From Myxococcota bacterium (GTDB lineage: Bacteria > Myxococcota_A > Polyangia > Nannocystales > Nannocystaceae): a stretch of DNA of 64,000 bases. Below, piece by piece: positions 1 through 64,000 of the stretch. Positions within the stretch are counted from its first letter, which is position 1, and each line of letters starts with the position of its first letter. The DNA lies in contig JBCCHT010000006.1 in assembly GCA_039028615.1 (NCBI GenBank), forward strand, positions 64,001 to 128,000, given 5' to 3'. A program made the position numbers and the translations under genes. The notes below the pieces were generated by a model that was not told the origin of the DNA, did no database searches, and saw nothing but the letters and a program-made list of their open reading frames with translations.

Positions 1-1172
1 GCCTCGGTCAAGCCCGCCTTGCGGAGCACGGCCGGATCGAGCGCATCCCCCACCACGTCGACCCCCGCGACGTCGCGGCGATCGACCACCACCGTCTTTT
101 CGCCGGCGTCGTGCAGGAACTCGACGACCTTGCGACCGACCTCGCCGTAGCCGGCGACCAGGAACGGACCTTCGGCGGCGATGGGCTTGGCCAGCTCGCC
201 GAGCCGCGCCAGGGCTTCTTCGCTGCCGACGCCCATGAGGATCGCCCCCGCCTGCAGAGGAACGGAGCCGGGGACGTGGGCCTTGAACTCCCCGCCGTGC
301 CAGCGCCCGATGATCGACACGCCCGTGCGACGACGGATGTCCGCCTGCGCGATGGTCAGCCCCTCGAGCGCGCTGTCGCGGTGGACCCGGACCTCGCCCG
401 TGCGCAGCCGCCCCCCGAGGTGCTGGATGCCGGTGAGGCGCCCCGCGACCCGACCGTGGGCGAGGCCCGCGAGCGCGGCCGCCTGCACGTGCCGCGGCGT
501 GTACACGGCCGTCGCCCCCTGCAGCAGCATGGGACGACGATGCAGGGGCTCGTCGACGAGCGCGATGAGTTCGCCCTTGAAGCCCAGCTGAACCGCGGCG
601 AGCACCAGCGCCCCGTTGGCGGGGTCGGTGCCGTTGGCGATGACCGCCCGCGCGCGATGGAACAGCTCGGGCTCGAGCTCGTCGTCCTCGACCACGCCGT
701 AGATCACCACTCGGCCGCGGTCTCGGAGTCGGCGAGCGAGCGCCTCGTCTTCTTCGTAGACCACGACCGGGACCTTGGCGCGGTCGAGCTCACCGAGCAG
801 CGAGTCGACGGCCGGGCTCCAGCGATACACGAGCACGTAGTCACGCTCTTCGGGCACGCCCCGCGGCAGCCGCCCCTCGAAGCGATGCTCGAAGTAGGGC
901 ATGACCAGCAGTGGGAAGACCAAGAACGCCAGCGACATGCCCATGAACTGGCACACCACGACGAACGCGATCATCACCGGGTGCTCCCAGTGGTTGTCGC
1001 CGCCGTACCCGGTGGAGGTCAGGGTCTCCGCCGCCCACGCGAACGCGTGCGCGAACGATCGCTGCTGCCCCTCGAGGTGCTCCATGCCCAGCATGTAGAG
1101 CAGGGCCAACACCACCAGCACGCCCGGCAGGGCGGCCAGCAGCATGAGCACGCGACGGAGGGAGGTCGTCAT
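1..1172 (-). CDS. Potassium channel protein with TrkA-N/TrkA-C (RCK) domains; C-terminus runs off the window
   Basis: Absent from the ORF track; translated by hand from ATG 1172: MTTSLRRVLMLLAALPGVLVVLALLYMLGMEHLEG...AAETLTSTGYGGDNHW (pore helix and GYG filter), a second TM helix, then RCK motifs including FLVAGYGEVGRKV and VVGDALDPAVLRKAG. Confidence 0.88.
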   Translation of the reverse strand, partial: MTTSLRRVLMLLAALPGVLVVLALLYMLGMEHLEGQQRSFAHAFAWAAETLTSTGYGGDNHWEHPVMIAFVVVCQFMGMSLAFLVFPLLVMPYFEHRFEGRLPRGVPEERDYVLVYRWSPAVDSLLGELDRAKVPVVVYEEDEALARRLRDRGRVVIYGVVEDDELEPELFHRARAVIANGTDPANGALVLAAVQLGFKGELIALVDEPLHRRPMLLQGATAVYTPRHVQAAALAGLAHGRVAGRLTGIQHLGGRLRTGEVRVHRDSALEGLTIAQADIRRRTGVSIIGRWHGGEFKAHVPGSVPLQAGAILMGVGSEEALARLGELAKPIAAEGPFLVAGYGEVGRKVVEFLHDAGEKTVVVDRRDVAGVDVVGDALDPAVLRKAGLTE

Positions 1173-1209
1173 CGAGGCGCACAGTGTAGACCCGAGCCCG
1201 GCTGATCGT

Positions 1210-3090
1210 TCAACCGGTGCTGCTGTTCAATAGGGCGGCCACGATTCCCATGAGGGATTCGCCCGCGATGAGGCCCGCAGCCACGGGAACGGCCAGCGCA
1301 GCCAAGGCCTGCGGTCGACGTCGGGCGATCGCCCAGGCCACCAGGCCCCCCACGAAGAACGACAGGGCATTGGAGGCGGGCAGCACGAAGGCCAAGCCCA
1401 GGCCGGTCGCGCTGGGCAGCCACGGGCGCCAGGCAGGCCGCCCGTGCTCGAGCAGGGCCAAGATCACCGCGACCGCGGCTGCGATCACGGCGGCCCACAG
1501 CGCAGACGCCGGGATGCTCGACAGGCCCTGCCCGACCACCGTGCTCACCGACGCCCACACCCGAGCCGCGGGGGCGGGCCACGCTGCGCTCCCCAGGGCA
1601 GACGCATCGGGCACCAGCACGTAGCGATAGATCGGCACCACCACCGCCACGCCCACCACCACGCCGACCGCCTGGGCGAGGAACTGACGGCGCGGGTGAG
1701 CGCCCAGCAACGATCCGCTCTTGAGATCGGTCAGCAGATCGGCCGCGCTCGCGGCTGCCCCCGCGCTGACGGTGGCGATCATGAGGTTGGGCGCGGGGCG
1801 GCCGGGGATCATCACGCCGCCCGCGAGCTGAGCCACCTTGCCCAGCGGGCCCATGGGAGTGATGTCGGTCTCCCCCGTCACGCGGGCGGCCACCGTGGCC
1901 AGCACCACCGCCAGCACCACCGCCAGCACGGCCACCACCACGGGAATGTCGAACAGCACCACCTGCAGCACGATGCAGCCGAGCGCCGCGGCCCCGCCCC
2001 CGTAGCCGACCCACGAGGGCGGCACCTCGAGGTCGGCCACCGGATCGGCCTCGCGATCGCGCTCGGGCGTCGCCCGGCGAAAAATGCCCAGGCCTCGCGC
2101 GACGCTGCGCCACCGGGGCGCGAGCGCGGACAGCCCGGCGATCATCATGAGGGTGGCCCCGGGCCACACGCTCCAGGCGACGACATTGCGATAGCCAGGG
2201 CCCGCGACGAGGCCCTCTTCGAGCAGCCGCGGCGCGATCAACCCGAAGCAGACCAGGGCCCCCAGCCCGATGCTCCAGCCGACACGCCACCCCACCAAGA
2301 TGCCCGCCGCGGGCAAGAGCAGAGACACCTCGAGGGCCCAGCCGTAGGCGACGAGGGCTCCCAGCGCAGGCACGGCCTCGACCATCGCCTCGGTGGGTAG
2401 GCTCGACGGCAACGCGAGCCACGACGGCGTCCCGAGCGAGCCGGACAGCAGCGGCAGGACCGAGGTCAGCCCCTGCAGGCCCACGCCGATGGCCAGGGCG
2501 ATCATCAACGCCCGCGCCTGCCGACGGCCCTCGCCTCCGTCCGAATGCAGCGTTCGCAGGGTCTCGGCCGCGGCCGCCCCCGACGGGAAGGGCAGCTGCT
2601 CGGCGTTGATCAGCATGCGCTTGAGCGGCACCGCAATGAACAAGCCCAACATGCTGATCGACAGGATCCACGCCATGAGCTGCCACAGCGGCAGGTGGTG
2701 CCCCGTGATCATGAGGTGGGCGGCCATGGCCGAGACCAGCGTGGTGCCGGTGGAGTAGCCCGCCGCCGAGGCGGTCGAGGCCATGGCGTTGGTCTCGAGC
2801 ACCGTCGCCTCGCGCCGCGAGATCCCCGTTCGCACCGCGAGTCGCCACGCGGCCCAGCCCACGATGCTCGCGGTGATGACCACGCCGAGGCTCCAGCCGA
2901 TCTTGAGCCCCACGTACAGGTTGGACAGCCCGGTCACCGCCCCCAGCACCGCGCCCATGGCCAGGGCCCGCGCGGTGAGCTGCGGGACCCGGTCGCCCTG
3001 ATACACCCGCTGCCTCCACGCGCGGTCGATCGCCTCGGGACCATGGGTCTCGAGCGTGGGCAGGGGCGCCGAGGGCTCGGGCGCGGGCAC
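1210..3090 (-). CDS. OPT family oligopeptide transporter
   Basis: 626 aa polytopic membrane protein with OPT motifs QLTARAL, NLYVGLKIGW, LPFPSGAAAAETL, DLLTDLKSGSLLGAHPRRQFLAQ, AAGLIAGESL. Confidence 0.92.
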   Translation of the reverse strand: MPAPEPSAPLPTLETHGPEAIDRAWRQRVYQGDRVPQLTARALAMGAVLGAVTGLSNLYVGLKIGWSLGVVITASIVGWAAWRLAVRTGISRREATVLETNAMASTASAAGYSTGTTLVSAMAAHLMITGHHLPLWQLMAWILSISMLGLFIAVPLKRMLINAEQLPFPSGAAAAETLRTLHSDGGEGRRQARALMIALAIGVGLQGLTSVLPLLSGSLGTPSWLALPSSLPTEAMVEAVPALGALVAYGWALEVSLLLPAAGILVGWRVGWSIGLGALVCFGLIAPRLLEEGLVAGPGYRNVVAWSVWPGATLMMIAGLSALAPRWRSVARGLGIFRRATPERDREADPVADLEVPPSWVGYGGGAAALGCIVLQVVLFDIPVVVAVLAVVLAVVLATVAARVTGETDITPMGPLGKVAQLAGGVMIPGRPAPNLMIATVSAGAAASAADLLTDLKSGSLLGAHPRRQFLAQAVGVVVGVAVVVPIYRYVLVPDASALGSAAWPAPAARVWASVSTVVGQGLSSIPASALWAAVIAAAVAVILALLEHGRPAWRPWLPSATGLGLAFVLPASNALSFFVGGLVAWAIARRRPQALAALAVPVAAGLIAGESLMGIVAALLNSSTG

Positions 3091-3140
3091 ACCCGATGAT
3101 ACCGACGAAGACGGCGCCTGGCCGCGCTACCATCGATGAA

Positions 3141-4187
3141 GTGCCGGGCTGGACCTCGAATCGGGCGTGCTGGCAGCTGGTGACGCTCCTGCTGCTCGGC
3201 TGCGGCTCTCGAACGACGACGCCTGTCGGGGAGACGCCTCGGGCTGCGCCCGCCCCCGAGCCTGCGATGGTGACGACACCGACCTCACCATCCGCAACCT
3301 CGCCGCCCGCCGAGCCTCACCGAGTGCAGTCGTTGCAGATCGTGGTGCTGTCGACCTCGGTCGCCCCGCAGGGCGTCTCGGAGTGGGGATTCGCCGCGCT
3401 GGTGGAGGCGGATGGCCATCGCATCCTGTTCGACACGGGTGCGCGCCCAGACACGGTGAAGCGCAATGCGAAGACGCTCGGCATCGACCTGGCCACCGTG
3501 CCCACCGTCGTGCTCAGCCATCATCATGACGATCACGTGGGTGGCTTGTTGACGCTGCGGCAGTCGGTCCTGCCCACGCATCCCGACGCGCTGGCCACGG
3601 TGCATGTCGGCCGGGGGATCTTCGAGCCGCGGCGTTACGGCGCCAAGACCCACGAAGTCAACGACATGCTCACCATTCGGCCCGCGTTCGAGGCCACGGG
3701 CGGCCGCTTCGTCGAGCACGCCGAGCCCGCGATGCTCGTGCCCGGCGTGTGGGTCACGGGGCCCGTGCCGCGCGTGCACCCGGAGCGCAACTACAGCGGT
3801 GCTCGCCGGCTCCCGGGCGGTGATGGTTGGATCGAAGACACGCTGCCCGAGAGCCAGTCGCTGGTCATCGAGACCACCGAGGGCCTGGTGTTGCTTTCGG
3901 GGTGCGGGCATGCGGGGATCGTCAACACCGTGACCCATGCGCGAGACGCCGTCTCGTCCGCCCCGCTGCACGCGGCCGTCGGCGGCTTCCACCTGCATCG
4001 GGCCAAGCCCGAGCACCTGCGGTGGACGGCCGCCGCGTTGCGTGAAGCGGGCCTCGACGTATTCGCGGGAGCCCACTGCACGGGCCGACGGGCGATCGAA
4101 CGCGTGGGCCGAGCCCCTGGCGTCGCCTCGTCGGTGGAGCTCGGGGTCGGCGAGGCCTTTGTGCTCGGCGCCGATGAAGCCGGCTGA
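3141..4187 (+). CDS. Metallo-beta-lactamase-fold hydrolase, predicted lipoprotein
   Basis: ILFDTG, SHHHDDH (HxHxDH), SGCGHAG, GGFHL and HCTG motifs; lipobox LLGC. GTG 3141 preferred (track start 3096). Confidence 0.85.
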   Translation: MPGWTSNRACWQLVTLLLLGCGSRTTTPVGETPRAAPAPEPAMVTTPTSPSATSPPAEPHRVQSLQIVVLSTSVAPQGVSEWGFAALVEADGHRILFDTGARPDTVKRNAKTLGIDLATVPTVVLSHHHDDHVGGLLTLRQSVLPTHPDALATVHVGRGIFEPRRYGAKTHEVNDMLTIRPAFEATGGRFVEHAEPAMLVPGVWVTGPVPRVHPERNYSGARRLPGGDGWIEDTLPESQSLVIETTEGLVLLSGCGHAGIVNTVTHARDAVSSAPLHAAVGGFHLHRAKPEHLRWTAAALREAGLDVFAGAHCTGRRAIERVGRAPGVASSVELGVGEAFVLGADEAG

Positions 4188-4391
4188 ACTCGATCTGTAT
4201 CCGCGGTAACGAGTCGCACCGCAACCGCTGCTCGCCCTTCGCCGTCGAGACGAGAGTCTGAACAAGGTCGGCCGACTCGGGTGACTCCCAATTGTCGGCA
4301 GGCATGGGTGTCCGCGGACGTCCGTCATTCATCACGTGACAGACGTCGGACGGCGACGACCCGTGATGCACGAGCGAAGGGACGAGGAGCG

Positions 4392-6011
4392 ATGAACCAG
4401 ATGAATGAAACGACCGCCATTGGGAACAACCGCCGCCCAGGATCGACGTCCTGGAAGATCCGAGTCGGCTTCGGCGCCACGCTATGCGCCCTCGTCGGCG
4501 CCTGTGACCCCGGTGTCGCTCCGATCGAGACGGACGTCGACGGCACCTTCCGGGCAAAAACGACGGCGAATGCCCTGGTCGTGTCCTCGGACGTCATGAC
4601 CGCGATCAAGGAGTGGGAGCTGAGCGACCGGGATATGACCCTGGCCGAGCACCTCGAGGCCAAGGCCCGCTTTCGAACGACCACCGATGCCTCGCTGACC
4701 GCGGCCGTGAGCGCCCTGTCGGCCCCGGACACCTGCACCGCGTTCATCTCCGAACCCGATTTCAGCGGCGTGCACCGCATCGACGATCAGTCCAACGACA
4801 ACTGGCGGGCCTGGAGCGAGGGAGTCTCGTTCATGGCCGACGTCAACCTCGACTACGACAACGTCTCCGACGACGACACCGTCATCGACTCGTTCGGCGC
4901 CCAGAACAAGGTCAAGTTCGAGATCTTCACCGAGTGTCCGGACGAAACCGCGAACATCGTGCCCAAGCTCGCGCTGCACTCGTCGTACTTCGGGCGAGTG
5001 TCCGTGCGCAGCTCCGCGTCGACCCGCTTCGCCGGCTCGGCCGAGGCCACCGCACGACTCCAGGGCGTCACTGCTACCCGCGTCACCGAGTTCGACAGCG
5101 GCGATGTGCTCACGGTACTGGCCGCCAACTCCCTCCAACTTCAGTCTTCGAGCAAGGCCCAGTCACAAGATTGGCAGCAGGAGCTACTGCTCGAGATCGT
5201 GGACATCGCTCGCGACTACGCCAAAATCACCGTCGATACGAGCGAAGAGGCCGTCACCGCCTTCGGTCCCAAGAAAGTCGCGAAAAACGGCACGGCCGAT
5301 GCCGACACCATCATTGCCGATGCGGCGAGCGCTGCGAAGACCTTCCTCAACGGCATCGTCCAGGACCAGAGTCAGTCCAACTTTCACAAGACCACCGACC
5401 TGTTCGCGGAGAAGGAACTCGGCCGAGTTCTCGACGACTCGGGGCAGCCGCTGGCCATCGGCAAGACCTACATCGTCACGATGCACTCGGAGTACAGCAT
5501 CGAGACGAACGCCAAGACCCATCACAAGGCCGCGGGGTGGCCGAGGCACTCTCGTCAGCACGCCCACGCCGGGGTGCAAGTAATCGACGACTTCTTGTTG
5601 GCGGGCGTGGTCGGTTTCGAGGATTCGAACCACGCCTACCGCGTCCCGGGCACGGAGGAGGCAGCCTTCTTCGTGGCGGGCACCAAGCCCTCTCACCCCA
5701 ACCTCTTCATCGACCTCGAAGAAGTGCCCGATCCCCTCGACGAGCCCGGCCCCGACGACGAAGACATACACCTGACCGGGCTGAGCAGCGACCGCAACTT
5801 CGCCGAGCTTGCCAACGATGCGCGCTCGTTCTTCTCCGCGGTGTGGCCGACGGGCGGCGATCTCCACGACCAAGTCTTCGCCCGGCTCGAGCTCATGGCC
5901 GATCGCGACGCGACGAACTACAAGACATCGGATATCGGCAAGACCGACGGAGTCAACGTGGTCGCGGAGACCCTCACCGGGATCAACACGCCCTGCATCC
6001 GCACCGAGTAG
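4392..6011 (+). CDS. Hypothetical secreted protein/lipoprotein of unknown family
   Basis: GAGGAG RBS just before ATG 4392; signal peptide ending LVGAC; globular, protein-like composition; no family recognised. Confidence 0.75.
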   Translation: MNQMNETTAIGNNRRPGSTSWKIRVGFGATLCALVGACDPGVAPIETDVDGTFRAKTTANALVVSSDVMTAIKEWELSDRDMTLAEHLEAKARFRTTTDASLTAAVSALSAPDTCTAFISEPDFSGVHRIDDQSNDNWRAWSEGVSFMADVNLDYDNVSDDDTVIDSFGAQNKVKFEIFTECPDETANIVPKLALHSSYFGRVSVRSSASTRFAGSAEATARLQGVTATRVTEFDSGDVLTVLAANSLQLQSSSKAQSQDWQQELLLEIVDIARDYAKITVDTSEEAVTAFGPKKVAKNGTADADTIIADAASAAKTFLNGIVQDQSQSNFHKTTDLFAEKELGRVLDDSGQPLAIGKTYIVTMHSEYSIETNAKTHHKAAGWPRHSRQHAHAGVQVIDDFLLAGVVGFEDSNHAYRVPGTEEAAFFVAGTKPSHPNLFIDLEEVPDPLDEPGPDDEDIHLTGLSSDRNFAELANDARSFFSAVWPTGGDLHDQVFARLELMADRDATNYKTSDIGKTDGVNVVAETLTGINTPCIRTE

Positions 6012-6012
6012 C

Positions 6013-7320
6013 TCAACCCGGGGGTGGCTCGTCGAGCCACCCCTGCCCCGTCTCGGCGATCGTGCGCGCCCACGGGAGCAACGACTCGGGCCAGTCTTCT
6101 TCGACGATCTCGAAGCGGGCATGGTCGAAGGGCTCGCCCGTCGCCGGCTGCACTCGCACCAGTCGCTCACGCCGGCCGCGGGTCATCAGATCGAGCGCAC
6201 GGTGGTGACACACGGGGTTGTTGCCCCGCCGCCCCGACAACACGTGACTCGTCCACGTGCAGCCGGCCTTGCAGACGTCGGCGTAGTAGCAGCTCGCGCA
6301 GTAGCCCCACAGGTCCTCGGTCTTGCGCCCTCGAGTGAAGCGCAGCGCCTTCGACCGCTCCCACACCGCCTGCAGACCGTGCTCGCGGACGTTGCCGCCG
6401 ACATAGGCATCGGTGGGCAAGGACGGGCAGCCCTTGATGTCGCCGTTGGCCTCGAGGCCCAGCGTGTCGCGCCCCGCCCCGCAGCCCGTACCGTGCCCCC
6501 GCGGCATGTGCCGACGAAAACGCCCCTCGTAGGGCCCGAAGTAGCCGACGTTGGTGCCCGGCCATAGCCGCACGCCGACCTGTTCGGTGCGCTCCTGCAG
6601 GCGCATCACCATCGGCATGACCTCGACCATCTGATAGGGCTGCAGCAGCAGGTCCGGCTCGTCGGCGGCGCGCCCCATGGCCACCGTGATCTGCACCTGC
6701 CACGAGTGGATCCCCAGCGGGTGCAACAGCTCGAAGAGCGGCTCGATCTGCTTGCGGTTGGGCTGACAGATCTGGGTGTTGACCGAGATCGGCATGCCCA
6801 CCGCATGAAGGTGCTCGAGCGCGCCGACGGCCGCGCGATGGCTGCCCTCGACCGCTCGCAGCTGGTCGTGGGTGTGTTCGAGACCATCGATGGAGACGGA
6901 GACCGTACCGATGCCGGCATCTTTGGCCCGCTGAGCCCGCTCGCGGGTGATCCCCCGCCCTCCCGTCGTCATGCCGCACTCGATGCCCGCGCCGACCAAG
7001 GCCGCCGCGATCCGATCCCAGTCGTCGCGCAGGTAGGCCTCGCCTCCGATGAGCGAGACCTCGCGGACCCCCAGATCGGCCATCTGCCGCACCATGTCGA
7101 GGGCTTCGTCCGTACTCAGCTCGTCGGGCCGAGCGTGACCCGCCCGCGACCCGCAGTGACGGCACGCGAGATCGCAACGCAGGGTGATCTCCCAGACCGC
7201 GTAGATCGGCCGCACCGAGTCGATGGGCCGCACCTCGTCGGCGAGCGGTAGGTGGGTCCGCGATGGCTTGGCGCGCGGAGCGATGGGCAGAGACCGCGGC
7301 CGAGGACCGAGTTCACTCAC
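6013..7320 (-). CDS. Radical SAM/SPASM peptide/protein maturase, PlpX (splicease)/TIGR03913-like
   Basis: VWEITLRCDLACRHCGSRAG (CxxxCxxC), IGGEAYLR, SVSIDG; SPASM region GCGAG...GLEANGDIKGCPSL...LWGYCASCYYADVCKAGC...GNNPVCHHRAL. Confidence 0.92.
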   Translation of the reverse strand: MSELGPRPRSLPIAPRAKPSRTHLPLADEVRPIDSVRPIYAVWEITLRCDLACRHCGSRAGHARPDELSTDEALDMVRQMADLGVREVSLIGGEAYLRDDWDRIAAALVGAGIECGMTTGGRGITRERAQRAKDAGIGTVSVSIDGLEHTHDQLRAVEGSHRAAVGALEHLHAVGMPISVNTQICQPNRKQIEPLFELLHPLGIHSWQVQITVAMGRAADEPDLLLQPYQMVEVMPMVMRLQERTEQVGVRLWPGTNVGYFGPYEGRFRRHMPRGHGTGCGAGRDTLGLEANGDIKGCPSLPTDAYVGGNVREHGLQAVWERSKALRFTRGRKTEDLWGYCASCYYADVCKAGCTWTSHVLSGRRGNNPVCHHRALDLMTRGRRERLVRVQPATGEPFDHARFEIVEEDWPESLLPWARTIAETGQGWLDEPPPG

Positions 7321-7323
7321 CGG

Positions 7324-7848
7324 TCAGCCACCCGCGCCGGGTTTGGGCTTCGGCTCGGGTTTGGGCTTCGGCCGCGGCGCACCGCCGTACTTGGGCGCGG
7401 GGCGAGGCCGCTCTTCTTTGCCGGGCACGTCGACCTTTCGGGGCGGACCACCGTACTTGGTGGCGATGGGCCGCTCTTCGACCTCGGCGGGCGGCTTGTC
7501 GGCGACCTCTCCTCCATCGGCAGGCTCGCTCGGCTGCTTGGGTTGCTCGGGCGCCACCGCGTCGGGCGTGGCCGGCTCCTCGGGCTTGTCGGGCTCGGGC
7601 TTCGCCTCGGGCTTGGCTCCGCCATCGGCCTTGGCCGGCGTCTCGACCTTGGCCTTGTCGTCGGCCTTGCCGTCTGCTTTGGCCTTGCCGTCGTCACAGG
7701 CCGACAGCAGCATCAGCGGCAGGGCCAGCACCAGCGCTCGCGCCAGCACGGGGGCCGACGTGGTCGAGGACCGCCCACAAAACGGGCAGTGCTCGTCTTC
7801 GATTCGCACGTGACGCGTGCACCCCGGGCACTCGACCAGCTGGCTCAT
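7324..7848 (-). CDS. Putative rSAM substrate: N-terminal Zn-ribbon, lipoprotein signal, P/E/K linker, two KYGG motifs
   Basis: CPGC-x10-CPFC, hydrophobic stretch ending LSAC, then IATKYGGPP and PAPKYGGAP; stop lies 3 nt upstream of the rSAM GTG. Confidence 0.8.
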   Translation of the reverse strand: MSQLVECPGCTRHVRIEDEHCPFCGRSSTTSAPVLARALVLALPLMLLSACDDGKAKADGKADDKAKVETPAKADGGAKPEAKPEPDKPEEPATPDAVAPEQPKQPSEPADGGEVADKPPAEVEERPIATKYGGPPRKVDVPGKEERPRPAPKYGGAPRPKPKPEPKPKPGAGG

Positions 7849-7905
7849 GACCGGAATGCTACCGCGATTTTCGGCCGGATGCGGGAAAATCCCGCCGTCC
7901 TCGGC

Positions 7906-9375
7906 TCACTCCTCGGACGGCTTCTTGAAGATCATGCGCCGACCGGGCTTCTTGGTCGTGGGTTCGTCGTCCTTGTAGACGACCGTCTCGCGCTTGCCGT
8001 TCTCGTCGACTTCGACCCAGCGGCCCTGCTTCTTGCCCTCTTCGTACTTGCCCGAGGCCTTGAGGCTGCCGTCGTCGTACCAGTACTCGCCCTTGCCGTG
8101 GCGCTCGTCGTCCTTGTAATGCTCCCGGTACTCGCGCTCGCCGTTTTTGTAGAAGCCTTCCCACTCGCCCTGCTTGTCGCCGGTCTTGTACTCGCCCTCG
8201 GTCTTCTTCTGACCGTCGCGGAACCACCACATCCAGATGCCCTGGCGGCGGTTCTTCCAGTACTCGCCCTCGACCCGCTTCTGGCCGTTGTTCCAGTAGG
8301 CGAGGAACTCCCCTTCCCGCTTGCCGTCGAGGTAGTCGATCTCCTCCTTGACCCGCGAGTTGTTGTGGAACTCGGTCCAGCGGCCTTCCTTCTTGCCCTC
8401 GAGGAACTCGCCCTCGAGCTTGACCCCCGCGTCGGCGTCAGCGCTCTGCCACTGGGTCCAGGTGCCGTGCTTGATGCCGCCCTCTTTTTCGCACCACTGC
8501 TCTTTGCCATCGGGGGGCGCGGCGCCCTTGCTCACCAGGTCATCGCCGCAGTGGCCAGCCTCGACCTTGGCGCCGTCCTTCCACTCGTCCTCGGCGACCT
8601 TCTTGCCGTCTCGGTCGAACTCGACCCACTTGCCGTTCTTGCGACCATCGACGTAGGCGCCCTCGGCCGCGAGCTGGCCGTTGTCATGCCACGCGCGATG
8701 GGTGCCCTCTTCGGTGTCGTCCTTGTAGTTGCTCTCGTCGCGCTTTTGGCCGTTGTCGAAGAAGTGCACCCACTGCCCGTTGCGCTTGCCCTTGCGGTAC
8801 TCGCCGTCGCTGCGCTTTTGGCCATCCTCGGAGAAGGTCACCCAGCGCCCGTGCTTGACGTCGTCCTGGTACTCGCCTTCTTCCTGCTTTTGACCGTTTT
8901 CGTACCAACTGGTCGATTTGCCGTGCTTGTGGCCGTCCCGGTACTCGGTCTCGTGCCAGCGCTCGGAGGTGCCGTCGTGCCAGCGTGACCAGCGACCGTG
9001 CCGCACGGTGCGACCGTCCTTTTCGCGCTCGCACCATGCCTCGTGCCCGGCCGGGGGCGTTGCCCCCTTGGCCACCCCACCGTCGGGGCAGTCGATGGCG
9101 GGCGCAGCTGCGGCGGCTTCGGCTTCGGCGGCCGCCTCGTCTCCTGCCGCTTTGGCCTCCGCCCCGTCTTTGGCGTCTTCGGCCTTGCCCTCGTCCGCCT
9201 TGGCGTCGGCCTTGCTCTCGTCGGCCTTCGCTTCGTCCTTGGACTCGTCGGCTTTGGCCTCGTCCTTGGCTTCGTCGCCGCCACCGGTCAGCCGATCACA
9301 GGCGGGAGCGAACAACGTGAGGCTCGCGAGGCTCGCGAGCACGACGACACGATGACGGCGGACAGACATCGCCAT
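7906..9375 (-). CDS. MORN-variant repeat (YwqK-like) lipoprotein
   Basis: Many GxWxxW[YH]xNGQKxxEGxYxxG repeats; lipobox APAC; start 9375 (MAMSVRR) preferred over track start 9504. Confidence 0.88.
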   Translation of the reverse strand: MAMSVRRHRVVVLASLASLTLFAPACDRLTGGGDEAKDEAKADESKDEAKADESKADAKADEGKAEDAKDGAEAKAAGDEAAAEAEAAAAAPAIDCPDGGVAKGATPPAGHEAWCEREKDGRTVRHGRWSRWHDGTSERWHETEYRDGHKHGKSTSWYENGQKQEEGEYQDDVKHGRWVTFSEDGQKRSDGEYRKGKRNGQWVHFFDNGQKRDESNYKDDTEEGTHRAWHDNGQLAAEGAYVDGRKNGKWVEFDRDGKKVAEDEWKDGAKVEAGHCGDDLVSKGAAPPDGKEQWCEKEGGIKHGTWTQWQSADADAGVKLEGEFLEGKKEGRWTEFHNNSRVKEEIDYLDGKREGEFLAYWNNGQKRVEGEYWKNRRQGIWMWWFRDGQKKTEGEYKTGDKQGEWEGFYKNGEREYREHYKDDERHGKGEYWYDDGSLKASGKYEEGKKQGRWVEVDENGKRETVVYKDDEPTTKKPGRRMIFKKPSEE

Positions 9376-9543
9376 GGACGGTGGCACACCCCACGGGGGC
9401 AGGGCAAAGTCTCCCCCGCGCCCCACCCCCGCGGGTGGCCCCCGCAGCGCCCGCGACGACGCGAAACGCCGTCGTCGGGCTCTCATGCTCGATGCGTCCC
9501 ACAAAGGCCCACTGGCCCAACCGCGGCCCGGGCCAAGCAGGCT

Positions 9544-10899
9544 CTAGTCATTCCAGCTGATGATCGTTGCGGCCACGGCTCCCAAGCTCGGACCGTAGTC
9601 ACCATTGCAAACGGAGTAGAGCCCGTCGTCGGGCGCGGAGGCGAACGCGTTGGCGACCGCTCGCATGCGGACCGGGGGCACCGCCCGCTGGTCGTCGAAG
9701 TCACAGCCCGGACCCACGCCGAAGTCGTGGTGGAACTCGGGGGTCCCCGTGTTGCCATACTCGAAGCCGCCATCGATCGCGCGACCGACCAGCCCCATCA
9801 CCGCGACGCGCCCGGCGATCTTGGCGTCTTGGATCGCCTGCAGCTGATCGATGTACCGCGACACGGGCAGCATTGCTGCTGCGTCTGGCGTGGTCGGTGA
9901 TCCGTCGGCCGCGAGGTCGACGGGGTTGCACTCGAGATCCGCCCCCGCCCCGGTGCACTCGACCCCCGCGTTCCAGCACACGGCCGAGGTCGGCGCAGGC
10001 GCGTCCTGGTCGGACCAGAACACACGATCGCCATCGGGCAGGAAGATGGTCTCCTGCTCGGGGTTGTAGGAGCAGTCCGCCTCGTCGGTCACGAAGATGA
10101 CCAGCAGGTTCGCGTCATCGCGAATGAAGCCGTTTTGCTCCTCGCCCACCGTCGACGACCGCTGAATCGCGCGGTGCATCGCCTCGAGCGGCTGCTCGAA
10201 GCCGCAGCCGGCAATCCCCATCGGCAACGCGCACGACAGCAGCGCGGACGGAGCCTGGCCCGGGGTGTTGTTGTCGGCGGCCGAGGTCCACTCGAGCCAC
10301 GGGCGCACGGCGGGGGCCGGCTGTCCGTCGACCGTCGATGGGTCGATATCGAAGGAATCCAGCGCACAGACGTCGAGGCACGCCTCCTGGGTGGCGTCGA
10401 TCTGCATCGCCCCGTCAAAGACGAAGTCCGATTGGCGCTCCCGACAGCTCGAGAGCACGAAATTGCCCGCCTCGGGCGTGCTGCCCTGACACCAGGGGTT
10501 GCCGACGTCCGTGGTGGTGATACCCAGCCGGAAACGAATGCCCGCGTTGCGCAGCGGCTCCGTCAGCTCGCCGATGGACTGTGCCAGTTTCGCCTGCTCG
10601 GCTCCCATGAAGCCGGAGTTGTCGACGACAAAGAGGATGTCGACCGCATCCGAGCCCTCGGGAGGCGGAGGCGGATCGGTGGGGTCGTCCGGCGGATTTC
10701 CGTCCGAGCCGTCTTCGCCATCGGTCATGCCATCGTTCATCGAGGTCGCGCCCGGCCCGTCGCCAGAGGCCCCCGCCTCGTCGTTCCCTTCCGTCGCACC
10801 GAGTTCATCGGTATCGACGTTCCCGAGATCGACCTGCACACCGCACCCAGCCGCCGCAGCCAGGGCCGCGACCATACTCCAACCATGCATTGTTCTCAT
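9544..10899 (-). CDS. Myxobacterial vWA-like Cys-rich lipoprotein
   Basis: Lipobox AAGC; VDILFVVDNSGFM, GITTTD, GCGFEQPLEAM, FIRDDANLLVIFVTDEADCS, PPVR, SVC motifs. Confidence 0.82.
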   Translation of the reverse strand: MRTMHGWSMVAALAAAAGCGVQVDLGNVDTDELGATEGNDEAGASGDGPGATSMNDGMTDGEDGSDGNPPDDPTDPPPPPEGSDAVDILFVVDNSGFMGAEQAKLAQSIGELTEPLRNAGIRFRLGITTTDVGNPWCQGSTPEAGNFVLSSCRERQSDFVFDGAMQIDATQEACLDVCALDSFDIDPSTVDGQPAPAVRPWLEWTSAADNNTPGQAPSALLSCALPMGIAGCGFEQPLEAMHRAIQRSSTVGEEQNGFIRDDANLLVIFVTDEADCSYNPEQETIFLPDGDRVFWSDQDAPAPTSAVCWNAGVECTGAGADLECNPVDLAADGSPTTPDAAAMLPVSRYIDQLQAIQDAKIAGRVAVMGLVGRAIDGGFEYGNTGTPEFHHDFGVGPGCDFDDQRAVPPVRMRAVANAFASAPDDGLYSVCNGDYGPSLGAVAATIISWND

Positions 10900-10909
10900 T
10901 GCTTTGCTT

Positions 10910-11722
10910 TCACTCTATCGAACAGGCTTCTGCCACTCGTTGTTCATGGACCGAACGGGGGAATCGAGAAGAAAAGGACGCCGCGGTCCGAGCCCCGGAT
11001 TTCACATCGAGGCCACACTTCGCGATGGCATGTAGAGCCTCGCGATCTTCGGTGAGCGCCCCACGGGGAAACTCGCGGCGATGGGTCGCGACGATGGACA
11101 ACGCGTTGCGATGTTCACCGCGATTGACCGCCTGCCCCGCCCACTTGATGAGCTCGATCTCGCGAGCGATGCCGGTCGGGCGCTTGCCCTCGCTCGCAGA
11201 GGCCTCCGGGCGTCGTTCCTTGCGAGCGCGACCGGGCGCACGCGGCTCGGGCACGGCGGCGGTCCCGGCTTCGGCCTCGGCCTCGGGGGCGTCGTCCATG
11301 GGCGCCGGCTCGGGCGTCACCGCGTCCGTGTTCGCGGGGGCCACCGCGGGCGCGGGAACCTCGTCGACGTCGCTCGAGGGTGATGCCGAGGCGCGAGCCT
11401 CGGGGCGAGCGGTCTCGCCCTGTTCTGCATCGGATGCGACCGCACCAGACCCGGCTTGGTCGTCCGCCGGATCGAGCACCAGCACCAGCGCGATTGCAGC
11501 CCCGGCAAAGGTCGCCCCCATCAGCGCCTTGCTGACGACGGTCTTCAGCAGCGCGGCTCCGCCCGAGGGCGTGGGAGGCGGCGGCACGTCGAAGGGCGCC
11601 ACCGCACCCGCGGCCATGCTCCGCTTCAGTCGCTGCCAGTTCTGCTTGGCAACACCAGGCGCGGGCGCGGGCGGCTCTTCGCGCTCTGCCGCGATCAAGG
11701 AATCGAGCGCCGAGCGTTTCAT
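10910..11722 (-). CDS. Putative anti-sigma factor (single TM helix, Pro/Ala linker, C-terminal TPR-like helices)
   Basis: Start overlaps the ECF sigma stop (ATGA); TM segment FAGAAIALVLVL; C-terminal REIELI...HRREFPRGALTEDRE...FPRS module typical of myxobacterial ECF partners. Confidence 0.7.
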   Translation of the reverse strand: MKRSALDSLIAAEREEPPAPAPGVAKQNWQRLKRSMAAGAVAPFDVPPPPTPSGGAALLKTVVSKALMGATFAGAAIALVLVLDPADDQAGSGAVASDAEQGETARPEARASASPSSDVDEVPAPAVAPANTDAVTPEPAPMDDAPEAEAEAGTAAVPEPRAPGRARKERRPEASASEGKRPTGIAREIELIKWAGQAVNRGEHRNALSIVATHRREFPRGALTEDREALHAIAKCGLDVKSGARTAASFSSRFPRSVHEQRVAEACSIE

Positions 11723-12228
11723 CGTGCGTTCCTCCGACTACGAGCTTCGCTCCGGGCCAGCACCCGCGAGAGTTTTTCGCGGGCGAGGCGAAGGCGGGAG
11801 TACACGGTGGCGACCTTGACCCCCACCACCGCCGCGATCTCGGGCGCGGTCATGCCTTCGAGCTCCGCCATGATGAACACCGCCCGCTGGTCGTCGTCGA
11901 GTACGGAGAGGATCTCTCTGAGGGTTCGCGCCGCGTCGGCGCGCGCGTGGGGCTCGTGGGCTTCCACTTGTTCGCGGGCCACCCGACTACGCCGCTTTCG
12001 CTCGCGGGCCGCATCGCGCCGGATCCCCTGGGCCACCCGCATCGCGATGGCAAAGAGCCAGGTTCGCAGGTTCGCTCGCCCCTCGAACTCTTCGAGCCGA
12101 CGCGCCACCACCAAGAAGGTGTCGTGCATCGCATCGTCGACGCGGTGATCGGGCACGCCCAGCCGCACCAAGGAACGCCACACGAAGCGGTGGTGTTCGC
12201 GGTAGACCTTCTCGAGCTGTCGCGTCAT
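11719..12228 (-). CDS. ECF RNA polymerase sigma factor
   Basis: Region 2 VYREHHRFVWRSLVRLGV..DDAMHDTFLV..FEGRANLRTWLFAIA; region 4 QRAVFIMAELEGMTAPEIA..TVYSRLRLAR. Start uncertain (frame open to 12354). Confidence 0.93.
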   Translation of the reverse strand: MTRQLEKVYREHHRFVWRSLVRLGVPDHRVDDAMHDTFLVVARRLEEFEGRANLRTWLFAIAMRVAQGIRRDAARERKRRSRVAREQVEAHEPHARADAARTLREILSVLDDDQRAVFIMAELEGMTAPEIAAVVGVKVATVYSRLRLAREKLSRVLARSEARSRRNAR

Positions 12229-12406
12229 GGCCGGCGCGCGTCGTCGTGAGCCCGGGCCCGAGCCCACGCGGGAGCTCAGCTTCGTCGGGAGGTTGCCCTC
12301 GACGAACGATACCGCGGCAGAGAAGCTCACATCCGTCCGTGCCGCGGGCCCCACGAATCCATCACGATTTTTCAGACAAACTCTAAACCTTCGTCATTTT
12401 AGGTAC

Positions 12407-13486
12407 TTAGGGAAACCGAACCTCGATCGCGAACACTGCGCGGACCCCCACCGGGCTCGGGGCAAACACTTCACCCGCGGGCGCCAGCCGGTAACTCGCG
12501 AGAATGAAGGGGCCATAAAGCTCGGTCGACGCCCGCAGCCCCAGCCATGGCACGGGCAACAGCACGACGCCGGGTTGAACGAGCCACGCGATCCACGGCT
12601 GGTTGGGCGGCGCCGCCTGGTCCGTGCCCTCGGCCCGCACCACCGTCTGACCCGCCTCCACCCCGGCACACGCGAGCAGCTCGAAGCGAGCCGCCACCGG
12701 GAACACGGGACACGCCCGCAGCGCGACCGACCACTGGCGGAAGTCGACCGTCGCCCCGGGGACGATGGCGGCGCTGCGAAACCAGTACTGACCCGCGGCC
12801 GTCACCCGTACCCGCGGCAGAGCCAGGCCCGCCTCGAGACCCGAGGTCCCGGCCACCGTCGGCAGGTTGCCGAAGCCGAAGCCACCGAAGACCCCCACCA
12901 ACCCACGAAGGGGCGGACCCGGCGGATCGCGTCGCGCCGCGTCGGCGGAGCCCGACAATCCCCCGGAGTCGCTGCCCCCGGGGTCCGCCTCCGGCAGCTC
13001 CGACGGCACGAGGCTCGGAGCGGGCTCGGGCTCGGTTTGTGCGGCGGCCGGCTCGGGTTCGGGTTCCGGCTCGGCCTCGGGGGGTGGCGCAGGCACGGCT
13101 TGGCTCGGTGGCGGCGGAATCCGGCCCGCCCCCGCCTGCGGATCGATGGAGATCGCGATCACCACCGCCGCCGCTTCGGCAGCCTCGGTGCAATCGAGAC
13201 CACCGGGAATCGTGCGACGCCGCTGGCCGTCTTCGCCCGAGATCTCGACCTCGACGGTCCAGGTCTGATCCTCGAGCCGATGGGCGCGCGCCTGGACCTC
13301 GAGCCCGGCTCCGGCATCCGAACCGGCGAGCAAGGCATCGATCCGCCCGCGGACTACCGAGGCCGAAGGACACGAGGACGGCGCATCCCAGGCGACTCGG
13401 AGCGGAGCGGCCGAAGAGGGCGCGGGAGCGGTAGCGAGGCTCGTTCCCACGGCCACGATGGCGGCGGCCAGCATCGTCGCGGGCAA
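12407..13486 (-). CDS. Exported protein: N-terminal WxAPxxCP domain, Pro-rich linker, probable C-terminal beta-barrel
   Basis: Signal peptide; WDAPSSCP; DCTEAAEAAAVVIAISIDP; alternating amphipathic beta-strands ending AIEVRFP. Paralog of 17858-18970. Confidence 0.72.
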   Translation of the reverse strand: MPATMLAAAIVAVGTSLATAPAPSSAAPLRVAWDAPSSCPSASVVRGRIDALLAGSDAGAGLEVQARAHRLEDQTWTVEVEISGEDGQRRRTIPGGLDCTEAAEAAAVVIAISIDPQAGAGRIPPPPSQAVPAPPPEAEPEPEPEPAAAQTEPEPAPSLVPSELPEADPGGSDSGGLSGSADAARRDPPGPPLRGLVGVFGGFGFGNLPTVAGTSGLEAGLALPRVRVTAAGQYWFRSAAIVPGATVDFRQWSVALRACPVFPVAARFELLACAGVEAGQTVVRAEGTDQAAPPNQPWIAWLVQPGVVLLPVPWLGLRASTELYGPFILASYRLAPAGEVFAPSPVGVRAVFAIEVRFP

Positions 13487-13585
13487 AGGTACCGTATCGG
13501 GCGGAGTCCGTGAAAACGCCCGATCCCGGCCCCGAAGAGGGGTACACGGGCTCGGGCGTCGTCGAGCGTCGCACAGGACGGGCGA

Positions 13586-14572
13586 CTAGCCGCAGCTGTT
13601 CGGCACCTCGGTGAGCAGCTGCGTGGTGAAGCCTGCCGTGAAGTCGAAGGCGGTCTCCCCCATGCGCTCGGTGCAGTCGTCGGTGGGGCCGACGCTGCCG
13701 AGCAGCTCGGCCAGGGGCACGCCGCCGTCGGGGCAGCCACCGCAGTCGGGATGCGCCGCGCCACCGCACGCACCCAGGCACGAGCACAGGTTCCGCGCCT
13801 CGGACTCGACGAGGCAGCCCGTCATCTCGCCACCCGCGATCTGGCCCGCCTCGTCGACGGTGACGGTGGCCCGGATGGCGTGCAGCGGCACCGCGCTGGG
13901 AGCCGCCCCGCCCGGCACGCAGTTGAACGCAGTGCCGTCGTCGTCCTCGGCGTAGATGTAGACCACGTCGTCGGGCCCCAGCTCGAGGCCGTAGGTTCCG
14001 CCCGACGTGCCGCTGCCCGCCTCGACGCACTGGTCGGAGGCGCCGCTGGGCTGCCACATCGTGGCATCGGGATCGAAGGTCGCCGCGTAGTCCGGCGAGG
14101 CGGTCGTGCCCTCGACGCATTGGTCGTTGGGCATGGTGCCGACACCCGAGCCGATGGCGATGGTCGCCGTGCCGGCCTCGTCATCGCGCTCGCGCACGGT
14201 GAGCAAGACGTTGAGCTTGAAGTTGGTGATGTCGCTGCCCCAGGTGTTCTCGAGCAGCGTCGCCTGAATGGCTTCGGCATCGGGGAGCCCGTCGCCGTTG
14301 CTGTCGCCCATGGCCAGGATGTCCATGCAGTCGAAGCGGTAGGTCGCGGGGAACATCAACTCCCCCGTTCCGGCCGTCTCATCGGCGCTGGACGCCGTGG
14401 TGGCCTGTTCGGTGGTCGCAGCCGAGGTCGCGCTCTCGTCCGTTCCAGTGCTGCTGTCGCCGAGGTTGTTCACGCCTCCGGTACCACCGCCGTCGTCGCC
14501 ACATCCGACCGCCAGGGGCACAGAGAACAACAAACCCCCACAGACCTTCCGCATGGTCGTCATCGAAGCCAT
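13586..14572 (-). CDS. Cys-rich hypothetical lipoprotein
   Basis: Lipobox AVGC, S/T/G linker, globular domain with LCSCLGAC...DCGGCP. Confidence 0.75.
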   Translation of the reverse strand: MASMTTMRKVCGGLLFSVPLAVGCGDDGGGTGGVNNLGDSSTGTDESATSAATTEQATTASSADETAGTGELMFPATYRFDCMDILAMGDSNGDGLPDAEAIQATLLENTWGSDITNFKLNVLLTVRERDDEAGTATIAIGSGVGTMPNDQCVEGTTASPDYAATFDPDATMWQPSGASDQCVEAGSGTSGGTYGLELGPDDVVYIYAEDDDGTAFNCVPGGAAPSAVPLHAIRATVTVDEAGQIAGGEMTGCLVESEARNLCSCLGACGGAAHPDCGGCPDGGVPLAELLGSVGPTDDCTERMGETAFDFTAGFTTQLLTEVPNSCG

Positions 14573-14700
14573 GGCGCGGAGGGTAACACGCGAACTCATG
14601 GTCGAAACCCTTGCCCCAGCGGGGGTCGCCGTGTCTCAATGCCCGAGTGTCGATGCTCCGTGGTCCATCACCGACTCGTGGTCGTTCCACTTCGCGAAGC

Positions 14701-16260
14701 ATGCGAGGTGCGATAACTGCCGCGTTTTCCTTGGGTGTCGCTCTGCTCGCTCCCACCGCGGCGTCGGCGGGTGGCTTCGACATCCCCGGGGTCGGCGCAC
14801 GTGGACTCGGTCGCGGCGGTGCAAACGTCGTCGGTGCCGTGGATGGCACGGCGTTGCACTACAACCCCGGTTCGCTCGCAAAGCAGCGGGGAACCCGCGT
14901 CACGTACAACCATTCGCTGGTGTTCCACGACACTCGTTTTGCTCGCGCGCCCATCTCCTTCGGTGAGTTCGAGGGCACGAGCTTCGACGAAGCGAGCAAT
15001 AACGAAGGACTCTTTGCGCTCGGCGGGATGCTGGTCGTCAGCTCCGACTTCGGCCTCGACAACTGGACCTTTGCAGCCGGCGTGTACGGACCCAACTCGG
15101 TCGGTAAGCACAGCTACCCCGCCTACGGCTCCCAATCGTTCATGCTCACGGACATGGACGTGCTGCTGGTCTACTACTCGCTGGCCGCAGCGTGGAAGTG
15201 GCGCGACGTCTTCGGCATCGGCGTCACCGCGCAGTACGTCGACCTGATGAAGATGGAGTACTCGCTGGTCACCGACAGCGCGTTCACTCCCGAGCTCAAC
15301 CCCATCCCCGACGCAGACAGCACCCAGCTCGAGGCGACCTTGAACCTCAAGGATCGCACCGCGGGCACGGCCCTGCTCGGCATGTGGTACCGCCCGCACA
15401 AGCGCGTCGAGCTCGGCCTGGCCGGACGCGTGGTGCCGATCTTCCTCAACCCCGAAGGCACCATGAGCACGGACAAGCCGACGCTGGTGACCGACGAGGT
15501 TCAGGTGAGCATGCCGCTCACCCTGCCCGCCATGGTCCGCGGCGGTGTTCGCTACATCCACGACAACGGCGAGCGCGAGTGGTTCGACCTCGAGCTGGCC
15601 GCACAGTGGGAAAACTGGTCGGTCATCGAGTCCTACGACGTGGAGCTCGACGGCATGATCTCCGGGCAGGAGCTCCAGAACCTGAGCCTGACCAAGAACT
15701 GGCAGGACACGGTGTCGGTGCGCCTGGGTGGTGACGTGCACGTCATCCCCAACCACCTCACCTTGCGCGCGGGTGGCTTCTTCGAGACCGCGGCCGTGCC
15801 CGAGCAGTTCGCCCACCTCGACTTCCCCTCGTTCATGCGGGGCGGCTTCGGCGGAGGCATCACCGCGGGCGGGCGCGGCATCTACGGCACCGTCGGCTTC
15901 CAGCACGTGCGCCAAGCCCCGCAGGAAAACGACGAGCTCAACGCCCTGGTGCTTCAGCAGCGGCCCTTGCGGCCCTGCCCGGACAACTGCAACGGCCTCA
16001 GCGGCGTGCCGGCCAACGCGGGCCGCATCACCTCCACCCTCAACCTCCTCAACGTCGGCCTCGAGATCCGGTTCGCGGAGCTGCTGGGCAAGAACCGCAA
16101 GAAGAAGAAGGGCAAGAGCGGAGCGGAGTCGGGCAGCAGCGCCAACGTGCCGCCCACCGCCCCGGACATGACGCAGTTCGACGCCGAAGAGTACGCCGCC
16201 CCGGTCGAGGAAGAACAAGAGTCAGGGGACGAGGGCTTCGGCGGATTCGGCGGGGCCTGA
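14701..16260 (+). CDS. OmpP1/FadL family outer-membrane transporter
   Basis: Signal peptide ending ASA, then GGFDIPGVGARGLGRGGA..DGTALHYNPGSL (FadL N-terminal plug motif); WENWS, NWQDTVSVRLGG, LTLRAG. Confidence 0.88.
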   Translation: MRGAITAAFSLGVALLAPTAASAGGFDIPGVGARGLGRGGANVVGAVDGTALHYNPGSLAKQRGTRVTYNHSLVFHDTRFARAPISFGEFEGTSFDEASNNEGLFALGGMLVVSSDFGLDNWTFAAGVYGPNSVGKHSYPAYGSQSFMLTDMDVLLVYYSLAAAWKWRDVFGIGVTAQYVDLMKMEYSLVTDSAFTPELNPIPDADSTQLEATLNLKDRTAGTALLGMWYRPHKRVELGLAGRVVPIFLNPEGTMSTDKPTLVTDEVQVSMPLTLPAMVRGGVRYIHDNGEREWFDLELAAQWENWSVIESYDVELDGMISGQELQNLSLTKNWQDTVSVRLGGDVHVIPNHLTLRAGGFFETAAVPEQFAHLDFPSFMRGGFGGGITAGGRGIYGTVGFQHVRQAPQENDELNALVLQQRPLRPCPDNCNGLSGVPANAGRITSTLNLLNVGLEIRFAELLGKNRKKKKGKSGAESGSSANVPPTAPDMTQFDAEEYAAPVEEEQESGDEGFGGFGGA

Positions 16261-16287
16261 GTCCCCGCACCCGCGGACGGGGCCGCC

Positions 16288-17766
16288 ATGCTCGAGGCCT
16301 GCTTTCTCGGCCATCAGGGCTGGTTGCTGTCCAGCGCGTCGACGCGAGTACTCGTCGACCCCTTGCTCACCGACCGCTTCGGTCACGGCGGGGGGGTCGG
16401 CGTCGTTCATCCCCCGCGGCGAATCGACCTGTCCGCGTTCCCGCCCGTCGATGCGGTCATCCTCAGCCACGAGCACGACGACCACTTCGACGTGCCCTCG
16501 ATCCATCGCCTCGACCGCCGGATCCCGATCCACCTGTCGAGCCGAGCGTCGAACGCCTCGCGAGCGCTGCTGCGCGACATGGGGTTTACGGTGCATCCGC
16601 TGCGCCCCAACGCCACGCTGGCCGTCGGCGACCTGCGCTACCGCAGCTTCGTGGCCGACCACGTGCGCGGGCCGGTCGAAGACGAGTGGGGCGTGTTTCC
16701 GTTCCTGCTCTACGACACGGGCGGGCACGGCAGCGTGCTGTCGGCGATCGACGTCGAGCCCCGCGACGACGGGCTGGCGCAGCTCGGTCGCCTCGCGCCC
16801 CCGGGGCTGTGGTGCTACGCGAACAACACGACCGACAGCCGCTTCCAAGACGCTCTGCGCGGGCCCTCGGCCGCGCCCCCGACCGACGACACTCCCCTGC
16901 TGGCACGGGTGGTCGCGCGGCGTCACGCGCAGATCGAGCAGGCATGGGGGCACCCCTTGGCCACGCTCGTCGGTGGTGCGGGTTGGGCCTTCGAAGGAGA
17001 CCGCGCGTGGATCAACCACCACGCATTTCCCATCGATCCGAACCGGCTGTGCGAGGCGCTCGCCCGGGCGTGCCCGTCCGCTTCGTTCACCGCTCCCGTC
17101 CCCGGTGAGACCTTCGTGCAGCACGAGGGCCGACTGCTCGCCGAGCGCCCCCGGGCCCCGTTCATCGCGGTTCCTCCTCGCTCCCAGTGGCCGACGCGGA
17201 CCCATGACCCGACCGTCCCCGTCCGCGACCACGCGCCTGTGCTGAGCGGCCGTGCCTTCGGCGAGGCACAGCTGCAGACGCTCATCGATGAGCTCGGCGA
17301 CTTTGCCCGCTACCTCTACGGCGGTGCGGTGTTTCGGGCCCTGCAATCGCTGACCGAAGACGACCTCCACGGTCGACGGTGCGCCCTGGCCATCGCCCTG
17401 CGCCGCGCCGATGGCCCGCCCTACGTGCTGCGCTACGAACCCGAAGCCTGCGGCTTCACTCGTCAACCAAGCACCGACGCGATCGAAGAGTTTGCCTCCG
17501 GTCTCGAGTGCTGGGGCGCCGACCTGCTCGGCCTGATGCGAGGGGAGCTCGGGGTGAGCGCACTATGCTTCGCCGGCCGCATGCGGGTGTGGAATCACGC
17601 TCCCCGGCGGCTGCGTTGGTCCCCCCACGACTTGTGGATGTTCGGGCACCCGCTCCGACGGCCGGCCGCGGCCACACAGCTCTACCGCGTGCTGCGGGCC
17701 CAGCTGCCCGAGTCTACCGAGCGCGTGCGATTTTCCGGCTCGGCCCCCGTAGGGCGGCCCGACTGA
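16288..17766 (+). CDS. MBL-fold metallo-hydrolase (UlaG-like) with C-terminal extension
   Basis: FLGHQGWLL, VLVDPLL, ILSHEHDDHFD; starts 27 nt after the fadL-like stop, same strand. Confidence 0.8.
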   Translation: MLEACFLGHQGWLLSSASTRVLVDPLLTDRFGHGGGVGVVHPPRRIDLSAFPPVDAVILSHEHDDHFDVPSIHRLDRRIPIHLSSRASNASRALLRDMGFTVHPLRPNATLAVGDLRYRSFVADHVRGPVEDEWGVFPFLLYDTGGHGSVLSAIDVEPRDDGLAQLGRLAPPGLWCYANNTTDSRFQDALRGPSAAPPTDDTPLLARVVARRHAQIEQAWGHPLATLVGGAGWAFEGDRAWINHHAFPIDPNRLCEALARACPSASFTAPVPGETFVQHEGRLLAERPRAPFIAVPPRSQWPTRTHDPTVPVRDHAPVLSGRAFGEAQLQTLIDELGDFARYLYGGAVFRALQSLTEDDLHGRRCALAIALRRADGPPYVLRYEPEACGFTRQPSTDAIEEFASGLECWGADLLGLMRGELGVSALCFAGRMRVWNHAPRRLRWSPHDLWMFGHPLRRPAAATQLYRVLRAQLPESTERVRFSGSAPVGRPD

Positions 17767-17857
17767 CCCGAGGCCAGCCCGCTCCTCGCCGAAATCTCGC
17801 CCATCGCCGCCGAGATGGCCACCTGGGCTTGGACCCCTCCACGGTTTCGCGGTACGC

Positions 17858-18970
17858 ATGCTTGTCCCCGTGCTCGTGTTTCCGCTGCTCGCCGTCCTCG
17901 CTGCCGAGCCCGCATCGCCGGCTCCCGTGCCCGTGGCCCCCGACCAAGGGACCACGGAGACGCCGTCGGCCCCTGGCGACCCCTCCACAGTCCCCACGCC
18001 GCCGGTCCTGCCCGAGCCGCCGCCCACCGAGCCCGAGCCGGCCCCCGCTCCTCCGCTGCGCTGGTCCGCGCCCGTCAGCTGTCCGTCGCCCGACGCCGTA
18101 CAACGAGGCATCGAGCAGCGCCTCGGTCGGCGATTGCTCGAGCGCGAGGTCGAGGCCCGGGCCGAGATCACCGAAGACGCGCAGGGCTATCACCTGACGC
18201 TACGAACCACGACCTCGGGCTTCTCCGAGGAGCGCACCTTGAGCGCGAACGACTGCGTGGCCCTGGCCGACGCCACCGCGCTGATGATCGCGCTGGCGAT
18301 CGACCCGGTGGCGGTCGCCAGTGCAATCGAACCCTGGGAGCCGAGCGAGCCCGAGGCCGATCCGCCGACCTCCGCCCCCGCTGTCAACGAACGAGCGCAC
18401 CCCACCGAGCCCGCCGGCACCACGCCTCCCGCCAACGAGCCCTCGCGACGCCTGCAGGGCGGCATGCTCCGGCTCGCCGCCAACCTCGGGCTGGGGGCAC
18501 TGCCCGCCGTCAGCGGTGGTCCGGCTCTCGCCGCCGGCCTACGCTGGCAACGAGCCCGCATCGAGCTCGAAGGTCACTACTTTGTCCCGCGTGGCAGCAC
18601 CCCCGTCGACGGCGCGAGCGTGAACGTCCAGCTCGGCACCGCCACCGTGCGCGGGTGCGGGCAGCTGGCCCACGAGCGCATCGAAGCTCCGCTCTGCGGC
18701 GGCGTGCAGCTCGGCGGCATGCGAGGCGATGGCGACTCGACCCCCGGCGCTCGGACCGGCGTCGGGCTGTGGTTCGCCCTCGAGGCGAGCATCGGCCTGT
18801 CGTGGTGGTTCCGTCCGCAGTGGGCTCTGTCGGGCGGCGTCGCCACGGCCGTGCCCATCGTGCGCCCCGGCTTTCAGCTCGACGACGAGCCCGCCGTCGA
18901 GTTGTTCGAGCCTTCGTCGGTCGCCGGTCGCGTGTGGCTCGGCATCGAAGTCCGCATGCCCTCGCCCTGA
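17858..18970 (+). CDS. Exported protein: WxAPxxCP domain plus probable beta-barrel (paralog of 12407-13486)
   Basis: LRWSAPVSCP, DCVALADATALMIALAIDP, GLGALPAV, C-x9-C pair, ends GIEVRMPSP. Confidence 0.72.
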   Translation: MLVPVLVFPLLAVLAAEPASPAPVPVAPDQGTTETPSAPGDPSTVPTPPVLPEPPPTEPEPAPAPPLRWSAPVSCPSPDAVQRGIEQRLGRRLLEREVEARAEITEDAQGYHLTLRTTTSGFSEERTLSANDCVALADATALMIALAIDPVAVASAIEPWEPSEPEADPPTSAPAVNERAHPTEPAGTTPPANEPSRRLQGGMLRLAANLGLGALPAVSGGPALAAGLRWQRARIELEGHYFVPRGSTPVDGASVNVQLGTATVRGCGQLAHERIEAPLCGGVQLGGMRGDGDSTPGARTGVGLWFALEASIGLSWWFRPQWALSGGVATAVPIVRPGFQLDDEPAVELFEPSSVAGRVWLGIEVRMPSP

Positions 18971-19275
18971 CGGGTGGCCCGTGGCCCCCACGTTGGGGGC
19001 GGTGATTTCCGTCCCGATCGCGAACGGAGGCAACGGTTGTATCCACCCTCCCTGCGCCTCGATGCGATGAAATCGAGGAAATCTCGCGTTGATTTGAAAG
19101 TCCTGGCGGTCGGACGGAACTCCCCCTTCGACGGCCGCTCCCACGGGAAGGCCGACGTGAAGTGAGCACCGTATTGGGGGTGTCACATTCACGACTATGA
19201 ATGGCGGGCCTCGAAGCAGTGCACGGGGATGGATGGGTGCACGGAGGCGGCCGCCGCAATGACGAAGGTCCAACG

Positions 19276-20382
19276 ATGAACGAACGCGGACGAACCAACT
19301 CTCATGTTCTCGCCTTATCCACGGTCATGCTCGGTCTGAGCCTCGGTATGGGAGGCTGCACCGAAGCGCTGGACGACGCCGATCTCGACAAGGACGCCCT
19401 GGTCGTCGAAGACGTGGGCGATGGGACGGTGGAGCTCGAGCTCACCGATGACGGCGCCCGCGGGCACTACTTTCACGCCGACGCCGAGGTCCGCTTCGAG
19501 GCCGCCATCGACGAGGACACGGAAGAGGTCACCCTGGAGCTGCGCGGCATGATGCTGCTGCTCACCATCGATCGCGAGACCGGAGCCTTCGACGTCGACG
19601 GTTTCTCGGCCGACAACGGGCTCGACACTCAGATCCTGCCCGAGGACAAGCAGCTCATCGCCGCCTTCGACCAGGCCCTCGGGGCGCTCGAGCTGGAAGA
19701 AGGCGAGGGCGACCCGGCCGTCGACTTGCTCGTGCGCGCCGCGACGCTCTTCGGCGACTATGCCAGCTCTCTGCCGCTGCAGCGGGCGTTTTATGGCCGC
19801 CTCGATCGCAGCTCCAACCTCTGCGGCTCGGTCAATCGACCCGGCCAGGGCGTCAACACCAAGCGCTGGACCAACGCCACGCACGACTGCAACGACACCG
19901 CGGGCGACTGCAGCAACTGGTGGGGCTGCGACCGTTGGGACGACAACTCGACCGTCGACCACGTGTTCATGAGCATGCACCCCGATGGCAGCTGCGGCAG
20001 CGACACCTACTTCGGCGACTCCAGCACCGGCTTCTCGTGCCAGGGGCCGGATCACCCGGGCGGCAAGGAGTACGCCTACGGCGGCTGCTTCGGGCGCTGC
20101 GGGGCGGGATGCGGCTCGGGCACCCAGTTCACCCGCGCGTGTGTCGACCACGACCTGTGCGTCCGTTTCGGCCACTCCATCACCTCGATTTGGTGCAACG
20201 ACGAGTTCGCCGCGACCGGCTGGGACGTCATCAACGCCAGCCACTGCTCGGGCGCGCACTTCACCGTCGACTACAACTGGGCGGGCACCAGCCGCGAGAA
20301 CTCGTGCCCCACGAGCTGGAAGGACACCAACGACGGCTGTGACCACGGCTGCCAATTCATCGACGGAGACTGCTTCCGATGA
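19276..20382 (+). CDS. Lipoprotein with acidic N-terminal domain and 17-Cys C-terminal region
   Basis: Lipobox MGGC; C-terminal GGCFGRCGAGC, CVDHDLC and CPTSWKDTNDGCDHGCQFIDGDC. Confidence 0.8.
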   Translation: MNERGRTNSHVLALSTVMLGLSLGMGGCTEALDDADLDKDALVVEDVGDGTVELELTDDGARGHYFHADAEVRFEAAIDEDTEEVTLELRGMMLLLTIDRETGAFDVDGFSADNGLDTQILPEDKQLIAAFDQALGALELEEGEGDPAVDLLVRAATLFGDYASSLPLQRAFYGRLDRSSNLCGSVNRPGQGVNTKRWTNATHDCNDTAGDCSNWWGCDRWDDNSTVDHVFMSMHPDGSCGSDTYFGDSSTGFSCQGPDHPGGKEYAYGGCFGRCGAGCGSGTQFTRACVDHDLCVRFGHSITSIWCNDEFAATGWDVINASHCSGAHFTVDYNWAGTSRENSCPTSWKDTNDGCDHGCQFIDGDCFR

Positions 20383-20804
20383 AGCTCCAGCGTCTCGCGT
20401 GGCCTGCCGCCGTCGTCGCGGCCCTGCTCCAGACCGCCGCGTGCAGCGTCGATGACGACCCGGCCACGATGTCGGCCGCCGACACCCAGGCGAGCGAGCA
20501 ACGGGCCGCCGACGCGCTCGTCGTCCGCGTCTTCGATGCCTTCGCCCGCAAGGACTGCGACGCTCTCTCCCGCACCCTGGGGGAGTCCCTCCGCACCCCA
20601 ATGAGCGCCAAGCCGTGCGACGAGTTCCTCGCCCACGAGCCGCTCACCAACGCCGAGCTGAAGGCGGTTCACCGTGTCGAGGTCGATGGCCGTGACCCCA
20701 ACGCGATGTTGGTCACCGCGTCCATCGTCCAGTCCGGGCGCGAGCGCCCCATCGTGATTCGAGTAGGCCGAGAAGCCGACGCCCTGCGCGTCGTTGCCAT
20801 GTGA
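20379..20804 (+). CDS. Small hypothetical lipoprotein (NTF2-like topology possible)
   Basis: ATGA overlap with the upstream stop; lipobox TAAC; helix-helix-beta pattern with two further Cys. Confidence 0.7.
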   Translation: MKLQRLAWPAAVVAALLQTAACSVDDDPATMSAADTQASEQRAADALVVRVFDAFARKDCDALSRTLGESLRTPMSAKPCDEFLAHEPLTNAELKAVHRVEVDGRDPNAMLVTASIVQSGRERPIVIRVGREADALRVVAM

Positions 20805-20811
20805 GGACCTC

Positions 20812-21399
20812 ATGAGCGAAGCCACCATCCAACGTTGTCTCATCGTCGTCTCCGTCGTCGCCGCGCTCGGTCTCAGCGGCGCGGCCCTGTCGATGACCTC
20901 TGCCTCCGACTCGCGCACCGCCTCTTCGGCGAAGACCCCACCGATACGACGCGCCAAACTGGTCACCGCGGGCGGCGAGCGGCACCAGCCCCGTCGGGTG
21001 GCCTCGGCTCGCGACGTGCGAGCCCCCGCACCGACGGTTGCCGATGAAAAACACCGCGAACTCGAAGCCTCGCGAACGAAGGACCAACCGGTCCCGGCCG
21101 CCCTCGACCACGAAGGACCTCGTCCCGAGTCCGAGGTCGAGCTGGAGGCGACGCAGTCCGACGCCGAGCTCGAGCTGCCGGGCGCGGAAAAAGCACACCA
21201 GGCCCGGCGCTTGGCCAGTGCGCTCGAGACCCGAGCCGACAACGTCCGCGAGCGAATCGAGCAGGCCGAGGCCGACGGTGACGCGGAAGAGGCCGCACGT
21301 CAGCAGCGGATCCTCGTCCGGCTCGACACCCGCGCCGCCACCTTGACCCAGCACGCCGAGGCCTTCGACCAGCAGGACGAGGACGGCACCGAGCCGTGA
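20812..21399 (+). CDS. Hypothetical N-terminally anchored protein with C-terminal coiled coil
   Basis: GAGGA RBS before ATG 20812; hydrophobic N-terminal segment; helical A/E/R-rich C-terminus. Confidence 0.65.
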   Translation: MSEATIQRCLIVVSVVAALGLSGAALSMTSASDSRTASSAKTPPIRRAKLVTAGGERHQPRRVASARDVRAPAPTVADEKHRELEASRTKDQPVPAALDHEGPRPESEVELEATQSDAELELPGAEKAHQARRLASALETRADNVRERIEQAEADGDAEEAARQQRILVRLDTRAATLTQHAEAFDQQDEDGTEP

Positions 21400-22493
21400 T
21401 GAGCCTGGCCCTCGTGCTCGCGCTCGGGTCCTCGAGCGAGCTGTCGGTGCCCGAGCACGGGGTCGCGGCCGTGGTGCCCCGCCGCGGCACGGTCGACGAA
21501 GCCTCGTCACAGGTGTTGTGCACGGCGGCGCTGGTCTCCGACCGCGCCCTGCTCACCGCGGGGCACTGTGTCGACGACGAGGCGCGGGGCACCCTGGAGC
21601 TGGCGTTCGGCCCGGACCCCGCCGACCCCGACGAGGTCCGACTCATCCGCGAGATCGTGCTGCACCCCCGGTACTCGACCACCGACAGCGCCTTCGACCT
21701 CGCGGTCCTGTGGCTCGACGAGCCTGTCACCCGGGCTCCGATCCCGCGGCACGAGGGCGCGCCAAACATCGACCTCGTGGGCGATTCGCTGGCGGTCGTC
21801 GGCTTCGGGAGCGGCGAGCAACGAGCGGGCACCGTCGTGCTCAGCGAAGTCGACGAGCACACGCTCACCTACGTCCCGGGGCCCGACATGACCTGCGGGG
21901 GCGACAGCGGGGGCCCGGTGTTGACGACCATCGATGGCGAGATGCGGCTATGGGGGATCACGTCGGCCGGGGATCGGGCCTGCGAAGCCTGGGGAGTGGC
22001 CGCGCAGATCGACGACCAGGTCATCGAGCTGCTCGCGGCCGAGCCCGAGGCCCCGCAGTGGCCGGTCGAGCCCGAGGCGATCTGCGAGCAGGGCTGTGTC
22101 GAAGACGCCGAGTGCCCCGGTGATCTGGTCTGCACCGACGACGGGCTCTGCGTCGTACGAGGGCTGGAGCCGGGGAACCTCGCCGGTCCGTGCACGAGCC
22201 CCGACGACTGCGCGTCCGGGCAATGTGTGACGATGGGCGCGAGCGCGCAGTGTCTCGAGCCATGCGCGGTCGAAGGCGAAGACGAGACCGTCGGCGCTCC
22301 CGCGGGCTGCACGATCGGTCGGGAACGCGGCGGCGGCTTCCCCCTCGCGCTCGTGCTGACGGTGCTCGGCTGGGGACTTTGCCGGCGCTCCTCGGCCGCG
22401 CAGGCGGCCGCGACTCAGCCCTCACGCTCGGTCAGCCAGGCCTCGATCTCGGCATACCGCTCGGGCCGAGCGGAGTCGGACCCGGGCGCATAG
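21396..22493 (+). CDS. S1 (trypsin-fold) serine protease with Cys-rich repeats and MYXO-CTERM-like tail
   Basis: Catalytic triad motifs LLTAGHC, DLAVLWL, TCGGDSGGP; Cys-rich modules; AGCTIG...PLALVLTVLGWGLCRR. Confidence 0.88.
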   Translation: MMSLALVLALGSSSELSVPEHGVAAVVPRRGTVDEASSQVLCTAALVSDRALLTAGHCVDDEARGTLELAFGPDPADPDEVRLIREIVLHPRYSTTDSAFDLAVLWLDEPVTRAPIPRHEGAPNIDLVGDSLAVVGFGSGEQRAGTVVLSEVDEHTLTYVPGPDMTCGGDSGGPVLTTIDGEMRLWGITSAGDRACEAWGVAAQIDDQVIELLAAEPEAPQWPVEPEAICEQGCVEDAECPGDLVCTDDGLCVVRGLEPGNLAGPCTSPDDCASGQCVTMGASAQCLEPCAVEGEDETVGAPAGCTIGRERGGGFPLALVLTVLGWGLCRRSSAAQAAATQPSRSVSQASISAYRSGRAESDPGA

Positions 22494-25306
22494 AACTCCT
22501 TCGCCTGCCGGGCCAGCTCGAGCGCGCGCTCGCGATCGGAACCCGACTCCCACAACCCCTGGGCCTGCCACCAGTGCGCCGCAGTGACGATGGCCGCCTC
22601 GTCGCGCCCCTCCACCATCGCCAACGCTCGCTGAAGCTCCGACAGCCCCCGCTCGTGCGCGCCCGACGAGACGTGGAGCCGACCGAGAAACACCCGCGCA
22701 TTGGCGACCGCGGCGTCCTCGGGGCCCTTGGACGCCGCCAGCGTGTCCACCAGTTCCTGCTGTAGCTCCACGGCTTCCGCCCATCGCCCTCGGCCCTCCA
22801 GGTTCCGCACGACCTGCACCATCGCCCCCGTGACCAACGCGTGACCACGATCGTGGTGGGACCGCCGGATCTCCAGCGCCCGACGGCACCGCGGCGCCCC
22901 GGCCTCCAGGCTCTCCGCCCACTGGTGGGCCCGGCAGATGTTGGACAGGGTCTCCGCGACCGCCAAGTCGTCCGGCCCCATCGCGTCGACCTGGATCGCG
23001 AGCGCCCGCTCGTAGGTCGCGAGCGCCCGCTCGAAGTCCCCCCGCTTGCGGTAGATGATGCCGAGGTTGTTCAGGGTCCGCGCCAGCCGAGGATGATCGG
23101 GGCCCAGGGTTCGCTCGCGGATCTCGAGCGTCCGCTCGTTGAGCGCGATGGCCTCGTCGTTGCGATCCCAGACATAGTTGAGCACCGCGAGGTTGTTGAG
23201 GGTGTCCGCCACGTTGGGATGGTTGGGCCCCAGCACCCGCTCCCGCGTGGCCAGCGAACGCAGGTAGGCCTTCTCCGCCTCGGCATAGTCCTCGTTGTTG
23301 CGATGGACGACCCCCATGTTGTTGAGGATCTGCGCCACGTCGGGGTGGTCTTCACCGAGCAACGAGGTGCGAACTTCGAGCGCCCGCTGGTAGTCGGCCA
23401 GGGCCGCGTCGTAGTCCGTGCCACGGCGATGCACCATGCCGCGCACGTTGAACAAGGTGGCGTGCAAGAACCCGTCTTCGGCGTTCAGGTGGATCAGCAG
23501 CGACTCCGCGATGGCCGACCACCGGAGGCCGCCCTCCACGTCGCGCAGCTCGTAGCCCACGATCGCGCTCAGTCGGATCGCCGCATGGGCGGCCGTCTCC
23601 TCGTCGCCCGCCTGCAGCGCGAGATGAAAGGCGTGCTCCTGATCCTCGGCGGCCTTTCGGTACTCGCCGCGGTTTTCGTGGGCCGCCCCCTGCGATTGCC
23701 GGGCTCGGGCCCGCAGCGGGCCCCACCCGAGGACATCGGCCGCGACCACGGCATCGGTCGCCGCCGCGAAACCCTCGTCGTAGCGGCCCGCGTTCTTCAG
23801 CGCGGTCGCGCGAGCCATGAGGGTCTGCACCTCGTTGGCCGCCTGACGCGAGCGTTCGGCATCGGGCAAGGGCGGGCGTCGTCGCAGCCAGCCGTCGTCC
23901 GAGCACTGGCGGATCGGGGGCAGGCGGGCCACCGACTCGAGCACCCCGTACAGCGCCGGGCCTTCGAGCGTCGCGCTCACCTCCAACACGCCCTGCAACG
24001 AAATGCGGCGTTCGGCCAGGCACTGCTCGGTGAGCGCATGCAGCTCCGCGGAGCGGGTGCCCGCGATCGTGGTCGCCTCGCAGCTGGCCTGCCGCGCCTC
24101 CGACCACTCGGTGGTGTAGCCCTCGATCCACCCCCGCGTCTCGTCCCATGCCTCCTGGACGCCCTCGTCCGCAAAACGCTCTCCCAGGGCCGACTCGTTC
24201 GCAGTGCTCCACGCCGAGCCGATCTCTTCCGCCGCATCGCGACAGGCGTGCTCGGCCCGCGCCTGCTGCAGACGAATCGCCCCGAACGCCGTGGCCCCCA
24301 CTACCGCCACGCCGCCCAGCACCGCCCACCGCCGACGCTTGCGGGTCGGGTCCTGGCCCAGCGCGGTGAGCATGGCGCTCATGTCTTCCCAGCGGTCTTC
24401 GGGCGCGACCGACAGCCCGCGAACGACGACGGCGCGCAGCCATCGGGGCACGGTCGCGTTGGGGCTGGGGGGCCGTAGCTCGCCCTGACACACGCTGTAG
24501 GCCAGCGTCGCCATGTCGTTGCCCGGAAAGGGGCGCTCGCCGTAGAGCGCTTCGTACAGCGCGGCCGCAAACGCGAACTGGTCCGAGCGAGCGTCGGCCA
24601 GGCCTCCCAGGAACTGCTCCGGGGCCATGTACGCGGGCGTGCCCATCACCGCGCCGGCCATCGTCAGCGCGGGGTTGGATCTCGTGTCCGACTCGACCAC
24701 GACCGCGTCGGCACCGGATCCTCCATCGGAGGAGGGGTCGTCGCGCCGCGCGAGCCCGAAGTCCATGACCCGCGGCCGCCCCGAGTCGTCGACCATCACG
24801 TTGTCGGGCTTGAAGTCGCGGTGGACCAAGCCCTGGGCGTGGGCCGCCTCGAGCCCCCGCCCCGCGGCGCGGAACATCTCCAGCGTCTCGCGCCACGGGT
24901 GCGGCTGCTGCATCCACTCCGCCAGCGTGCTCCCGTCCACGAACTCCATGGCCAGGTAGACCCGCCGCTCGTGCTGCCCGACGTCGTGCACCGCCACCAC
25001 GTTCGGGTGCTGGAGCTGCGCCATCGACTGCGCTTCGCGGAGCAAGCGAGCCCGCCCGGTGGACGTCTTTGCGTCGTCGCGAGGCCCTGGTCGCAGCAGC
25101 TTCAGCGCGACCTTGCGATCGAGTTCGGGATCGTAGGCGGCATGCACGACCCCCATGCCTCCCGCCCCGATGCGACCCAGCAAGACATAGCGACCGATAT
25201 GATGACCGGTGAGGTCGGGCGCCTCCGGTCGAGCCCCAGCACCGGGGCTGCTCGGGTCTCCCGTGGCGGTCTCGCCGAGGAGCGTAGGCCCACCATCTGC
25301 GGTCAT
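22415..25306 (-). CDS. Ser/Thr protein kinase with TM helix and TPR repeats
   Basis: GAGGMGVV, VALK, HRDFKPDN, DFG, GTPAYMAPE; TM helix after RKRRR; kinesin-light-chain-like TPRs (LGxDHPxVAxxLNN). Confidence 0.95.
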   Translation of the reverse strand: MTADGGPTLLGETATGDPSSPGAGARPEAPDLTGHHIGRYVLLGRIGAGGMGVVHAAYDPELDRKVALKLLRPGPRDDAKTSTGRARLLREAQSMAQLQHPNVVAVHDVGQHERRVYLAMEFVDGSTLAEWMQQPHPWRETLEMFRAAGRGLEAAHAQGLVHRDFKPDNVMVDDSGRPRVMDFGLARRDDPSSDGGSGADAVVVESDTRSNPALTMAGAVMGTPAYMAPEQFLGGLADARSDQFAFAAALYEALYGERPFPGNDMATLAYSVCQGELRPPSPNATVPRWLRAVVVRGLSVAPEDRWEDMSAMLTALGQDPTRKRRRWAVLGGVAVVGATAFGAIRLQQARAEHACRDAAEEIGSAWSTANESALGERFADEGVQEAWDETRGWIEGYTTEWSEARQASCEATTIAGTRSAELHALTEQCLAERRISLQGVLEVSATLEGPALYGVLESVARLPPIRQCSDDGWLRRRPPLPDAERSRQAANEVQTLMARATALKNAGRYDEGFAAATDAVVAADVLGWGPLRARARQSQGAAHENRGEYRKAAEDQEHAFHLALQAGDEETAAHAAIRLSAIVGYELRDVEGGLRWSAIAESLLIHLNAEDGFLHATLFNVRGMVHRRGTDYDAALADYQRALEVRTSLLGEDHPDVAQILNNMGVVHRNNEDYAEAEKAYLRSLATRERVLGPNHPNVADTLNNLAVLNYVWDRNDEAIALNERTLEIRERTLGPDHPRLARTLNNLGIIYRKRGDFERALATYERALAIQVDAMGPDDLAVAETLSNICRAHQWAESLEAGAPRCRRALEIRRSHHDRGHALVTGAMVQVVRNLEGRGRWAEAVELQQELVDTLAASKGPEDAAVANARVFLGRLHVSSGAHERGLSELQRALAMVEGRDEAAIVTAAHWWQAQGLWESGSDRERALELARQAKEFYAPGSDSARPERYAEIEAWLTEREG

Positions 25307-25745
25307 GCGCGAGCATCTTGCCTCACGCGCCCCGGCCGAGCACGACCTAACCCCGTTTCAGATCCAACGACGGCGGCACCAATGCGGGACCGTCGGGTGC
25401 TCCCTGAAACGAGGCGCGGCGCCGCCATGGGAACGAGCGACCGCTGGTCTCCCCTGCCCTCCGCTCGCCCCCTGCCGTATCCCGGTGAGCACGCGCCTGC
25501 GCCCCTTCGAATCCGGCCTCGTCACTTCGCCCTGGCCGCTCGTGACGAGGTGACGGGCCACCCCGCGGCACGGCGGATCGACCCGCGTCCCGCCTCATTG
25601 TCCTTGGCGGAGTTCCCAAACGATCTCGGGACATTGGCCGTGGGCCTCGGACCTCGCACGCCCGACGCCGCCCGCCCGACGGATGCGTAAGCTCCGCCGA
25701 TTGGGCTTGACCGAGACCACCCTGGGCTGTGTAGAAGCAAAGCAT

Positions 25746-26471
25746 ATGGGCCGCACCTTCGAGAACCGAAAGCACGCCATGGCCAAGCGGTCGGACCGCG
25801 ACGCCAAGGCGTTCAGCCGAGCCGGCAAGCAGATCAACATGGCGGTGAAGGCCGGGGGTGGGGATCCCGATGGCAACCCCGCGTTGCGCCGCGCCGTTCA
25901 GAACGCGCGCTCGGTCAACATGCCGAAGGACAAGATCCAGGCGGCGATCGACAAGGCGCTGGGGGTCGGCGACACGGCCGAGTATCAAGAGGTGGTCTAC
26001 GAGGGCTATGGCCCGCACGGCAGCGCGCTGATGGTGGAGACCGCCACCGACAACCCCACCCGCACCGTGGCCAACGTTCGCTTCGCGTTCAAGAAGGGCA
26101 ACGGCAACCTGGGCAACGCGGGCAGCGTGGCGTTCATGTTCGACAAGCTGGGCGAGTTCCGCCTCGGCCCCGATGGCCTCGACCGCGAAGAGCTCGAGCT
26201 GGAGCTCATCGACCACGGCCTCGAGGACATGACCGATGGCCAGGACGACGACGGCAAGCCGCAGGTCATCCTGCGATGCGCTCGCGAGTCCTTCGGTGAG
26301 CTCCAGGCGGGCCTCGAGGGCAAGGGCCTGGCCGTGGTGTCGTCGGGCTTCGTATGGATCCCGAAGAACACCGTCGAGCTGAGCGACGAGCAGGTCGACG
26401 AGGTCCTCGCGCTCATCGAGCGGCTCGAGGAAGACGACGACGTCCAGCAGGTCTTCCACAACCTCGAGTAG
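25746..26471 (+). CDS. yebC: YebC/PmpR family protein
   Basis: MGRTFENRK, GGGDPDGNPALR, NMPKDKI, YEGYGPHG, TDNPTRTVANVR, GSVAFMF, LEEDDDVQQVFHN. Confidence 0.95.
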   Translation: MGRTFENRKHAMAKRSDRDAKAFSRAGKQINMAVKAGGGDPDGNPALRRAVQNARSVNMPKDKIQAAIDKALGVGDTAEYQEVVYEGYGPHGSALMVETATDNPTRTVANVRFAFKKGNGNLGNAGSVAFMFDKLGEFRLGPDGLDREELELELIDHGLEDMTDGQDDDGKPQVILRCARESFGELQAGLEGKGLAVVSSGFVWIPKNTVELSDEQVDEVLALIERLEEDDDVQQVFHNLE

Positions 26472-26483
26472 CGCGTCGTCGAG

Positions 26484-26834
26484 CTACGCCAGGCGGAGCC
26501 GACGGCTTCGCTGCCACAAGAAGGTCGCGAACACGAACGCGAAGGGGGTGGTCATGGTCAGCACCAGGTACGCCCCCCAGCGCATGCGTAGGCGCAAGGC
26601 CTCGACGAAGAGCCACACGATGGCCGCGGCCGCGATGATGAACAGGTCGGCCGAAGTCCCCGCCAGCGCGTCGGTCTGGAACATCAGGCCGAGCTCGCCG
26701 AACGCGGCCGCCCCGGAGTCACCGACGGCGGGGATGAAGTGCACCAGCGGCCACACCAGGCCGACCACGGCCAGACCGAGGTAGAGCAACTCGAGCGGGG
26801 TGACGAGAGCCTTGCGATCGCCGTGGGTGTCCAT
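26484..26834 (-). CDS. Small membrane protein (DUF2834-like)
   Basis: Three hydrophobic segments: LYLGLAVVGLVWP, SADLFIIAAAAIVW..EALRLRMR, FAFVFATFLW. Confidence 0.65.
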   Translation of the reverse strand: MDTHGDRKALVTPLELLYLGLAVVGLVWPLVHFIPAVGDSGAAAFGELGLMFQTDALAGTSADLFIIAAAAIVWLFVEALRLRMRWGAYLVLTMTTPFAFVFATFLWQRSRRLRLA

Positions 26835-26905
26835 GCATTGGGTGTGCGCCGCCGGCTGGGGCCGCGCCATTCCCTAGGAGGGAAGCATGGTCGTTCCTCG
26901 TCGAT

Positions 26906-27829
26906 TCAGGCCCCTGGGAGCGCACACACGCCCTGGTCTTCGGGCCCCTCGCCGGGCCGAAACCACGGGATGCAATCGAGCGACGGATCGAGGGCATCAC
27001 ACACGGCCTGCCCTTCGGGGGTCGTCGGGTCGCAGTCGGGAGAGCAGCAGCCCGCCGCTTCGCAGCCGGGATAGGCACCGCCCGAGATGCACGACAGCCC
27101 CGGCGGGCAGACGGCAATGTCCTCGCACGAGTCGCCGGGACCGATGCCACCGCCGGGATCGGGCGCGCACACGTGCTCCTCGCCCACGGGGAAGCACCCC
27201 TCCCCTTCGTCGCACTGCGGGTCGAGCGGATCGCAGGACTGAAGGCACAGGTGTAACGCGCCGTCGTTCGTGATGACGCAGGCCGTGCCGTCGTCGCACT
27301 GCGGGTCCTTGGGCGTGCCGGTACACAGCGCCACGCACTCGCCCTCGTTCGTGCGCGGGTCGACGCCCCAGCACATCGAGCCGCCGTCGCAATCGTCGAA
27401 GCCCGCGGTGCCGCCCATGGGGGCCGTGCACGCCTCGCCCACCGACTGCGGATCGCGGTCGATCTCGACGCAGCGCACCGCATTCCACACGGGGCCGCCG
27501 TCGTCGGCATGCGGCACGCACTTTTGCCCCGGGCAGCAGTCCTGCAGCCACGATTCGCACTCGAGCGCGGGCTCTCGATCGTCGCCGCATGCGTCCGCGC
27601 CCGAGCTCGAGTCTCCGGTGGCCGCCGCCGTGGTGTCGGTGCCGAGCGACGGCCCGGAGTCGTCCACCATCGTCGTCATCGGCCGCGGCGTCTCGCCCGA
27701 CGCCGTACCCGAAGCATCGGTCTGTACGCCCGTGCTCGTGTCGTCGCCGGTCGCCCCCGGTGTAGGACCACACGCGACCATCACGAGCAGCAACGACGAC
27801 GAAACTCTCCACGTGAGCACTGCCGGCAT
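26906..27829 (-). CDS. Cys-rich lipoprotein (Nannocystaceae-type repeat family)
   Basis: Lipobox MVAC, T/S/G linker, CESWLQDCCPGQKCVP..WNAVRC, CDPLDPQC, GCCSPDCD. Confidence 0.8.
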   Translation of the reverse strand: MPAVLTWRVSSSLLLVMVACGPTPGATGDDTSTGVQTDASGTASGETPRPMTTMVDDSGPSLGTDTTAAATGDSSSGADACGDDREPALECESWLQDCCPGQKCVPHADDGGPVWNAVRCVEIDRDPQSVGEACTAPMGGTAGFDDCDGGSMCWGVDPRTNEGECVALCTGTPKDPQCDDGTACVITNDGALHLCLQSCDPLDPQCDEGEGCFPVGEEHVCAPDPGGGIGPGDSCEDIAVCPPGLSCISGGAYPGCEAAGCCSPDCDPTTPEGQAVCDALDPSLDCIPWFRPGEGPEDQGVCALPGA

Positions 27830-28063
27830 GTCCTTCAGGTGTTCAATCGTACGAGCGTCGCTCCCCCCGCGCACCGCCATGTCCGTGGTCGATGGAGCGA
27901 CTTTATTTTCACAACGAAATCAAACGTTTGAACCGAGGAGATCCTGTTTCGAGCCGGGCCGACGCGGGTGGCGAAACTCGCCGATGCGATGCCCGCGACC
28001 GTGCGACTTCGACCCTCGGTCGCAGCGAGTGAAGCCTTCACCGGACATGGTACCTTCCGAAGC

Positions 28064-29986
28064 GTGAGCGAGGAGGCCGCGCGCCCCATAGGCCCAGCGC
28101 TACCGCGCTGTAGCCACTGCGGCGACGACCACCCGCCCCATCTGCTCAAGTGCCCCAAGACGGACATGCCCTTGTCCCTCGAGGGCCGGGTGTTGCACGC
28201 GAAGTTCCGCTTCATCCGCCAGATAGGCAAGGGCGGCATGGCGTCGGTCTGGGCGGCCATGAACACGCTCGTCGAGCGCCCCGTCGCCATCAAGCTAATT
28301 CGAGCCGAGGCCGGATCCGACGAGGACACGGTCGCTCGCTTCCGCGCCGAAGCCAAGGCCGCCGGTCGGATCGGACACCCGAACGTCTGCGAGATCCTCG
28401 ACTACGGGGTCGGCCCGCGTGGTCCCTATATCGTGATGGAGCGACTACGAGGCCAGAGCCTCGGCGAGCTCATCCACTACGAGACCCGGCTCGATCCGGC
28501 GATCGCGGTGGCCTTGGTGCGCCAGGCCTTGCTCGGGCTCGAAGCGGCCCACACCCGCAACATCATCCATCGCGATCTGAAGCCGGAGAACATCTTCGTT
28601 CACCAGCCCGAGACCGGACCCCCGGTCGTCAAGCTGATGGACTTCGGGGTGTCCAAGCTCCTCGACGGCAGCTCGAGCGTGCGAACCCAGCACGGTGCCC
28701 TGCTCGGGACCCCCGAGTACATGTCGCCCGAGCAGTTCAAGGGCGCGGCCACGGCCGACGTACGCACGGACATCTGGGCCATGGGCGCCATCTTGTACAA
28801 GGCGCTGACCGGCAAGACCGCCTTCGCGGGGCCCAGCGTGGCGGCCACCTTGCTGATGGTCACCACCGATCCTCCCGAGCCCATTCCCGACCTCGTGCGC
28901 GGGGTGCCCAAGGAGCTGGTGGAGATCGTCGAGCGCTGCCTCAACAAGGACCCGACCGAGCGCTTCGAAAGCGCGGCCGAGCTGTGCGACGCGCTGATGC
29001 CCTTCGACATCGACACGCTCGCGGGGCTCGTGGTGTGGGACCCCGAAGACGAGGAGCCCGAGATCTCGTCGCCCACGCTCGTCGCCGACGAGATCAGCAG
29101 CGTCTCCAAGCGGTCCCATTCGCGGCCCCTGCCCGCCGCCCAGCGCGACACCGAACAAGCCACCACGCAGCAGCGTCGCACCAGCCCTCGCGGCTGGGCA
29201 CGACCGGAGTTCCGGGCCTGGGGGGTAATCATCGTGGTGACGCTGGCCGTGGTGTCGGTGCTGTACATGCTGGCCAGCGATCCCGAGCACGAGCGACGAC
29301 ACGACGCGGTCGCGGCCGACGACAGCGACCCGCCCGACTCGGAGCCGCGCTCGGCCGCGAGCCACGTACCCACCGCCGAAGAAACGGTGGACGCCGCGAC
29401 GGCTGCTCCTTCCGATCCACCACCGTCGGACGAAGCCACCGCGACCCCGACCGAAGACCTTGCGACCGGAGCGACGGGGGCAGCCGAGCCCACGGACGCA
29501 CCACCCGAGGCTCCCGATCCGACCGCGGCCGACCCCGAGCTCGTCGAGCCTGCCCCGGCCGAGCCCGAGCCTGAACCCGCTGCACCCGATCCCGCTGCAC
29601 CCGATCCCGCCGCGACCAAGGCCGCGCCCGCCAAGACGGAGCCCAAGCCCGCCGAGCCCGGCCTGCCCCCGACCACGCCGCCCGGCACTATTCGCGTCGG
29701 CCCCTATCTCACCCTCAAGAAGCCCGGGCCCAGCGGAGACCACGGCGAGGCGCGGGCGTACTGCCGCAACCTCGGCACCCACGCGTTCGTCGGCGTCACC
29801 GAGTGGAAGCTCGCCAATCCCACCGTGGCCAAGAAGGTGGCGGGCGTGGTGAAGAAGGGCCGCTACTGGACCTCGGCGTTGTGGCAAGGCAAGGCCAAGA
29901 CCATGGCCGCGCCGTCCAAGGCGATGAAGTCCCGCGACGCCAAGCGCTCGGGTCCGCGGGCGCTGTGCGTGGCCCGTTGGCCCTGA
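28064..29986 (+). CDS. Ser/Thr protein kinase with N-terminal Zn-finger-like motif, TM helix and C-terminal extracytoplasmic domain
   Basis: CSHC..H....CP; GKGGMASV, VAIK, HRDLKPEN, DFG, GTPEYMSPE; TM WGVIIVVTLAVVSVLYML; C-terminal ARAYCRNL..GVTEWKL..YWTS..ALCV. GTG 28064 preferred. Confidence 0.93.
   Translation: MSEEAARPIGPALPRCSHCGDDHPPHLLKCPKTDMPLSLEGRVLHAKFRFIRQIGKGGMASVWAAMNTLVERPVAIKLIRAEAGSDEDTVARFRAEAKAAGRIGHPNVCEILDYGVGPRGPYIVMERLRGQSLGELIHYETRLDPAIAVALVRQALLGLEAAHTRNIIHRDLKPENIFVHQPETGPPVVKLMDFGVSKLLDGSSSVRTQHGALLGTPEYMSPEQFKGAATADVRTDIWAMGAILYKALTGKTAFAGPSVAATLLMVTTDPPEPIPDLVRGVPKELVEIVERCLNKDPTERFESAAELCDALMPFDIDTLAGLVVWDPEDEEPEISSPTLVADEISSVSKRSHSRPLPAAQRDTEQATTQQRRTSPRGWARPEFRAWGVIIVVTLAVVSVLYMLASDPEHERRHDAVAADDSDPPDSEPRSAASHVPTAEETVDAATAAPSDPPPSDEATATPTEDLATGATGAAEPTDAPPEAPDPTAADPELVEPAPAEPEPEPAAPDPAAPDPAATKAAPAKTEPKPAEPGLPPTTPPGTIRVGPYLTLKKPGPSGDHGEARAYCRNLGTHAFVGVTEWKLANPTVAKKVAGVVKKGRYWTSALWQGKAKTMAAPSKAMKSRDAKRSGPRALCVARWP
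29576..29610 (+). repeat. 15-bp tandem repeat (about 2.3 copies) encoding PAAPD in the kinase linker
   Basis: cccgctgcacccgat cccgctgcacccgat cccgc. Confidence 0.8.
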
Positions 29987-30359
29987 CCGGGCTGAACTCG
30001 GCGCGAGCGACGACACAAAAAGTGCGATGGTAAGTCCCGACCAAGCCCCAAGCCGGGACTCACCATCGCATCACTCGGTCACTCACTCGTAGGTCGGTCG
30101 GAGCTGCGCATGAGCCCGCTCGGGCCGGCGCAGTCGATCGGTGCAGGTGCGACCACCACCGCCGTGCCACGCCCAGACGCGATCTCGCCAGGGAACCCGG
30201 AAACCGGACCAACCCCGGTGAGACAGCGGGCGTCGCTCGATGGTGCGTTTGTTGGTCACGAGCAGAGCATGGAGCCTGACCGCCGCGCCCGCCCCTTAAT
30301 CCCGCTTAAAGGGCCGAATCCGAGCTGGAGACCGAGGCTCCGCCCTATATCTTGGAGCC

Positions 30360-31355
30360 ATGCTCGCCCGACGATGTTCCTGGGTCCTGTTGTGCTCCGC
30401 CCTCGCGCTGCCCGCCTGTCAAAGCGACGACGACACCGACGACGAACAGGGGCCCAACAATCCCTCACCGAGTTCATGGCTGGTGGGCGACCAGGGCGAG
30501 ATGCTCCGCCTGACCTCCGACGAGGGCGAGGTGAGCACCTACCCCCTCGAGATCGCCACCGACCTCACCGGGATCGCGTGCATGGGTCAGGCCACCGCTT
30601 GGGTGGCAGGTGAACGCGGCACGGTGCTGGTCAGTCACGACGCGGGCGAAGCCTGGACCACCATCGACATCGGCACCACGGCGGACCTGCGCTCGATCGC
30701 GGTGAGCGAGAGCCTGCCCGGCCAGGAGACGGTGTGGGTCACTGGGGACGACGGGGCTGCCCTACGCACCACCGACGGCGGCCGCACGTGGAATCGCGTG
30801 CCCGGCCCTGCCCTCGACTTCAGCGCGGTCGCGACCCAGGAGACCGGCGACATCGCGTTCTTCACCGCGCTCGATGGCAGCGTGTGGCGAAGTGCCCACG
30901 GGGATCCCATGACCGAGGCATTGAGCCCCGGAGATCATGCGCTGTACGACGTCGCGCTCAGCCACCACGGCGACACGGTCGTGGTGGTGGGGGAAGCAGG
31001 CCACATCTGGCTGAGCCACGACGGTGGCGCTCGGTTCGCGGCGCTCGAAGCTGCGACCGCGCTCGACCTGCATGCGGTGCACCTGGCCCAGGATCGCGAG
31101 ACCCTCGTGGCGGTGGGCGAAGCCGGAGTCGTCGTGCGCATCGACCCCAGCGGGGCCCGCGTTCAACAGACCCTCGGACCAGGCCAAGCGCTGTACGACC
31201 TGCATCTGCGTGCCGATGGCTTGGGTCAGGCGGTAGGCATGGGCGGGGTCGTGCTGCTCACCGAGGATGCCGGTCAACAGTGGCGACCCGTCGAGACCGG
31301 CTATTCGAACGACTTGTGGGGAGTGGACGACTTCCACACGACACCACACTTGTGA
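30360..31355 (+). CDS. YCF48/BNR-repeat beta-propeller lipoprotein
   Basis: Lipobox LPAC; repeated VGxxGxVLxSxDxGxxW motifs (SHDAGEAW, TTDGGRTW, SHDGGARF, TEDAGQQW). Confidence 0.87.
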   Translation: MLARRCSWVLLCSALALPACQSDDDTDDEQGPNNPSPSSWLVGDQGEMLRLTSDEGEVSTYPLEIATDLTGIACMGQATAWVAGERGTVLVSHDAGEAWTTIDIGTTADLRSIAVSESLPGQETVWVTGDDGAALRTTDGGRTWNRVPGPALDFSAVATQETGDIAFFTALDGSVWRSAHGDPMTEALSPGDHALYDVALSHHGDTVVVVGEAGHIWLSHDGGARFAALEAATALDLHAVHLAQDRETLVAVGEAGVVVRIDPSGARVQQTLGPGQALYDLHLRADGLGQAVGMGGVVLLTEDAGQQWRPVETGYSNDLWGVDDFHTTPHL

Positions 31356-31562
31356 GGACTTTCCCGACTCTAACGACTACACCTCCGTAGAGTCGGCACA
31401 CTGGCACACATGTCGAAGATCGCCTCACCTCGAGCGGCGATCATGGGAGTGCCCCTCAATCGGACGCCATGAGGCCCTAAACGTCTGTAGACGCGCGTAT
31501 TGCCGTGTGCGAAAACGAAATGGGACGAACTAACACTTGGCTCGATTGGGGGGAAACGGACA

Positions 31563-32912
31563 ATGAGCCTTACCCGTACGACGAAGATAGCGACGATATC
31601 CGCAATGCTCGCACTCGGCCTCTCGGCCTGCCCCGGTGATGATTCGGGCGGGGCTGGAGCCGACGATGGCATCGGCCCATTGCCGCCGGGCGGTAGCTCG
31701 GGTGGCACCGGCAACAACGTGACCACGGGCCTGCCTCCGGCGGAGACCGGAGTCATGACCGGCGGGCTCGATAGTGGCAGCGGCGAAGACGACGACAACG
31801 GCGACAACAGCGTCGACACCAAGTTCGACATTCCGCCCTTCCCGGATCTGAGCGGCCCCGAGAACACCTGTGACACGGATCCGAACGCAGACGAAGACAA
31901 CGACGGATTCTCGGTCAACGAAGGCGATTGCAACGACTGCGACGCCAACGTCAACCCGGGCGCCATCGAGGTCGAGGTCACCGAGCCCGACGAGATGGGC
32001 ATGGTCCCGGAGGCGGCCGATGAAAACTGCGACGGGATAATCGACAACGTCCTGCCGCCCTGTGATGCGGGCCTGGCCATCGGCGACACCGACCCCATGT
32101 CGGGTGCCGCCGCGATCGGCCTGTGCAAGACCTCGTCGGGGCCGGGCGACTGGGGCATCGTGAACGCCGAGTATGTCCGCGCCGACGGCAGTGCTCTCAA
32201 CGCGCCGCTTCAGCACGGCCTGATGCCGAGCTTCGGCACCAACATCAACTCGCTCGAGGGCGACAGCCTGCTGGTGCTGTCGTCGGGTCGCGCCCGCACC
32301 ACGGGCCAGGCCGACGCGTGCAACAACTACACGTGCATCGAGTCGGGAGCGAGCACCGCTCCGGCCGGGTTCCCGCAGGACGTGGTCGGCTGCAGCGGTG
32401 GCACGGCCATCTTCGACGACATGGCCCTCGAGCTCACGCTGCGGGCCCCCACCAACGCCACCGGCTACGCCTTCAGCTTCGACTTTTACTCCTTCGAGTA
32501 TCCAGAGTACGTGTGCACGGCATGGAACGACCAGTTCATCGCGCTGGTCGACCCCCCGCCGCCGGGCTCCATCGACGGCAACATCTCGTTCGACGCCATG
32601 ACCAACCCGGTGAGCGTCAACGTGGCGTTCTTCGAGGTCTGCTCGGGCTGCCCGCTGGGTACCGGCGAACTGCTGGGCACCGGCTTCGACATCTGGGACA
32701 CGGCCGACTTCTCCAACCCACCCATCGGTAGCGCCGGAGCCACGAGCTGGCTGGCGACCACCGCTCCCGTCGATCCGGGCTCGGAGGTCACCATCCGCTT
32801 CACCATCTGGGATACCGGAGACCAGCAGTGGGACTCCACGGTGCTCATCGACAACTTCCGCTGGATCGCCGACGGCGGCACGGTGGCGGTGGGCACTCAG
32901 CCCGAGGGCTGA
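31563..32912 (+). CDS. Lipoprotein with MopE-like putative metal-binding repeat and choice-of-anchor L-like domain
   Basis: Lipobox LSAC; DNDGFSVNEGDCNDCDANVNPGAIEV...DENCDG; LLVLSSG, FYSFEYPEYVCTAWNDQF, IWDTGDQQWDSTVLIDNFRW. Confidence 0.85.
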   Translation: MSLTRTTKIATISAMLALGLSACPGDDSGGAGADDGIGPLPPGGSSGGTGNNVTTGLPPAETGVMTGGLDSGSGEDDDNGDNSVDTKFDIPPFPDLSGPENTCDTDPNADEDNDGFSVNEGDCNDCDANVNPGAIEVEVTEPDEMGMVPEAADENCDGIIDNVLPPCDAGLAIGDTDPMSGAAAIGLCKTSSGPGDWGIVNAEYVRADGSALNAPLQHGLMPSFGTNINSLEGDSLLVLSSGRARTTGQADACNNYTCIESGASTAPAGFPQDVVGCSGGTAIFDDMALELTLRAPTNATGYAFSFDFYSFEYPEYVCTAWNDQFIALVDPPPPGSIDGNISFDAMTNPVSVNVAFFEVCSGCPLGTGELLGTGFDIWDTADFSNPPIGSAGATSWLATTAPVDPGSEVTIRFTIWDTGDQQWDSTVLIDNFRWIADGGTVAVGTQPEG

Positions 32913-32935
32913 ACGCCGCGCCCTTCGCGGGCAAC

Positions 32936-32976
32936 AAGGGGCGGCCGGACTCGAAGCAGTCCGCGCCGCCCTCTTC
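32936..32976 (+). terminator. Hairpin downstream of the 31563-32912 gene
   Basis: aaggggcggc-cggact/agtccg-c-gccgccctctt inverted repeat; weak U tail. Confidence 0.5.
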
Positions 32977-32986
32977 AATTCGGGCG

Positions 32987-33037
32987 CCCTTCGAAACGAA
33001 GCGACCCCGTGGTCGCCGGGTGGCGAGCACGGGGTCG
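32987..33037 (-). terminator. Hairpin plus pyrimidine tail after the ompA-like gene
   Basis: Minus strand reads cgaccccgtg...cacggggtcg followed by cttcgtttcg. Confidence 0.55.
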
Positions 33038-33053
33038 GTGATGGCCCGGAGGC

Positions 33054-34733
33054 CTAGCCCTCTTCGCCGGAGGGCGCCGGGTCGGCCTTGGGCTCGTCCG
33101 CCTTCGGCTCGACCAGCTCGGCGTCGGGGTCGAGCTCTCCCTCGTCGCCGTGCAGCGGGCGAACCTCGGTGGGCTCGTTCGCGATGATGTCGAAGACGAT
33201 GCGGCGGTTCTGCGCCCGACCGTCTTCGGTATCGTTGGTCGCGACCGGAGCGGTGTCGCCCTTGCCGTCGGTCTCGATACGGCTGGCGTCGACCTCCTTG
33301 TCGACCAGGTACTGCTTGACCGCCTCGGCACGACGCTTCGACAGCTGCAGGTTGGTCTCGGCGTCGCCGACGTTGTCGGTGTGGCCGACGATGAGCACCC
33401 GGACACCCGGGAACTTCTTGAGCTTGGCCGCGACGTCGTCGAGCACCGGCTCGGAGTCGGGCCGGATGGTGGCCTTGCCGAACTCGAACTCGATGCCCTT
33501 GAGCTCGCCCTTGAAGATGAGCAGCTCCGGCGGCAGCTCGTCGGGACAGCCGTCGTCGTCGTCGACGCCGTTGTAGTTCTCCTTCTGGAAGACGCAGTCG
33601 TCTTCGACGTCGAGGATCATGTCGCCGTCGGTGTCCTTGAGCGGGCACCCGTCGGGCTCGACACCCGGGACCTCGATGCAGGCATCGACCTTGTCGATGA
33701 AGCCATCGCCGTCGGTATCGGGGCAGCCGCTGGGTCCAGGCCCGGGCTGGTCGGGGCACTGGTCGTCGGCGTTGAGGATGCCGTCCTTGTCGCGATCGGG
33801 ATCGACCGGCTCGACCTTCGGCGGCGGCACGGGGCGCTTGCGCCCGAGCACGAGGCTCAGCCCGCCCAGCGCCTGGAAGTGCGAGGTGCCACTGTCCTGC
33901 AGCGTCGCGCTGGCGCTGACGATCTGCCGCACCTCGACCCGCGCCGCGAGCCGCTTGGTGATGTACATCTTCACGCCGCCGCCGTAGTGGAACGCGGGAT
34001 CGATGTCATTGCCCAAGATGAGGATGTTACTGCGGACCCCCAACAGCCCGTAACCACCGAGCAGGAAGGGCGTGATGCGATAGCGCGGCACCTGCAAGAT
34101 CACGTGCCCGCGGAAGCCGTAGACGAACGCGAAGTCGTTGGTCTGCGTACGCACCCGCGTGGGGTTGGCGGAGAACTCCGCCTCGACGCCCAACGCCTTG
34201 AGCGGGAAGAAGGCCGCTCGTGCACCGACGTCGGCGCCCAGGGTCCACAGCGGATCTTGAGGGCGCGTGATCGGATCGTAGAGGTCGTGCTCGTCCGACG
34301 GCCGGAACAAGCCGCCGTACAGGCCCAGTTCGAACAGGTTGCGCGCGGGCTCCCAGCGGCGGATCCACGGGCGCTCCTTGGCCTTCATCTTCTCGTAGAC
34401 CTTCGGATCGTTCGGATCCGGCTCGGCCTGCTTTTCTTCCTTGCGGGTCCGCAGGCGAGTCTTGGGCTTGCCCTTGCCCACCTTCACGCTGCCGCTGGCC
34501 CCGGCCTCCGCCTTGGGGGGCTCGGGTGCCGAGGGAGCGGAGGGCTGCGGCTCGGCCTCGGCCGGCGCCGCATCAGCCTCGGGCGTGGCCTCGGGTACGG
34601 CATCCGCCGGTTGTGTCGCTTCGGCTTGCGCCGGCTCGATCGCGAGGTGCGACGAATGCTCGACCGCTCCGGCCGACGTCGCCACGAGACACGGGAGCAG
34701 ACCGGCAGCGAGTGCAGCGACGGTGCGCTTCAT
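33054..34733 (-). CDS. OmpA family protein: beta-barrel, TSP3 repeats and peptidoglycan-binding domain
   Basis: Signal peptide; amphipathic barrel strands; DRDKDGILNADDQCP/DTDGDG repeats; IEFEFGKATI, GHTDNVG..NLQLSKRRAEAV, GRAQNRRIVF. Confidence 0.93.
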   Translation of the reverse strand: MKRTVAALAAGLLPCLVATSAGAVEHSSHLAIEPAQAEATQPADAVPEATPEADAAPAEAEPQPSAPSAPEPPKAEAGASGSVKVGKGKPKTRLRTRKEEKQAEPDPNDPKVYEKMKAKERPWIRRWEPARNLFELGLYGGLFRPSDEHDLYDPITRPQDPLWTLGADVGARAAFFPLKALGVEAEFSANPTRVRTQTNDFAFVYGFRGHVILQVPRYRITPFLLGGYGLLGVRSNILILGNDIDPAFHYGGGVKMYITKRLAARVEVRQIVSASATLQDSGTSHFQALGGLSLVLGRKRPVPPPKVEPVDPDRDKDGILNADDQCPDQPGPGPSGCPDTDGDGFIDKVDACIEVPGVEPDGCPLKDTDGDMILDVEDDCVFQKENYNGVDDDDGCPDELPPELLIFKGELKGIEFEFGKATIRPDSEPVLDDVAAKLKKFPGVRVLIVGHTDNVGDAETNLQLSKRRAEAVKQYLVDKEVDASRIETDGKGDTAPVATNDTEDGRAQNRRIVFDIIANEPTEVRPLHGDEGELDPDAELVEPKADEPKADPAPSGEEG

Positions 34734-34907
34734 GGACAATGATTTATCGCAGGTTCGCACCCAAGGGATAGAGGGGTCCCGCCTCGGGTCGAAATTCCCC
34801 ACTGTCACGGCGTGGAGAGCCGCCGCAGCGCCTGCTAGAATGCGCGCCTGCGGCCGGTACGCTCCGGCAGCCCTTCGATGAACCTTGGACCTACGATGAG
34901 GTATGGA

Positions 34908-35786
34908 GTGAAGACTAGCAACCTAGTGGCAATGGCCTTGGCCCTGTGCATCCCCGCCGTAGGGTGTGGTGACGACAGCGGTACGGGGAGCGGAGGAGCA
35001 GACGGTACCGGAGGCTCCACCACGGGCGATGTGGCGACCCCGGCCACCACCACGGGCGCCGACTCGACCGGCGCCGAATCGACCGGCGTGGCGTCCAACG
35101 AGGGCGATGGCTCCACTTCCACCGCCGATTCCACTGGCGAACCGCCTCCGGTCGAGGTCACCGTCGAGGGCGAAGTCGTCGACTTCGTGGCCATGGCCAC
35201 CCCCATCGCCGGGGCCGAGATCTCGGTATTCGGCAACCCGGGGCCCACGGCCACCTCGGACGCGGAAGGCTTGTTCAGCATCGGCACATTCGAGCCCGAC
35301 ACCACCGCGCACTTCGTCCTGGCCCCCAACGAGACCTACCTCGGCGCGATCGTTCCGGCCGCGATCGAGTCCGACGAGCTCCAGGAAGACCAGCAGCTGT
35401 CGCAGATTCCGCGAGCCTTCGTCGACATCCAGCTGATGCTGCTCGAGGGCATGATGCCGGAGCCGCCCGACCTGACGCAGTCGATCATCATCGTTCGGCT
35501 CATCAACAACGCCGCGGTCATGGAGGGTGCAACCACCATCGACATGACCCCCGCCCCCGCCCCGGGCACCTTCTACGCCCCCGACGAGACGGGGGCTGCC
35601 ATCCTGAACGAAAACGACATCACGTTCGGGGCCCTGCCCGTGGTGGTGTACTTCAACGTGGATGCGTCGGACCCCGGCGACATCTCGTTCGAGGCCACGC
35701 ACCCCACGCGCGATTGCGAAGTGCTCTTCCCCGACTTCCCCACGCTGGGCGAGCACATCACGTTGGTCGACATTACCTGCCTCTAA
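34908..35786 (+). CDS. Lipoprotein with carboxypeptidase-regulatory-like beta-sandwich
   Basis: Lipobox AVGC; G/S/T linker; VEGEVVDF..PIAGAEI..ATSDAEGLFSI. Start uncertain (34878, 34896 or 34908). Confidence 0.75.
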   Translation: MKTSNLVAMALALCIPAVGCGDDSGTGSGGADGTGGSTTGDVATPATTTGADSTGAESTGVASNEGDGSTSTADSTGEPPPVEVTVEGEVVDFVAMATPIAGAEISVFGNPGPTATSDAEGLFSIGTFEPDTTAHFVLAPNETYLGAIVPAAIESDELQEDQQLSQIPRAFVDIQLMLLEGMMPEPPDLTQSIIIVRLINNAAVMEGATTIDMTPAPAPGTFYAPDETGAAILNENDITFGALPVVVYFNVDASDPGDISFEATHPTRDCEVLFPDFPTLGEHITLVDITCL

Positions 35787-35850
35787 AGCCGCCCCCTGCG
35801 CGCCGCTTCGCCGCGCAGGAAGGCCCAAGAGCCAAACGACACGCGAACGA

Positions 35851-35878
35851 GAGAGCCGGCCTGGAGCCGGCTCTTTTT
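35851..35878 (+). terminator. Rho-independent terminator
   Basis: gagagccggc-ctgga-gccggctc followed by ttttt. Confidence 0.75.
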
Positions 35879-35901
35879 CGTGGATTCCGCGTCCCGAACG
35901 C

Positions 35902-36495
35902 CTAGACGCAGGCGTTGGCCAGGTCGATGCAGCCCGGAGGAGCCGGGTCGAGCATGTTGGCGAGGATGCAGTCGATGCACTCCGTGCCGTCGCCCTCGTC
36001 TCCGCCGCCGCCGGTCGTGCCCGAGCTCGAGCCACCGCTGGAGCTGGAGCCGCCGTCGGAGCTACTGCTCTCGGAGGGGACCAACTTGTCACAGACGCCC
36101 AGATCGATGCACCGGTTGGTGACGCACTCGGTGAGCCGGAACAGGTGCAGCGCCTCGCCGACGGTGAGCCGCTCCTCGCAGGTCAAAAAGCAGGTCAGGT
36201 CCGGCTCGGGGAGCATCGAGATCTGAAGCTCGGTGGCGCAGCCGACGACGCAATCGATGGCGTCGCGGCACGTGACCTCCGGCTCACCAGAGCTGGTGCT
36301 CTCCACGCCCGTCGTGGTGCTCGTGGTCCCGGGGGGAATCACCGCCCCCGAAGTGCTGGTGGAGAACACCAGAGGAACCGGCTTTTCGTCGGAATCGAAG
36401 CACGCGACGAACAGAGCGAACGCGGCGAGCATCGCGGGAGCGATGGAAGCGATTCGAGGCGACTTGGCCGAGCCGGCGGACGAGCCCGAAAACAT
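35902..36495 (-). CDS. Cys-rich helical lipoprotein (CxxxC repeats)
   Basis: Lipobox FVAC; CRDAIDCVVGC, CFLTC, CVTNRC, CIDCI, CIDLANAC. Confidence 0.7.
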   Translation of the reverse strand: MFSGSSAGSAKSPRIASIAPAMLAAFALFVACFDSDEKPVPLVFSTSTSGAVIPPGTTSTTTGVESTSSGEPEVTCRDAIDCVVGCATELQISMLPEPDLTCFLTCEERLTVGEALHLFRLTECVTNRCIDLGVCDKLVPSESSSSDGGSSSSGGSSSGTTGGGGDEGDGTECIDCILANMLDPAPPGCIDLANACV

Positions 36496-36734
36496 CGGCG
36501 TCACGGTAGCAGCAAAACCGATGGAGACGAAGCCCCGCGCCGCGGCTTTCAACGGCTCCTGGAGTCATCCCAGCGCCCCATCGAGCCCCATCGGAGGCTG
36601 ACTAGCGCAATTCGCGACACCGTTGCATAACGGTCTCGCCCCTGGGTTGTCACCGCCTCGGGGCCCGGACACAATGAGCACGGGAGCCCAGCCAGGCTTG
36701 CCGGTACTGGCCGTACGCCCCCGCAGGGATCGAC

Positions 36735-38087
36735 ATGATGCATTGCACGACTACGTTCAAGGGCGCCGCGGCTCTAGTTGGAATGGCGGCCTCGCTCGCG
36801 TTGATGACCACCGGATGCCGCGGTGACGACATCTCCAACGACTGCGAGCTGCAGGGGCAAGCGTACATCCAAACCGCCCAGAACGAAGCCACGCCACTGC
36901 TGGCCCCGGTCCCCAACCGTAGCCCCTTCCCGGTCACGCTCGAGCTCACCGAAGACGGCATCAACCGTCTCCTCGGGGGCGCGGTGGCGGATCAGGACGT
37001 GCCCTTCACCGGCAACCTCCCGCTCGGCCCGGCCAACGCCGACTTCCGTCCCGAGAGCGATCCAGTCATCGAGTTCGTCGATCTGCCCGGCTGCAACAGC
37101 TGCATCCTGTTCTCGCTCCAGTTCGGCATCAACCTCGCGACCGGCAACAGCCCCATCTCCAGCGGTGTGGGCAACGTGAGCCTGTCGATCCCGATGCGCC
37201 TCGACTCCGACGAGGAGGCCGGGGTCAGCACGCTCGTCGCCGACTACTCGCGCGCCGAGGTCCGAGACCTGCAGCTGGTCGTCTACGGCATCAACTCCGA
37301 AGAGCACGCGACCCTCACGGGCGCCCTCAAGATCCTCCTCACCGAGCGGGTGCAAGAGTCCTTCGACGAGGTCGAGCTGCTCCAGATCGGCTCCTGGCAG
37401 ATCGGGCAGGGCGACGTCCGGCTCATCGCGCGTCGGCTCATCGTGCGCCCCGAGGACGACAAGCTCATCCTCGGCATGCAGACCAACCTGCCGCTGGCCG
37501 CCGACGTCGGCATCGACCTCGAGGGCGAGCTCCCGCCGGGCTCCCCGATGGCGGTCAAGATGGACACCCGGCTGTTCCTGACCATGAGCCACCGGATGTT
37601 CGAGGAAGGCGAGATCGCGCGCCGCTACGACGAGGACGGCAACCCCGACGACGACGGCCTGTTCGCGGTGACCCTCAGCGACATGGTGGGCAACGAGATG
37701 AACAGCCCCCAGCTCGACTCCACCTTCCGCGTGTGGCGGACCGCCGAGGGCTACTGCGGCTTCGCCGAGGCGGTGATGCCTCTCAACGTCGAGGTCAACA
37801 GCACCAACACGGGCATCAACATCACCCCGGGTACGGCCACCGTCATCGACGGCGAAGGCTACGGCCAGGGTGCGCTTCAAGACCCCGAGCTGGTCGACAA
37901 CAACCAGCACCTGGTGGACAACTTCCGATCCGACCTGGCCGACGCCATCGGCACCACGGTCAACTACGATGCGCTGGACCTCGACGGCAGCACCATCGTC
38001 TTTGCGGTTCAGGACGTCGCCGTCGACCCCCTGAGCGTCAATAGTTACTTGGACTTCATCGTCGTACAGGATGCAACTGATGAGTAG
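36735..38087 (+). CDS. Hypothetical acidic lipoprotein
   Basis: Lipobox TTGC; beta-rich 450-aa protein; stop overlaps the next gene's start. Confidence 0.8.
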   Translation: MMHCTTTFKGAAALVGMAASLALMTTGCRGDDISNDCELQGQAYIQTAQNEATPLLAPVPNRSPFPVTLELTEDGINRLLGGAVADQDVPFTGNLPLGPANADFRPESDPVIEFVDLPGCNSCILFSLQFGINLATGNSPISSGVGNVSLSIPMRLDSDEEAGVSTLVADYSRAEVRDLQLVVYGINSEEHATLTGALKILLTERVQESFDEVELLQIGSWQIGQGDVRLIARRLIVRPEDDKLILGMQTNLPLAADVGIDLEGELPPGSPMAVKMDTRLFLTMSHRMFEEGEIARRYDEDGNPDDDGLFAVTLSDMVGNEMNSPQLDSTFRVWRTAEGYCGFAEAVMPLNVEVNSTNTGINITPGTATVIDGEGYGQGALQDPELVDNNQHLVDNFRSDLADAIGTTVNYDALDLDGSTIVFAVQDVAVDPLSVNSYLDFIVVQDATDE

Positions 38088-39891
38088 CGTTTGCCTGCGC
38101 CCCCTGCCGATGCTCGCCGCCGCGGCGGGCCTGCTCTGCGCCACGGGGTGCCCGCCCACCGACCCCGGTAGCAGCTCCAACGGCGGCACCGCCAGCCCCG
38201 TCACCGACAGCGGACAAAACTCCGCCGACGAGACCGGGCTCCAGCTCGAGTGCACCCCCGGCGAGGTTCGGTGTCAGGGCCAGCAGTTCCTCGAGACCTG
38301 CGCACCCACTGGGCTCGAGTGGCTCTCCGAGGCCTGCGGCGAGCTCGAGGTCTGCGAGCCCTGCGAGGCCACCGATACCTGCACCCAGGACCGCTGCGTG
38401 GGGCCCTGCGAGGTCGAGGCCGAGCTGCCGTCTTCGGCGGGCTGCTCGTTCATCGCCAACCGCCAGCTGCACCTCAACGAGGCCGCCCCCGACGGGCTGG
38501 TCGTCGCCAACCCCAACGAAGGCCTCGAGGCCATCGTTCAGCTTTACCGCACGCCCGAGGGCACGCGCTTCGAGGAGCCGGTCGGCGTGCCCATCACGCT
38601 GCAGCCAGGCGAAGACCACGTCTTCGAGCTCACCTCCGACTTCGTGCTCGGCAACTCGTCGATGTTCCGCACGGGCGGCACCTTCCGGGCCGAGAGCAAC
38701 GTGCCCATCAACGCGTACCTGCACTCGCCGCTGGCCAACGCCCGCGGCAACGACTCGTCGCTGCTGCTGCCCGAGACCACGCTCCGCCGCGACTACGTGG
38801 TCACGTCGTTCTCGCCCCACGAGGAGCAGGCCGAAGGCCAGGGCGAGCCCAGCTACTTCGAGATCGTGGCGACCGAGGACTTCACCGAGGTCACCTGGAC
38901 GCCGCCCGTCGACACCGCGGGCACGGGCATCAACATCAACTTCGTGTCGGCGGGTGACACCAGCCCGGTGCTCAACATGAACCGCTTCGACACGGTGCGG
39001 ATCGCGGCCTCGGCCAACGTCCAGGAGAACGCCGACCTGCGCGACGTCTCGGGCACCGTCATCCACTCCAACAAGCCGATCTGGGTGGTGGGCGCCAGCC
39101 GCTGCTCGCGGGTGCCCGTGCGCGAAGAGCCCGCGCGCGGCCGCTGCGACCCCCTGCAAGAGGTCCTCATCCCGCTCGACTACTGGGGTGAGCGCTACGT
39201 GGCCGCCCACTCCCCCGACCGCGACCAAGAGCGGCACTGGTGGCGGATCTACTCCGGCAACCCCGACGTTCGAATCACGGCCGAGGGCAACCTGGGCTGC
39301 GACGGCCCCGTCCTCACCGAGGAAAACTGCACCGCCCCCAACACCTTCGACGGTGAGGGGTGCACGTTCGCAGCGCGCGGCTCCTGGATTCAGGTCGACG
39401 TCAACAACGAGTGCAGCTTCTTCCTCGACAGCAACATGACCGGCGCCTTCATGCCGGTCCAGTACCTGCAAAGCGGTAGCGTCTCCGACGAGGCCCCGGT
39501 CGAGGCGGCCTTGGTCGGCGACCCGGCCATGTACCAGATGGTCCCCGTCGAGCAGTTCCTGAGCCGCTACGTGTTCTCCACCGGCGTGGGCTTCGACGAG
39601 CACTACGTGCAGGTCATCCGCCAGGGCGGCGGTCCGTCGGTCTTCCTCGACAACCAGAGCGTCTCCGGCTTCTACCCGGTCACCGAGACCTACGAGGTCG
39701 CCGACGTGCCCATCGAGGCCGGCGCCCACATCATCGAGAGCGGGGCCACCTTCGGCATCGTGCAGTTCGGCCTGTCCGGCGCCGATCCCAGCCGCGAGTG
39801 CGAGAACGAGCTCAAGAACGGCAACATGGTCTGCCTGACCTCGTACGCCTATCCCGGCGGCATGAAGTCCGAGCGAATCAACATCCCCTGA
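38080..39891 (+). CDS. IgGFc-binding-domain lipoprotein
   Basis: Lipobox ATGC; CTPGEVRC, SSAGCSF, VVANP, NDSSLLLP..L..DY, IVATED, SGTVIHSNKPIWV, CDPLQEVLIP..WG..Y, GDPAM..VPVEQFL..Y, SYAYPGG. Confidence 0.88.
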   Translation: MSSVCLRPLPMLAAAAGLLCATGCPPTDPGSSSNGGTASPVTDSGQNSADETGLQLECTPGEVRCQGQQFLETCAPTGLEWLSEACGELEVCEPCEATDTCTQDRCVGPCEVEAELPSSAGCSFIANRQLHLNEAAPDGLVVANPNEGLEAIVQLYRTPEGTRFEEPVGVPITLQPGEDHVFELTSDFVLGNSSMFRTGGTFRAESNVPINAYLHSPLANARGNDSSLLLPETTLRRDYVVTSFSPHEEQAEGQGEPSYFEIVATEDFTEVTWTPPVDTAGTGININFVSAGDTSPVLNMNRFDTVRIAASANVQENADLRDVSGTVIHSNKPIWVVGASRCSRVPVREEPARGRCDPLQEVLIPLDYWGERYVAAHSPDRDQERHWWRIYSGNPDVRITAEGNLGCDGPVLTEENCTAPNTFDGEGCTFAARGSWIQVDVNNECSFFLDSNMTGAFMPVQYLQSGSVSDEAPVEAALVGDPAMYQMVPVEQFLSRYVFSTGVGFDEHYVQVIRQGGGPSVFLDNQSVSGFYPVTETYEVADVPIEAGAHIIESGATFGIVQFGLSGADPSRECENELKNGNMVCLTSYAYPGGMKSERINIP

Positions 39892-39907
39892 GCCTCGTCC
39901 GCGACGC

Positions 39908-39953
39908 AAAAGACCCCCGTGGCCCTCACCGGGCTCACGGGGGTTTTTCGTTT
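39908..39953 (+). terminator. Rho-independent terminator, possibly bidirectional
   Basis: aaaagacccccgtggccc-tcacc-gggctcacgggggtttttcgttt between convergent genes. Confidence 0.75.
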
Positions 39954-39971
39954 CGAAGGGAGGATGAGACG

Positions 39972-41318
39972 TCAGCGACGGGCGCTCAGCTCGATCGGCT
40001 CGTAGCTCTGCTCGCCCGCCCGCGACAGCCGCTCCACGGCGGCGCATCCTCGCGACTCTCCGCCCTCGCAGGCCCGCCGATAGAGCTTGGCCGCCCGCGT
40101 GGAGTCTTCGGCGACGCCATCGCCCAGCTCGTGCAGGCGACCGAGCTGAACGCAGGCCTCGAACACCTCGTGCTCGCAGCCGCGAGCGAAGCTCTCCGCG
40201 GCCCGGGTCGCCCTCCGCTCGCCCTCGAGTCCCTCGAGCTCGCGGGCACCCTTCCACAGGCAGGCCCGGGGAAAATCGCCCGAGCACGCCCGATCGAGCA
40301 GCTCACCCGCCGATGGCCAGCCCTCGGCTCGAATCGCGCCCGTGGCCAGCAGCTGCCCCAGGCGAGCGCAGCCCTGCATCTGGCCTCCGTCGCAGGCTCG
40401 ATCGTAGAACTTCGCCGCTTTGCGGGGCTCCCGGTCGGTCCCGCGTCCGTGCTCGTACAGCGCTCCCAGGTTCGCACACGCGTGGGCGCTGTCCGCTTCG
40501 CAAGCGTCCGCGTAGAGCCGACGTGCCTCGAGCACGTCCGGCTCCACGCCCAAGCCATGCTCGAACATCACGCCCCAGTTGCCGCACGCGTCCGCACTGC
40601 CGCCGCCGCACGCCTCGACATAGATGGCATGCGCCCGCGCGTAGTCCCCCTGGCGCTTGGCGAGCAGGGCCTGCTCTCCGCAGCGATCCCAGTCCTCTGC
40701 CGTGCAGGGATGGCGCTCGAGGATCGTCGCTCGCAGCTCACCCAGCTCGAGCTCGACCTCCCGCTGCTGTGCCCGCGCCCCGTCGAGCTCTTCTTGTAGC
40801 AGCAGCGCCGTCTCTTCGTGGCGTCGCTGCTCGGCCTCGGCTCGCCGCAGGGCTCGCTGGGCATCGTGCGCCTGGTCGAGCGCCTGGCGAGCCCGGTCGT
40901 CCGCCTGATCGGCCGCCGTCCAGGCGCGCTCGAGCTCGAGACCCCGCTGCTGTTGTTCTTGGCGCCGACACTCCTCGAGCGCATCCGACATCAGATCGTC
41001 GGGGACCTCGTCGTACTCCGCTTCTTCGTGGTCCGTGCGCTCGCGATGCAGCGACCCGCCCTGCCCTTTGACCTGCGCCTTCACATCGGTCTCGACCCCG
41101 TGGGTCTGCTCGACCCGCGTCTTTCGAAACGACTCGAGGCAACGCTCGAACACCAGGCTCGAGGTCGGCATGCACTGCCCCTCGTGGCGTTGTTGTCCTC
41201 TAGGGCATGGGTCCAAAGTCGGGGTCGTGGCACATGCCATGAGCCCCGTCGCCATCAACGTCACGCATGCGACACGCCACCCGCGTCGCGGCCCCACGGG
41301 CCCGTCCTTGCTTTCCAT
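39972..41318 (-). CDS. Sel1/HcpA-like repeat lipoprotein with coiled coil
   Basis: Lipobox LMAC; coiled-coil middle; repeats of ACxNLGxxYExGxGVxxDxxxAxxxYxxAC. Confidence 0.87.
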   Translation of the reverse strand: MESKDGPVGPRRGWRVACVTLMATGLMACATTPTLDPCPRGQQRHEGQCMPTSSLVFERCLESFRKTRVEQTHGVETDVKAQVKGQGGSLHRERTDHEEAEYDEVPDDLMSDALEECRRQEQQQRGLELERAWTAADQADDRARQALDQAHDAQRALRRAEAEQRRHEETALLLQEELDGARAQQREVELELGELRATILERHPCTAEDWDRCGEQALLAKRQGDYARAHAIYVEACGGGSADACGNWGVMFEHGLGVEPDVLEARRLYADACEADSAHACANLGALYEHGRGTDREPRKAAKFYDRACDGGQMQGCARLGQLLATGAIRAEGWPSAGELLDRACSGDFPRACLWKGARELEGLEGERRATRAAESFARGCEHEVFEACVQLGRLHELGDGVAEDSTRAAKLYRRACEGGESRGCAAVERLSRAGEQSYEPIELSARR

Positions 41319-41679
41319 CTCGCACCACCCAACACGTTCAAGCCAACATCACTGACCAGCCTCCCGAAGCACGTAGGTTCGCTTCGAGGAGCCGATGAGT
41401 TTTCTAGAGCCAGCGGTGCCGCAACGCACCACCGTGGTGGTAGTCGCACGAGGGGGTCGGCAGGATCCCTCCAACTCGGTAATTTTTGCCGCACAGGCGC
41501 GGTTGGCGGACAAGGCGCAGTCCCGTCGCGGGACCGATCTCGACCTAGAGAGCGAGCCAGCACACAAAAAAATCCGCTACTGGTCGCCGCGAGACCCGCG
41601 CAGGTGCAAATCCCACCGAAGCGGCCCGTAGCGGCATTTTCCGAAAACGCGCCAGAGTCGCACGTGAGACAAGTACCTT

Positions 41680-41838
41680 TGTAGGCCCATGGAACGGTGA
41701 CCGAAGGGTGATTTCCTACCCTTCGGTGTGCTACCTACCCGGCCCCGAAGAGGGACGGCAATCCGTTCGCGTCGATCGTGGCCTGCACAGTCGACAACGA
41801 GGAATCCGCTGCCTCTCCAAACCCCTAAGTGGAGGAGA
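41680..41838 (+). promoter_or_regulatory. Candidate structured 5' leader with RBS-occluding hairpin
   Basis: Nested helices tgtaggcc/ggcctgca, gaacgg/ccgttc, accgaagggt/acccttcggt; ctctcca (41813-41819) can pair with tggaggag (41830-41837). Confidence 0.45.
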
Positions 41839-41844
41839 TCCCAA

Positions 41845-42168
41845 ATGAAGCGCACGGACCAGGAACGGATCGAACGGGAGCTCAAGCGTGTCCAGAAGCG
41901 CGCGCGAATCGGTGAGAAACGCGACTCGGAGCGCGCCCCACAGACGGTCGGAGCCTACATCAAGGAACTCCGGGGCCTCCTGCGACACGACGAACAGGTC
42001 ATCTACAACACGCTCGACGACGAGGATGTCCTCGAGTGCCTCGAGAACATGCAAGAGGACCTGCCCGAGCACAAATGGGACACCGTCATCCGCAAGGCGG
42101 TCAACGCGACCAAGGTGCCCGAGCGCGACCGCGCCGTCACCGAGCTTCGCTCGCTGATCGAGGCCTGA
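41845..42168 (+). CDS. Small helical hypothetical protein (107 aa)
   Basis: Strong GGAGGAG RBS 7 nt before ATG 41845; followed by a terminator; MKRTDQERIERELKR... Confidence 0.8.
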   Translation: MKRTDQERIERELKRVQKRARIGEKRDSERAPQTVGAYIKELRGLLRHDEQVIYNTLDDEDVLECLENMQEDLPEHKWDTVIRKAVNATKVPERDRAVTELRSLIEA

Positions 42169-42220
42169 GTCGAGCCTCCGTCCTCGACGTTGCTGACCGC
42201 GACTCGATAACCCGGAGACG

Positions 42221-42263
42221 ACAAAGAGCCACGCTTCCCGAAGGGAGCGTGGCTCTTTGTTTT
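42221..42263. terminator. Bidirectional Rho-independent terminator
   Basis: acaaagagccacgcttcc-cgaa-gggagcgtggctctttgt-ttt between convergent genes. Confidence 0.85.
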
Positions 42264-42284
42264 CGAAGGTCCGAACCGCGGCGA

Positions 42285-43310
42285 CTACATGCCGCGCGAC
42301 GGGGGCGCAGGCTCGGAGCCACCGCCCGAGAGTCCTTCGACGGTGCGACGAACGGCCTCGATGTCGCTGGGCGAGAGGAAGCCGGTGAACTTCATGACGT
42401 CACCCTTGGAGGTGACCTTGAATGAGTCGCCGACCGAGGACGGCAACCCGGCGAGCGGCAGGATGGCGCGTAGCTGAGCCAGCTGGCCCTCGACCTCGCC
42501 CGCGGCCGACTTGGCGTCGGCTGCCGTCTTGAATCCGGCGCCGATGCCCACGTCGAGGCCCTTGGTCGCGTCGATGCTGACCCCGACGCGGTTGGCCCCG
42601 GCCATGCCACTGCCCAGCTCGGCCATCGCCCCGGGCGGCAGGCGGCTGGCCGCCCACGCGGTGCGCCCCGTGTCGATCTCGCGAGGAATCCACGAGAGCC
42701 GGCCATCGAGGGCGGAGCGGCTCTTGCCGGTCAGGCGGGTCTCGAGCTTGGCCTCGAGCGACTTGCTCGCGAAGACCACCATGTTGGGGCCGACCACGAA
42801 CCCGGTGGTGTCGGCATCGCTCGTCTCGAGCCGAGTGTGACAGCCCCGCTTCACTCGCGACCACGGCTTCTCGCCGGTCGCCGCTTCGATCTTCGAGGAT
42901 AAGCAGTCGAGGGTCTTGTCCTTGCCCACGCCGGTCGCCTCGAGCCCGAACACCACGTCCTCATCCTCGTTGAAGCCGGCCACGACCCGGTTGACCTTCG
43001 ACAGCGGCACGCCGCACTCCTTCATGGTGTCGAGCACGTCGCGGGCCTCTGCCTCCAGGAAGGGTTCGACCGACTTGAAAAGCTTGCCCCGCCGCAGGTT
43101 CTTGACGTCGAGCATCACCGCCCCGTCGATCTTGTGGTCGGGCAGAACATCCACCAACGACTTGGCCGTGAGCGGCTCGCAGCGCGGCGCGGCCGTGTAC
43201 ACGCTCGCCTCGACGGACCACGACGCGGGCGCGGGCTGCAACTCGGTGGTCGTACAGCCCGCGGCCAACACCAGGCCGAGAGCGGTTCCAATCGTCTTTG
43301 TCGTAATCAT
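42285..43310 (-). CDS. Hypothetical lipoprotein
   Basis: MITTKTIGTALGLVLAAGC lipobox; alpha/beta globular composition. Confidence 0.75.
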   Translation of the reverse strand: MITTKTIGTALGLVLAAGCTTTELQPAPASWSVEASVYTAAPRCEPLTAKSLVDVLPDHKIDGAVMLDVKNLRRGKLFKSVEPFLEAEARDVLDTMKECGVPLSKVNRVVAGFNEDEDVVFGLEATGVGKDKTLDCLSSKIEAATGEKPWSRVKRGCHTRLETSDADTTGFVVGPNMVVFASKSLEAKLETRLTGKSRSALDGRLSWIPREIDTGRTAWAASRLPPGAMAELGSGMAGANRVGVSIDATKGLDVGIGAGFKTAADAKSAAGEVEGQLAQLRAILPLAGLPSSVGDSFKVTSKGDVMKFTGFLSPSDIEAVRRTVEGLSGGGSEPAPPSRGM

Positions 43311-43389
43311 GGTGGCCTGGGACGTGGCGAGCATAACGCACCAGACTCCCCGACCGGTTCCGACATTCCAAACCGACTACACTGGCCAC

Positions 43390-43899
43390 GTGCGACGCAT
43401 TGGCTTCGTGTTTCTGGCCACACTTGGACCCAGCTGCGGCACACCCGAAAGCCCGAGTGCGGCGGAACTCGACGGCTTGCTCCAGCGTCTCGACGCGATG
43501 GAGCGGCGCATCGACGAGCTCGAAGACGCGGCCGAGGCCCGGGCCGCAGCCGCCCCCGCGCGTCCTCCCGGGCTCGAGCCAGGGGGCCCCTCGAGCTTCC
43601 CTCCGCGACTGCCTCCCGGGCCGCCCCCACGACAGGCCGTCGCCCCTTCGCTCCATGTCAACGTGCGAGCGTCGGGGATCTCCGTCGACGGTAAGATACT
43701 CACCCAAGAGGATGCGGTGAAGCGCTTCCGCGAGGCCGGGCGTCAGCAGCCGCCGCCTCGCCTCGTGATGCTCGCCGAGCCCGACGTTCCCCACGCGCGC
43801 ATGGTGGAGGTCATGGACCTGGCCAAAGAGGCGGGCCTCACCCATATCTCGATGTCGGCCAAGTTCAGCGGCGGCGGCACGGCCCCGCCGCCACGCTGA
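43390..43899 (+). CDS. ExbD/TolR-like periplasmic-domain protein with lipoprotein-like N-terminus
   Basis: LHVNVRASGISVDGK...LVMLAEPDVPHARMVEVMDLAKEAGLTHISM; N-terminal MRRIGFVFLATLGPSC, short coiled coil, Pro linker. The track ORF (42916) is over-extended. Confidence 0.75.
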   Translation: MRRIGFVFLATLGPSCGTPESPSAAELDGLLQRLDAMERRIDELEDAAEARAAAAPARPPGLEPGGPSSFPPRLPPGPPPRQAVAPSLHVNVRASGISVDGKILTQEDAVKRFREAGRQQPPPRLVMLAEPDVPHARMVEVMDLAKEAGLTHISMSAKFSGGGTAPPPR

Positions 43900-43904
43900 A
43901 CGGA

Positions 43905-44071
43905 CTAAAGCTCATCTCAAAAACCCTCGTGGGGTGAGAACGTGGTCAGCGTCGGCGATGGCAAGGCGCCAATTCGCAGGCGTACCGGGCGTCCTCCGAG
44001 GATTGGCAACGCGGCCCTCGTCGACGGGGGCCGCGTTATCGCCTCGCGAGGGTTTTTGAGATGAGCTTTAG
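43905..44071. mobile_element. MITE/ERIC-like palindromic element (167 bp)
   Basis: Perfect 25-bp terminal inverted repeats ctaaagctcatctcaaaaaccctcg (43905-43929) and its reverse complement (44047-44071); TA at both ends; non-coding. Confidence 0.8.
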
Positions 44072-44131
44072 GCCAGGCACCGCGAACTCGTCGCTCGCTC
44101 GGCCTGGCCTCGTGACGCCCGCTGGCTCCGC

Positions 44132-45640
44132 TCAGCTGCGTCGCGATCGATCGCCGTTGCGCCCCCGGCCGCGACGCGAACCATTGGAGTCAGCGTCGAC
44201 ATCGCCCGGGTGCGTATAGAAGGACGGCCCGCGGACGTTCTCGTCGATGATCAGCGGGTCCTTGATCGAGGGGAACGCCCGCTGCCCGCAGTCGCGACGC
44301 GGGCAGAGCCGACAGGTCACCCCGACCGGCACGCCGCCGTCGAGATCATCGAGGTCGACGCCCTCGGAGTAGACCATGCCGCGCGCGTCCTGGAGCTGAC
44401 AGCCGAGCCCGATCGCCTGGATGGTCGAAGGCTCGTGGTAGCCACCGCGACTTTTGGGCACGGTACGCGCGACACAGAAGTAGGGCTCGCCGTCGGGCAT
44501 GACGGACAGCTGCACCCGCATCTGCCCCGGGCTCTGGAACGCGCCGAACACGTTCCACCGCGGGCACGCCCCGGAGAAGCGAGCGAAGCGGATGCCCGAG
44601 GCGGTGAAGCGCTTGGATATGTTGCCCGCCATGTCCACGCGGATCATGTGCAGGGCGATGCCCTCGGCCCCGGGTCGGCGCAGCGAGGTCAGGCGATGGC
44701 AGACCTGCTCGAAGCTGGCGCTGAAGCGGTGCCCGAGCAGCTCGAGGTCGTAGCGCTCGGCCTGGGCCGCCTCGAGGATGCGCTCGTAGGGCATGGCCAC
44801 CGCGCCCGCGAAGTAGTTGGCCAGCACCACCCGCGCGAGGCGACGCGACGGCTCGGAGGTCAGCTCGGGATCGGTGGCGAGCCGATCGAGCATGTCCCCC
44901 AGCGTGGCCAGGGCGATCTGAGCCGCGAGCTGGAAGGCACGACTGGCGGGCGACAGCATGTTCGAAAGCCGCAGGCGACGTCGCTGGGGATCGAAGTGCC
45001 GCAGGGCTCCTCCCGCCCCGCCGAGCCGGGTGACCTCGTGCTGCATCTTGAGGTCTTCGGTCACGTGGCGAATGAGCCCGTGGTACAGCTCGTCCGCGTC
45101 GAGCCTGGCGTCTTGCCACAGCGCTTCCGCGGCCTCCTCGAGCTCGGGGAAGTAGTTGCCGTGGCGCTGGATGAAGTCGCTGACCTCTTCCGACGGAAGC
45201 TGTGAGCGCGTGGTCTCGGGGATCTGCTGCGAGTCGTAGAGCTGGCCGGCGAGCGTATCGGCCGACTCCCGGGCGCTCCGAAACGCGCGATACAGCGTGA
45301 CGATGGAGCGGGCGATGGACGGCGAAGCCCCGATGAGCTCCTGCATCTCGCCGGGGGACACCTCGTGCTCGAGCAGCAGCCCGTCGGCAAAGACCTCGGC
45401 CAGTGCGGTGGCGAGGTGGTCATCCCGGCCTTCGTTGAAGTCCTGCAGATCGACCTGAAGCTCTTCGACGATCTTGAGCAGCAGCGGAGCCGTGAGCGAT
45501 CGCTGGTTGTGCTCGATGAGGTTGAGGTAGCTCGCGGAGATTCCCAGCCGCCGCGCGAACTCCACCTGGGTGAGCCCTTCTTTTTGGCGCAGGGCCCGCA
45601 CTCGACTGCCCAAACGCCTGGATTTCTTGGTCGCCGCCAT
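44132..45640 (-). CDS. ramB: Short-chain fatty acyl-CoA regulator (ScfR/RamB family, XRE HTH)
   Basis: LGISASYLNLIEHNQR, PSEEVSDF..NYFPELE, LANYFAGAVAMPY, SFEQVCHRLTSL.RPG, RVDMAGNISKR, GACPRWNV, C-terminal CRLCPRRDCGQRAFP; divergent from aceBA. Confidence 0.9.
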   Translation of the reverse strand: MAATKKSRRLGSRVRALRQKEGLTQVEFARRLGISASYLNLIEHNQRSLTAPLLLKIVEELQVDLQDFNEGRDDHLATALAEVFADGLLLEHEVSPGEMQELIGASPSIARSIVTLYRAFRSARESADTLAGQLYDSQQIPETTRSQLPSEEVSDFIQRHGNYFPELEEAAEALWQDARLDADELYHGLIRHVTEDLKMQHEVTRLGGAGGALRHFDPQRRRLRLSNMLSPASRAFQLAAQIALATLGDMLDRLATDPELTSEPSRRLARVVLANYFAGAVAMPYERILEAAQAERYDLELLGHRFSASFEQVCHRLTSLRRPGAEGIALHMIRVDMAGNISKRFTASGIRFARFSGACPRWNVFGAFQSPGQMRVQLSVMPDGEPYFCVARTVPKSRGGYHEPSTIQAIGLGCQLQDARGMVYSEGVDLDDLDGGVPVGVTCRLCPRRDCGQRAFPSIKDPLIIDENVRGPSFYTHPGDVDADSNGSRRGRGRNGDRSRRS

Positions 45641-45823
45641 GGCCTTTTACAAACTTTACAGTGAACCGCGTTGCTCAGGTCAATAAGTGAAAAATCAAGT
45701 TACCGGAATCATTTTAGATTGACTCGCCCCTCAGAGTAGTAAAAATTTGCGCTCCCGCGGAGGGTTTTTCAACCAGTTCTTTCGCGTCAATCGCGCGAGC
45801 TCTCCCCGGCTTTTGGTGCACCC
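45641..45823. promoter_or_regulatory. Divergent AT-rich promoter region with candidate RamB operators
   Basis: tttacaaactttaca (45646-45660) and gtaaaaatttgc (45739-45750) resemble AAACTTTGCAAA-type RamB/ScfR sites. Confidence 0.55.
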
Positions 45824-47413
<1,590 letters not shown>

Positions 47414-47450
47414 GATCCGCCTCTCAATTGCTACCGGCTTCGCGCCAGGA

Positions 47451-48740
<1,290 letters not shown>

Positions 48741-48762
48741 GCCCGGGCTTTTGATCTCCGCC

Positions 48763-48797
48763 AGGCGGGGCGACGATGATGTCGCCCCGCCTTTTTT
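48763..48797 (+). terminator. Rho-independent terminator after aceA
   Basis: aggcggggcgac-gatgat-gtcgccccgcct followed by ttttt. Confidence 0.9.
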
Positions 48798-48812
48798 GTG
48801 CCCAACGCCCGA

Positions 48813-50009
48813 CTACTCGGTCGGGCAGGCATCGAGCACGTGCAGGCCGTCGTCGTCTTCGACGCTCGCGTAGAGCAGGCCATCGGAAAAGCGCAGCCAC
48901 ACCGGATCGTCGAAGGCATCGTTGGTCGTGTCGAGCTCGAGCACCGCCCCGGGGTCGCTGGCATCGAGCACCGCCAGGAAGGGCACCTGGGTCGAGACGG
49001 TGTCGCGCCCGGTCAGGAACACGGTGGACAGATCGGTATCGACCGCCCAGGCCCGCTCTCGCTCGTACAGGCCGATCTCGACCATCATCGCGGGGTTGGA
49101 GGCATCGACGATGCTGAGCCCATCCGCGTACGAGACGTAGACGATGGAGCCCTCGACGGCGAGGTGCGAGGAGCCGTTGCCGATGGACAGCGAGGACAGC
49201 TCGGCCAGCGCGCCCGGGTCGGAGATGTCGACGGCCGAGAGTCCGTGCCCGGTGGACGCCACGAAGGCGACGTCACCCGAGACCTCGACGCTCTCGGTCG
49301 CGCCCGGTAGGACCAAGTCGGTCGTCAGCGGCATGGGCATGGCCGGGTTGCTGACGTCATAGGAGAGCAGACCGTCGTTGTCGGCCACGAGCAGGGTCGA
49401 GCCGGCCACCGCCACGTCGCGGGCCTCGATGGTGTCGTCCTCGGCCAGCAGGTCCAGCGCGGTAGGGTCGGTGGCGTCGACGATGGCGTAGCCCGAGCCG
49501 CGCAGGCCCACGTAAACGGTCCCCGCGGCGTAGGCCACCCGGTGGGCCAGGGTGCCGCTGCCGAAATCGTACTGCCCGATCTGCATGGGCATGGAGGGGT
49601 CGCTGATGTCGATCGCCAGTACGCCGGCCGAAGTCGAGGCGAGGTAGAGCGTGGAGCCGTCGATGTCGAAACCTTCCGCGGCGCCCTGCTCGGGGACGAA
49701 CACGCCGAGCTCGCTGGGGGCAAGGCAGGGCCGCTCGCCGGTCGTGCCGTCGGAGCTGGTGTCGTCGACCGCCATCGTGTCGGACCCGGAGCCCGTGCTC
49801 TCGCTCGCGCCAGCCCCCGTGCCCGTGTCGCTCGACTCGGAGGCCGTGCTGGAGCCGCCCGTGGTGCCGGCCTCGGTCGTGCCCGGGCTCACCGATCCGG
49901 TCGACTCGGCCCCGGTGGTCTCGTTTTCGCTCGGGTCGGGGTCGAGCCCCGGGCATCCGGTGCTGGCCATCAGCGCGGTCAGGGCCACGGCGTGTCGCGT
50001 GATCTGCAT
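48813..50009 (-). CDS. LVIVD-repeat beta-propeller lipoprotein
   Basis: Lipobox STGC; repeats GVLAIDISDP, GLLSYDVSNP, GLSAVDISDP, GLSIVDASNP. Confidence 0.88.
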   Translation of the reverse strand: MQITRHAVALTALMASTGCPGLDPDPSENETTGAESTGSVSPGTTEAGTTGGSSTASESSDTGTGAGASESTGSGSDTMAVDDTSSDGTTGERPCLAPSELGVFVPEQGAAEGFDIDGSTLYLASTSAGVLAIDISDPSMPMQIGQYDFGSGTLAHRVAYAAGTVYVGLRGSGYAIVDATDPTALDLLAEDDTIEARDVAVAGSTLLVADNDGLLSYDVSNPAMPMPLTTDLVLPGATESVEVSGDVAFVASTGHGLSAVDISDPGALAELSSLSIGNGSSHLAVEGSIVYVSYADGLSIVDASNPAMMVEIGLYERERAWAVDTDLSTVFLTGRDTVSTQVPFLAVLDASDPGAVLELDTTNDAFDDPVWLRFSDGLLYASVEDDDGLHVLDACPTE

Positions 50010-50219
50010 GCACACCACGCTAGGGCTCGGACACCGCGATTCCATGGGCGCGGGCACGACTTAAGACCGAGGAAAGATCGGACCGTGGCGTCTCGAGAGC
50101 CAATGGGCGAAGCCCACCGCGCGTCGCGAAAGATCTTAAATGCGCCTTTCGTGGCGCCCAGGGCCGTACGAGGCCGTTGCGCATGGTCCGCGACTGCTAT
50201 GATGGCCTCGCCCCCGCCG

Positions 50220-51602
50220 ATGACCGTACCGCCCGACGACATCACGGAGACCTTCGACGCCCGTCCGAACGAAGCCCACCGCGCGTGGCAGGTGACGATC
50301 GTGGCGCATCCCGACCTGACCAAGGTGGGTCGCCAAGCCGAGGTCTCTACGGACGCTCCGGTCAGGCTCGGTCGCAACAGCGAGGCACTCGGTCCGGGGG
50401 TCTTGGATCACACGCACATCTCGCGAGACCACGCGCGCCTCGAGGTGAACGGCCGCGGGGAGCTGACCGTCATCGATCGGGGGAGCCGCAACGGCACCTT
50501 CGTGGGCGGGGCGCGGGTGGAAGGGCAACAGCTGCTGGGCTCGAGCCTGCTGTCGGTGGGGCGCATCGTGCTGTGGACGGAGCCCGCACGCCCTCCCGAG
50601 CCGGTCTCCGGTCGCGTACTCGACACCGCGACGGCTCTGGTCGACCGCGGCCGACCGGTGCACCTCATCGGCGAGTCGGGGGCGGGCAAGCGTTGGACCG
50701 CAGCCGCCCTGCACCACAGCCGCTGCCATGGCCCCCACGAGCGGGTCGAGGTCCAGCCCGACACGCCCCTGGCCCTCCCTCCGCCGCAGAGCCTGCGCAC
50801 GGGCTCGCTGGTGGTGTGTCGCCTCGATCGCGCCAACGATGCCCAGGCCAAGCAGTTGGTCGACCTGCTCGATGCCAGCGACGCGGATCGACCGGGCGTG
50901 CTGCTGTTCACCAGCCGCACCCCGCCGCCACCCCTGTCGAAGCCGGGCCCGTCGTTCACCACCCTGCGCGGCCGCTTGGCACCGTTCAGCGTGGAGCTGC
51001 CTCCGCTGCGCCTGCACGTGTCCCATGCCGCGCGCCTGCTCGCCCTGTTCATGCGGCGCTACGCGGGGCCCGAGGCTCAAGTCGATCCCGCCCTGGTGAT
51101 CCGCCTGCTGCAACACTCGTGGCCGGGCAACGTACGCGAGCTGGAGGCCATCGTGGAGCGAGCCGCCGTCGAGGCCCGAGCCACGGGGATCATCGGCTCG
51201 TTCCCCGAGCTCGATGCGATCTTGCAGGCACCCATCCAGCCCCGCCTCATCAGCACCCACGGGGAGACGATGAGCAGCGCCCCCTTCGTGGTCGCGCGGG
51301 ACGGGGCCTGGTTTCGTTGCCCCGACGGCACCACCCACGATCTCGCGTCGCGCAAGGTGCTGGCCCGGGTGCTCGCCAAGCTCATCGCCGCTCACGAAAA
51401 GCGCCCCGGGGACCGCGTCACCGTCAAAGAGCTGCTGGCCGCGGCGTGGCCCGACGAGCGATTGATGCCCAAGGCGGGCGCCAACCGGGTCTACGTGGCG
51501 CTCACGAACCTGCGCAAGCTCGGCCTCCGCGAGCTGGTGGCCCGCGGCGACGGTGGTTATTCCATCTCGCCCGACGCCCCGCTTCGCATCGACGACCGCT
51601 GA
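50220..51602 (+). CDS. FHA domain + degenerate sigma54-activator AAA+ domain + C-terminal winged-helix regulator
   Basis: FHA: LGR..ISRDHA..DRGSRNGTFV; Walker A GESGAGK; LPPLR; HSWPGNVRELE; C-terminal LLAAAWPDE..NRVYVALTNLRKLGL. Start 50199-50220. Confidence 0.82.
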   Translation: MTVPPDDITETFDARPNEAHRAWQVTIVAHPDLTKVGRQAEVSTDAPVRLGRNSEALGPGVLDHTHISRDHARLEVNGRGELTVIDRGSRNGTFVGGARVEGQQLLGSSLLSVGRIVLWTEPARPPEPVSGRVLDTATALVDRGRPVHLIGESGAGKRWTAAALHHSRCHGPHERVEVQPDTPLALPPPQSLRTGSLVVCRLDRANDAQAKQLVDLLDASDADRPGVLLFTSRTPPPPLSKPGPSFTTLRGRLAPFSVELPPLRLHVSHAARLLALFMRRYAGPEAQVDPALVIRLLQHSWPGNVRELEAIVERAAVEARATGIIGSFPELDAILQAPIQPRLISTHGETMSSAPFVVARDGAWFRCPDGTTHDLASRKVLARVLAKLIAAHEKRPGDRVTVKELLAAAWPDERLMPKAGANRVYVALTNLRKLGLRELVARGDGGYSISPDAPLRIDDR

Positions 51603-54154
51603 GCCACGGGAATCATCGCCATGACCTCGGCCGCACGCTCGCGATAGCCGGCTTCGTCGAGGGTCTCGGCGATGATCTCGAGAGCCTGAAGCCGCGGCGG
51701 CGTGTCGGGAGCGTGCACGAGGGGGAGCATCTCCAGCGCGCGCTCGAAGTCGGCGACGGCCAGCTCTTTGTGCCCGGTCCACATCCCCAGCTCGCCCGCG
51801 CTCAGCAGCGTGGCGAAGGTCCGTGGCGTGGGTGGATCGATGTCCCCGACCGCGGCCTTGGCCTGCTGGACCAGAGCATGAGCCTGTTCGTGTTCACCGA
51901 GGTCGAAGAGCATCCGAGCGCGATTGACCTCGTAGCTCCACGCCACCTGATCGCGCTCGCCGAATCGACGCATGCGCATCTGAGCCGCGAGGCCCAGGTG
52001 CTCGGCCGCCTTGCGCTCGTCGCCCTCACCGTAAGCGACATACGAAAGCAGTTCCTCGGCGCGGGCCAGCGAGGGATGGTCGGCCTCGAGCTGCAACCGC
52101 AGAACCCGACGACCTTCCTCCACGTGCTTGCGGGCGGCCACCATGTCGCCCATGGCGTCGTAGGTGGCCGACAGATCGAGGTGGTAGTCGGCCACCTCGG
52201 GGTGCATCGCACCGAAGAGCCGCTCGAGGCGGTTTTGGGCCAGGTGCAGCAGCTCGACCGCCTCGCGGGGGTCTCCGCGCTGGAACGCGAACGCGGCCAG
52301 GTTGTTCTCGATGGACGCCACCGCTCGATCGCGCAGGTAGGGCCGCTCGACCTCCTTGTCCCACAGCACCAGCGCGTCCTGGAGCGCCTGCACCCCCTCG
52401 GTGTTGCGACCGCGTGCATGGTGAATCGCCGCGAGGTTGGTCAGCAGGCCCGCCTCGAACCGGTGGTTGCCCCCCATGCGCTCGATCGCCGCCTTGGCCG
52501 AACGATAGCTGCGCTCGGCATCGTCGAGTTCACCGAGCTGGTGGTGCACCCACGTCAGCTCGATCCAGATCTCGGCGCTGCGTTTGTCGGACTGGAGCTC
52601 CTGGGCCGCCTCGGCCGCGCGCTGCAGCGTGACGACGGCATCGAGAGGCCGACCGCGGGTGTCCTGCACGGAAGCGAGGCGGAACAGAGCATAGACCCGC
52701 TGCTCGAGGTGGCCGGCCTCGTGCGCCAGCGCGACCGCTTCGGCGAGGCGCGACTCGGCCTCCTCGAAGCGCCCCTGCACCCTGTGACTCCAGCCCTCGG
52801 AAATCGCCGCGTCGATTTCCTCGTAGCGACGCGGGTCGTCGACCTTCAGCGGGTCCCCGTCGACCCGGGCGCAATCGGAGGCGCGGTCGAGCGACGCGAG
52901 AGCCTCGAGCCCGCGGCGGGCGGACTGCTCGGCCACATCGATCCACGCCAGATGCTGCCGTCGCACCCGAGCCAAGCATCGGCGCCGGGGATCGACCTGC
53001 TCGGCCATGGGCACGTCCTGCGCGCGGCAGGTCTTCTCGTAGGCCTGCGACCACTCGTCGACCCGCGCATCGAGGTCCTCCATGACCCCCCGGGCGCGCG
53101 TGCGACCGAGGTCTTCGGCCAGCTGCGCCTCGAGCCCGTTGCGCCGCGGCGCCGACCAAGCGTCCTGCATGATCGCCAGCCCCGGGCCGCACCGATCTTC
53201 GGGAGCCCCGATGAACCCCAGGGTCAACGCCACCGCCCCGACCGCACCAAACTTCGCCATGCGCCCCCACGAGCGGCCTTCCATGGCCACCAGGAGGGCT
53301 TCGAGGTCGGGCCAGCGATCTTGCGGGGCCGGAGCCATGCCTCGCTCGAGCACCCGCAGCATGCGTCGCGGCACCCCGGCCGTGTTGACCCCCTGCGGCC
53401 GCCGCTCGAGCTTGGCCTGGGCCAGCGCCCACACGCCCTTGGCCTCGAAGGGGCGCCGCCCGGTCAGCACTTCCCAGGCGGTCACACAGAACGCGAACTG
53501 GTCGGCGCGGGCGTCCACGCTCAGGCCGTCGTGCTGCTCGGGCGCCATATAGGCCGGCGTCCCCACCATCCAGGAGACACTCTCGTCCGCGGTCACCAAC
53601 GCGGTGCCGACCGCCAACCCGAAGTCGGTCACCCGCCCCACGCCGCGGGGGCTGACCAGGATGTTGGCCGGCTTCACGTCGCGATGAATCACCCCGGCCC
53701 GGTGCGCCGCGAGCAAGCCCTGGGCCGAGGTCCGCAGCACCTCCCAGCGCTCTTCGAGGGTTCGAGGCGAGCGCAACCAGTGGGCGAGCGACGGAGCATC
53801 GACCAGCTCCATCACCACGAACAGGCCGCCGTCGTGTTCGCCCACGTCGTACACGGGCACGACGCTCGGGTGGGACACGGTGGCCATCGCCCGCGCTTCG
53901 CGACGCACCCGACGACGGTCCTGGGCCCGGCCCGCTCGCGACGGGTGCAGCACCTTGATCGCGACGTTGCGACACAGCTGCTCGTCCCACGCCTCGTACA
54001 CGGTGCCCATGGCTCCCGCGCCGCGCTTGGTCCCGATGCGATAGCGACCGACGTGGCCGCCCGGCTGCGATTGCTGCGGCCAGATCGAATCCTCGCCCAG
54101 GGTCTCGGTGGGGACCCCGGTCAGGTGCTCGTCGAGGGTCCCTGCCGTGCTCAT
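51557..54154 (-). CDS. Ser/Thr protein kinase with TM helix and TPR repeats
   Basis: GAGAMGTV, VAIK, HRDVKPAN, DFG, GTPAYMAPE; TM FGAVGAVALTLGFI; TPR repeats. Confidence 0.93.
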   Translation of the reverse strand: MSTAGTLDEHLTGVPTETLGEDSIWPQQSQPGGHVGRYRIGTKRGAGAMGTVYEAWDEQLCRNVAIKVLHPSRAGRAQDRRRVRREARAMATVSHPSVVPVYDVGEHDGGLFVVMELVDAPSLAHWLRSPRTLEERWEVLRTSAQGLLAAHRAGVIHRDVKPANILVSPRGVGRVTDFGLAVGTALVTADESVSWMVGTPAYMAPEQHDGLSVDARADQFAFCVTAWEVLTGRRPFEAKGVWALAQAKLERRPQGVNTAGVPRRMLRVLERGMAPAPQDRWPDLEALLVAMEGRSWGRMAKFGAVGAVALTLGFIGAPEDRCGPGLAIMQDAWSAPRRNGLEAQLAEDLGRTRARGVMEDLDARVDEWSQAYEKTCRAQDVPMAEQVDPRRRCLARVRRQHLAWIDVAEQSARRGLEALASLDRASDCARVDGDPLKVDDPRRYEEIDAAISEGWSHRVQGRFEEAESRLAEAVALAHEAGHLEQRVYALFRLASVQDTRGRPLDAVVTLQRAAEAAQELQSDKRSAEIWIELTWVHHQLGELDDAERSYRSAKAAIERMGGNHRFEAGLLTNLAAIHHARGRNTEGVQALQDALVLWDKEVERPYLRDRAVASIENNLAAFAFQRGDPREAVELLHLAQNRLERLFGAMHPEVADYHLDLSATYDAMGDMVAARKHVEEGRRVLRLQLEADHPSLARAEELLSYVAYGEGDERKAAEHLGLAAQMRMRRFGERDQVAWSYEVNRARMLFDLGEHEQAHALVQQAKAAVGDIDPPTPRTFATLLSAGELGMWTGHKELAVADFERALEMLPLVHAPDTPPRLQALEIIAETLDEAGYRERAAEVMAMIPVAQRSSMRSGASGEME

Positions 54155-54338
54155 GCTCGCCCGATACGGCTCATGATGAGTTCCGATTCCGACTCAGTGT
54201 ACCGACGAGGTTGGCGATGAGACATGCCCTCGTGCCAACCGAATAGGCGCACTCTTGCTCGAATCGCCCCGCAGTGGCCACGGAACGATGTCGCGCCCCT
54301 AACCTGCCCATGGCCCGTCCCTTGCTTGTACGGGGGCA

Positions 54339-55556
54339 GTGCCCGGGCACGAATCTCCCCTGCGACTGTGGCCTACATTGTTCATCCTCGGTTGCGGCGC
54401 ACCTTCGCCCGCGATGCAGGTGAACTGGGTTCGATGGCTCTCGCACGAGCACATCACCGACACCGCGGTGGATCCCGCCGGGGCCATCGTCGTCGCGGGT
54501 CATAGCTTCGGAGACGAACGCGTGGAGGGTTCCCCTGGACTCTTCGTGCCGCGGCCGACGCTGACGCGCTTCGAGGCGGGAGGCGATCTGGCAACCCAGT
54601 GGGCCGGATTCGAGGGCCGTACGATCGCCGTCGCGGTGGACGGCCTCGGTCGAACCTACGCGATGCTGGAGCTGCCGAACGACGCCCCCGGGGAGTCCGC
54701 CGTCTTTCCGTGCGAGCTGCGAGCGTTCGACCTCGACGACCGCGTGCGCTGGACGAAGGCCTGGGAGACGACGCGATGCGTCTGGCCCATCCGCGTGAGC
54801 GATGGGGCGGTGGTCGTCCGCATCGACGACACGATCGAAGTGTTCGACCTCGACGGTGAGCCGCAGTGGCGACGCCCTGTGCCCGAGCGCAACCACGGTG
54901 CACCGCGGCTAGGCGCAGGCTCGATCTGGATCACCAATACCGCGTCGTCCTCGTTCGATGCGCCGCCTCGGGCCTGGCGCTACGCCCTGAACGATGGCCA
55001 CGAGACCGAGATCGCCCTCGATCGCTCACCGAACTTCTTCGACACATGGGTCGTCACCCCCGACGGGCTGCTCGGAGTGAGTGTGGAGGGCGTGCCTCCG
55101 CGGCTCTACGACGCAGAGCTGTTCTCGCTGGCGCCGAACGGCGAAGAGCGCTGGTCTCGACCGCTCACCGAGCTTCCGTTCTCCGACGCTCCCGGCCAGT
55201 GGCGAACCACCCACATCCACGTGTTCCATCGCGAGTCCGAGATCTGGTTGACGACCAACGAGGAGCAGATCCGCCACGACTCCGCCGACCCGATCCATCG
55301 GCGCATGCTCGTGCAACGCCGCGGGCCTCGGGGCGTACCGCTGAACACGATGCGCCGCAGCTTCGAGCCCGAGCCGTCGATGTTCTCGGAACACGTCGAA
55401 GGTGTGGCCAGTGTGCAGTGCCCTCGGCCGACTGCCGTGCCGTGGTACGGCTCGATCGCGCTGGGCCTGGACGGCCACCCCGACGGCTCGGTGTCGGTCT
55501 ACGGGCGCCAAGGCTGCCGAGACTCGTTCGTCCTATACCTGGACGTGCCGTCATGA
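54339..55556 (+). CDS. Hypothetical beta-propeller-like lipoprotein
   Basis: Lipobox ILGC; AVDPAGAIVVAG, FDLDGEPQW, LAPNGEERW motifs; stop overlaps the next ATG. Confidence 0.65.
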   Translation: MPGHESPLRLWPTLFILGCGAPSPAMQVNWVRWLSHEHITDTAVDPAGAIVVAGHSFGDERVEGSPGLFVPRPTLTRFEAGGDLATQWAGFEGRTIAVAVDGLGRTYAMLELPNDAPGESAVFPCELRAFDLDDRVRWTKAWETTRCVWPIRVSDGAVVVRIDDTIEVFDLDGEPQWRRPVPERNHGAPRLGAGSIWITNTASSSFDAPPRAWRYALNDGHETEIALDRSPNFFDTWVVTPDGLLGVSVEGVPPRLYDAELFSLAPNGEERWSRPLTELPFSDAPGQWRTTHIHVFHRESEIWLTTNEEQIRHDSADPIHRRMLVQRRGPRGVPLNTMRRSFEPEPSMFSEHVEGVASVQCPRPTAVPWYGSIALGLDGHPDGSVSVYGRQGCRDSFVLYLDVPS

Positions 55557-57031
55557 CGCCACGCCGCGCCTGGTTGTTTCCGCTCTGGCTCGGGGCGTGC
55601 GATCCACACGTCGCAGAACCCTGCCGAACCGAAGCCGATTGCAGTCGCGACGAGCACTGCCTCGTCGACCACGCCCGAGGCGAAGGCCGCTGCATCGCCA
55701 CTCCCGGCCGCACCGACCCGGCCCCCGCGATGCGTTGGCGCGCCACTCCCCCCCAGACCGACCTCGTGCTGGTCATCGACGACGGCCCGGACAGCGCCCC
55801 CCTGCAACGCCGCCTGCTCGCGAGTATCGACGCCATCATCGACCACGCGTCTCGCTTCGACGACGACCTACGCATCGCAGCCACGACCGCGAACATCGAA
55901 CGATCGCCCTGTGGCCCCGCCCCTGCGGCCAGCCGAGGCGTGCTCACCGGGCTCAGCTGCCTCGACCGCCTCGACGACTTCATCGGTGCCGACGGAACCG
56001 ACGCTCGCTCGCTGTGCACGGGCCACTGCGCGTGGACCAGCGAGCAGCTCGGGCTCTCGCCCCGACGCCCTTGGCTGGATCTCCGCGCCCTCCCCGAGGG
56101 CATCGAGCCGGATGAAGCCCTCGGGTGCCTGCTCCCCCAGGGGATCTCCGGCTGCCCCCTCGCCGCTCCGCTCGAGTCGATGCGACTGGCCATTGCTCGC
56201 TCCAACGCGGAAGAAGAGCTCTCCTTCGGGTTCTTTCGCAAGCCGGGCACGGGGGAGTTCGTGGTCGTCACCGATGACGTCGACTGCTCGTTGTCCTCCA
56301 TCAGCGCGCCCGCGTTCGACCCCGAGGGATTGCGTGCACTGTGGTCCGATCCCGATGCCGAGGAGCCGACCGCGGCCGTGTGCTTCAACGCCGGGGTCGA
56401 CTGCAGCGGCCTCGCCGATGGCTTCCGCGAGTGCCGAGCGGTCGATCGAGCCCTCGACGGCACCCTCACCGCCGACAACGACGCCTCCGTATTGAGCTTC
56501 CTGCACCACTACGTCGAGCTGTTCGATTTCAGCAACTACACCGTGCACGCGATCGTCGGGGTCCCGGAGGGCACACCGTGGACCCCCCCGTACTCGGCCG
56601 TCGGAGACCCCGAGCACCTCCTCGAGTACGGGATCGACCCCGGATGTACCGATGACGAGATCGTGGCGCGTCCGCCCGTGCGCTTGCGGGACGTTGCCTC
56701 AGAAATGGCCTCGGCCTGCGCCCCGAACTACGACGACACGTTCATCCGCGCCCTGTCGCGTGAACCCCTGTGCATCCCCAGCGCGCTCGCTCCCCGCGTG
56801 CAGGTGAGCCTCGAGCGCCCCGACGCCGCGCCATGGCCCGTGCCGGACTGCGAGGGTACGTGGCCGGGGATCGAGCTGCCCGACGGCGGGCTCGCCTGCA
56901 TGCGCTGGAACGACGACCCCCTGCGCTGCTCGAGCGTGTCGGAGACCATGCTCGAGCTGGTGCTCCTGGCTCGCGACCGTGAGGCACCGACCTTCCTCAT
57001 CGATCCGTCGCCGCTGTCTGCAGAGGGCTGA
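55553..57031 (+). CDS. Myxobacterial vWA-like Cys-rich lipoprotein (divergent paralog of 9544-10899)
   Basis: ATGA overlap; lipobox LGAC; TDLVLVIDD, LPQGISGC..PLESM, VVTDDVDCS, PTAAVCFNAGVDC, PPVRL. The track ORF (54866) is over-extended. Confidence 0.8.
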   Translation: MTPRRAWLFPLWLGACDPHVAEPCRTEADCSRDEHCLVDHARGEGRCIATPGRTDPAPAMRWRATPPQTDLVLVIDDGPDSAPLQRRLLASIDAIIDHASRFDDDLRIAATTANIERSPCGPAPAASRGVLTGLSCLDRLDDFIGADGTDARSLCTGHCAWTSEQLGLSPRRPWLDLRALPEGIEPDEALGCLLPQGISGCPLAAPLESMRLAIARSNAEEELSFGFFRKPGTGEFVVVTDDVDCSLSSISAPAFDPEGLRALWSDPDAEEPTAAVCFNAGVDCSGLADGFRECRAVDRALDGTLTADNDASVLSFLHHYVELFDFSNYTVHAIVGVPEGTPWTPPYSAVGDPEHLLEYGIDPGCTDDEIVARPPVRLRDVASEMASACAPNYDDTFIRALSREPLCIPSALAPRVQVSLERPDAAPWPVPDCEGTWPGIELPDGGLACMRWNDDPLRCSSVSETMLELVLLARDREAPTFLIDPSPLSAEG

Positions 57032-57044
57032 CGCTGCGCCGGCT

Positions 57045-58535
57045 TCAGCCCGCGACCTCGACCACTTCGACCACGTTCGGCGCGCGCCGAAAGGTCCGCG
57101 GATCGAGCGGGTCGACGGCGGGCCCCGCCGGAGCGCCGCCCGTCAGGTCGACCACGGTGGCGGTCATGGTGCACGGATCGTCGCGCCCTTCGAGCTCGCC
57201 CCACAGCACCCGGCCGTAGCCCGGACCCGCCGTCGGGGCGATGTGCGGCCCCGCGCCGATCGCCAGCCCCTCGCCATCGGGCGCCACCGCCAACGCGTAG
57301 GGCTCGAGGGGCTCACCGCCCGCGTCGAGCATGTCGTCGAGGCCTCCGATCGAGCCGCATACCTGCGGGCCCTCTCCGGCATCTTCGACGACGAGCACCC
57401 CTCGCTCACCGCCCGGATGATTGGAACCAGACGCCACGAGCCAATGGCGGGATTCGTCGTCGCCCCCAGGCAGTGCCACCACTTCGCCCAAGCGCCCTTC
57501 GCCACCGCCACCAAAGACAGCCGGCGCACTGACCTCGCAGGACTCGGGATCGAGCCGCCACAGCTTGGCCGTGGCCTGATGGTCGTTGACGGGAGGACCA
57601 TCGGCCACCATCAGCCCGCCGTCGTCGTCCGCCGCCAGATAGCGCACCCGACGACCAGGCGTGGCCCCCGGAATGGGGCAGATCCACCCCCCGACCTGCG
57701 ACGCCGCGTCGTCGGGGGCATGCGCGCTCAGGTCGGGGATGTCGACGACCGCGATCGCCTCGTTGCCGTCGCATGCCATCGCGAGCCGGTCCCCCGAAAG
57801 CTCCACCACCTGCGCCGTGCCGTTGCAGGCCTGACCGTCGAGATCGTCGAGGTCCACCACGCCGGGGGCCGCCTCGGGATCGGCCGGGTCCACGATGAGC
57901 AGCTTGCCCGGACGCGACCACGTCTCCTCGGGCGCGATGAGGCTGTTGTTGAAGGTGCCGATGACCAGCTTGTCGGCGACCGGGCGCACGAAGATGGGCT
58001 CGAGCTGGTCGAGGCTCAGCGCGTCGACGCCCGAGAAGGCTCCGGCGGCGAAGTACTCCGACTCGGGCACGAGCTGACCGGCAGGGCGGTCGGCAAACCA
58101 CTCCCGCGGGAAGGTGAGCAACGAACCCAGCTCGGGCGTGGGATAGTGCCCGGTCACTACATGCAGGCCCGCGGGCGTCAGCGCGAGACCGAAGGGCTCG
58201 TCGAGTCGCCCTTCACCGTTGTCACCCAGGCCGCACCCGGGGCACTCGTTGGGCACCAGATCGAGGCCGATGGCACCGCGATAGACCTCGCCGTCGGGGT
58301 CCCGGGGCGCAAAGATCTCGAGCCGGTCGTCGAGGGTCTGGCTGACCAGCACGAGCAGGCACGAGTCGTCGCCACAGCCCAGGATCTCGCCTTCGATGGC
58401 GGGCATCGGACCGGTCGGCCTGGGCGGGGGCTCCTCCTCGGGCAGCAGCGCCGGGTTGTCTGGCAAGCAGCCCAGCCCGATCGATGCGCCGGCCACCGCC
58501 ACGAGCAGTCGCCGGATTGCGTCATTGCGCCGCAC
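57045..58535 (-). CDS. Hypothetical beta-propeller lipoprotein
   Basis: Lipobox GLGC; LDEPFGLAL, PYALAVAPDGEGLAIG; scattered Cys pairs. Confidence 0.75.
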   Translation of the reverse strand: MRRNDAIRRLLVAVAGASIGLGCLPDNPALLPEEEPPPRPTGPMPAIEGEILGCGDDSCLLVLVSQTLDDRLEIFAPRDPDGEVYRGAIGLDLVPNECPGCGLGDNGEGRLDEPFGLALTPAGLHVVTGHYPTPELGSLLTFPREWFADRPAGQLVPESEYFAAGAFSGVDALSLDQLEPIFVRPVADKLVIGTFNNSLIAPEETWSRPGKLLIVDPADPEAAPGVVDLDDLDGQACNGTAQVVELSGDRLAMACDGNEAIAVVDIPDLSAHAPDDAASQVGGWICPIPGATPGRRVRYLAADDDGGLMVADGPPVNDHQATAKLWRLDPESCEVSAPAVFGGGGEGRLGEVVALPGGDDESRHWLVASGSNHPGGERGVLVVEDAGEGPQVCGSIGGLDDMLDAGGEPLEPYALAVAPDGEGLAIGAGPHIAPTAGPGYGRVLWGELEGRDDPCTMTATVVDLTGGAPAGPAVDPLDPRTFRRAPNVVEVVEVAG

Positions 58536-58615
58536 CCCAGGACGCTAGCAGTTCCGCCGCGGGGGACACCGGCTTCGGACCGGGGTGCGACCATCGGACG
58601 CATGCCCCCGCGAGG

Positions 58616-60298
58616 TCAAAAATCGACGACCGCTTCGAGCGCGAACAGGTCGTCGGCGAGCTGATTGGCCCGGCCTCCGTCCTCCCGCTGTACGAGGTAC
58701 TCCGCCTTGAGGATGACCCGGGGCGTGACCGCGAAGTTCAGGCCGACGGCATGCCCCTGGCGCGCCGTCTCGCTCCGATAGTCGAAGCTCGCCAGATCGG
58801 AGCGCAGCGGCACCCCGGCGACGATGCCCGGCACCACCAGGTCGGGGTCGGCGTGATCGAAGCGATACTGAACGGACACGCCCGGGCGCCCGTTCTTGCG
58901 CCGAAAGAGCATCTGAGAGACCTGGGCGTAGCCACCGAGCATCGCGCGGTCGGCGAACTCGACCTGATCGACCGCGCGGTCGACCCCGTAGACCACCTCG
59001 CCGCGCAGATTCGGCAGCGGGTAGCGGGTATCGAACATGTCGTCGAAGTCGATCTTCACGTGAGCGCCCGCTCGCCATGAAGGCGCTTGACCCAGCTCGG
59101 CCGTCGAGTCTCCGACCTCGGGCAGCACGGGCGCGGGATGCTTCGCGTAGACGAACGAGCCCCCGATCATCAGCGCGGGCACGGGGAAACCCCGCACGCG
59201 CGTCACGAAGGCCTTGTTGGTGTTGTTGTCCGGCGCAATGCCGAAGAACCCGGAGTTGATCGGCACCGGCTCGAGCTCGGCCGCATCGCCATCGAGCTCA
59301 CCCGGCCGTCGCCGACGCGAGCAGGTCGGGGCCAATACGGCGGGCTCGAGCAGGCTCGACAGAAACCGCGTCTGGGTGCACGGGTCCGAGTTGAACACGC
59401 CGACGTCGATCTCGATCGGGCGCGGCGACGAGAGTTTCTCGAAGGTCGGCTTCCACTTGAGCGACACGCCGACGTCGGACCACGTGCCGGGATAGACCCG
59501 CGCGGTGGTCATCGAGCGCGGCCGCGTGACGAACATGTTGACCGGCGAGGCGTGGACCTCGTCTTCGAGACCGAAGGGCACGATGAACACACCGGCCGAG
59601 AGCTTGAACCCGCGGCGAAACCAGGGCGCGGTCTGTTTGGCCCACACGAAGGGGTTGGCCTCGATGGCCACCGACTCGAAGAGCAACACGCGACGGGCCT
59701 GCGACAGGATATCGGGCTGCGACGCGGTGACCTGGGACTGCGGCAGCGACAGGAACTCCATCGCGATGAGGGCATGGACCGCGTCGGGCACGATCGGCGC
59801 CCCGACGTACAGCTCGGCCGAGTTGACGTCGAACGAGGGCATCGGGGCCAGCGTCTCGAAGTTGCCCTCTGCGTCGCGCTCGGCGATGTTGCTCCGCTGG
59901 GTGACGAAGAAGTTGGTCGCCACGTAGCCGCGGATCTGCAGCAGCCCGCGGTCGCGGCCGGCCGGGTGCGGGTCTCCGGGATCGAAGAAGGAGCCCGCAT
60001 GGGAGCCCGCGGGCTCTCGGTCCTCGAGCGGCTGCCGGACGAAGAGCGTGCGACGACGACGGGGCTTTTCCTCGGGCTCGGCTTCGGCCTCGGTCGGCTC
60101 GGCGCTCTCGGATGGTGAGGGCGAGGCAGGCGGAGCACTCGTGGTCGCGGCCGGAGCGGGCGACCCCGCCAGCTCGGGCGGCGCGGGCTCCGGCGGGACG
60201 TCGAGTTCTGGCACCGCGGAGTCCGGCTCCTGCGGCGACGCCGGCTGCATCAGCGCCACGCCGAGAGCAACCTTCGAGCCGAGGGGCAGGAGCATCAC
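58616..60298 (-). CDS. Outer-membrane beta-barrel (porin O/P-like)
   Basis: Signal-like N-terminus, Pro linker, AGVFIVPFG, WSDVGV, DNNTNKAFVTR, GGYAQV, ILKAEY, terminal EAVVDF. Confidence 0.72.
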   Translation of the reverse strand: MMLLPLGSKVALGVALMQPASPQEPDSAVPELDVPPEPAPPELAGSPAPAATTSAPPASPSPSESAEPTEAEAEPEEKPRRRRTLFVRQPLEDREPAGSHAGSFFDPGDPHPAGRDRGLLQIRGYVATNFFVTQRSNIAERDAEGNFETLAPMPSFDVNSAELYVGAPIVPDAVHALIAMEFLSLPQSQVTASQPDILSQARRVLLFESVAIEANPFVWAKQTAPWFRRGFKLSAGVFIVPFGLEDEVHASPVNMFVTRPRSMTTARVYPGTWSDVGVSLKWKPTFEKLSSPRPIEIDVGVFNSDPCTQTRFLSSLLEPAVLAPTCSRRRRPGELDGDAAELEPVPINSGFFGIAPDNNTNKAFVTRVRGFPVPALMIGGSFVYAKHPAPVLPEVGDSTAELGQAPSWRAGAHVKIDFDDMFDTRYPLPNLRGEVVYGVDRAVDQVEFADRAMLGGYAQVSQMLFRRKNGRPGVSVQYRFDHADPDLVVPGIVAGVPLRSDLASFDYRSETARQGHAVGLNFAVTPRVILKAEYLVQREDGGRANQLADDLFALEAVVDF

Positions 60299-60421
60299 GA
60301 GCCGGCAATGTACCCCAAGCGCTCCAGGGCCCCCAACCGCGCCCCCGTGCGCGCGCGACCCAGTGTCGCAGCCGGAACCCAGCCCGCGCGGCAGGGCGGC
60401 CCGCGAGGGGAACCGCCCGCC

Positions 60422-61018
60422 CTAGAAGTCGGCCAGAACCGCCGCCTTCTTGGCCTCGAACTCCTCGTCGGTCAGCAGCCCCGACTTGCGTGCCTCCTTG
60501 AGCTGCTCGAGCTTCGCCTTGAGCGTGGAGTCCCGCTTGTGCTCTTTGGACTTCTCCTCCTTCTTGGAGGCGTAGATGCGCTCGAACATCGCCTTGAGTT
60601 CGGCCTCGTCCACGTTGCGACCGTTGCGGAAGTAGTGGTCACTGACCTCGCCGATGGCCCAGGTCAGGGCGTAAGCCATGGAGATGGTGACCACCCAGCC
60701 GAAGAATGGGATGAGCTTGGCCGCGGCCATGATCAGGTTCTGCGCGACCACGCTGGCCCCGAACGTGCTCAGGATCTCCACGATCGACTTGTGGTCGAGC
60801 TTGTGGCCGTGGATCTTCCCAATCCCCTGCACCAATCCAATTTGGACCGGAGTGATGAGCGCCGTGTCGAGCAGCGGAATGGGCTGCACCGTCATGGCTC
60901 CGGCCGAGACACTACAGACCTGCACGAGCTCGCGAACGGCCCGGGCCTTCTCCGCCTCGCTCGCATCGTCGTAGTTGCCGTCGAGAACCCGCTTGAGCGT
61001 CGCCAGGTGAGTCGCCAC
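60422..61018 (-). CDS. DUF697-like protein with C-terminal SHOCT domain
   Basis: PIPLLD..ITPVQIGLV..IGKIHG, KLIPFFG..TWAIG; LEQLKEARKSGLLTDEEFEAKKAAVL. Confidence 0.85.
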   Translation of the reverse strand: MATHLATLKRVLDGNYDDASEAEKARAVRELVQVCSVSAGAMTVQPIPLLDTALITPVQIGLVQGIGKIHGHKLDHKSIVEILSTFGASVVAQNLIMAAAKLIPFFGWVVTISMAYALTWAIGEVSDHYFRNGRNVDEAELKAMFERIYASKKEEKSKEHKRDSTLKAKLEQLKEARKSGLLTDEEFEAKKAAVLADF

Positions 61019-61065
61019 GGACAGCAGCCTACCCGATCTGTTAGCGTTCGCATCGATCGTTGACC

Positions 61066-61410
61066 ATGGCTTTCGAGCACGAGCAAACCCAGGCCCTCCG
61101 CATCCTCCAAGGCATCGAGCAAGGCACCTTGAGCACCTCGCAGGCCTACGGCCTGCTCGTGGACGCCGACCCGGCGCTGCTGCACTTCATCTTCACCTGG
61201 CTGAGGGCGCACTACCCACCCAGTCATCCCGCGTCGCAGGGGGTCGTGGGGCGCCTGGTCGAGATCTGCAGCACCTATCCGCAGATTCCCCGCCGGGTGA
61301 AGGAAGGCGCCTCCGATCCGATCGTGGAGTGGTTCGAGGACGCTCATCGATACCGCGAGCTTCAGTCGCAGGAGTTCATCGCGCTGGTCATCGAGAAGCT
61401 CGAGGGCTGA
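61066..61410 (+). CDS. Hypothetical helical protein
   Basis: 114-aa protein-like ORF (DADPALLHFIFTWLR..DPIVEWFED); ends 4 nt before putP. Confidence 0.75.
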   Translation: MAFEHEQTQALRILQGIEQGTLSTSQAYGLLVDADPALLHFIFTWLRAHYPPSHPASQGVVGRLVEICSTYPQIPRRVKEGASDPIVEWFEDAHRYRELQSQEFIALVIEKLEG

Positions 61411-61414
61411 TCGG

Positions 61415-62938
61415 GTGCCCACGGCCGCCTACAAGCTGATCGGGATCGTCGTCTACCTGGCGATCCTCGTGGTCATCGGCGTGTTGGCGTCACGGCGCAT
61501 GAAGGACGTGCGCGACTACTTCGCGGGCGGTAAGACCATGGGCTTTTGGGCGGTGGCCTTCTCGGCCCGCGCCACCGGGGAATCGGCCTGGCTGCTGCTG
61601 GGCCTCACCGGGATGGGCGCCACCGTCGGCCTGCAATCGATGTGGGTCGTGGCCGGCGAGGTCGTGGGCGTCGGCGGAGCGTGGCTGCTGATGAGTCGTC
61701 GCTTCAAGCGGCTGACCGATCGCTACGACTCCCTGACCATTCCCGACTACCTCGAGTCCCGCTTCCGCGACCACGGGCACGTGCTGCGCATCGCCTCGGC
61801 CGGCGCGCTGGTGGTGTTCGTCACCATCTACGTCAGCGCCCAGATCGACGCCACGGGCAAGGCCTTCGAGAGCTTCCTCGACTGGAACTACTACGTGGGC
61901 ATCGCGGTCGGCTTCCTCGTGGTGCTGGCCTATGTGGTGAGCGGTGGGTTCGTGGCCGTGGTGTGGTCCGACGTCTTCCAGGGCGCGCTCATGGGCCTGG
62001 GGCTCGTGGCCTTGCCCGTCGTCGCCGTGATCTACGCAGGCGGGCCGGGAGCGGTCGCCGATGGCCTGAACGCGCAGGACCCCTCGCTGCTGCAGTTTTC
62101 CCTGGGCGAAGGCACCGAGGTCCTGGCCACGCTGGCGCTGTTGCTCATCGGGCTCGGTTTTTTGGGCTCGCCCCAGATCTTCGTCCGCTTCATCGCCCTG
62201 CGCTCCGAAGACGAGATCGGCCGAGGTGCCGCGGTCGCGATCCTCTGGACGCTGCTGGCCGACACGGGCGCGGTGCTCACGGGCATGCTCGGCCGGCACC
62301 TGCTCGTCGGCCCCGGCACGGACGTGGGCGCGCTGGGCTCGGGCGGCGAGGCAGTCTTGCCCTTGTTGGTCGAGCACCTGATGCCCGCGATCATCATCGG
62401 CCTGTTCATCGCCATCGTGCTCTCGGCGATCATGTCCACGGTGGACTCGCTGCTGGTCGTGGCCAGCAGCGCCGTCGTTCGCGACTGGTACCAGAAGGTT
62501 CGCGCCCCCCAGACTCCCGACGACGCCCTGGTCGGGCACAGCCGCATCGCCACCATGGCCCTGGCCGCGGTCGCGCTGGCCATTGCCCTCGGGGTCTCGT
62601 TCGCGACGCCCGGTCGCACCGTGTTCTGGTTCGTCATCTTCGGGTGGTCGGGCATCGCCGCCACATTTTGTCCGACCATGATCCTGTCGTTGTGGTGGTC
62701 GGGCATGACGGGGCGCGGAGCCTTGGCCGGCATGGTCACCGGCTTCGTCAGCGTTCCGTTGTTCAAGTTCGGAGCCCCGGCATTGCCACAAATGGGTGAT
62801 GCATTCGCCAAGCTCTCCGAGCTGCCGCCCGCCTTTGCAGCATCGATGGTGGTGGGGATCATCGTCAGTCGATTCGATTCCGCGGGACGAAGATCTCTGG
62901 CCACGGCCGCCGACGAACTACATGACGCGGCCTCATGA
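61415..62938 (+). CDS. putP: Sodium/proline symporter (SSS family)
   Basis: DYFAGGK, AFSARATGESAWLLLGLTG, TIPDYLESRF, GGFVAVVWSDVFQG, GFLGSPQIFVRFIA, SAIMSTVDSLL, FGWSG. Confidence 0.9.
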   Translation: MPTAAYKLIGIVVYLAILVVIGVLASRRMKDVRDYFAGGKTMGFWAVAFSARATGESAWLLLGLTGMGATVGLQSMWVVAGEVVGVGGAWLLMSRRFKRLTDRYDSLTIPDYLESRFRDHGHVLRIASAGALVVFVTIYVSAQIDATGKAFESFLDWNYYVGIAVGFLVVLAYVVSGGFVAVVWSDVFQGALMGLGLVALPVVAVIYAGGPGAVADGLNAQDPSLLQFSLGEGTEVLATLALLLIGLGFLGSPQIFVRFIALRSEDEIGRGAAVAILWTLLADTGAVLTGMLGRHLLVGPGTDVGALGSGGEAVLPLLVEHLMPAIIIGLFIAIVLSAIMSTVDSLLVVASSAVVRDWYQKVRAPQTPDDALVGHSRIATMALAAVALAIALGVSFATPGRTVFWFVIFGWSGIAATFCPTMILSLWWSGMTGRGALAGMVTGFVSVPLFKFGAPALPQMGDAFAKLSELPPAFAASMVVGIIVSRFDSAGRRSLATAADELHDAAS

Positions 62939-63282
62939 ATTTCAGCAACTCACCTACAGTCACGCGTAGGACACTCCCTGACAGCGTTTCCAGGGATCCC
63001 TGATGGCCCAACGGGCCGTTTCGCATCCGCTCACCCGCGATGGCTGCGCACCTGCTCGAAAGCGCGTGATATCTGCGACGGCATCGGCGCAGAGACCGTC
63101 GGGATTTCCACCCTTTCGGGACAGACCGATCGGCCGATTGTGGATCATTTGGCTTCGGAGCGGGAAACTAGGGCGACGCCATTGGCGTCCATGCGTTCGA
63201 GGCCGGCGGCGTCAGTACCAGATCAGGCCGACTTGCACATACTCGAACGACGTCTCCGCAAACACGCGAACGCCCCCTCGCC

Positions 63283-64000
63283 ATGGCGGGAGTCCAACTG
63301 CCTAACGACAACGACTGGTCGGACGACGACGTCGCCTTGATGGAGACGACGGCGGCCGGCGATTCCACTTCGGTGGGTCGCGTACCAATGGTGGCCCTGC
63401 CCGAGCAGGGCGACTACCTCGGGCCGTATGTCGTCGAGGGCACGCTGGGCGCAGGGGCAATGGGCGTGGTGTATCGAGCCGTCGATCCCGGCCGCCGCGA
63501 GTCGGTCGCGATCAAGCTGCTGCATCACGTGCGACCCGACGACACGGGCAGCTCTCCCGAAGAGCGATGGCTGGCCAACGAAGCGGGTGCGCTGGCTCGA
63601 CTGAGTCACCCCAACGTGGTCTCGGTGCTCGGGGTCGGCACCTTCGATGACCGCCCCTTCTTGGCGATGGAGCTGGTCGAGGGCACGACGCTGTCGGCGT
63701 GGCTCGAGTCGGAGCGGGCGTGGTGGGAGATCGTGCCCGTCATTCGCGATGCCGCCCGAGGGCTGGCCGCGGTGCACGATGCCGGCCTCATCCACGGCGA
63801 CTTCAAGCCCGACAACGTCATGGTCGGTCACGACGGTCGCGTGCGCGTCATGGACTTCGGGCTCGCTCGCTCCGTGTTGGCCCCCGACCCATCCATCGGT
63901 CGAGTCGCGGTCGATCGCCACGGCGTGTCGCGACACAAGCCGATCGGCACCCCGGCCTATATGGCACCCGAGCAGCTCGCCGGTCGCCCCGCGGGGCCCA
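63283..64000 (+). CDS. Ser/Thr protein kinase (non-RD); runs off the window
   Basis: Absent from the track; translated by hand from ATG 63283: LGAGAMGVVY, VAIK, HPNVV, HGDFKPDN, DFG, GTPAYMAPE. Confidence 0.9.
   Translation, partial: MAGVQLPNDNDWSDDDVALMETTAAGDSTSVGRVPMVALPEQGDYLGPYVVEGTLGAGAMGVVYRAVDPGRRESVAIKLLHHVRPDDTGSSPEERWLANEAGALARLSHPNVVSVLGVGTFDDRPFLAMELVEGTTLSAWLESERAWWEIVPVIRDAARGLAAVHDAGLIHGDFKPDNVMVGHDGRVRVMDFGLARSVLAPDPSIGRVAVDRHGVSRHKPIGTPAYMAPEQLAGRPAGP

Follow-up and report, generated by a model that had tools for sequence, protein, structure and literature searches.

The DNA analysed here, a 64,000-nucleotide stretch of a Myxococcota bacterium genome (contig JBCCHT010000006.1, positions 64,001 to 128,000; hereafter the window), contains a small gene directly before a radical SAM/SPASM enzyme gene. 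The small protein combines a zinc ribbon, a lipoprotein-type signal and two KYGG sites, and the locus raises the question of what the enzyme does to this protein and where the product goes. The gene pairing, the conservation of the motifs and the family relationship of the enzyme are established in this analysis. The reading favoured here, which we hold to be fairly likely, is a two-component (binary) tyramine-splicing system in which the zinc ribbon and the signal peptide together form the leader, and in which the general lipoprotein pathway exports the product and removes that leader. To judge from the sequences, keto-amide groups that block proteases probably decorate an envelope protein, by way of a chemistry known from small peptides.

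The gene pair and its surroundings

The cassette consists of the following features, numbered by position in the window, with the basis of each in brackets.

7324-7848, minus strand: substrate gene, 174 aa, ATG start (open reading frame call)
7321-7323, minus strand: 3-nt spacer between the stop of the substrate gene and the start of the enzyme gene, TGA-ccg-GTG (sequence)
6013-7320, minus strand: splicease-like radical SAM/SPASM enzyme gene, 435 aa, GTG start (open reading frame call)
7856-7861, minus strand: TAGCAT hexamer (sequence; promoter function without support)
7777-7830, minus strand: zinc ribbon C7xxC10-x10-C21PFC24, proposed enzyme-docking leader (invariant residues, AF2, complex model)
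7696-7755, minus strand: hydrophobic h-region and lipobox L48-S49-A50-C51, residues 32-51 (predicted helix, invariant C51)
7447-7458, minus strand: KYGG site 1, K131 Y132 G133 G134 (sequence; Y132 and G133 invariant in alignment A1)
7381-7392, minus strand: KYGG site 2, K153 Y154 G155 G156 (Y154 and G155 invariant, K153 nearly so)
7153-7176, minus strand: CxxxCxxC radical SAM cluster motif C49-C53-C56, CDLACRHC (translation; invariant in 40 orthologues)
6208-6483, minus strand: SPASM region with the auxiliary-cluster cysteines C280 to C371, including IKGCPSL, CASCYYADVCKAGC and NPVCHH (Pfam SPASM)

The substrate gene lies upstream of the enzyme gene on the same strand and translationally close to it, and the 3-nt separation reported in the initial annotation is found at these positions. 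Translation likewise bears out its account of the small protein (CxxC-x10-CPFC, a hydrophobic segment ending in LSAC, and two KYGG motifs with the only Tyr residues) and of the enzyme, whose named motifs are present (WEITLRCDLACRHCGSRAG, IKGCPSL, LWGYC and GNNPVCHHRAL). The small protein runs from the zinc ribbon through a lipobox-bearing signal peptide and a disordered linker to the two KYG sites, and its only two Tyr residues, Y132 and Y154, each lie inside a KYGG. The -10-like box proposed for the pair survives as a sequence but gains no support as a promoter: the TAGCAT hexamer is present 7 nt before the substrate-gene ATG, and a promoter scan of 5800-9700 returned 0 sigma-70-like sites.

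The neighbours of the cassette are an OPT transporter, an MBL-fold protein, a MORN-repeat protein, an ECF sigma factor and two proteins with no Pfam match. Their annotation includes no adjacent RRE/PqqD, peptidase or exporter gene and no small RRE-like ORF, in agreement with the earlier observation that no RRE/PlpY partner, peptidase or exporter adjoins the pair. Of three wider orthologous contexts, one also has the MBL-fold gene, and none has any of the other neighbours; the radical SAM-small gene pair is accompanied by the MBL-fold gene in that one context and stands alone in the other two (L092 is among the contexts). An anti-sigma-factor reading of the zinc ribbon and membrane segment was rejected, the ECF sigma pair at 10910-12354 being ~3 kb away and not conserved beside the cassette.

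Family position of the enzyme and the proposed reaction

Pfam assigns the enzyme a Radical_SAM domain (80.9 bits) and a SPASM domain (31.1 bits, residues 280-345). Seven cysteines of the SPASM region (C280, C298, C341, C344, C350, C354 and C371) are invariant among 40 orthologues. The enzyme shares the CxxxCxxC motif block with the Nostoc and Azospirillum reference enzymes, and the catalytic and SPASM motif blocks are common to it and to both named families, TIGR04103 and TIGR03913, and are absent from the outgroups. Orthologues with 64-81% identity occur in 8 of 24 genomes of the same family.

On the family models the enzyme scores 483.4 bits for TIGR04103 and 441.5 bits for TIGR03913, below the respective cut-offs of 725 and 591.75. 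The next-best family reaches 158 bits, TIGR04133 (rSAM 'with lipoprotein') gives 156.1 bits against a cut-off of 425, and the PqqE-type models give 103 bits. A true TIGR04103 member from Nostoc scores 853.1 bits on its own model, and the two leading scores of the window enzyme are higher than those of true members on each other's models (414.5 bits for Nostoc on TIGR03913, 435.0 bits for Azospirillum on TIGR04103). Quick and careful trees both put the enzyme within the splicease-like radiation. A sister relation to TIGR03913, with a support of 83 in the quick tree, was discarded after the careful mixture-model tree returned a polytomy. The initial annotation had placed the enzyme in the splicease clade; the scores of 483 and 441 against 158 bits and the agreement of the trees uphold this, short of the TIGR04103 and TIGR03913 cut-offs, and neither the scores nor the trees cluster the enzyme with non-splicease SPASM families. 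On sequence grounds, the enzyme is a third branch of the splicease-like radiation and not a PlpX equivalog, and membership of this radiation is the sole phylogenetic claim made for it.

Because the enzyme scores below the cut-offs and forms a polytomy with the named families, a changed chemistry is possible. The same pair could perform another radical modification at Tyr-Gly, such as a C-C or C-O cross-link, beta-hydroxylation, or cleavage without re-ligation, and we regard this as unlikely, though it is the alternative that survives best. Besides its place under both equivalog cut-offs and the unresolved deep branching of splicease-like clades in the careful tree, it can draw on the TIGR03913 precursors, which have Y-M and Y-A as well as Y-G, and the radiation may be chemically non-uniform. 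It must be set against the 50.5% identity of the enzyme to the Nostoc TIGR04103 equivalog and against the core of that equivalog's Nif11 precursor, which ends in ...ALYGLPPELF and has the same YGxPP shape as KYGGPP. The substrate also shares an RPxYGxP shape with the published PlpA splice tags, and the low score on the PqqE-type models speaks the same way. Thioether (sacti- or ranthipeptide) chemistry was rejected, as the mature part has no Cys apart from C51, and the Gly at +2 after Tyr in KYGG, which has no C-beta, would argue against a three-residue cyclophane. Tyramine splicing is the reaction judged most likely.

Proposed leader, membrane signal and modelled docking

Of the orthologous loci, 7 extend upstream of the enzyme gene, and all 7 have the zinc-ribbon/lipobox/KYG gene immediately before it. 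Among the related Myxococcota loci, gathered using enzyme alignment A3, a gene with zinc ribbon, Cys and YG is present in 58 of 71, and in 48 of the 51 whose flanks reach 1 kb or more on each side, the exceptions being L025, L057 and L062. Partners share the strand of the enzyme in 96 of 97 cases, and 1 to 5 tandem copies stand beside one enzyme gene. A count restricted to upstream partners (13/63) was set aside as misleading and repeated on both sides, the substrate genes lying downstream of the enzyme in most Polyangiales loci. The system occurs in two cultured species, Enhygromyxa salina SWB007 (L040) and Polyangium fumosum DSM 14668 (L064).

The window genome (12.27 Mb) holds six splicease-like rSAM genes, all full-length paralogues; the best in-genome paralogue scores 440.5 bits on TIGR03913, and none reach the cut-off. 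Ten stop-to-stop frames in this genome combine zinc ribbon, lipobox and YG, and four of them lie within 2.5 kb of the six rSAM genes, an area that makes up 0.30% of the genome. No partner gene stands beside paralogue C42. Pfam returned only weak zinc-finger matches for four paralogue partners.

The window protein itself gave a single Pfam match, a weak Zn_ribbon_3, with no Pfam or NCBIfam match to a Nif11 or NHLP leader. AF2 models residues 1-30 with a pLDDT of 83-89 and strands at 4-6 and 13-15. A search found 18 homologues of the substrate protein, and a profile search returned 2409 cluster representatives (clusters at 50% identity) at E<=0.001 and 125 at E<=1e-10. In alignment A2 (25 sequences, mean column identity 32%), C7, C10, H13, R15, C21, F23, C24, C51, G133, Y154 and G155 are invariant. 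The XYGxP pattern is found at 198 of 254 sites in 147 further representatives. Together with the full-flank loci, the alignment confirms that the YG, zinc ribbon and lipobox Cys noticed in the window are conserved in partner proteins. All the computational checks put forward with the initial annotation thereby turned out in its favour.

Residues 32-49 are predicted to form a helix, and the hydrophobic run A38-A50 ends in L48-S49-A50-C51; under the consensus applied, [LVI][ASTVI][GAS]C, this is a lipobox following A38-L47. The n-region, about 37 residues long, holds the folded zinc ribbon and includes R26 and R37. A folded n-region of ~30 residues is atypical for a lipoprotein signal peptide. 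A further alternative, to which we give a small share of belief, slightly below that given to a different Tyr-Gly chemistry, is splicing as proposed with no lipidation: the segment would be an uncleaved signal anchor with the zinc ribbon in the cytoplasm, or a signal peptidase I site, and the product would span the membrane or be soluble in the periplasm. In favour of this, Cys51 is 51 residues into the protein, a long way for a lipoprotein signal, no part of the protein is better conserved than the zinc ribbon, beyond the strict need of a disposable leader, and a strict lipobox pattern is matched by only 89 of 101 partner ORFs. The remaining 12 nevertheless keep a Cys after the hydrophobic run, as do all 25 aligned sequences and 145 of the 147 further representatives, and LSAC itself matches the lipobox consensus. 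As for the conserved zinc ribbon, conservation is usual in RiPP leaders, since they are read by the enzyme. A docking leader, probably cut off together with the signal peptide, is a better reading of the zinc ribbon than a segment of the mature lipoprotein. The host processing pathway is represented in the window genome by three lspA matches that score above the cut-off. The window protein has Asp at +2 and +3 after Cys51, where orthologues have T, S, A or G. Under the E. coli rule quoted in PMC13056109, Asp at such positions leads to inner-membrane retention and not to the surface, so that by this rule the window protein would stay in the inner membrane, which counts against the best reading.

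Docking was evaluated with a complex model of enzyme and substrate, which gave ipSAE values of 0.92, 0.93 and 0.92, against 0.01 for the best of 3 controls. The ipSAE mark is reached by 116 of 157 solved complexes and by 2 of 215 mismatched pairs, a calibration that is only rough here because the complex runs used custom alignments and riding ligands. The runs agree on at least 38% of contacts with a partner pLDDT of at least 43, and the overall partner pLDDT is low (44-48). In this strongly scoring model, the zinc ribbon (substrate residues 1-22) contacts the enzyme surface at residues 261-267, 271-276 and 345-349, and the second KYG segment (residues 147-160) is placed inside the enzyme barrel against the alternating strand residues 87/89/91, 114/116/118 and 177/179/181/183. 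The confident docking concerns one of the two KYG sites only. A PDB search matched SkfB and PqqE only and gave no splicease structure, so that the model score is unlikely to reflect memorised structures. That the small protein is not a substrate at all, and serves as a regulator or membrane tether to bring the enzyme to another target, would suit the surface docking of the zinc ribbon and the one paralogue partner that has no YG (C1:6677-7858), and is very improbable given YG sites that stay invariant amid drifting surroundings, a KYG segment modelled inside the barrel, and tandem substrate copies per enzyme gene in the manner of RiPP precursors.

Under the preferred splicing and lipidation reading, the process would begin in the cytoplasm, where the enzyme would dock at the N-terminus of the 174-aa preprotein, on its zinc ribbon, which would take the role of a RiPP leader or activator. 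Each x-Y-G-x-P-P site would then be threaded into the barrel, a tyramine equivalent would most likely be excised from Tyr132 and Tyr154, and the backbone would retain a lysine-derived alpha-keto-beta-amino acid (keto-amide) in each place. The modified chain would next be routed by its hydrophobic segment and LSAC lipobox via Sec, Lgt and LspA, and this general lipoprotein pathway would take off the zinc ribbon and signal peptide, together the leader, besides exporting the product, which would account for the lack of a dedicated peptidase or exporter. What emerges would be a disordered envelope protein held by a lipid anchor and bearing two electrophilic keto-amide groups, and from this tethered position it would probably inhibit trypsin-like (Lys-specific) serine or cysteine proteases. 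Ser and Cys proteases are inhibited by spliced peptides and not by unspliced ones, according to PMC11626197.

Significance and comparison with known systems

A splicease survey of 2022 (Scott et al., Chem) reportedly covers 939 predicted systems and 27 tested pairs, and this architecture may already be described in it. The literature search, which lay outside that survey, found no publication linking spliceases to lipoproteins, signal peptides, zinc ribbons or myxobacterial precursors. This suggests that the zinc ribbon is a leader type undescribed for spliceases in the literature covered here. Tyramine splicing has so far been documented for small precursors and engineered proteins, with no native final product known (PMC9811515). 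We put forward tentatively, as a possibility more doubtful than the splicing system itself, that a zinc ribbon in the n-region of a lipoprotein signal peptide is a new RiPP leader that would hold the preprotein on the cytoplasmic splicease until the Tyr-Gly sites are spliced and then release it to Sec, Lgt and LspA, making these proteins radical-SAM lipoprotein-RiPP hybrids. If true, the products would be lipid-anchored, disordered arrays of keto-amide warheads with a P1 residue set by X in XYG, which is Lys in the window clade and Leu, Met, Ala, Arg, Asp or Glu in other clades. In predatory myxobacteria, such arrays could shield the envelope or the outer-membrane vesicles against proteases. 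The substrate class is natural, is very widespread and extends across the Myxococcota, and it points to envelope proteins as the native setting of the splicing chemistry.

The type I spliceotide systems are PlpX/PlpY/PlpA and PcpXYA of Pleurocapsa, with TIGR04103 represented by a plasmid locus of Nostoc sp. C057. The Nostoc enzyme resembles that of the window in being a radical SAM/SPASM protein with the same motif blocks, and its adjoining precursor gene also has an x-Y-G-x-P(-P) core. Unlike type I substrates, the window substrate has no Nif11 or NHLP leader and is a 174-aa preprotein with a zinc ribbon, a lipoprotein-type signal and Lys as X. A 71-aa ORF follows the Nostoc enzyme gene, whereas the window has no such ORF and no Y protein.

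The TIGR03913 'GDL motif peptide-associated' rSAM enzymes (two Azospirillum loci, L085 and L090, and Aureibacter, L086) are 46-49% identical to the window enzyme. Their precursor genes form tandem copies and stand directly upstream of the enzyme, where the window substrate gene also stands, whereas the partners in most related myxobacterial loci are downstream; the precursors likewise have Tyr-Gly near one end. They differ in being helical DUF1843 peptides of about 55-70 aa with an N-terminal Tyr, no zinc ribbon and no signal peptide; DUF1843 genes were found only at the Azospirillum and Aureibacter loci and not beside the window enzyme.

The binary type II spliceotide systems of Rheinheimera (RhaX/RhaA, RcsX/RcsA and RasX/RasA) have two genes and no Y protein, like the window cassette, and their products inhibit Ser and Cys proteases (PMC11414181, PMC11626197). 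In these systems, according to PMC11414181, the N-terminal leader helix of the substrate binds and activates the enzyme, and AlphaFold puts the XYG sites in the active site. With PlpY-less binary systems known from that source, the missing partner is no objection to the splicease reading. The Rheinheimera leader is described as an alpha-helix, whereas the proposed window leader combines a zinc-ribbon beta-hairpin with a signal peptide behind it (a comparison by description), and the Rheinheimera products are thought to be released peptides, whereas the window product has a lipobox.

For the export route, the parallel is with the DAG-RiPPs (DybA/DybH), which are RiPP-lipoprotein hybrids. As set out in PMC13056109, these are modified in the cytoplasm and carry their own signal-peptidase-II signal, which delivers them to Lgt, LspA and Lnt without calling for a dedicated protease or exporter, and RiPP precursors bearing such signals become triacylated in E. 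coli. The DAG-RiPPs rely on an MNIO enzyme with a different chemistry and have no zinc ribbon in the signal peptide, whereas the window enzyme is a radical SAM protein; the words 'radical' and 'splice' occur 0 times in that paper. The same logic is proposed here, and if it applies, it would carry the newly described lipoprotein-RiPP route from MNIO over to radical SAM enzymes.

The cassette and its small protein

The cassette consists of two genes on one strand, with 3 nt separating the small-protein frame from the enzyme frame downstream of it:

7324-7848, minus strand, small-protein ORF of 174 aa, ATG start
6013-7320, minus strand, radical SAM/SPASM enzyme ORF of 435 aa, GTG start

The small protein opens with a zinc ribbon (M1...C7PGC10-x10-C21PFC24), followed by a basic, Ser/Thr-rich stretch and a hydrophobic run (A38-A50) that ends in L48-S49-A50-C51. 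Its linker is abundant in Lys, Ala, Asp, Glu and Pro, and its two sites, EERPIATK131-Y-G-GPP and EERPRPAPK153-Y-G-GAP, each hold one of the only two tyrosines in the protein. The initial annotation had located both KYGG sites exactly. The TAGCAT hexamer that it read as a -10-like box is indeed present at 7856-7861, but a promoter role is not borne out, as no sigma-70-like site turned up when 5800-9700 was scanned for promoters.

Directly upstream, after a gap of 57 nt, lies a gene for a 532-aa MORN_2-repeat protein (7906-9504, minus strand) that has its own hydrophobic N-terminus ending in APAC and a Lys/Ala/Asp/Glu-rich linker resembling that of the substrate. A MORN_2-repeat gene beside the cassette is not conserved in the three other genomes compared. 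The cassette is flanked by ORFs at 4281-6011 (plus strand, 576 aa) and 9544-10899 (minus strand, 451 aa), neither of which has a Pfam match.

Conservation of the pair and of its Tyr-Gly sites

Of the 24 other genomes of the same family that were searched, 8 have a close orthologue (64-81% identity). One of these loci starts right at the end of its contig; each of the seven with upstream DNA has a zinc-ribbon/lipobox/KYG gene immediately upstream in the same orientation, and in two of them this gene is present as a tandem pair. Scanning one genome for each species then provided a wider set of 71 related loci, 58 of which have a gene that combines zinc ribbon, hydrophobic run, Cys and YG. Where at least 1 kb is available on both sides (51 loci), this partner gene is found at 48, upstream only at 11 and downstream only at 37, and is missing at L025, L057 and L062. 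Copies range from one to five per locus, and 96 of 97 partner genes are on the enzyme’s strand. The lipobox was tested without circularity by collecting ORFs on zinc ribbon and YG, with no lipobox required (n=101); 89 match the strict lipobox pattern and the remaining 12 keep a Cys after the hydrophobic run. YG, lipobox Cys and zinc ribbon, as described in the initial annotation, are retained in the partner proteins.

Three orthologous contexts were also compared with all nine window genes. The radical SAM-small protein pair recurs together with the window’s MBL-fold gene in L091, and recurrence is limited to the pair in L093. In L092 only the radical SAM gene was matched by tblastn; its small gene is the one already seen next to the L008 orthologue, on the upstream side. 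Within the window’s own genome, 124 stop-to-stop frames contain a zinc ribbon and lipobox, 10 of them also with YG; four of these 10 are no more than 2.5 kb away from the six splicease-like radical SAM genes, a zone equal to 0.30% of the genome. A profile of the substrate family detects 2409 cluster representatives at E<=0.001; at E<=1e-10 the number is 125. Among 147 newly listed representatives, 140 have the zinc ribbon, 145 the hydrophobic run with Cys and 130 at least one YG, with XYGxP read at 198 of 254 sites.

In a 25-sequence alignment with a mean column identity of 32%, no variation is seen at C7, C10, H13, R15, C21, F23, C24, C51, G133, Y154 and G155; a first, 19-sequence alignment additionally kept Y132, G133, R149, P150 and K153 invariant. 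The X of XYG is Lys across the entire window clade; other clades have Leu, Ala, Met, Arg, Val, Asp, Pro or Glu there, and the residue frequently varies between sites of one protein. In Polyangiales/Sandaracinaceae loci (L016-L083, e.g. L023, L042 and L063), the enzyme gene is followed by a tandem array of two to five substrate genes; within one protein X changes from site to site, and the last site often has Arg (e.g. MYG, LYG, LYG, RYG). In some partners, YG immediately follows the lipobox Cys (MACYGAPC, MMACYGSPC, AACYG), so that X would be the lipidated residue itself (L094, at C8:122925-123569 of the window’s genome; L011:2805-3098; L006:2760-3326; L030; L041).

The same genome holds five further full-length splicease-like paralogues (48-54% identity):

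C8:122925-124743
C1:416464-418275
C1:5447-7858
C2:294057-296097
C42:17612-18829, with no neighbouring zinc-ribbon/lipobox gene

The other four adjoin such a gene; in two cases the C-terminal part of the partner is long and Cys-rich. Short matches to the enzyme family at C80:11306-11530 (window enzyme and TIGR03913 model) and C80:12666-12821 (TIGR03913 model only) may together be a broken seventh copy. An orphan substrate-like gene at C35:36131-36421 (minus strand; L099) has the same head as the window’s small protein (CPGCARHVR...CPFC), an ALAAC lipobox and only one TKYGGPP site, which comes seven residues past the Cys. No splicease-like radical SAM gene was found on that contig, and the window enzyme may accept the orphan’s product as an additional substrate.

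Enzyme family and modelled complex

Besides its SPASM domain, the enzyme has the radical SAM motif CDLACRHC; it was scored against the NCBIfam models TIGR04103 (cut-off 725 bits) and TIGR03913 (cut-off 591.75 bits).

Bit scores of the window enzyme and reference enzymes (TIGR04103; TIGR03913)
Window enzyme, below both cut-offs: 483.4; 441.5
Nostoc, true TIGR04103 member: 853.1; 414.5
Azospirillum, true TIGR03913 member: 435.0; 763.5
Aureibacter, with DUF1843 precursors: 460.8; 534.9

Given these scores and cross-scores, the window enzyme is no more distant from either named family than the two are from one another, and the cut-offs are narrow, since the Aureibacter enzyme also falls under both. 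The next best family is heme b synthase (158 bits), and TIGR04133, which the initial annotation had also named, scores 156. Identity by tblastn is 50.5% to the Nostoc equivalog and 46-49% to TIGR03913-type enzymes. All of these share the blocks VWEITLxCxLxCxHCGSRAG, GNNxGY(F/Y)GPxE, IKGCPSL, LWGxCxxCxYA and GNNPxCHHRAL, which are missing from the Agathobacter and Microbulbifer outgroups. A quick tree of 91 rows places the enzyme in a 16-row clade (support 99) whose named relatives are Nannocystaceae only (Enhygromyxa salina and a Nannocystis MAG), nested in a larger Myxococcota clade of 76 rows (support 96). The window clade is also recovered (100/99) in a more careful 28-row tree built under a mixture model, with no resolved deep order among the myxobacterial clades, TIGR03913 and TIGR04103. 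HMM scores, motif blocks and trees agree with the earlier assignment to the splicease-like radiation, outside every non-splicease SPASM family; judged from sequence, the enzyme is a separate branch of it and an equivalog of neither TIGR04103 nor TIGR03913.

Two related loci were noted separately. At L050, in a record labelled Verrucomicrobia, the cassette enzyme groups tightly, on branches of 0.05 and 0.08, with that of a Myxococcales MAG, which is probably a binning or labelling matter. At L089 (Tropicibacter oceani plasmid, 1692-5122), a splicease-like radical SAM gene scoring ~430 bits on both TIGR models is preceded by a phosphotransferase gene and followed, in the same direction, by trypsin-like peptidase and M23 peptidase genes.

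No splicease structure was found in the PDB. The complex was predicted from both alignments with SAM and three 4Fe-4S clusters, giving enzyme-partner ipSAE values of 0.92, 0.93 and 0.92 against 0.01 for the best of three controls. Of 157 solved complexes, 116 attain the ipSAE mark, as do 2 of 215 mismatched pairs, a calibration that is only approximate here given the custom alignments and riding ligands. At least 38% of contacts agree between runs, with partner pLDDT of at least 43. The first confident interface joins partner residues 1-22 (the zinc ribbon), with R12 and H13 in the tightest pairs, to enzyme residues 261-267, 271-276 and 345-349. The second joins partner 147-160 (the second KYG) to enzyme 39-44, 87/89/91, 114/116/118, 138-141, 177/179/181/183, 205-213 and 251-257, an alternating pattern that would fit inward-facing barrel strands; many of these enzyme residues are invariant in 40 orthologues. 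The hydrophobic segment lies outside the confident interface. In the monomer model, residues 1-30 have pLDDT 83-89 with strands at 4-6 and 13-15, followed by a helix (32-49) and disorder, and pLDDT climbs to 69-79 at 151-170.

Proposed maturation and comparison with known systems

In the proposed route, the zinc ribbon would act in the cytoplasm as leader or activator for the enzyme, which would excise tyramine at both KYG sites to leave Lys-derived keto-amides. The signal peptide would then pass the chain to Sec for export, to Lgt for lipidation at Cys51 and to LspA for cleavage, a route that would also take off the leader and need no dedicated protease or exporter. The genome has three lspA genes above cut-off. 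Asp follows Cys51 at +2 and +3, and by the E. coli rule the window protein may be kept in the inner membrane; orthologues have T, S, A or G at these positions. Because spliced, and not unspliced, peptides are described as inhibiting Ser and Cys proteases (PMC11626197), the most likely function by analogy would be a tethered protease inhibitor with Lys at P1.

MNIO-made DAG-RiPPs offer experimental precedent for the modify-then-lipoprotein-route logic (PMC13056109); that paper mentions neither radical SAM enzymes nor splicing. Targeted literature searches, together with general splicease and spliceotide listings, found no paper in which spliceases are connected with lipoproteins, signal peptides, zinc ribbons or precursors from myxobacteria. 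The main splicease survey, which according to a review comprises 3418 candidates, 189 genera and 27 confirmed pairs, may already list such precursors.

The core shape x-Y-G-x-P-P of the substrate recurs in the Nif11 precursor neighbouring the Nostoc TIGR04103 enzyme (...ALYGLPPELF), and resembles the published PlpA splice tag PIRPLYGLPI in Table 1 of PMC10533398. For known spliceases, Richter et al. (PMC11414181) describe AlphaFold models with XYG in the active site, the arrangement also seen in the window model, and a leader or Y-protein element that binds and activates the enzyme; in the window system the model suggests that a zinc ribbon, rather than a helix, would be that element. By analogy, the window system is proposed to work like a binary spliceotide system, from which it differs in an enzyme on its own branch, a leader modelled as a zinc ribbon within a signal peptide and a substrate that is a multi-site, lipoprotein-type preprotein.
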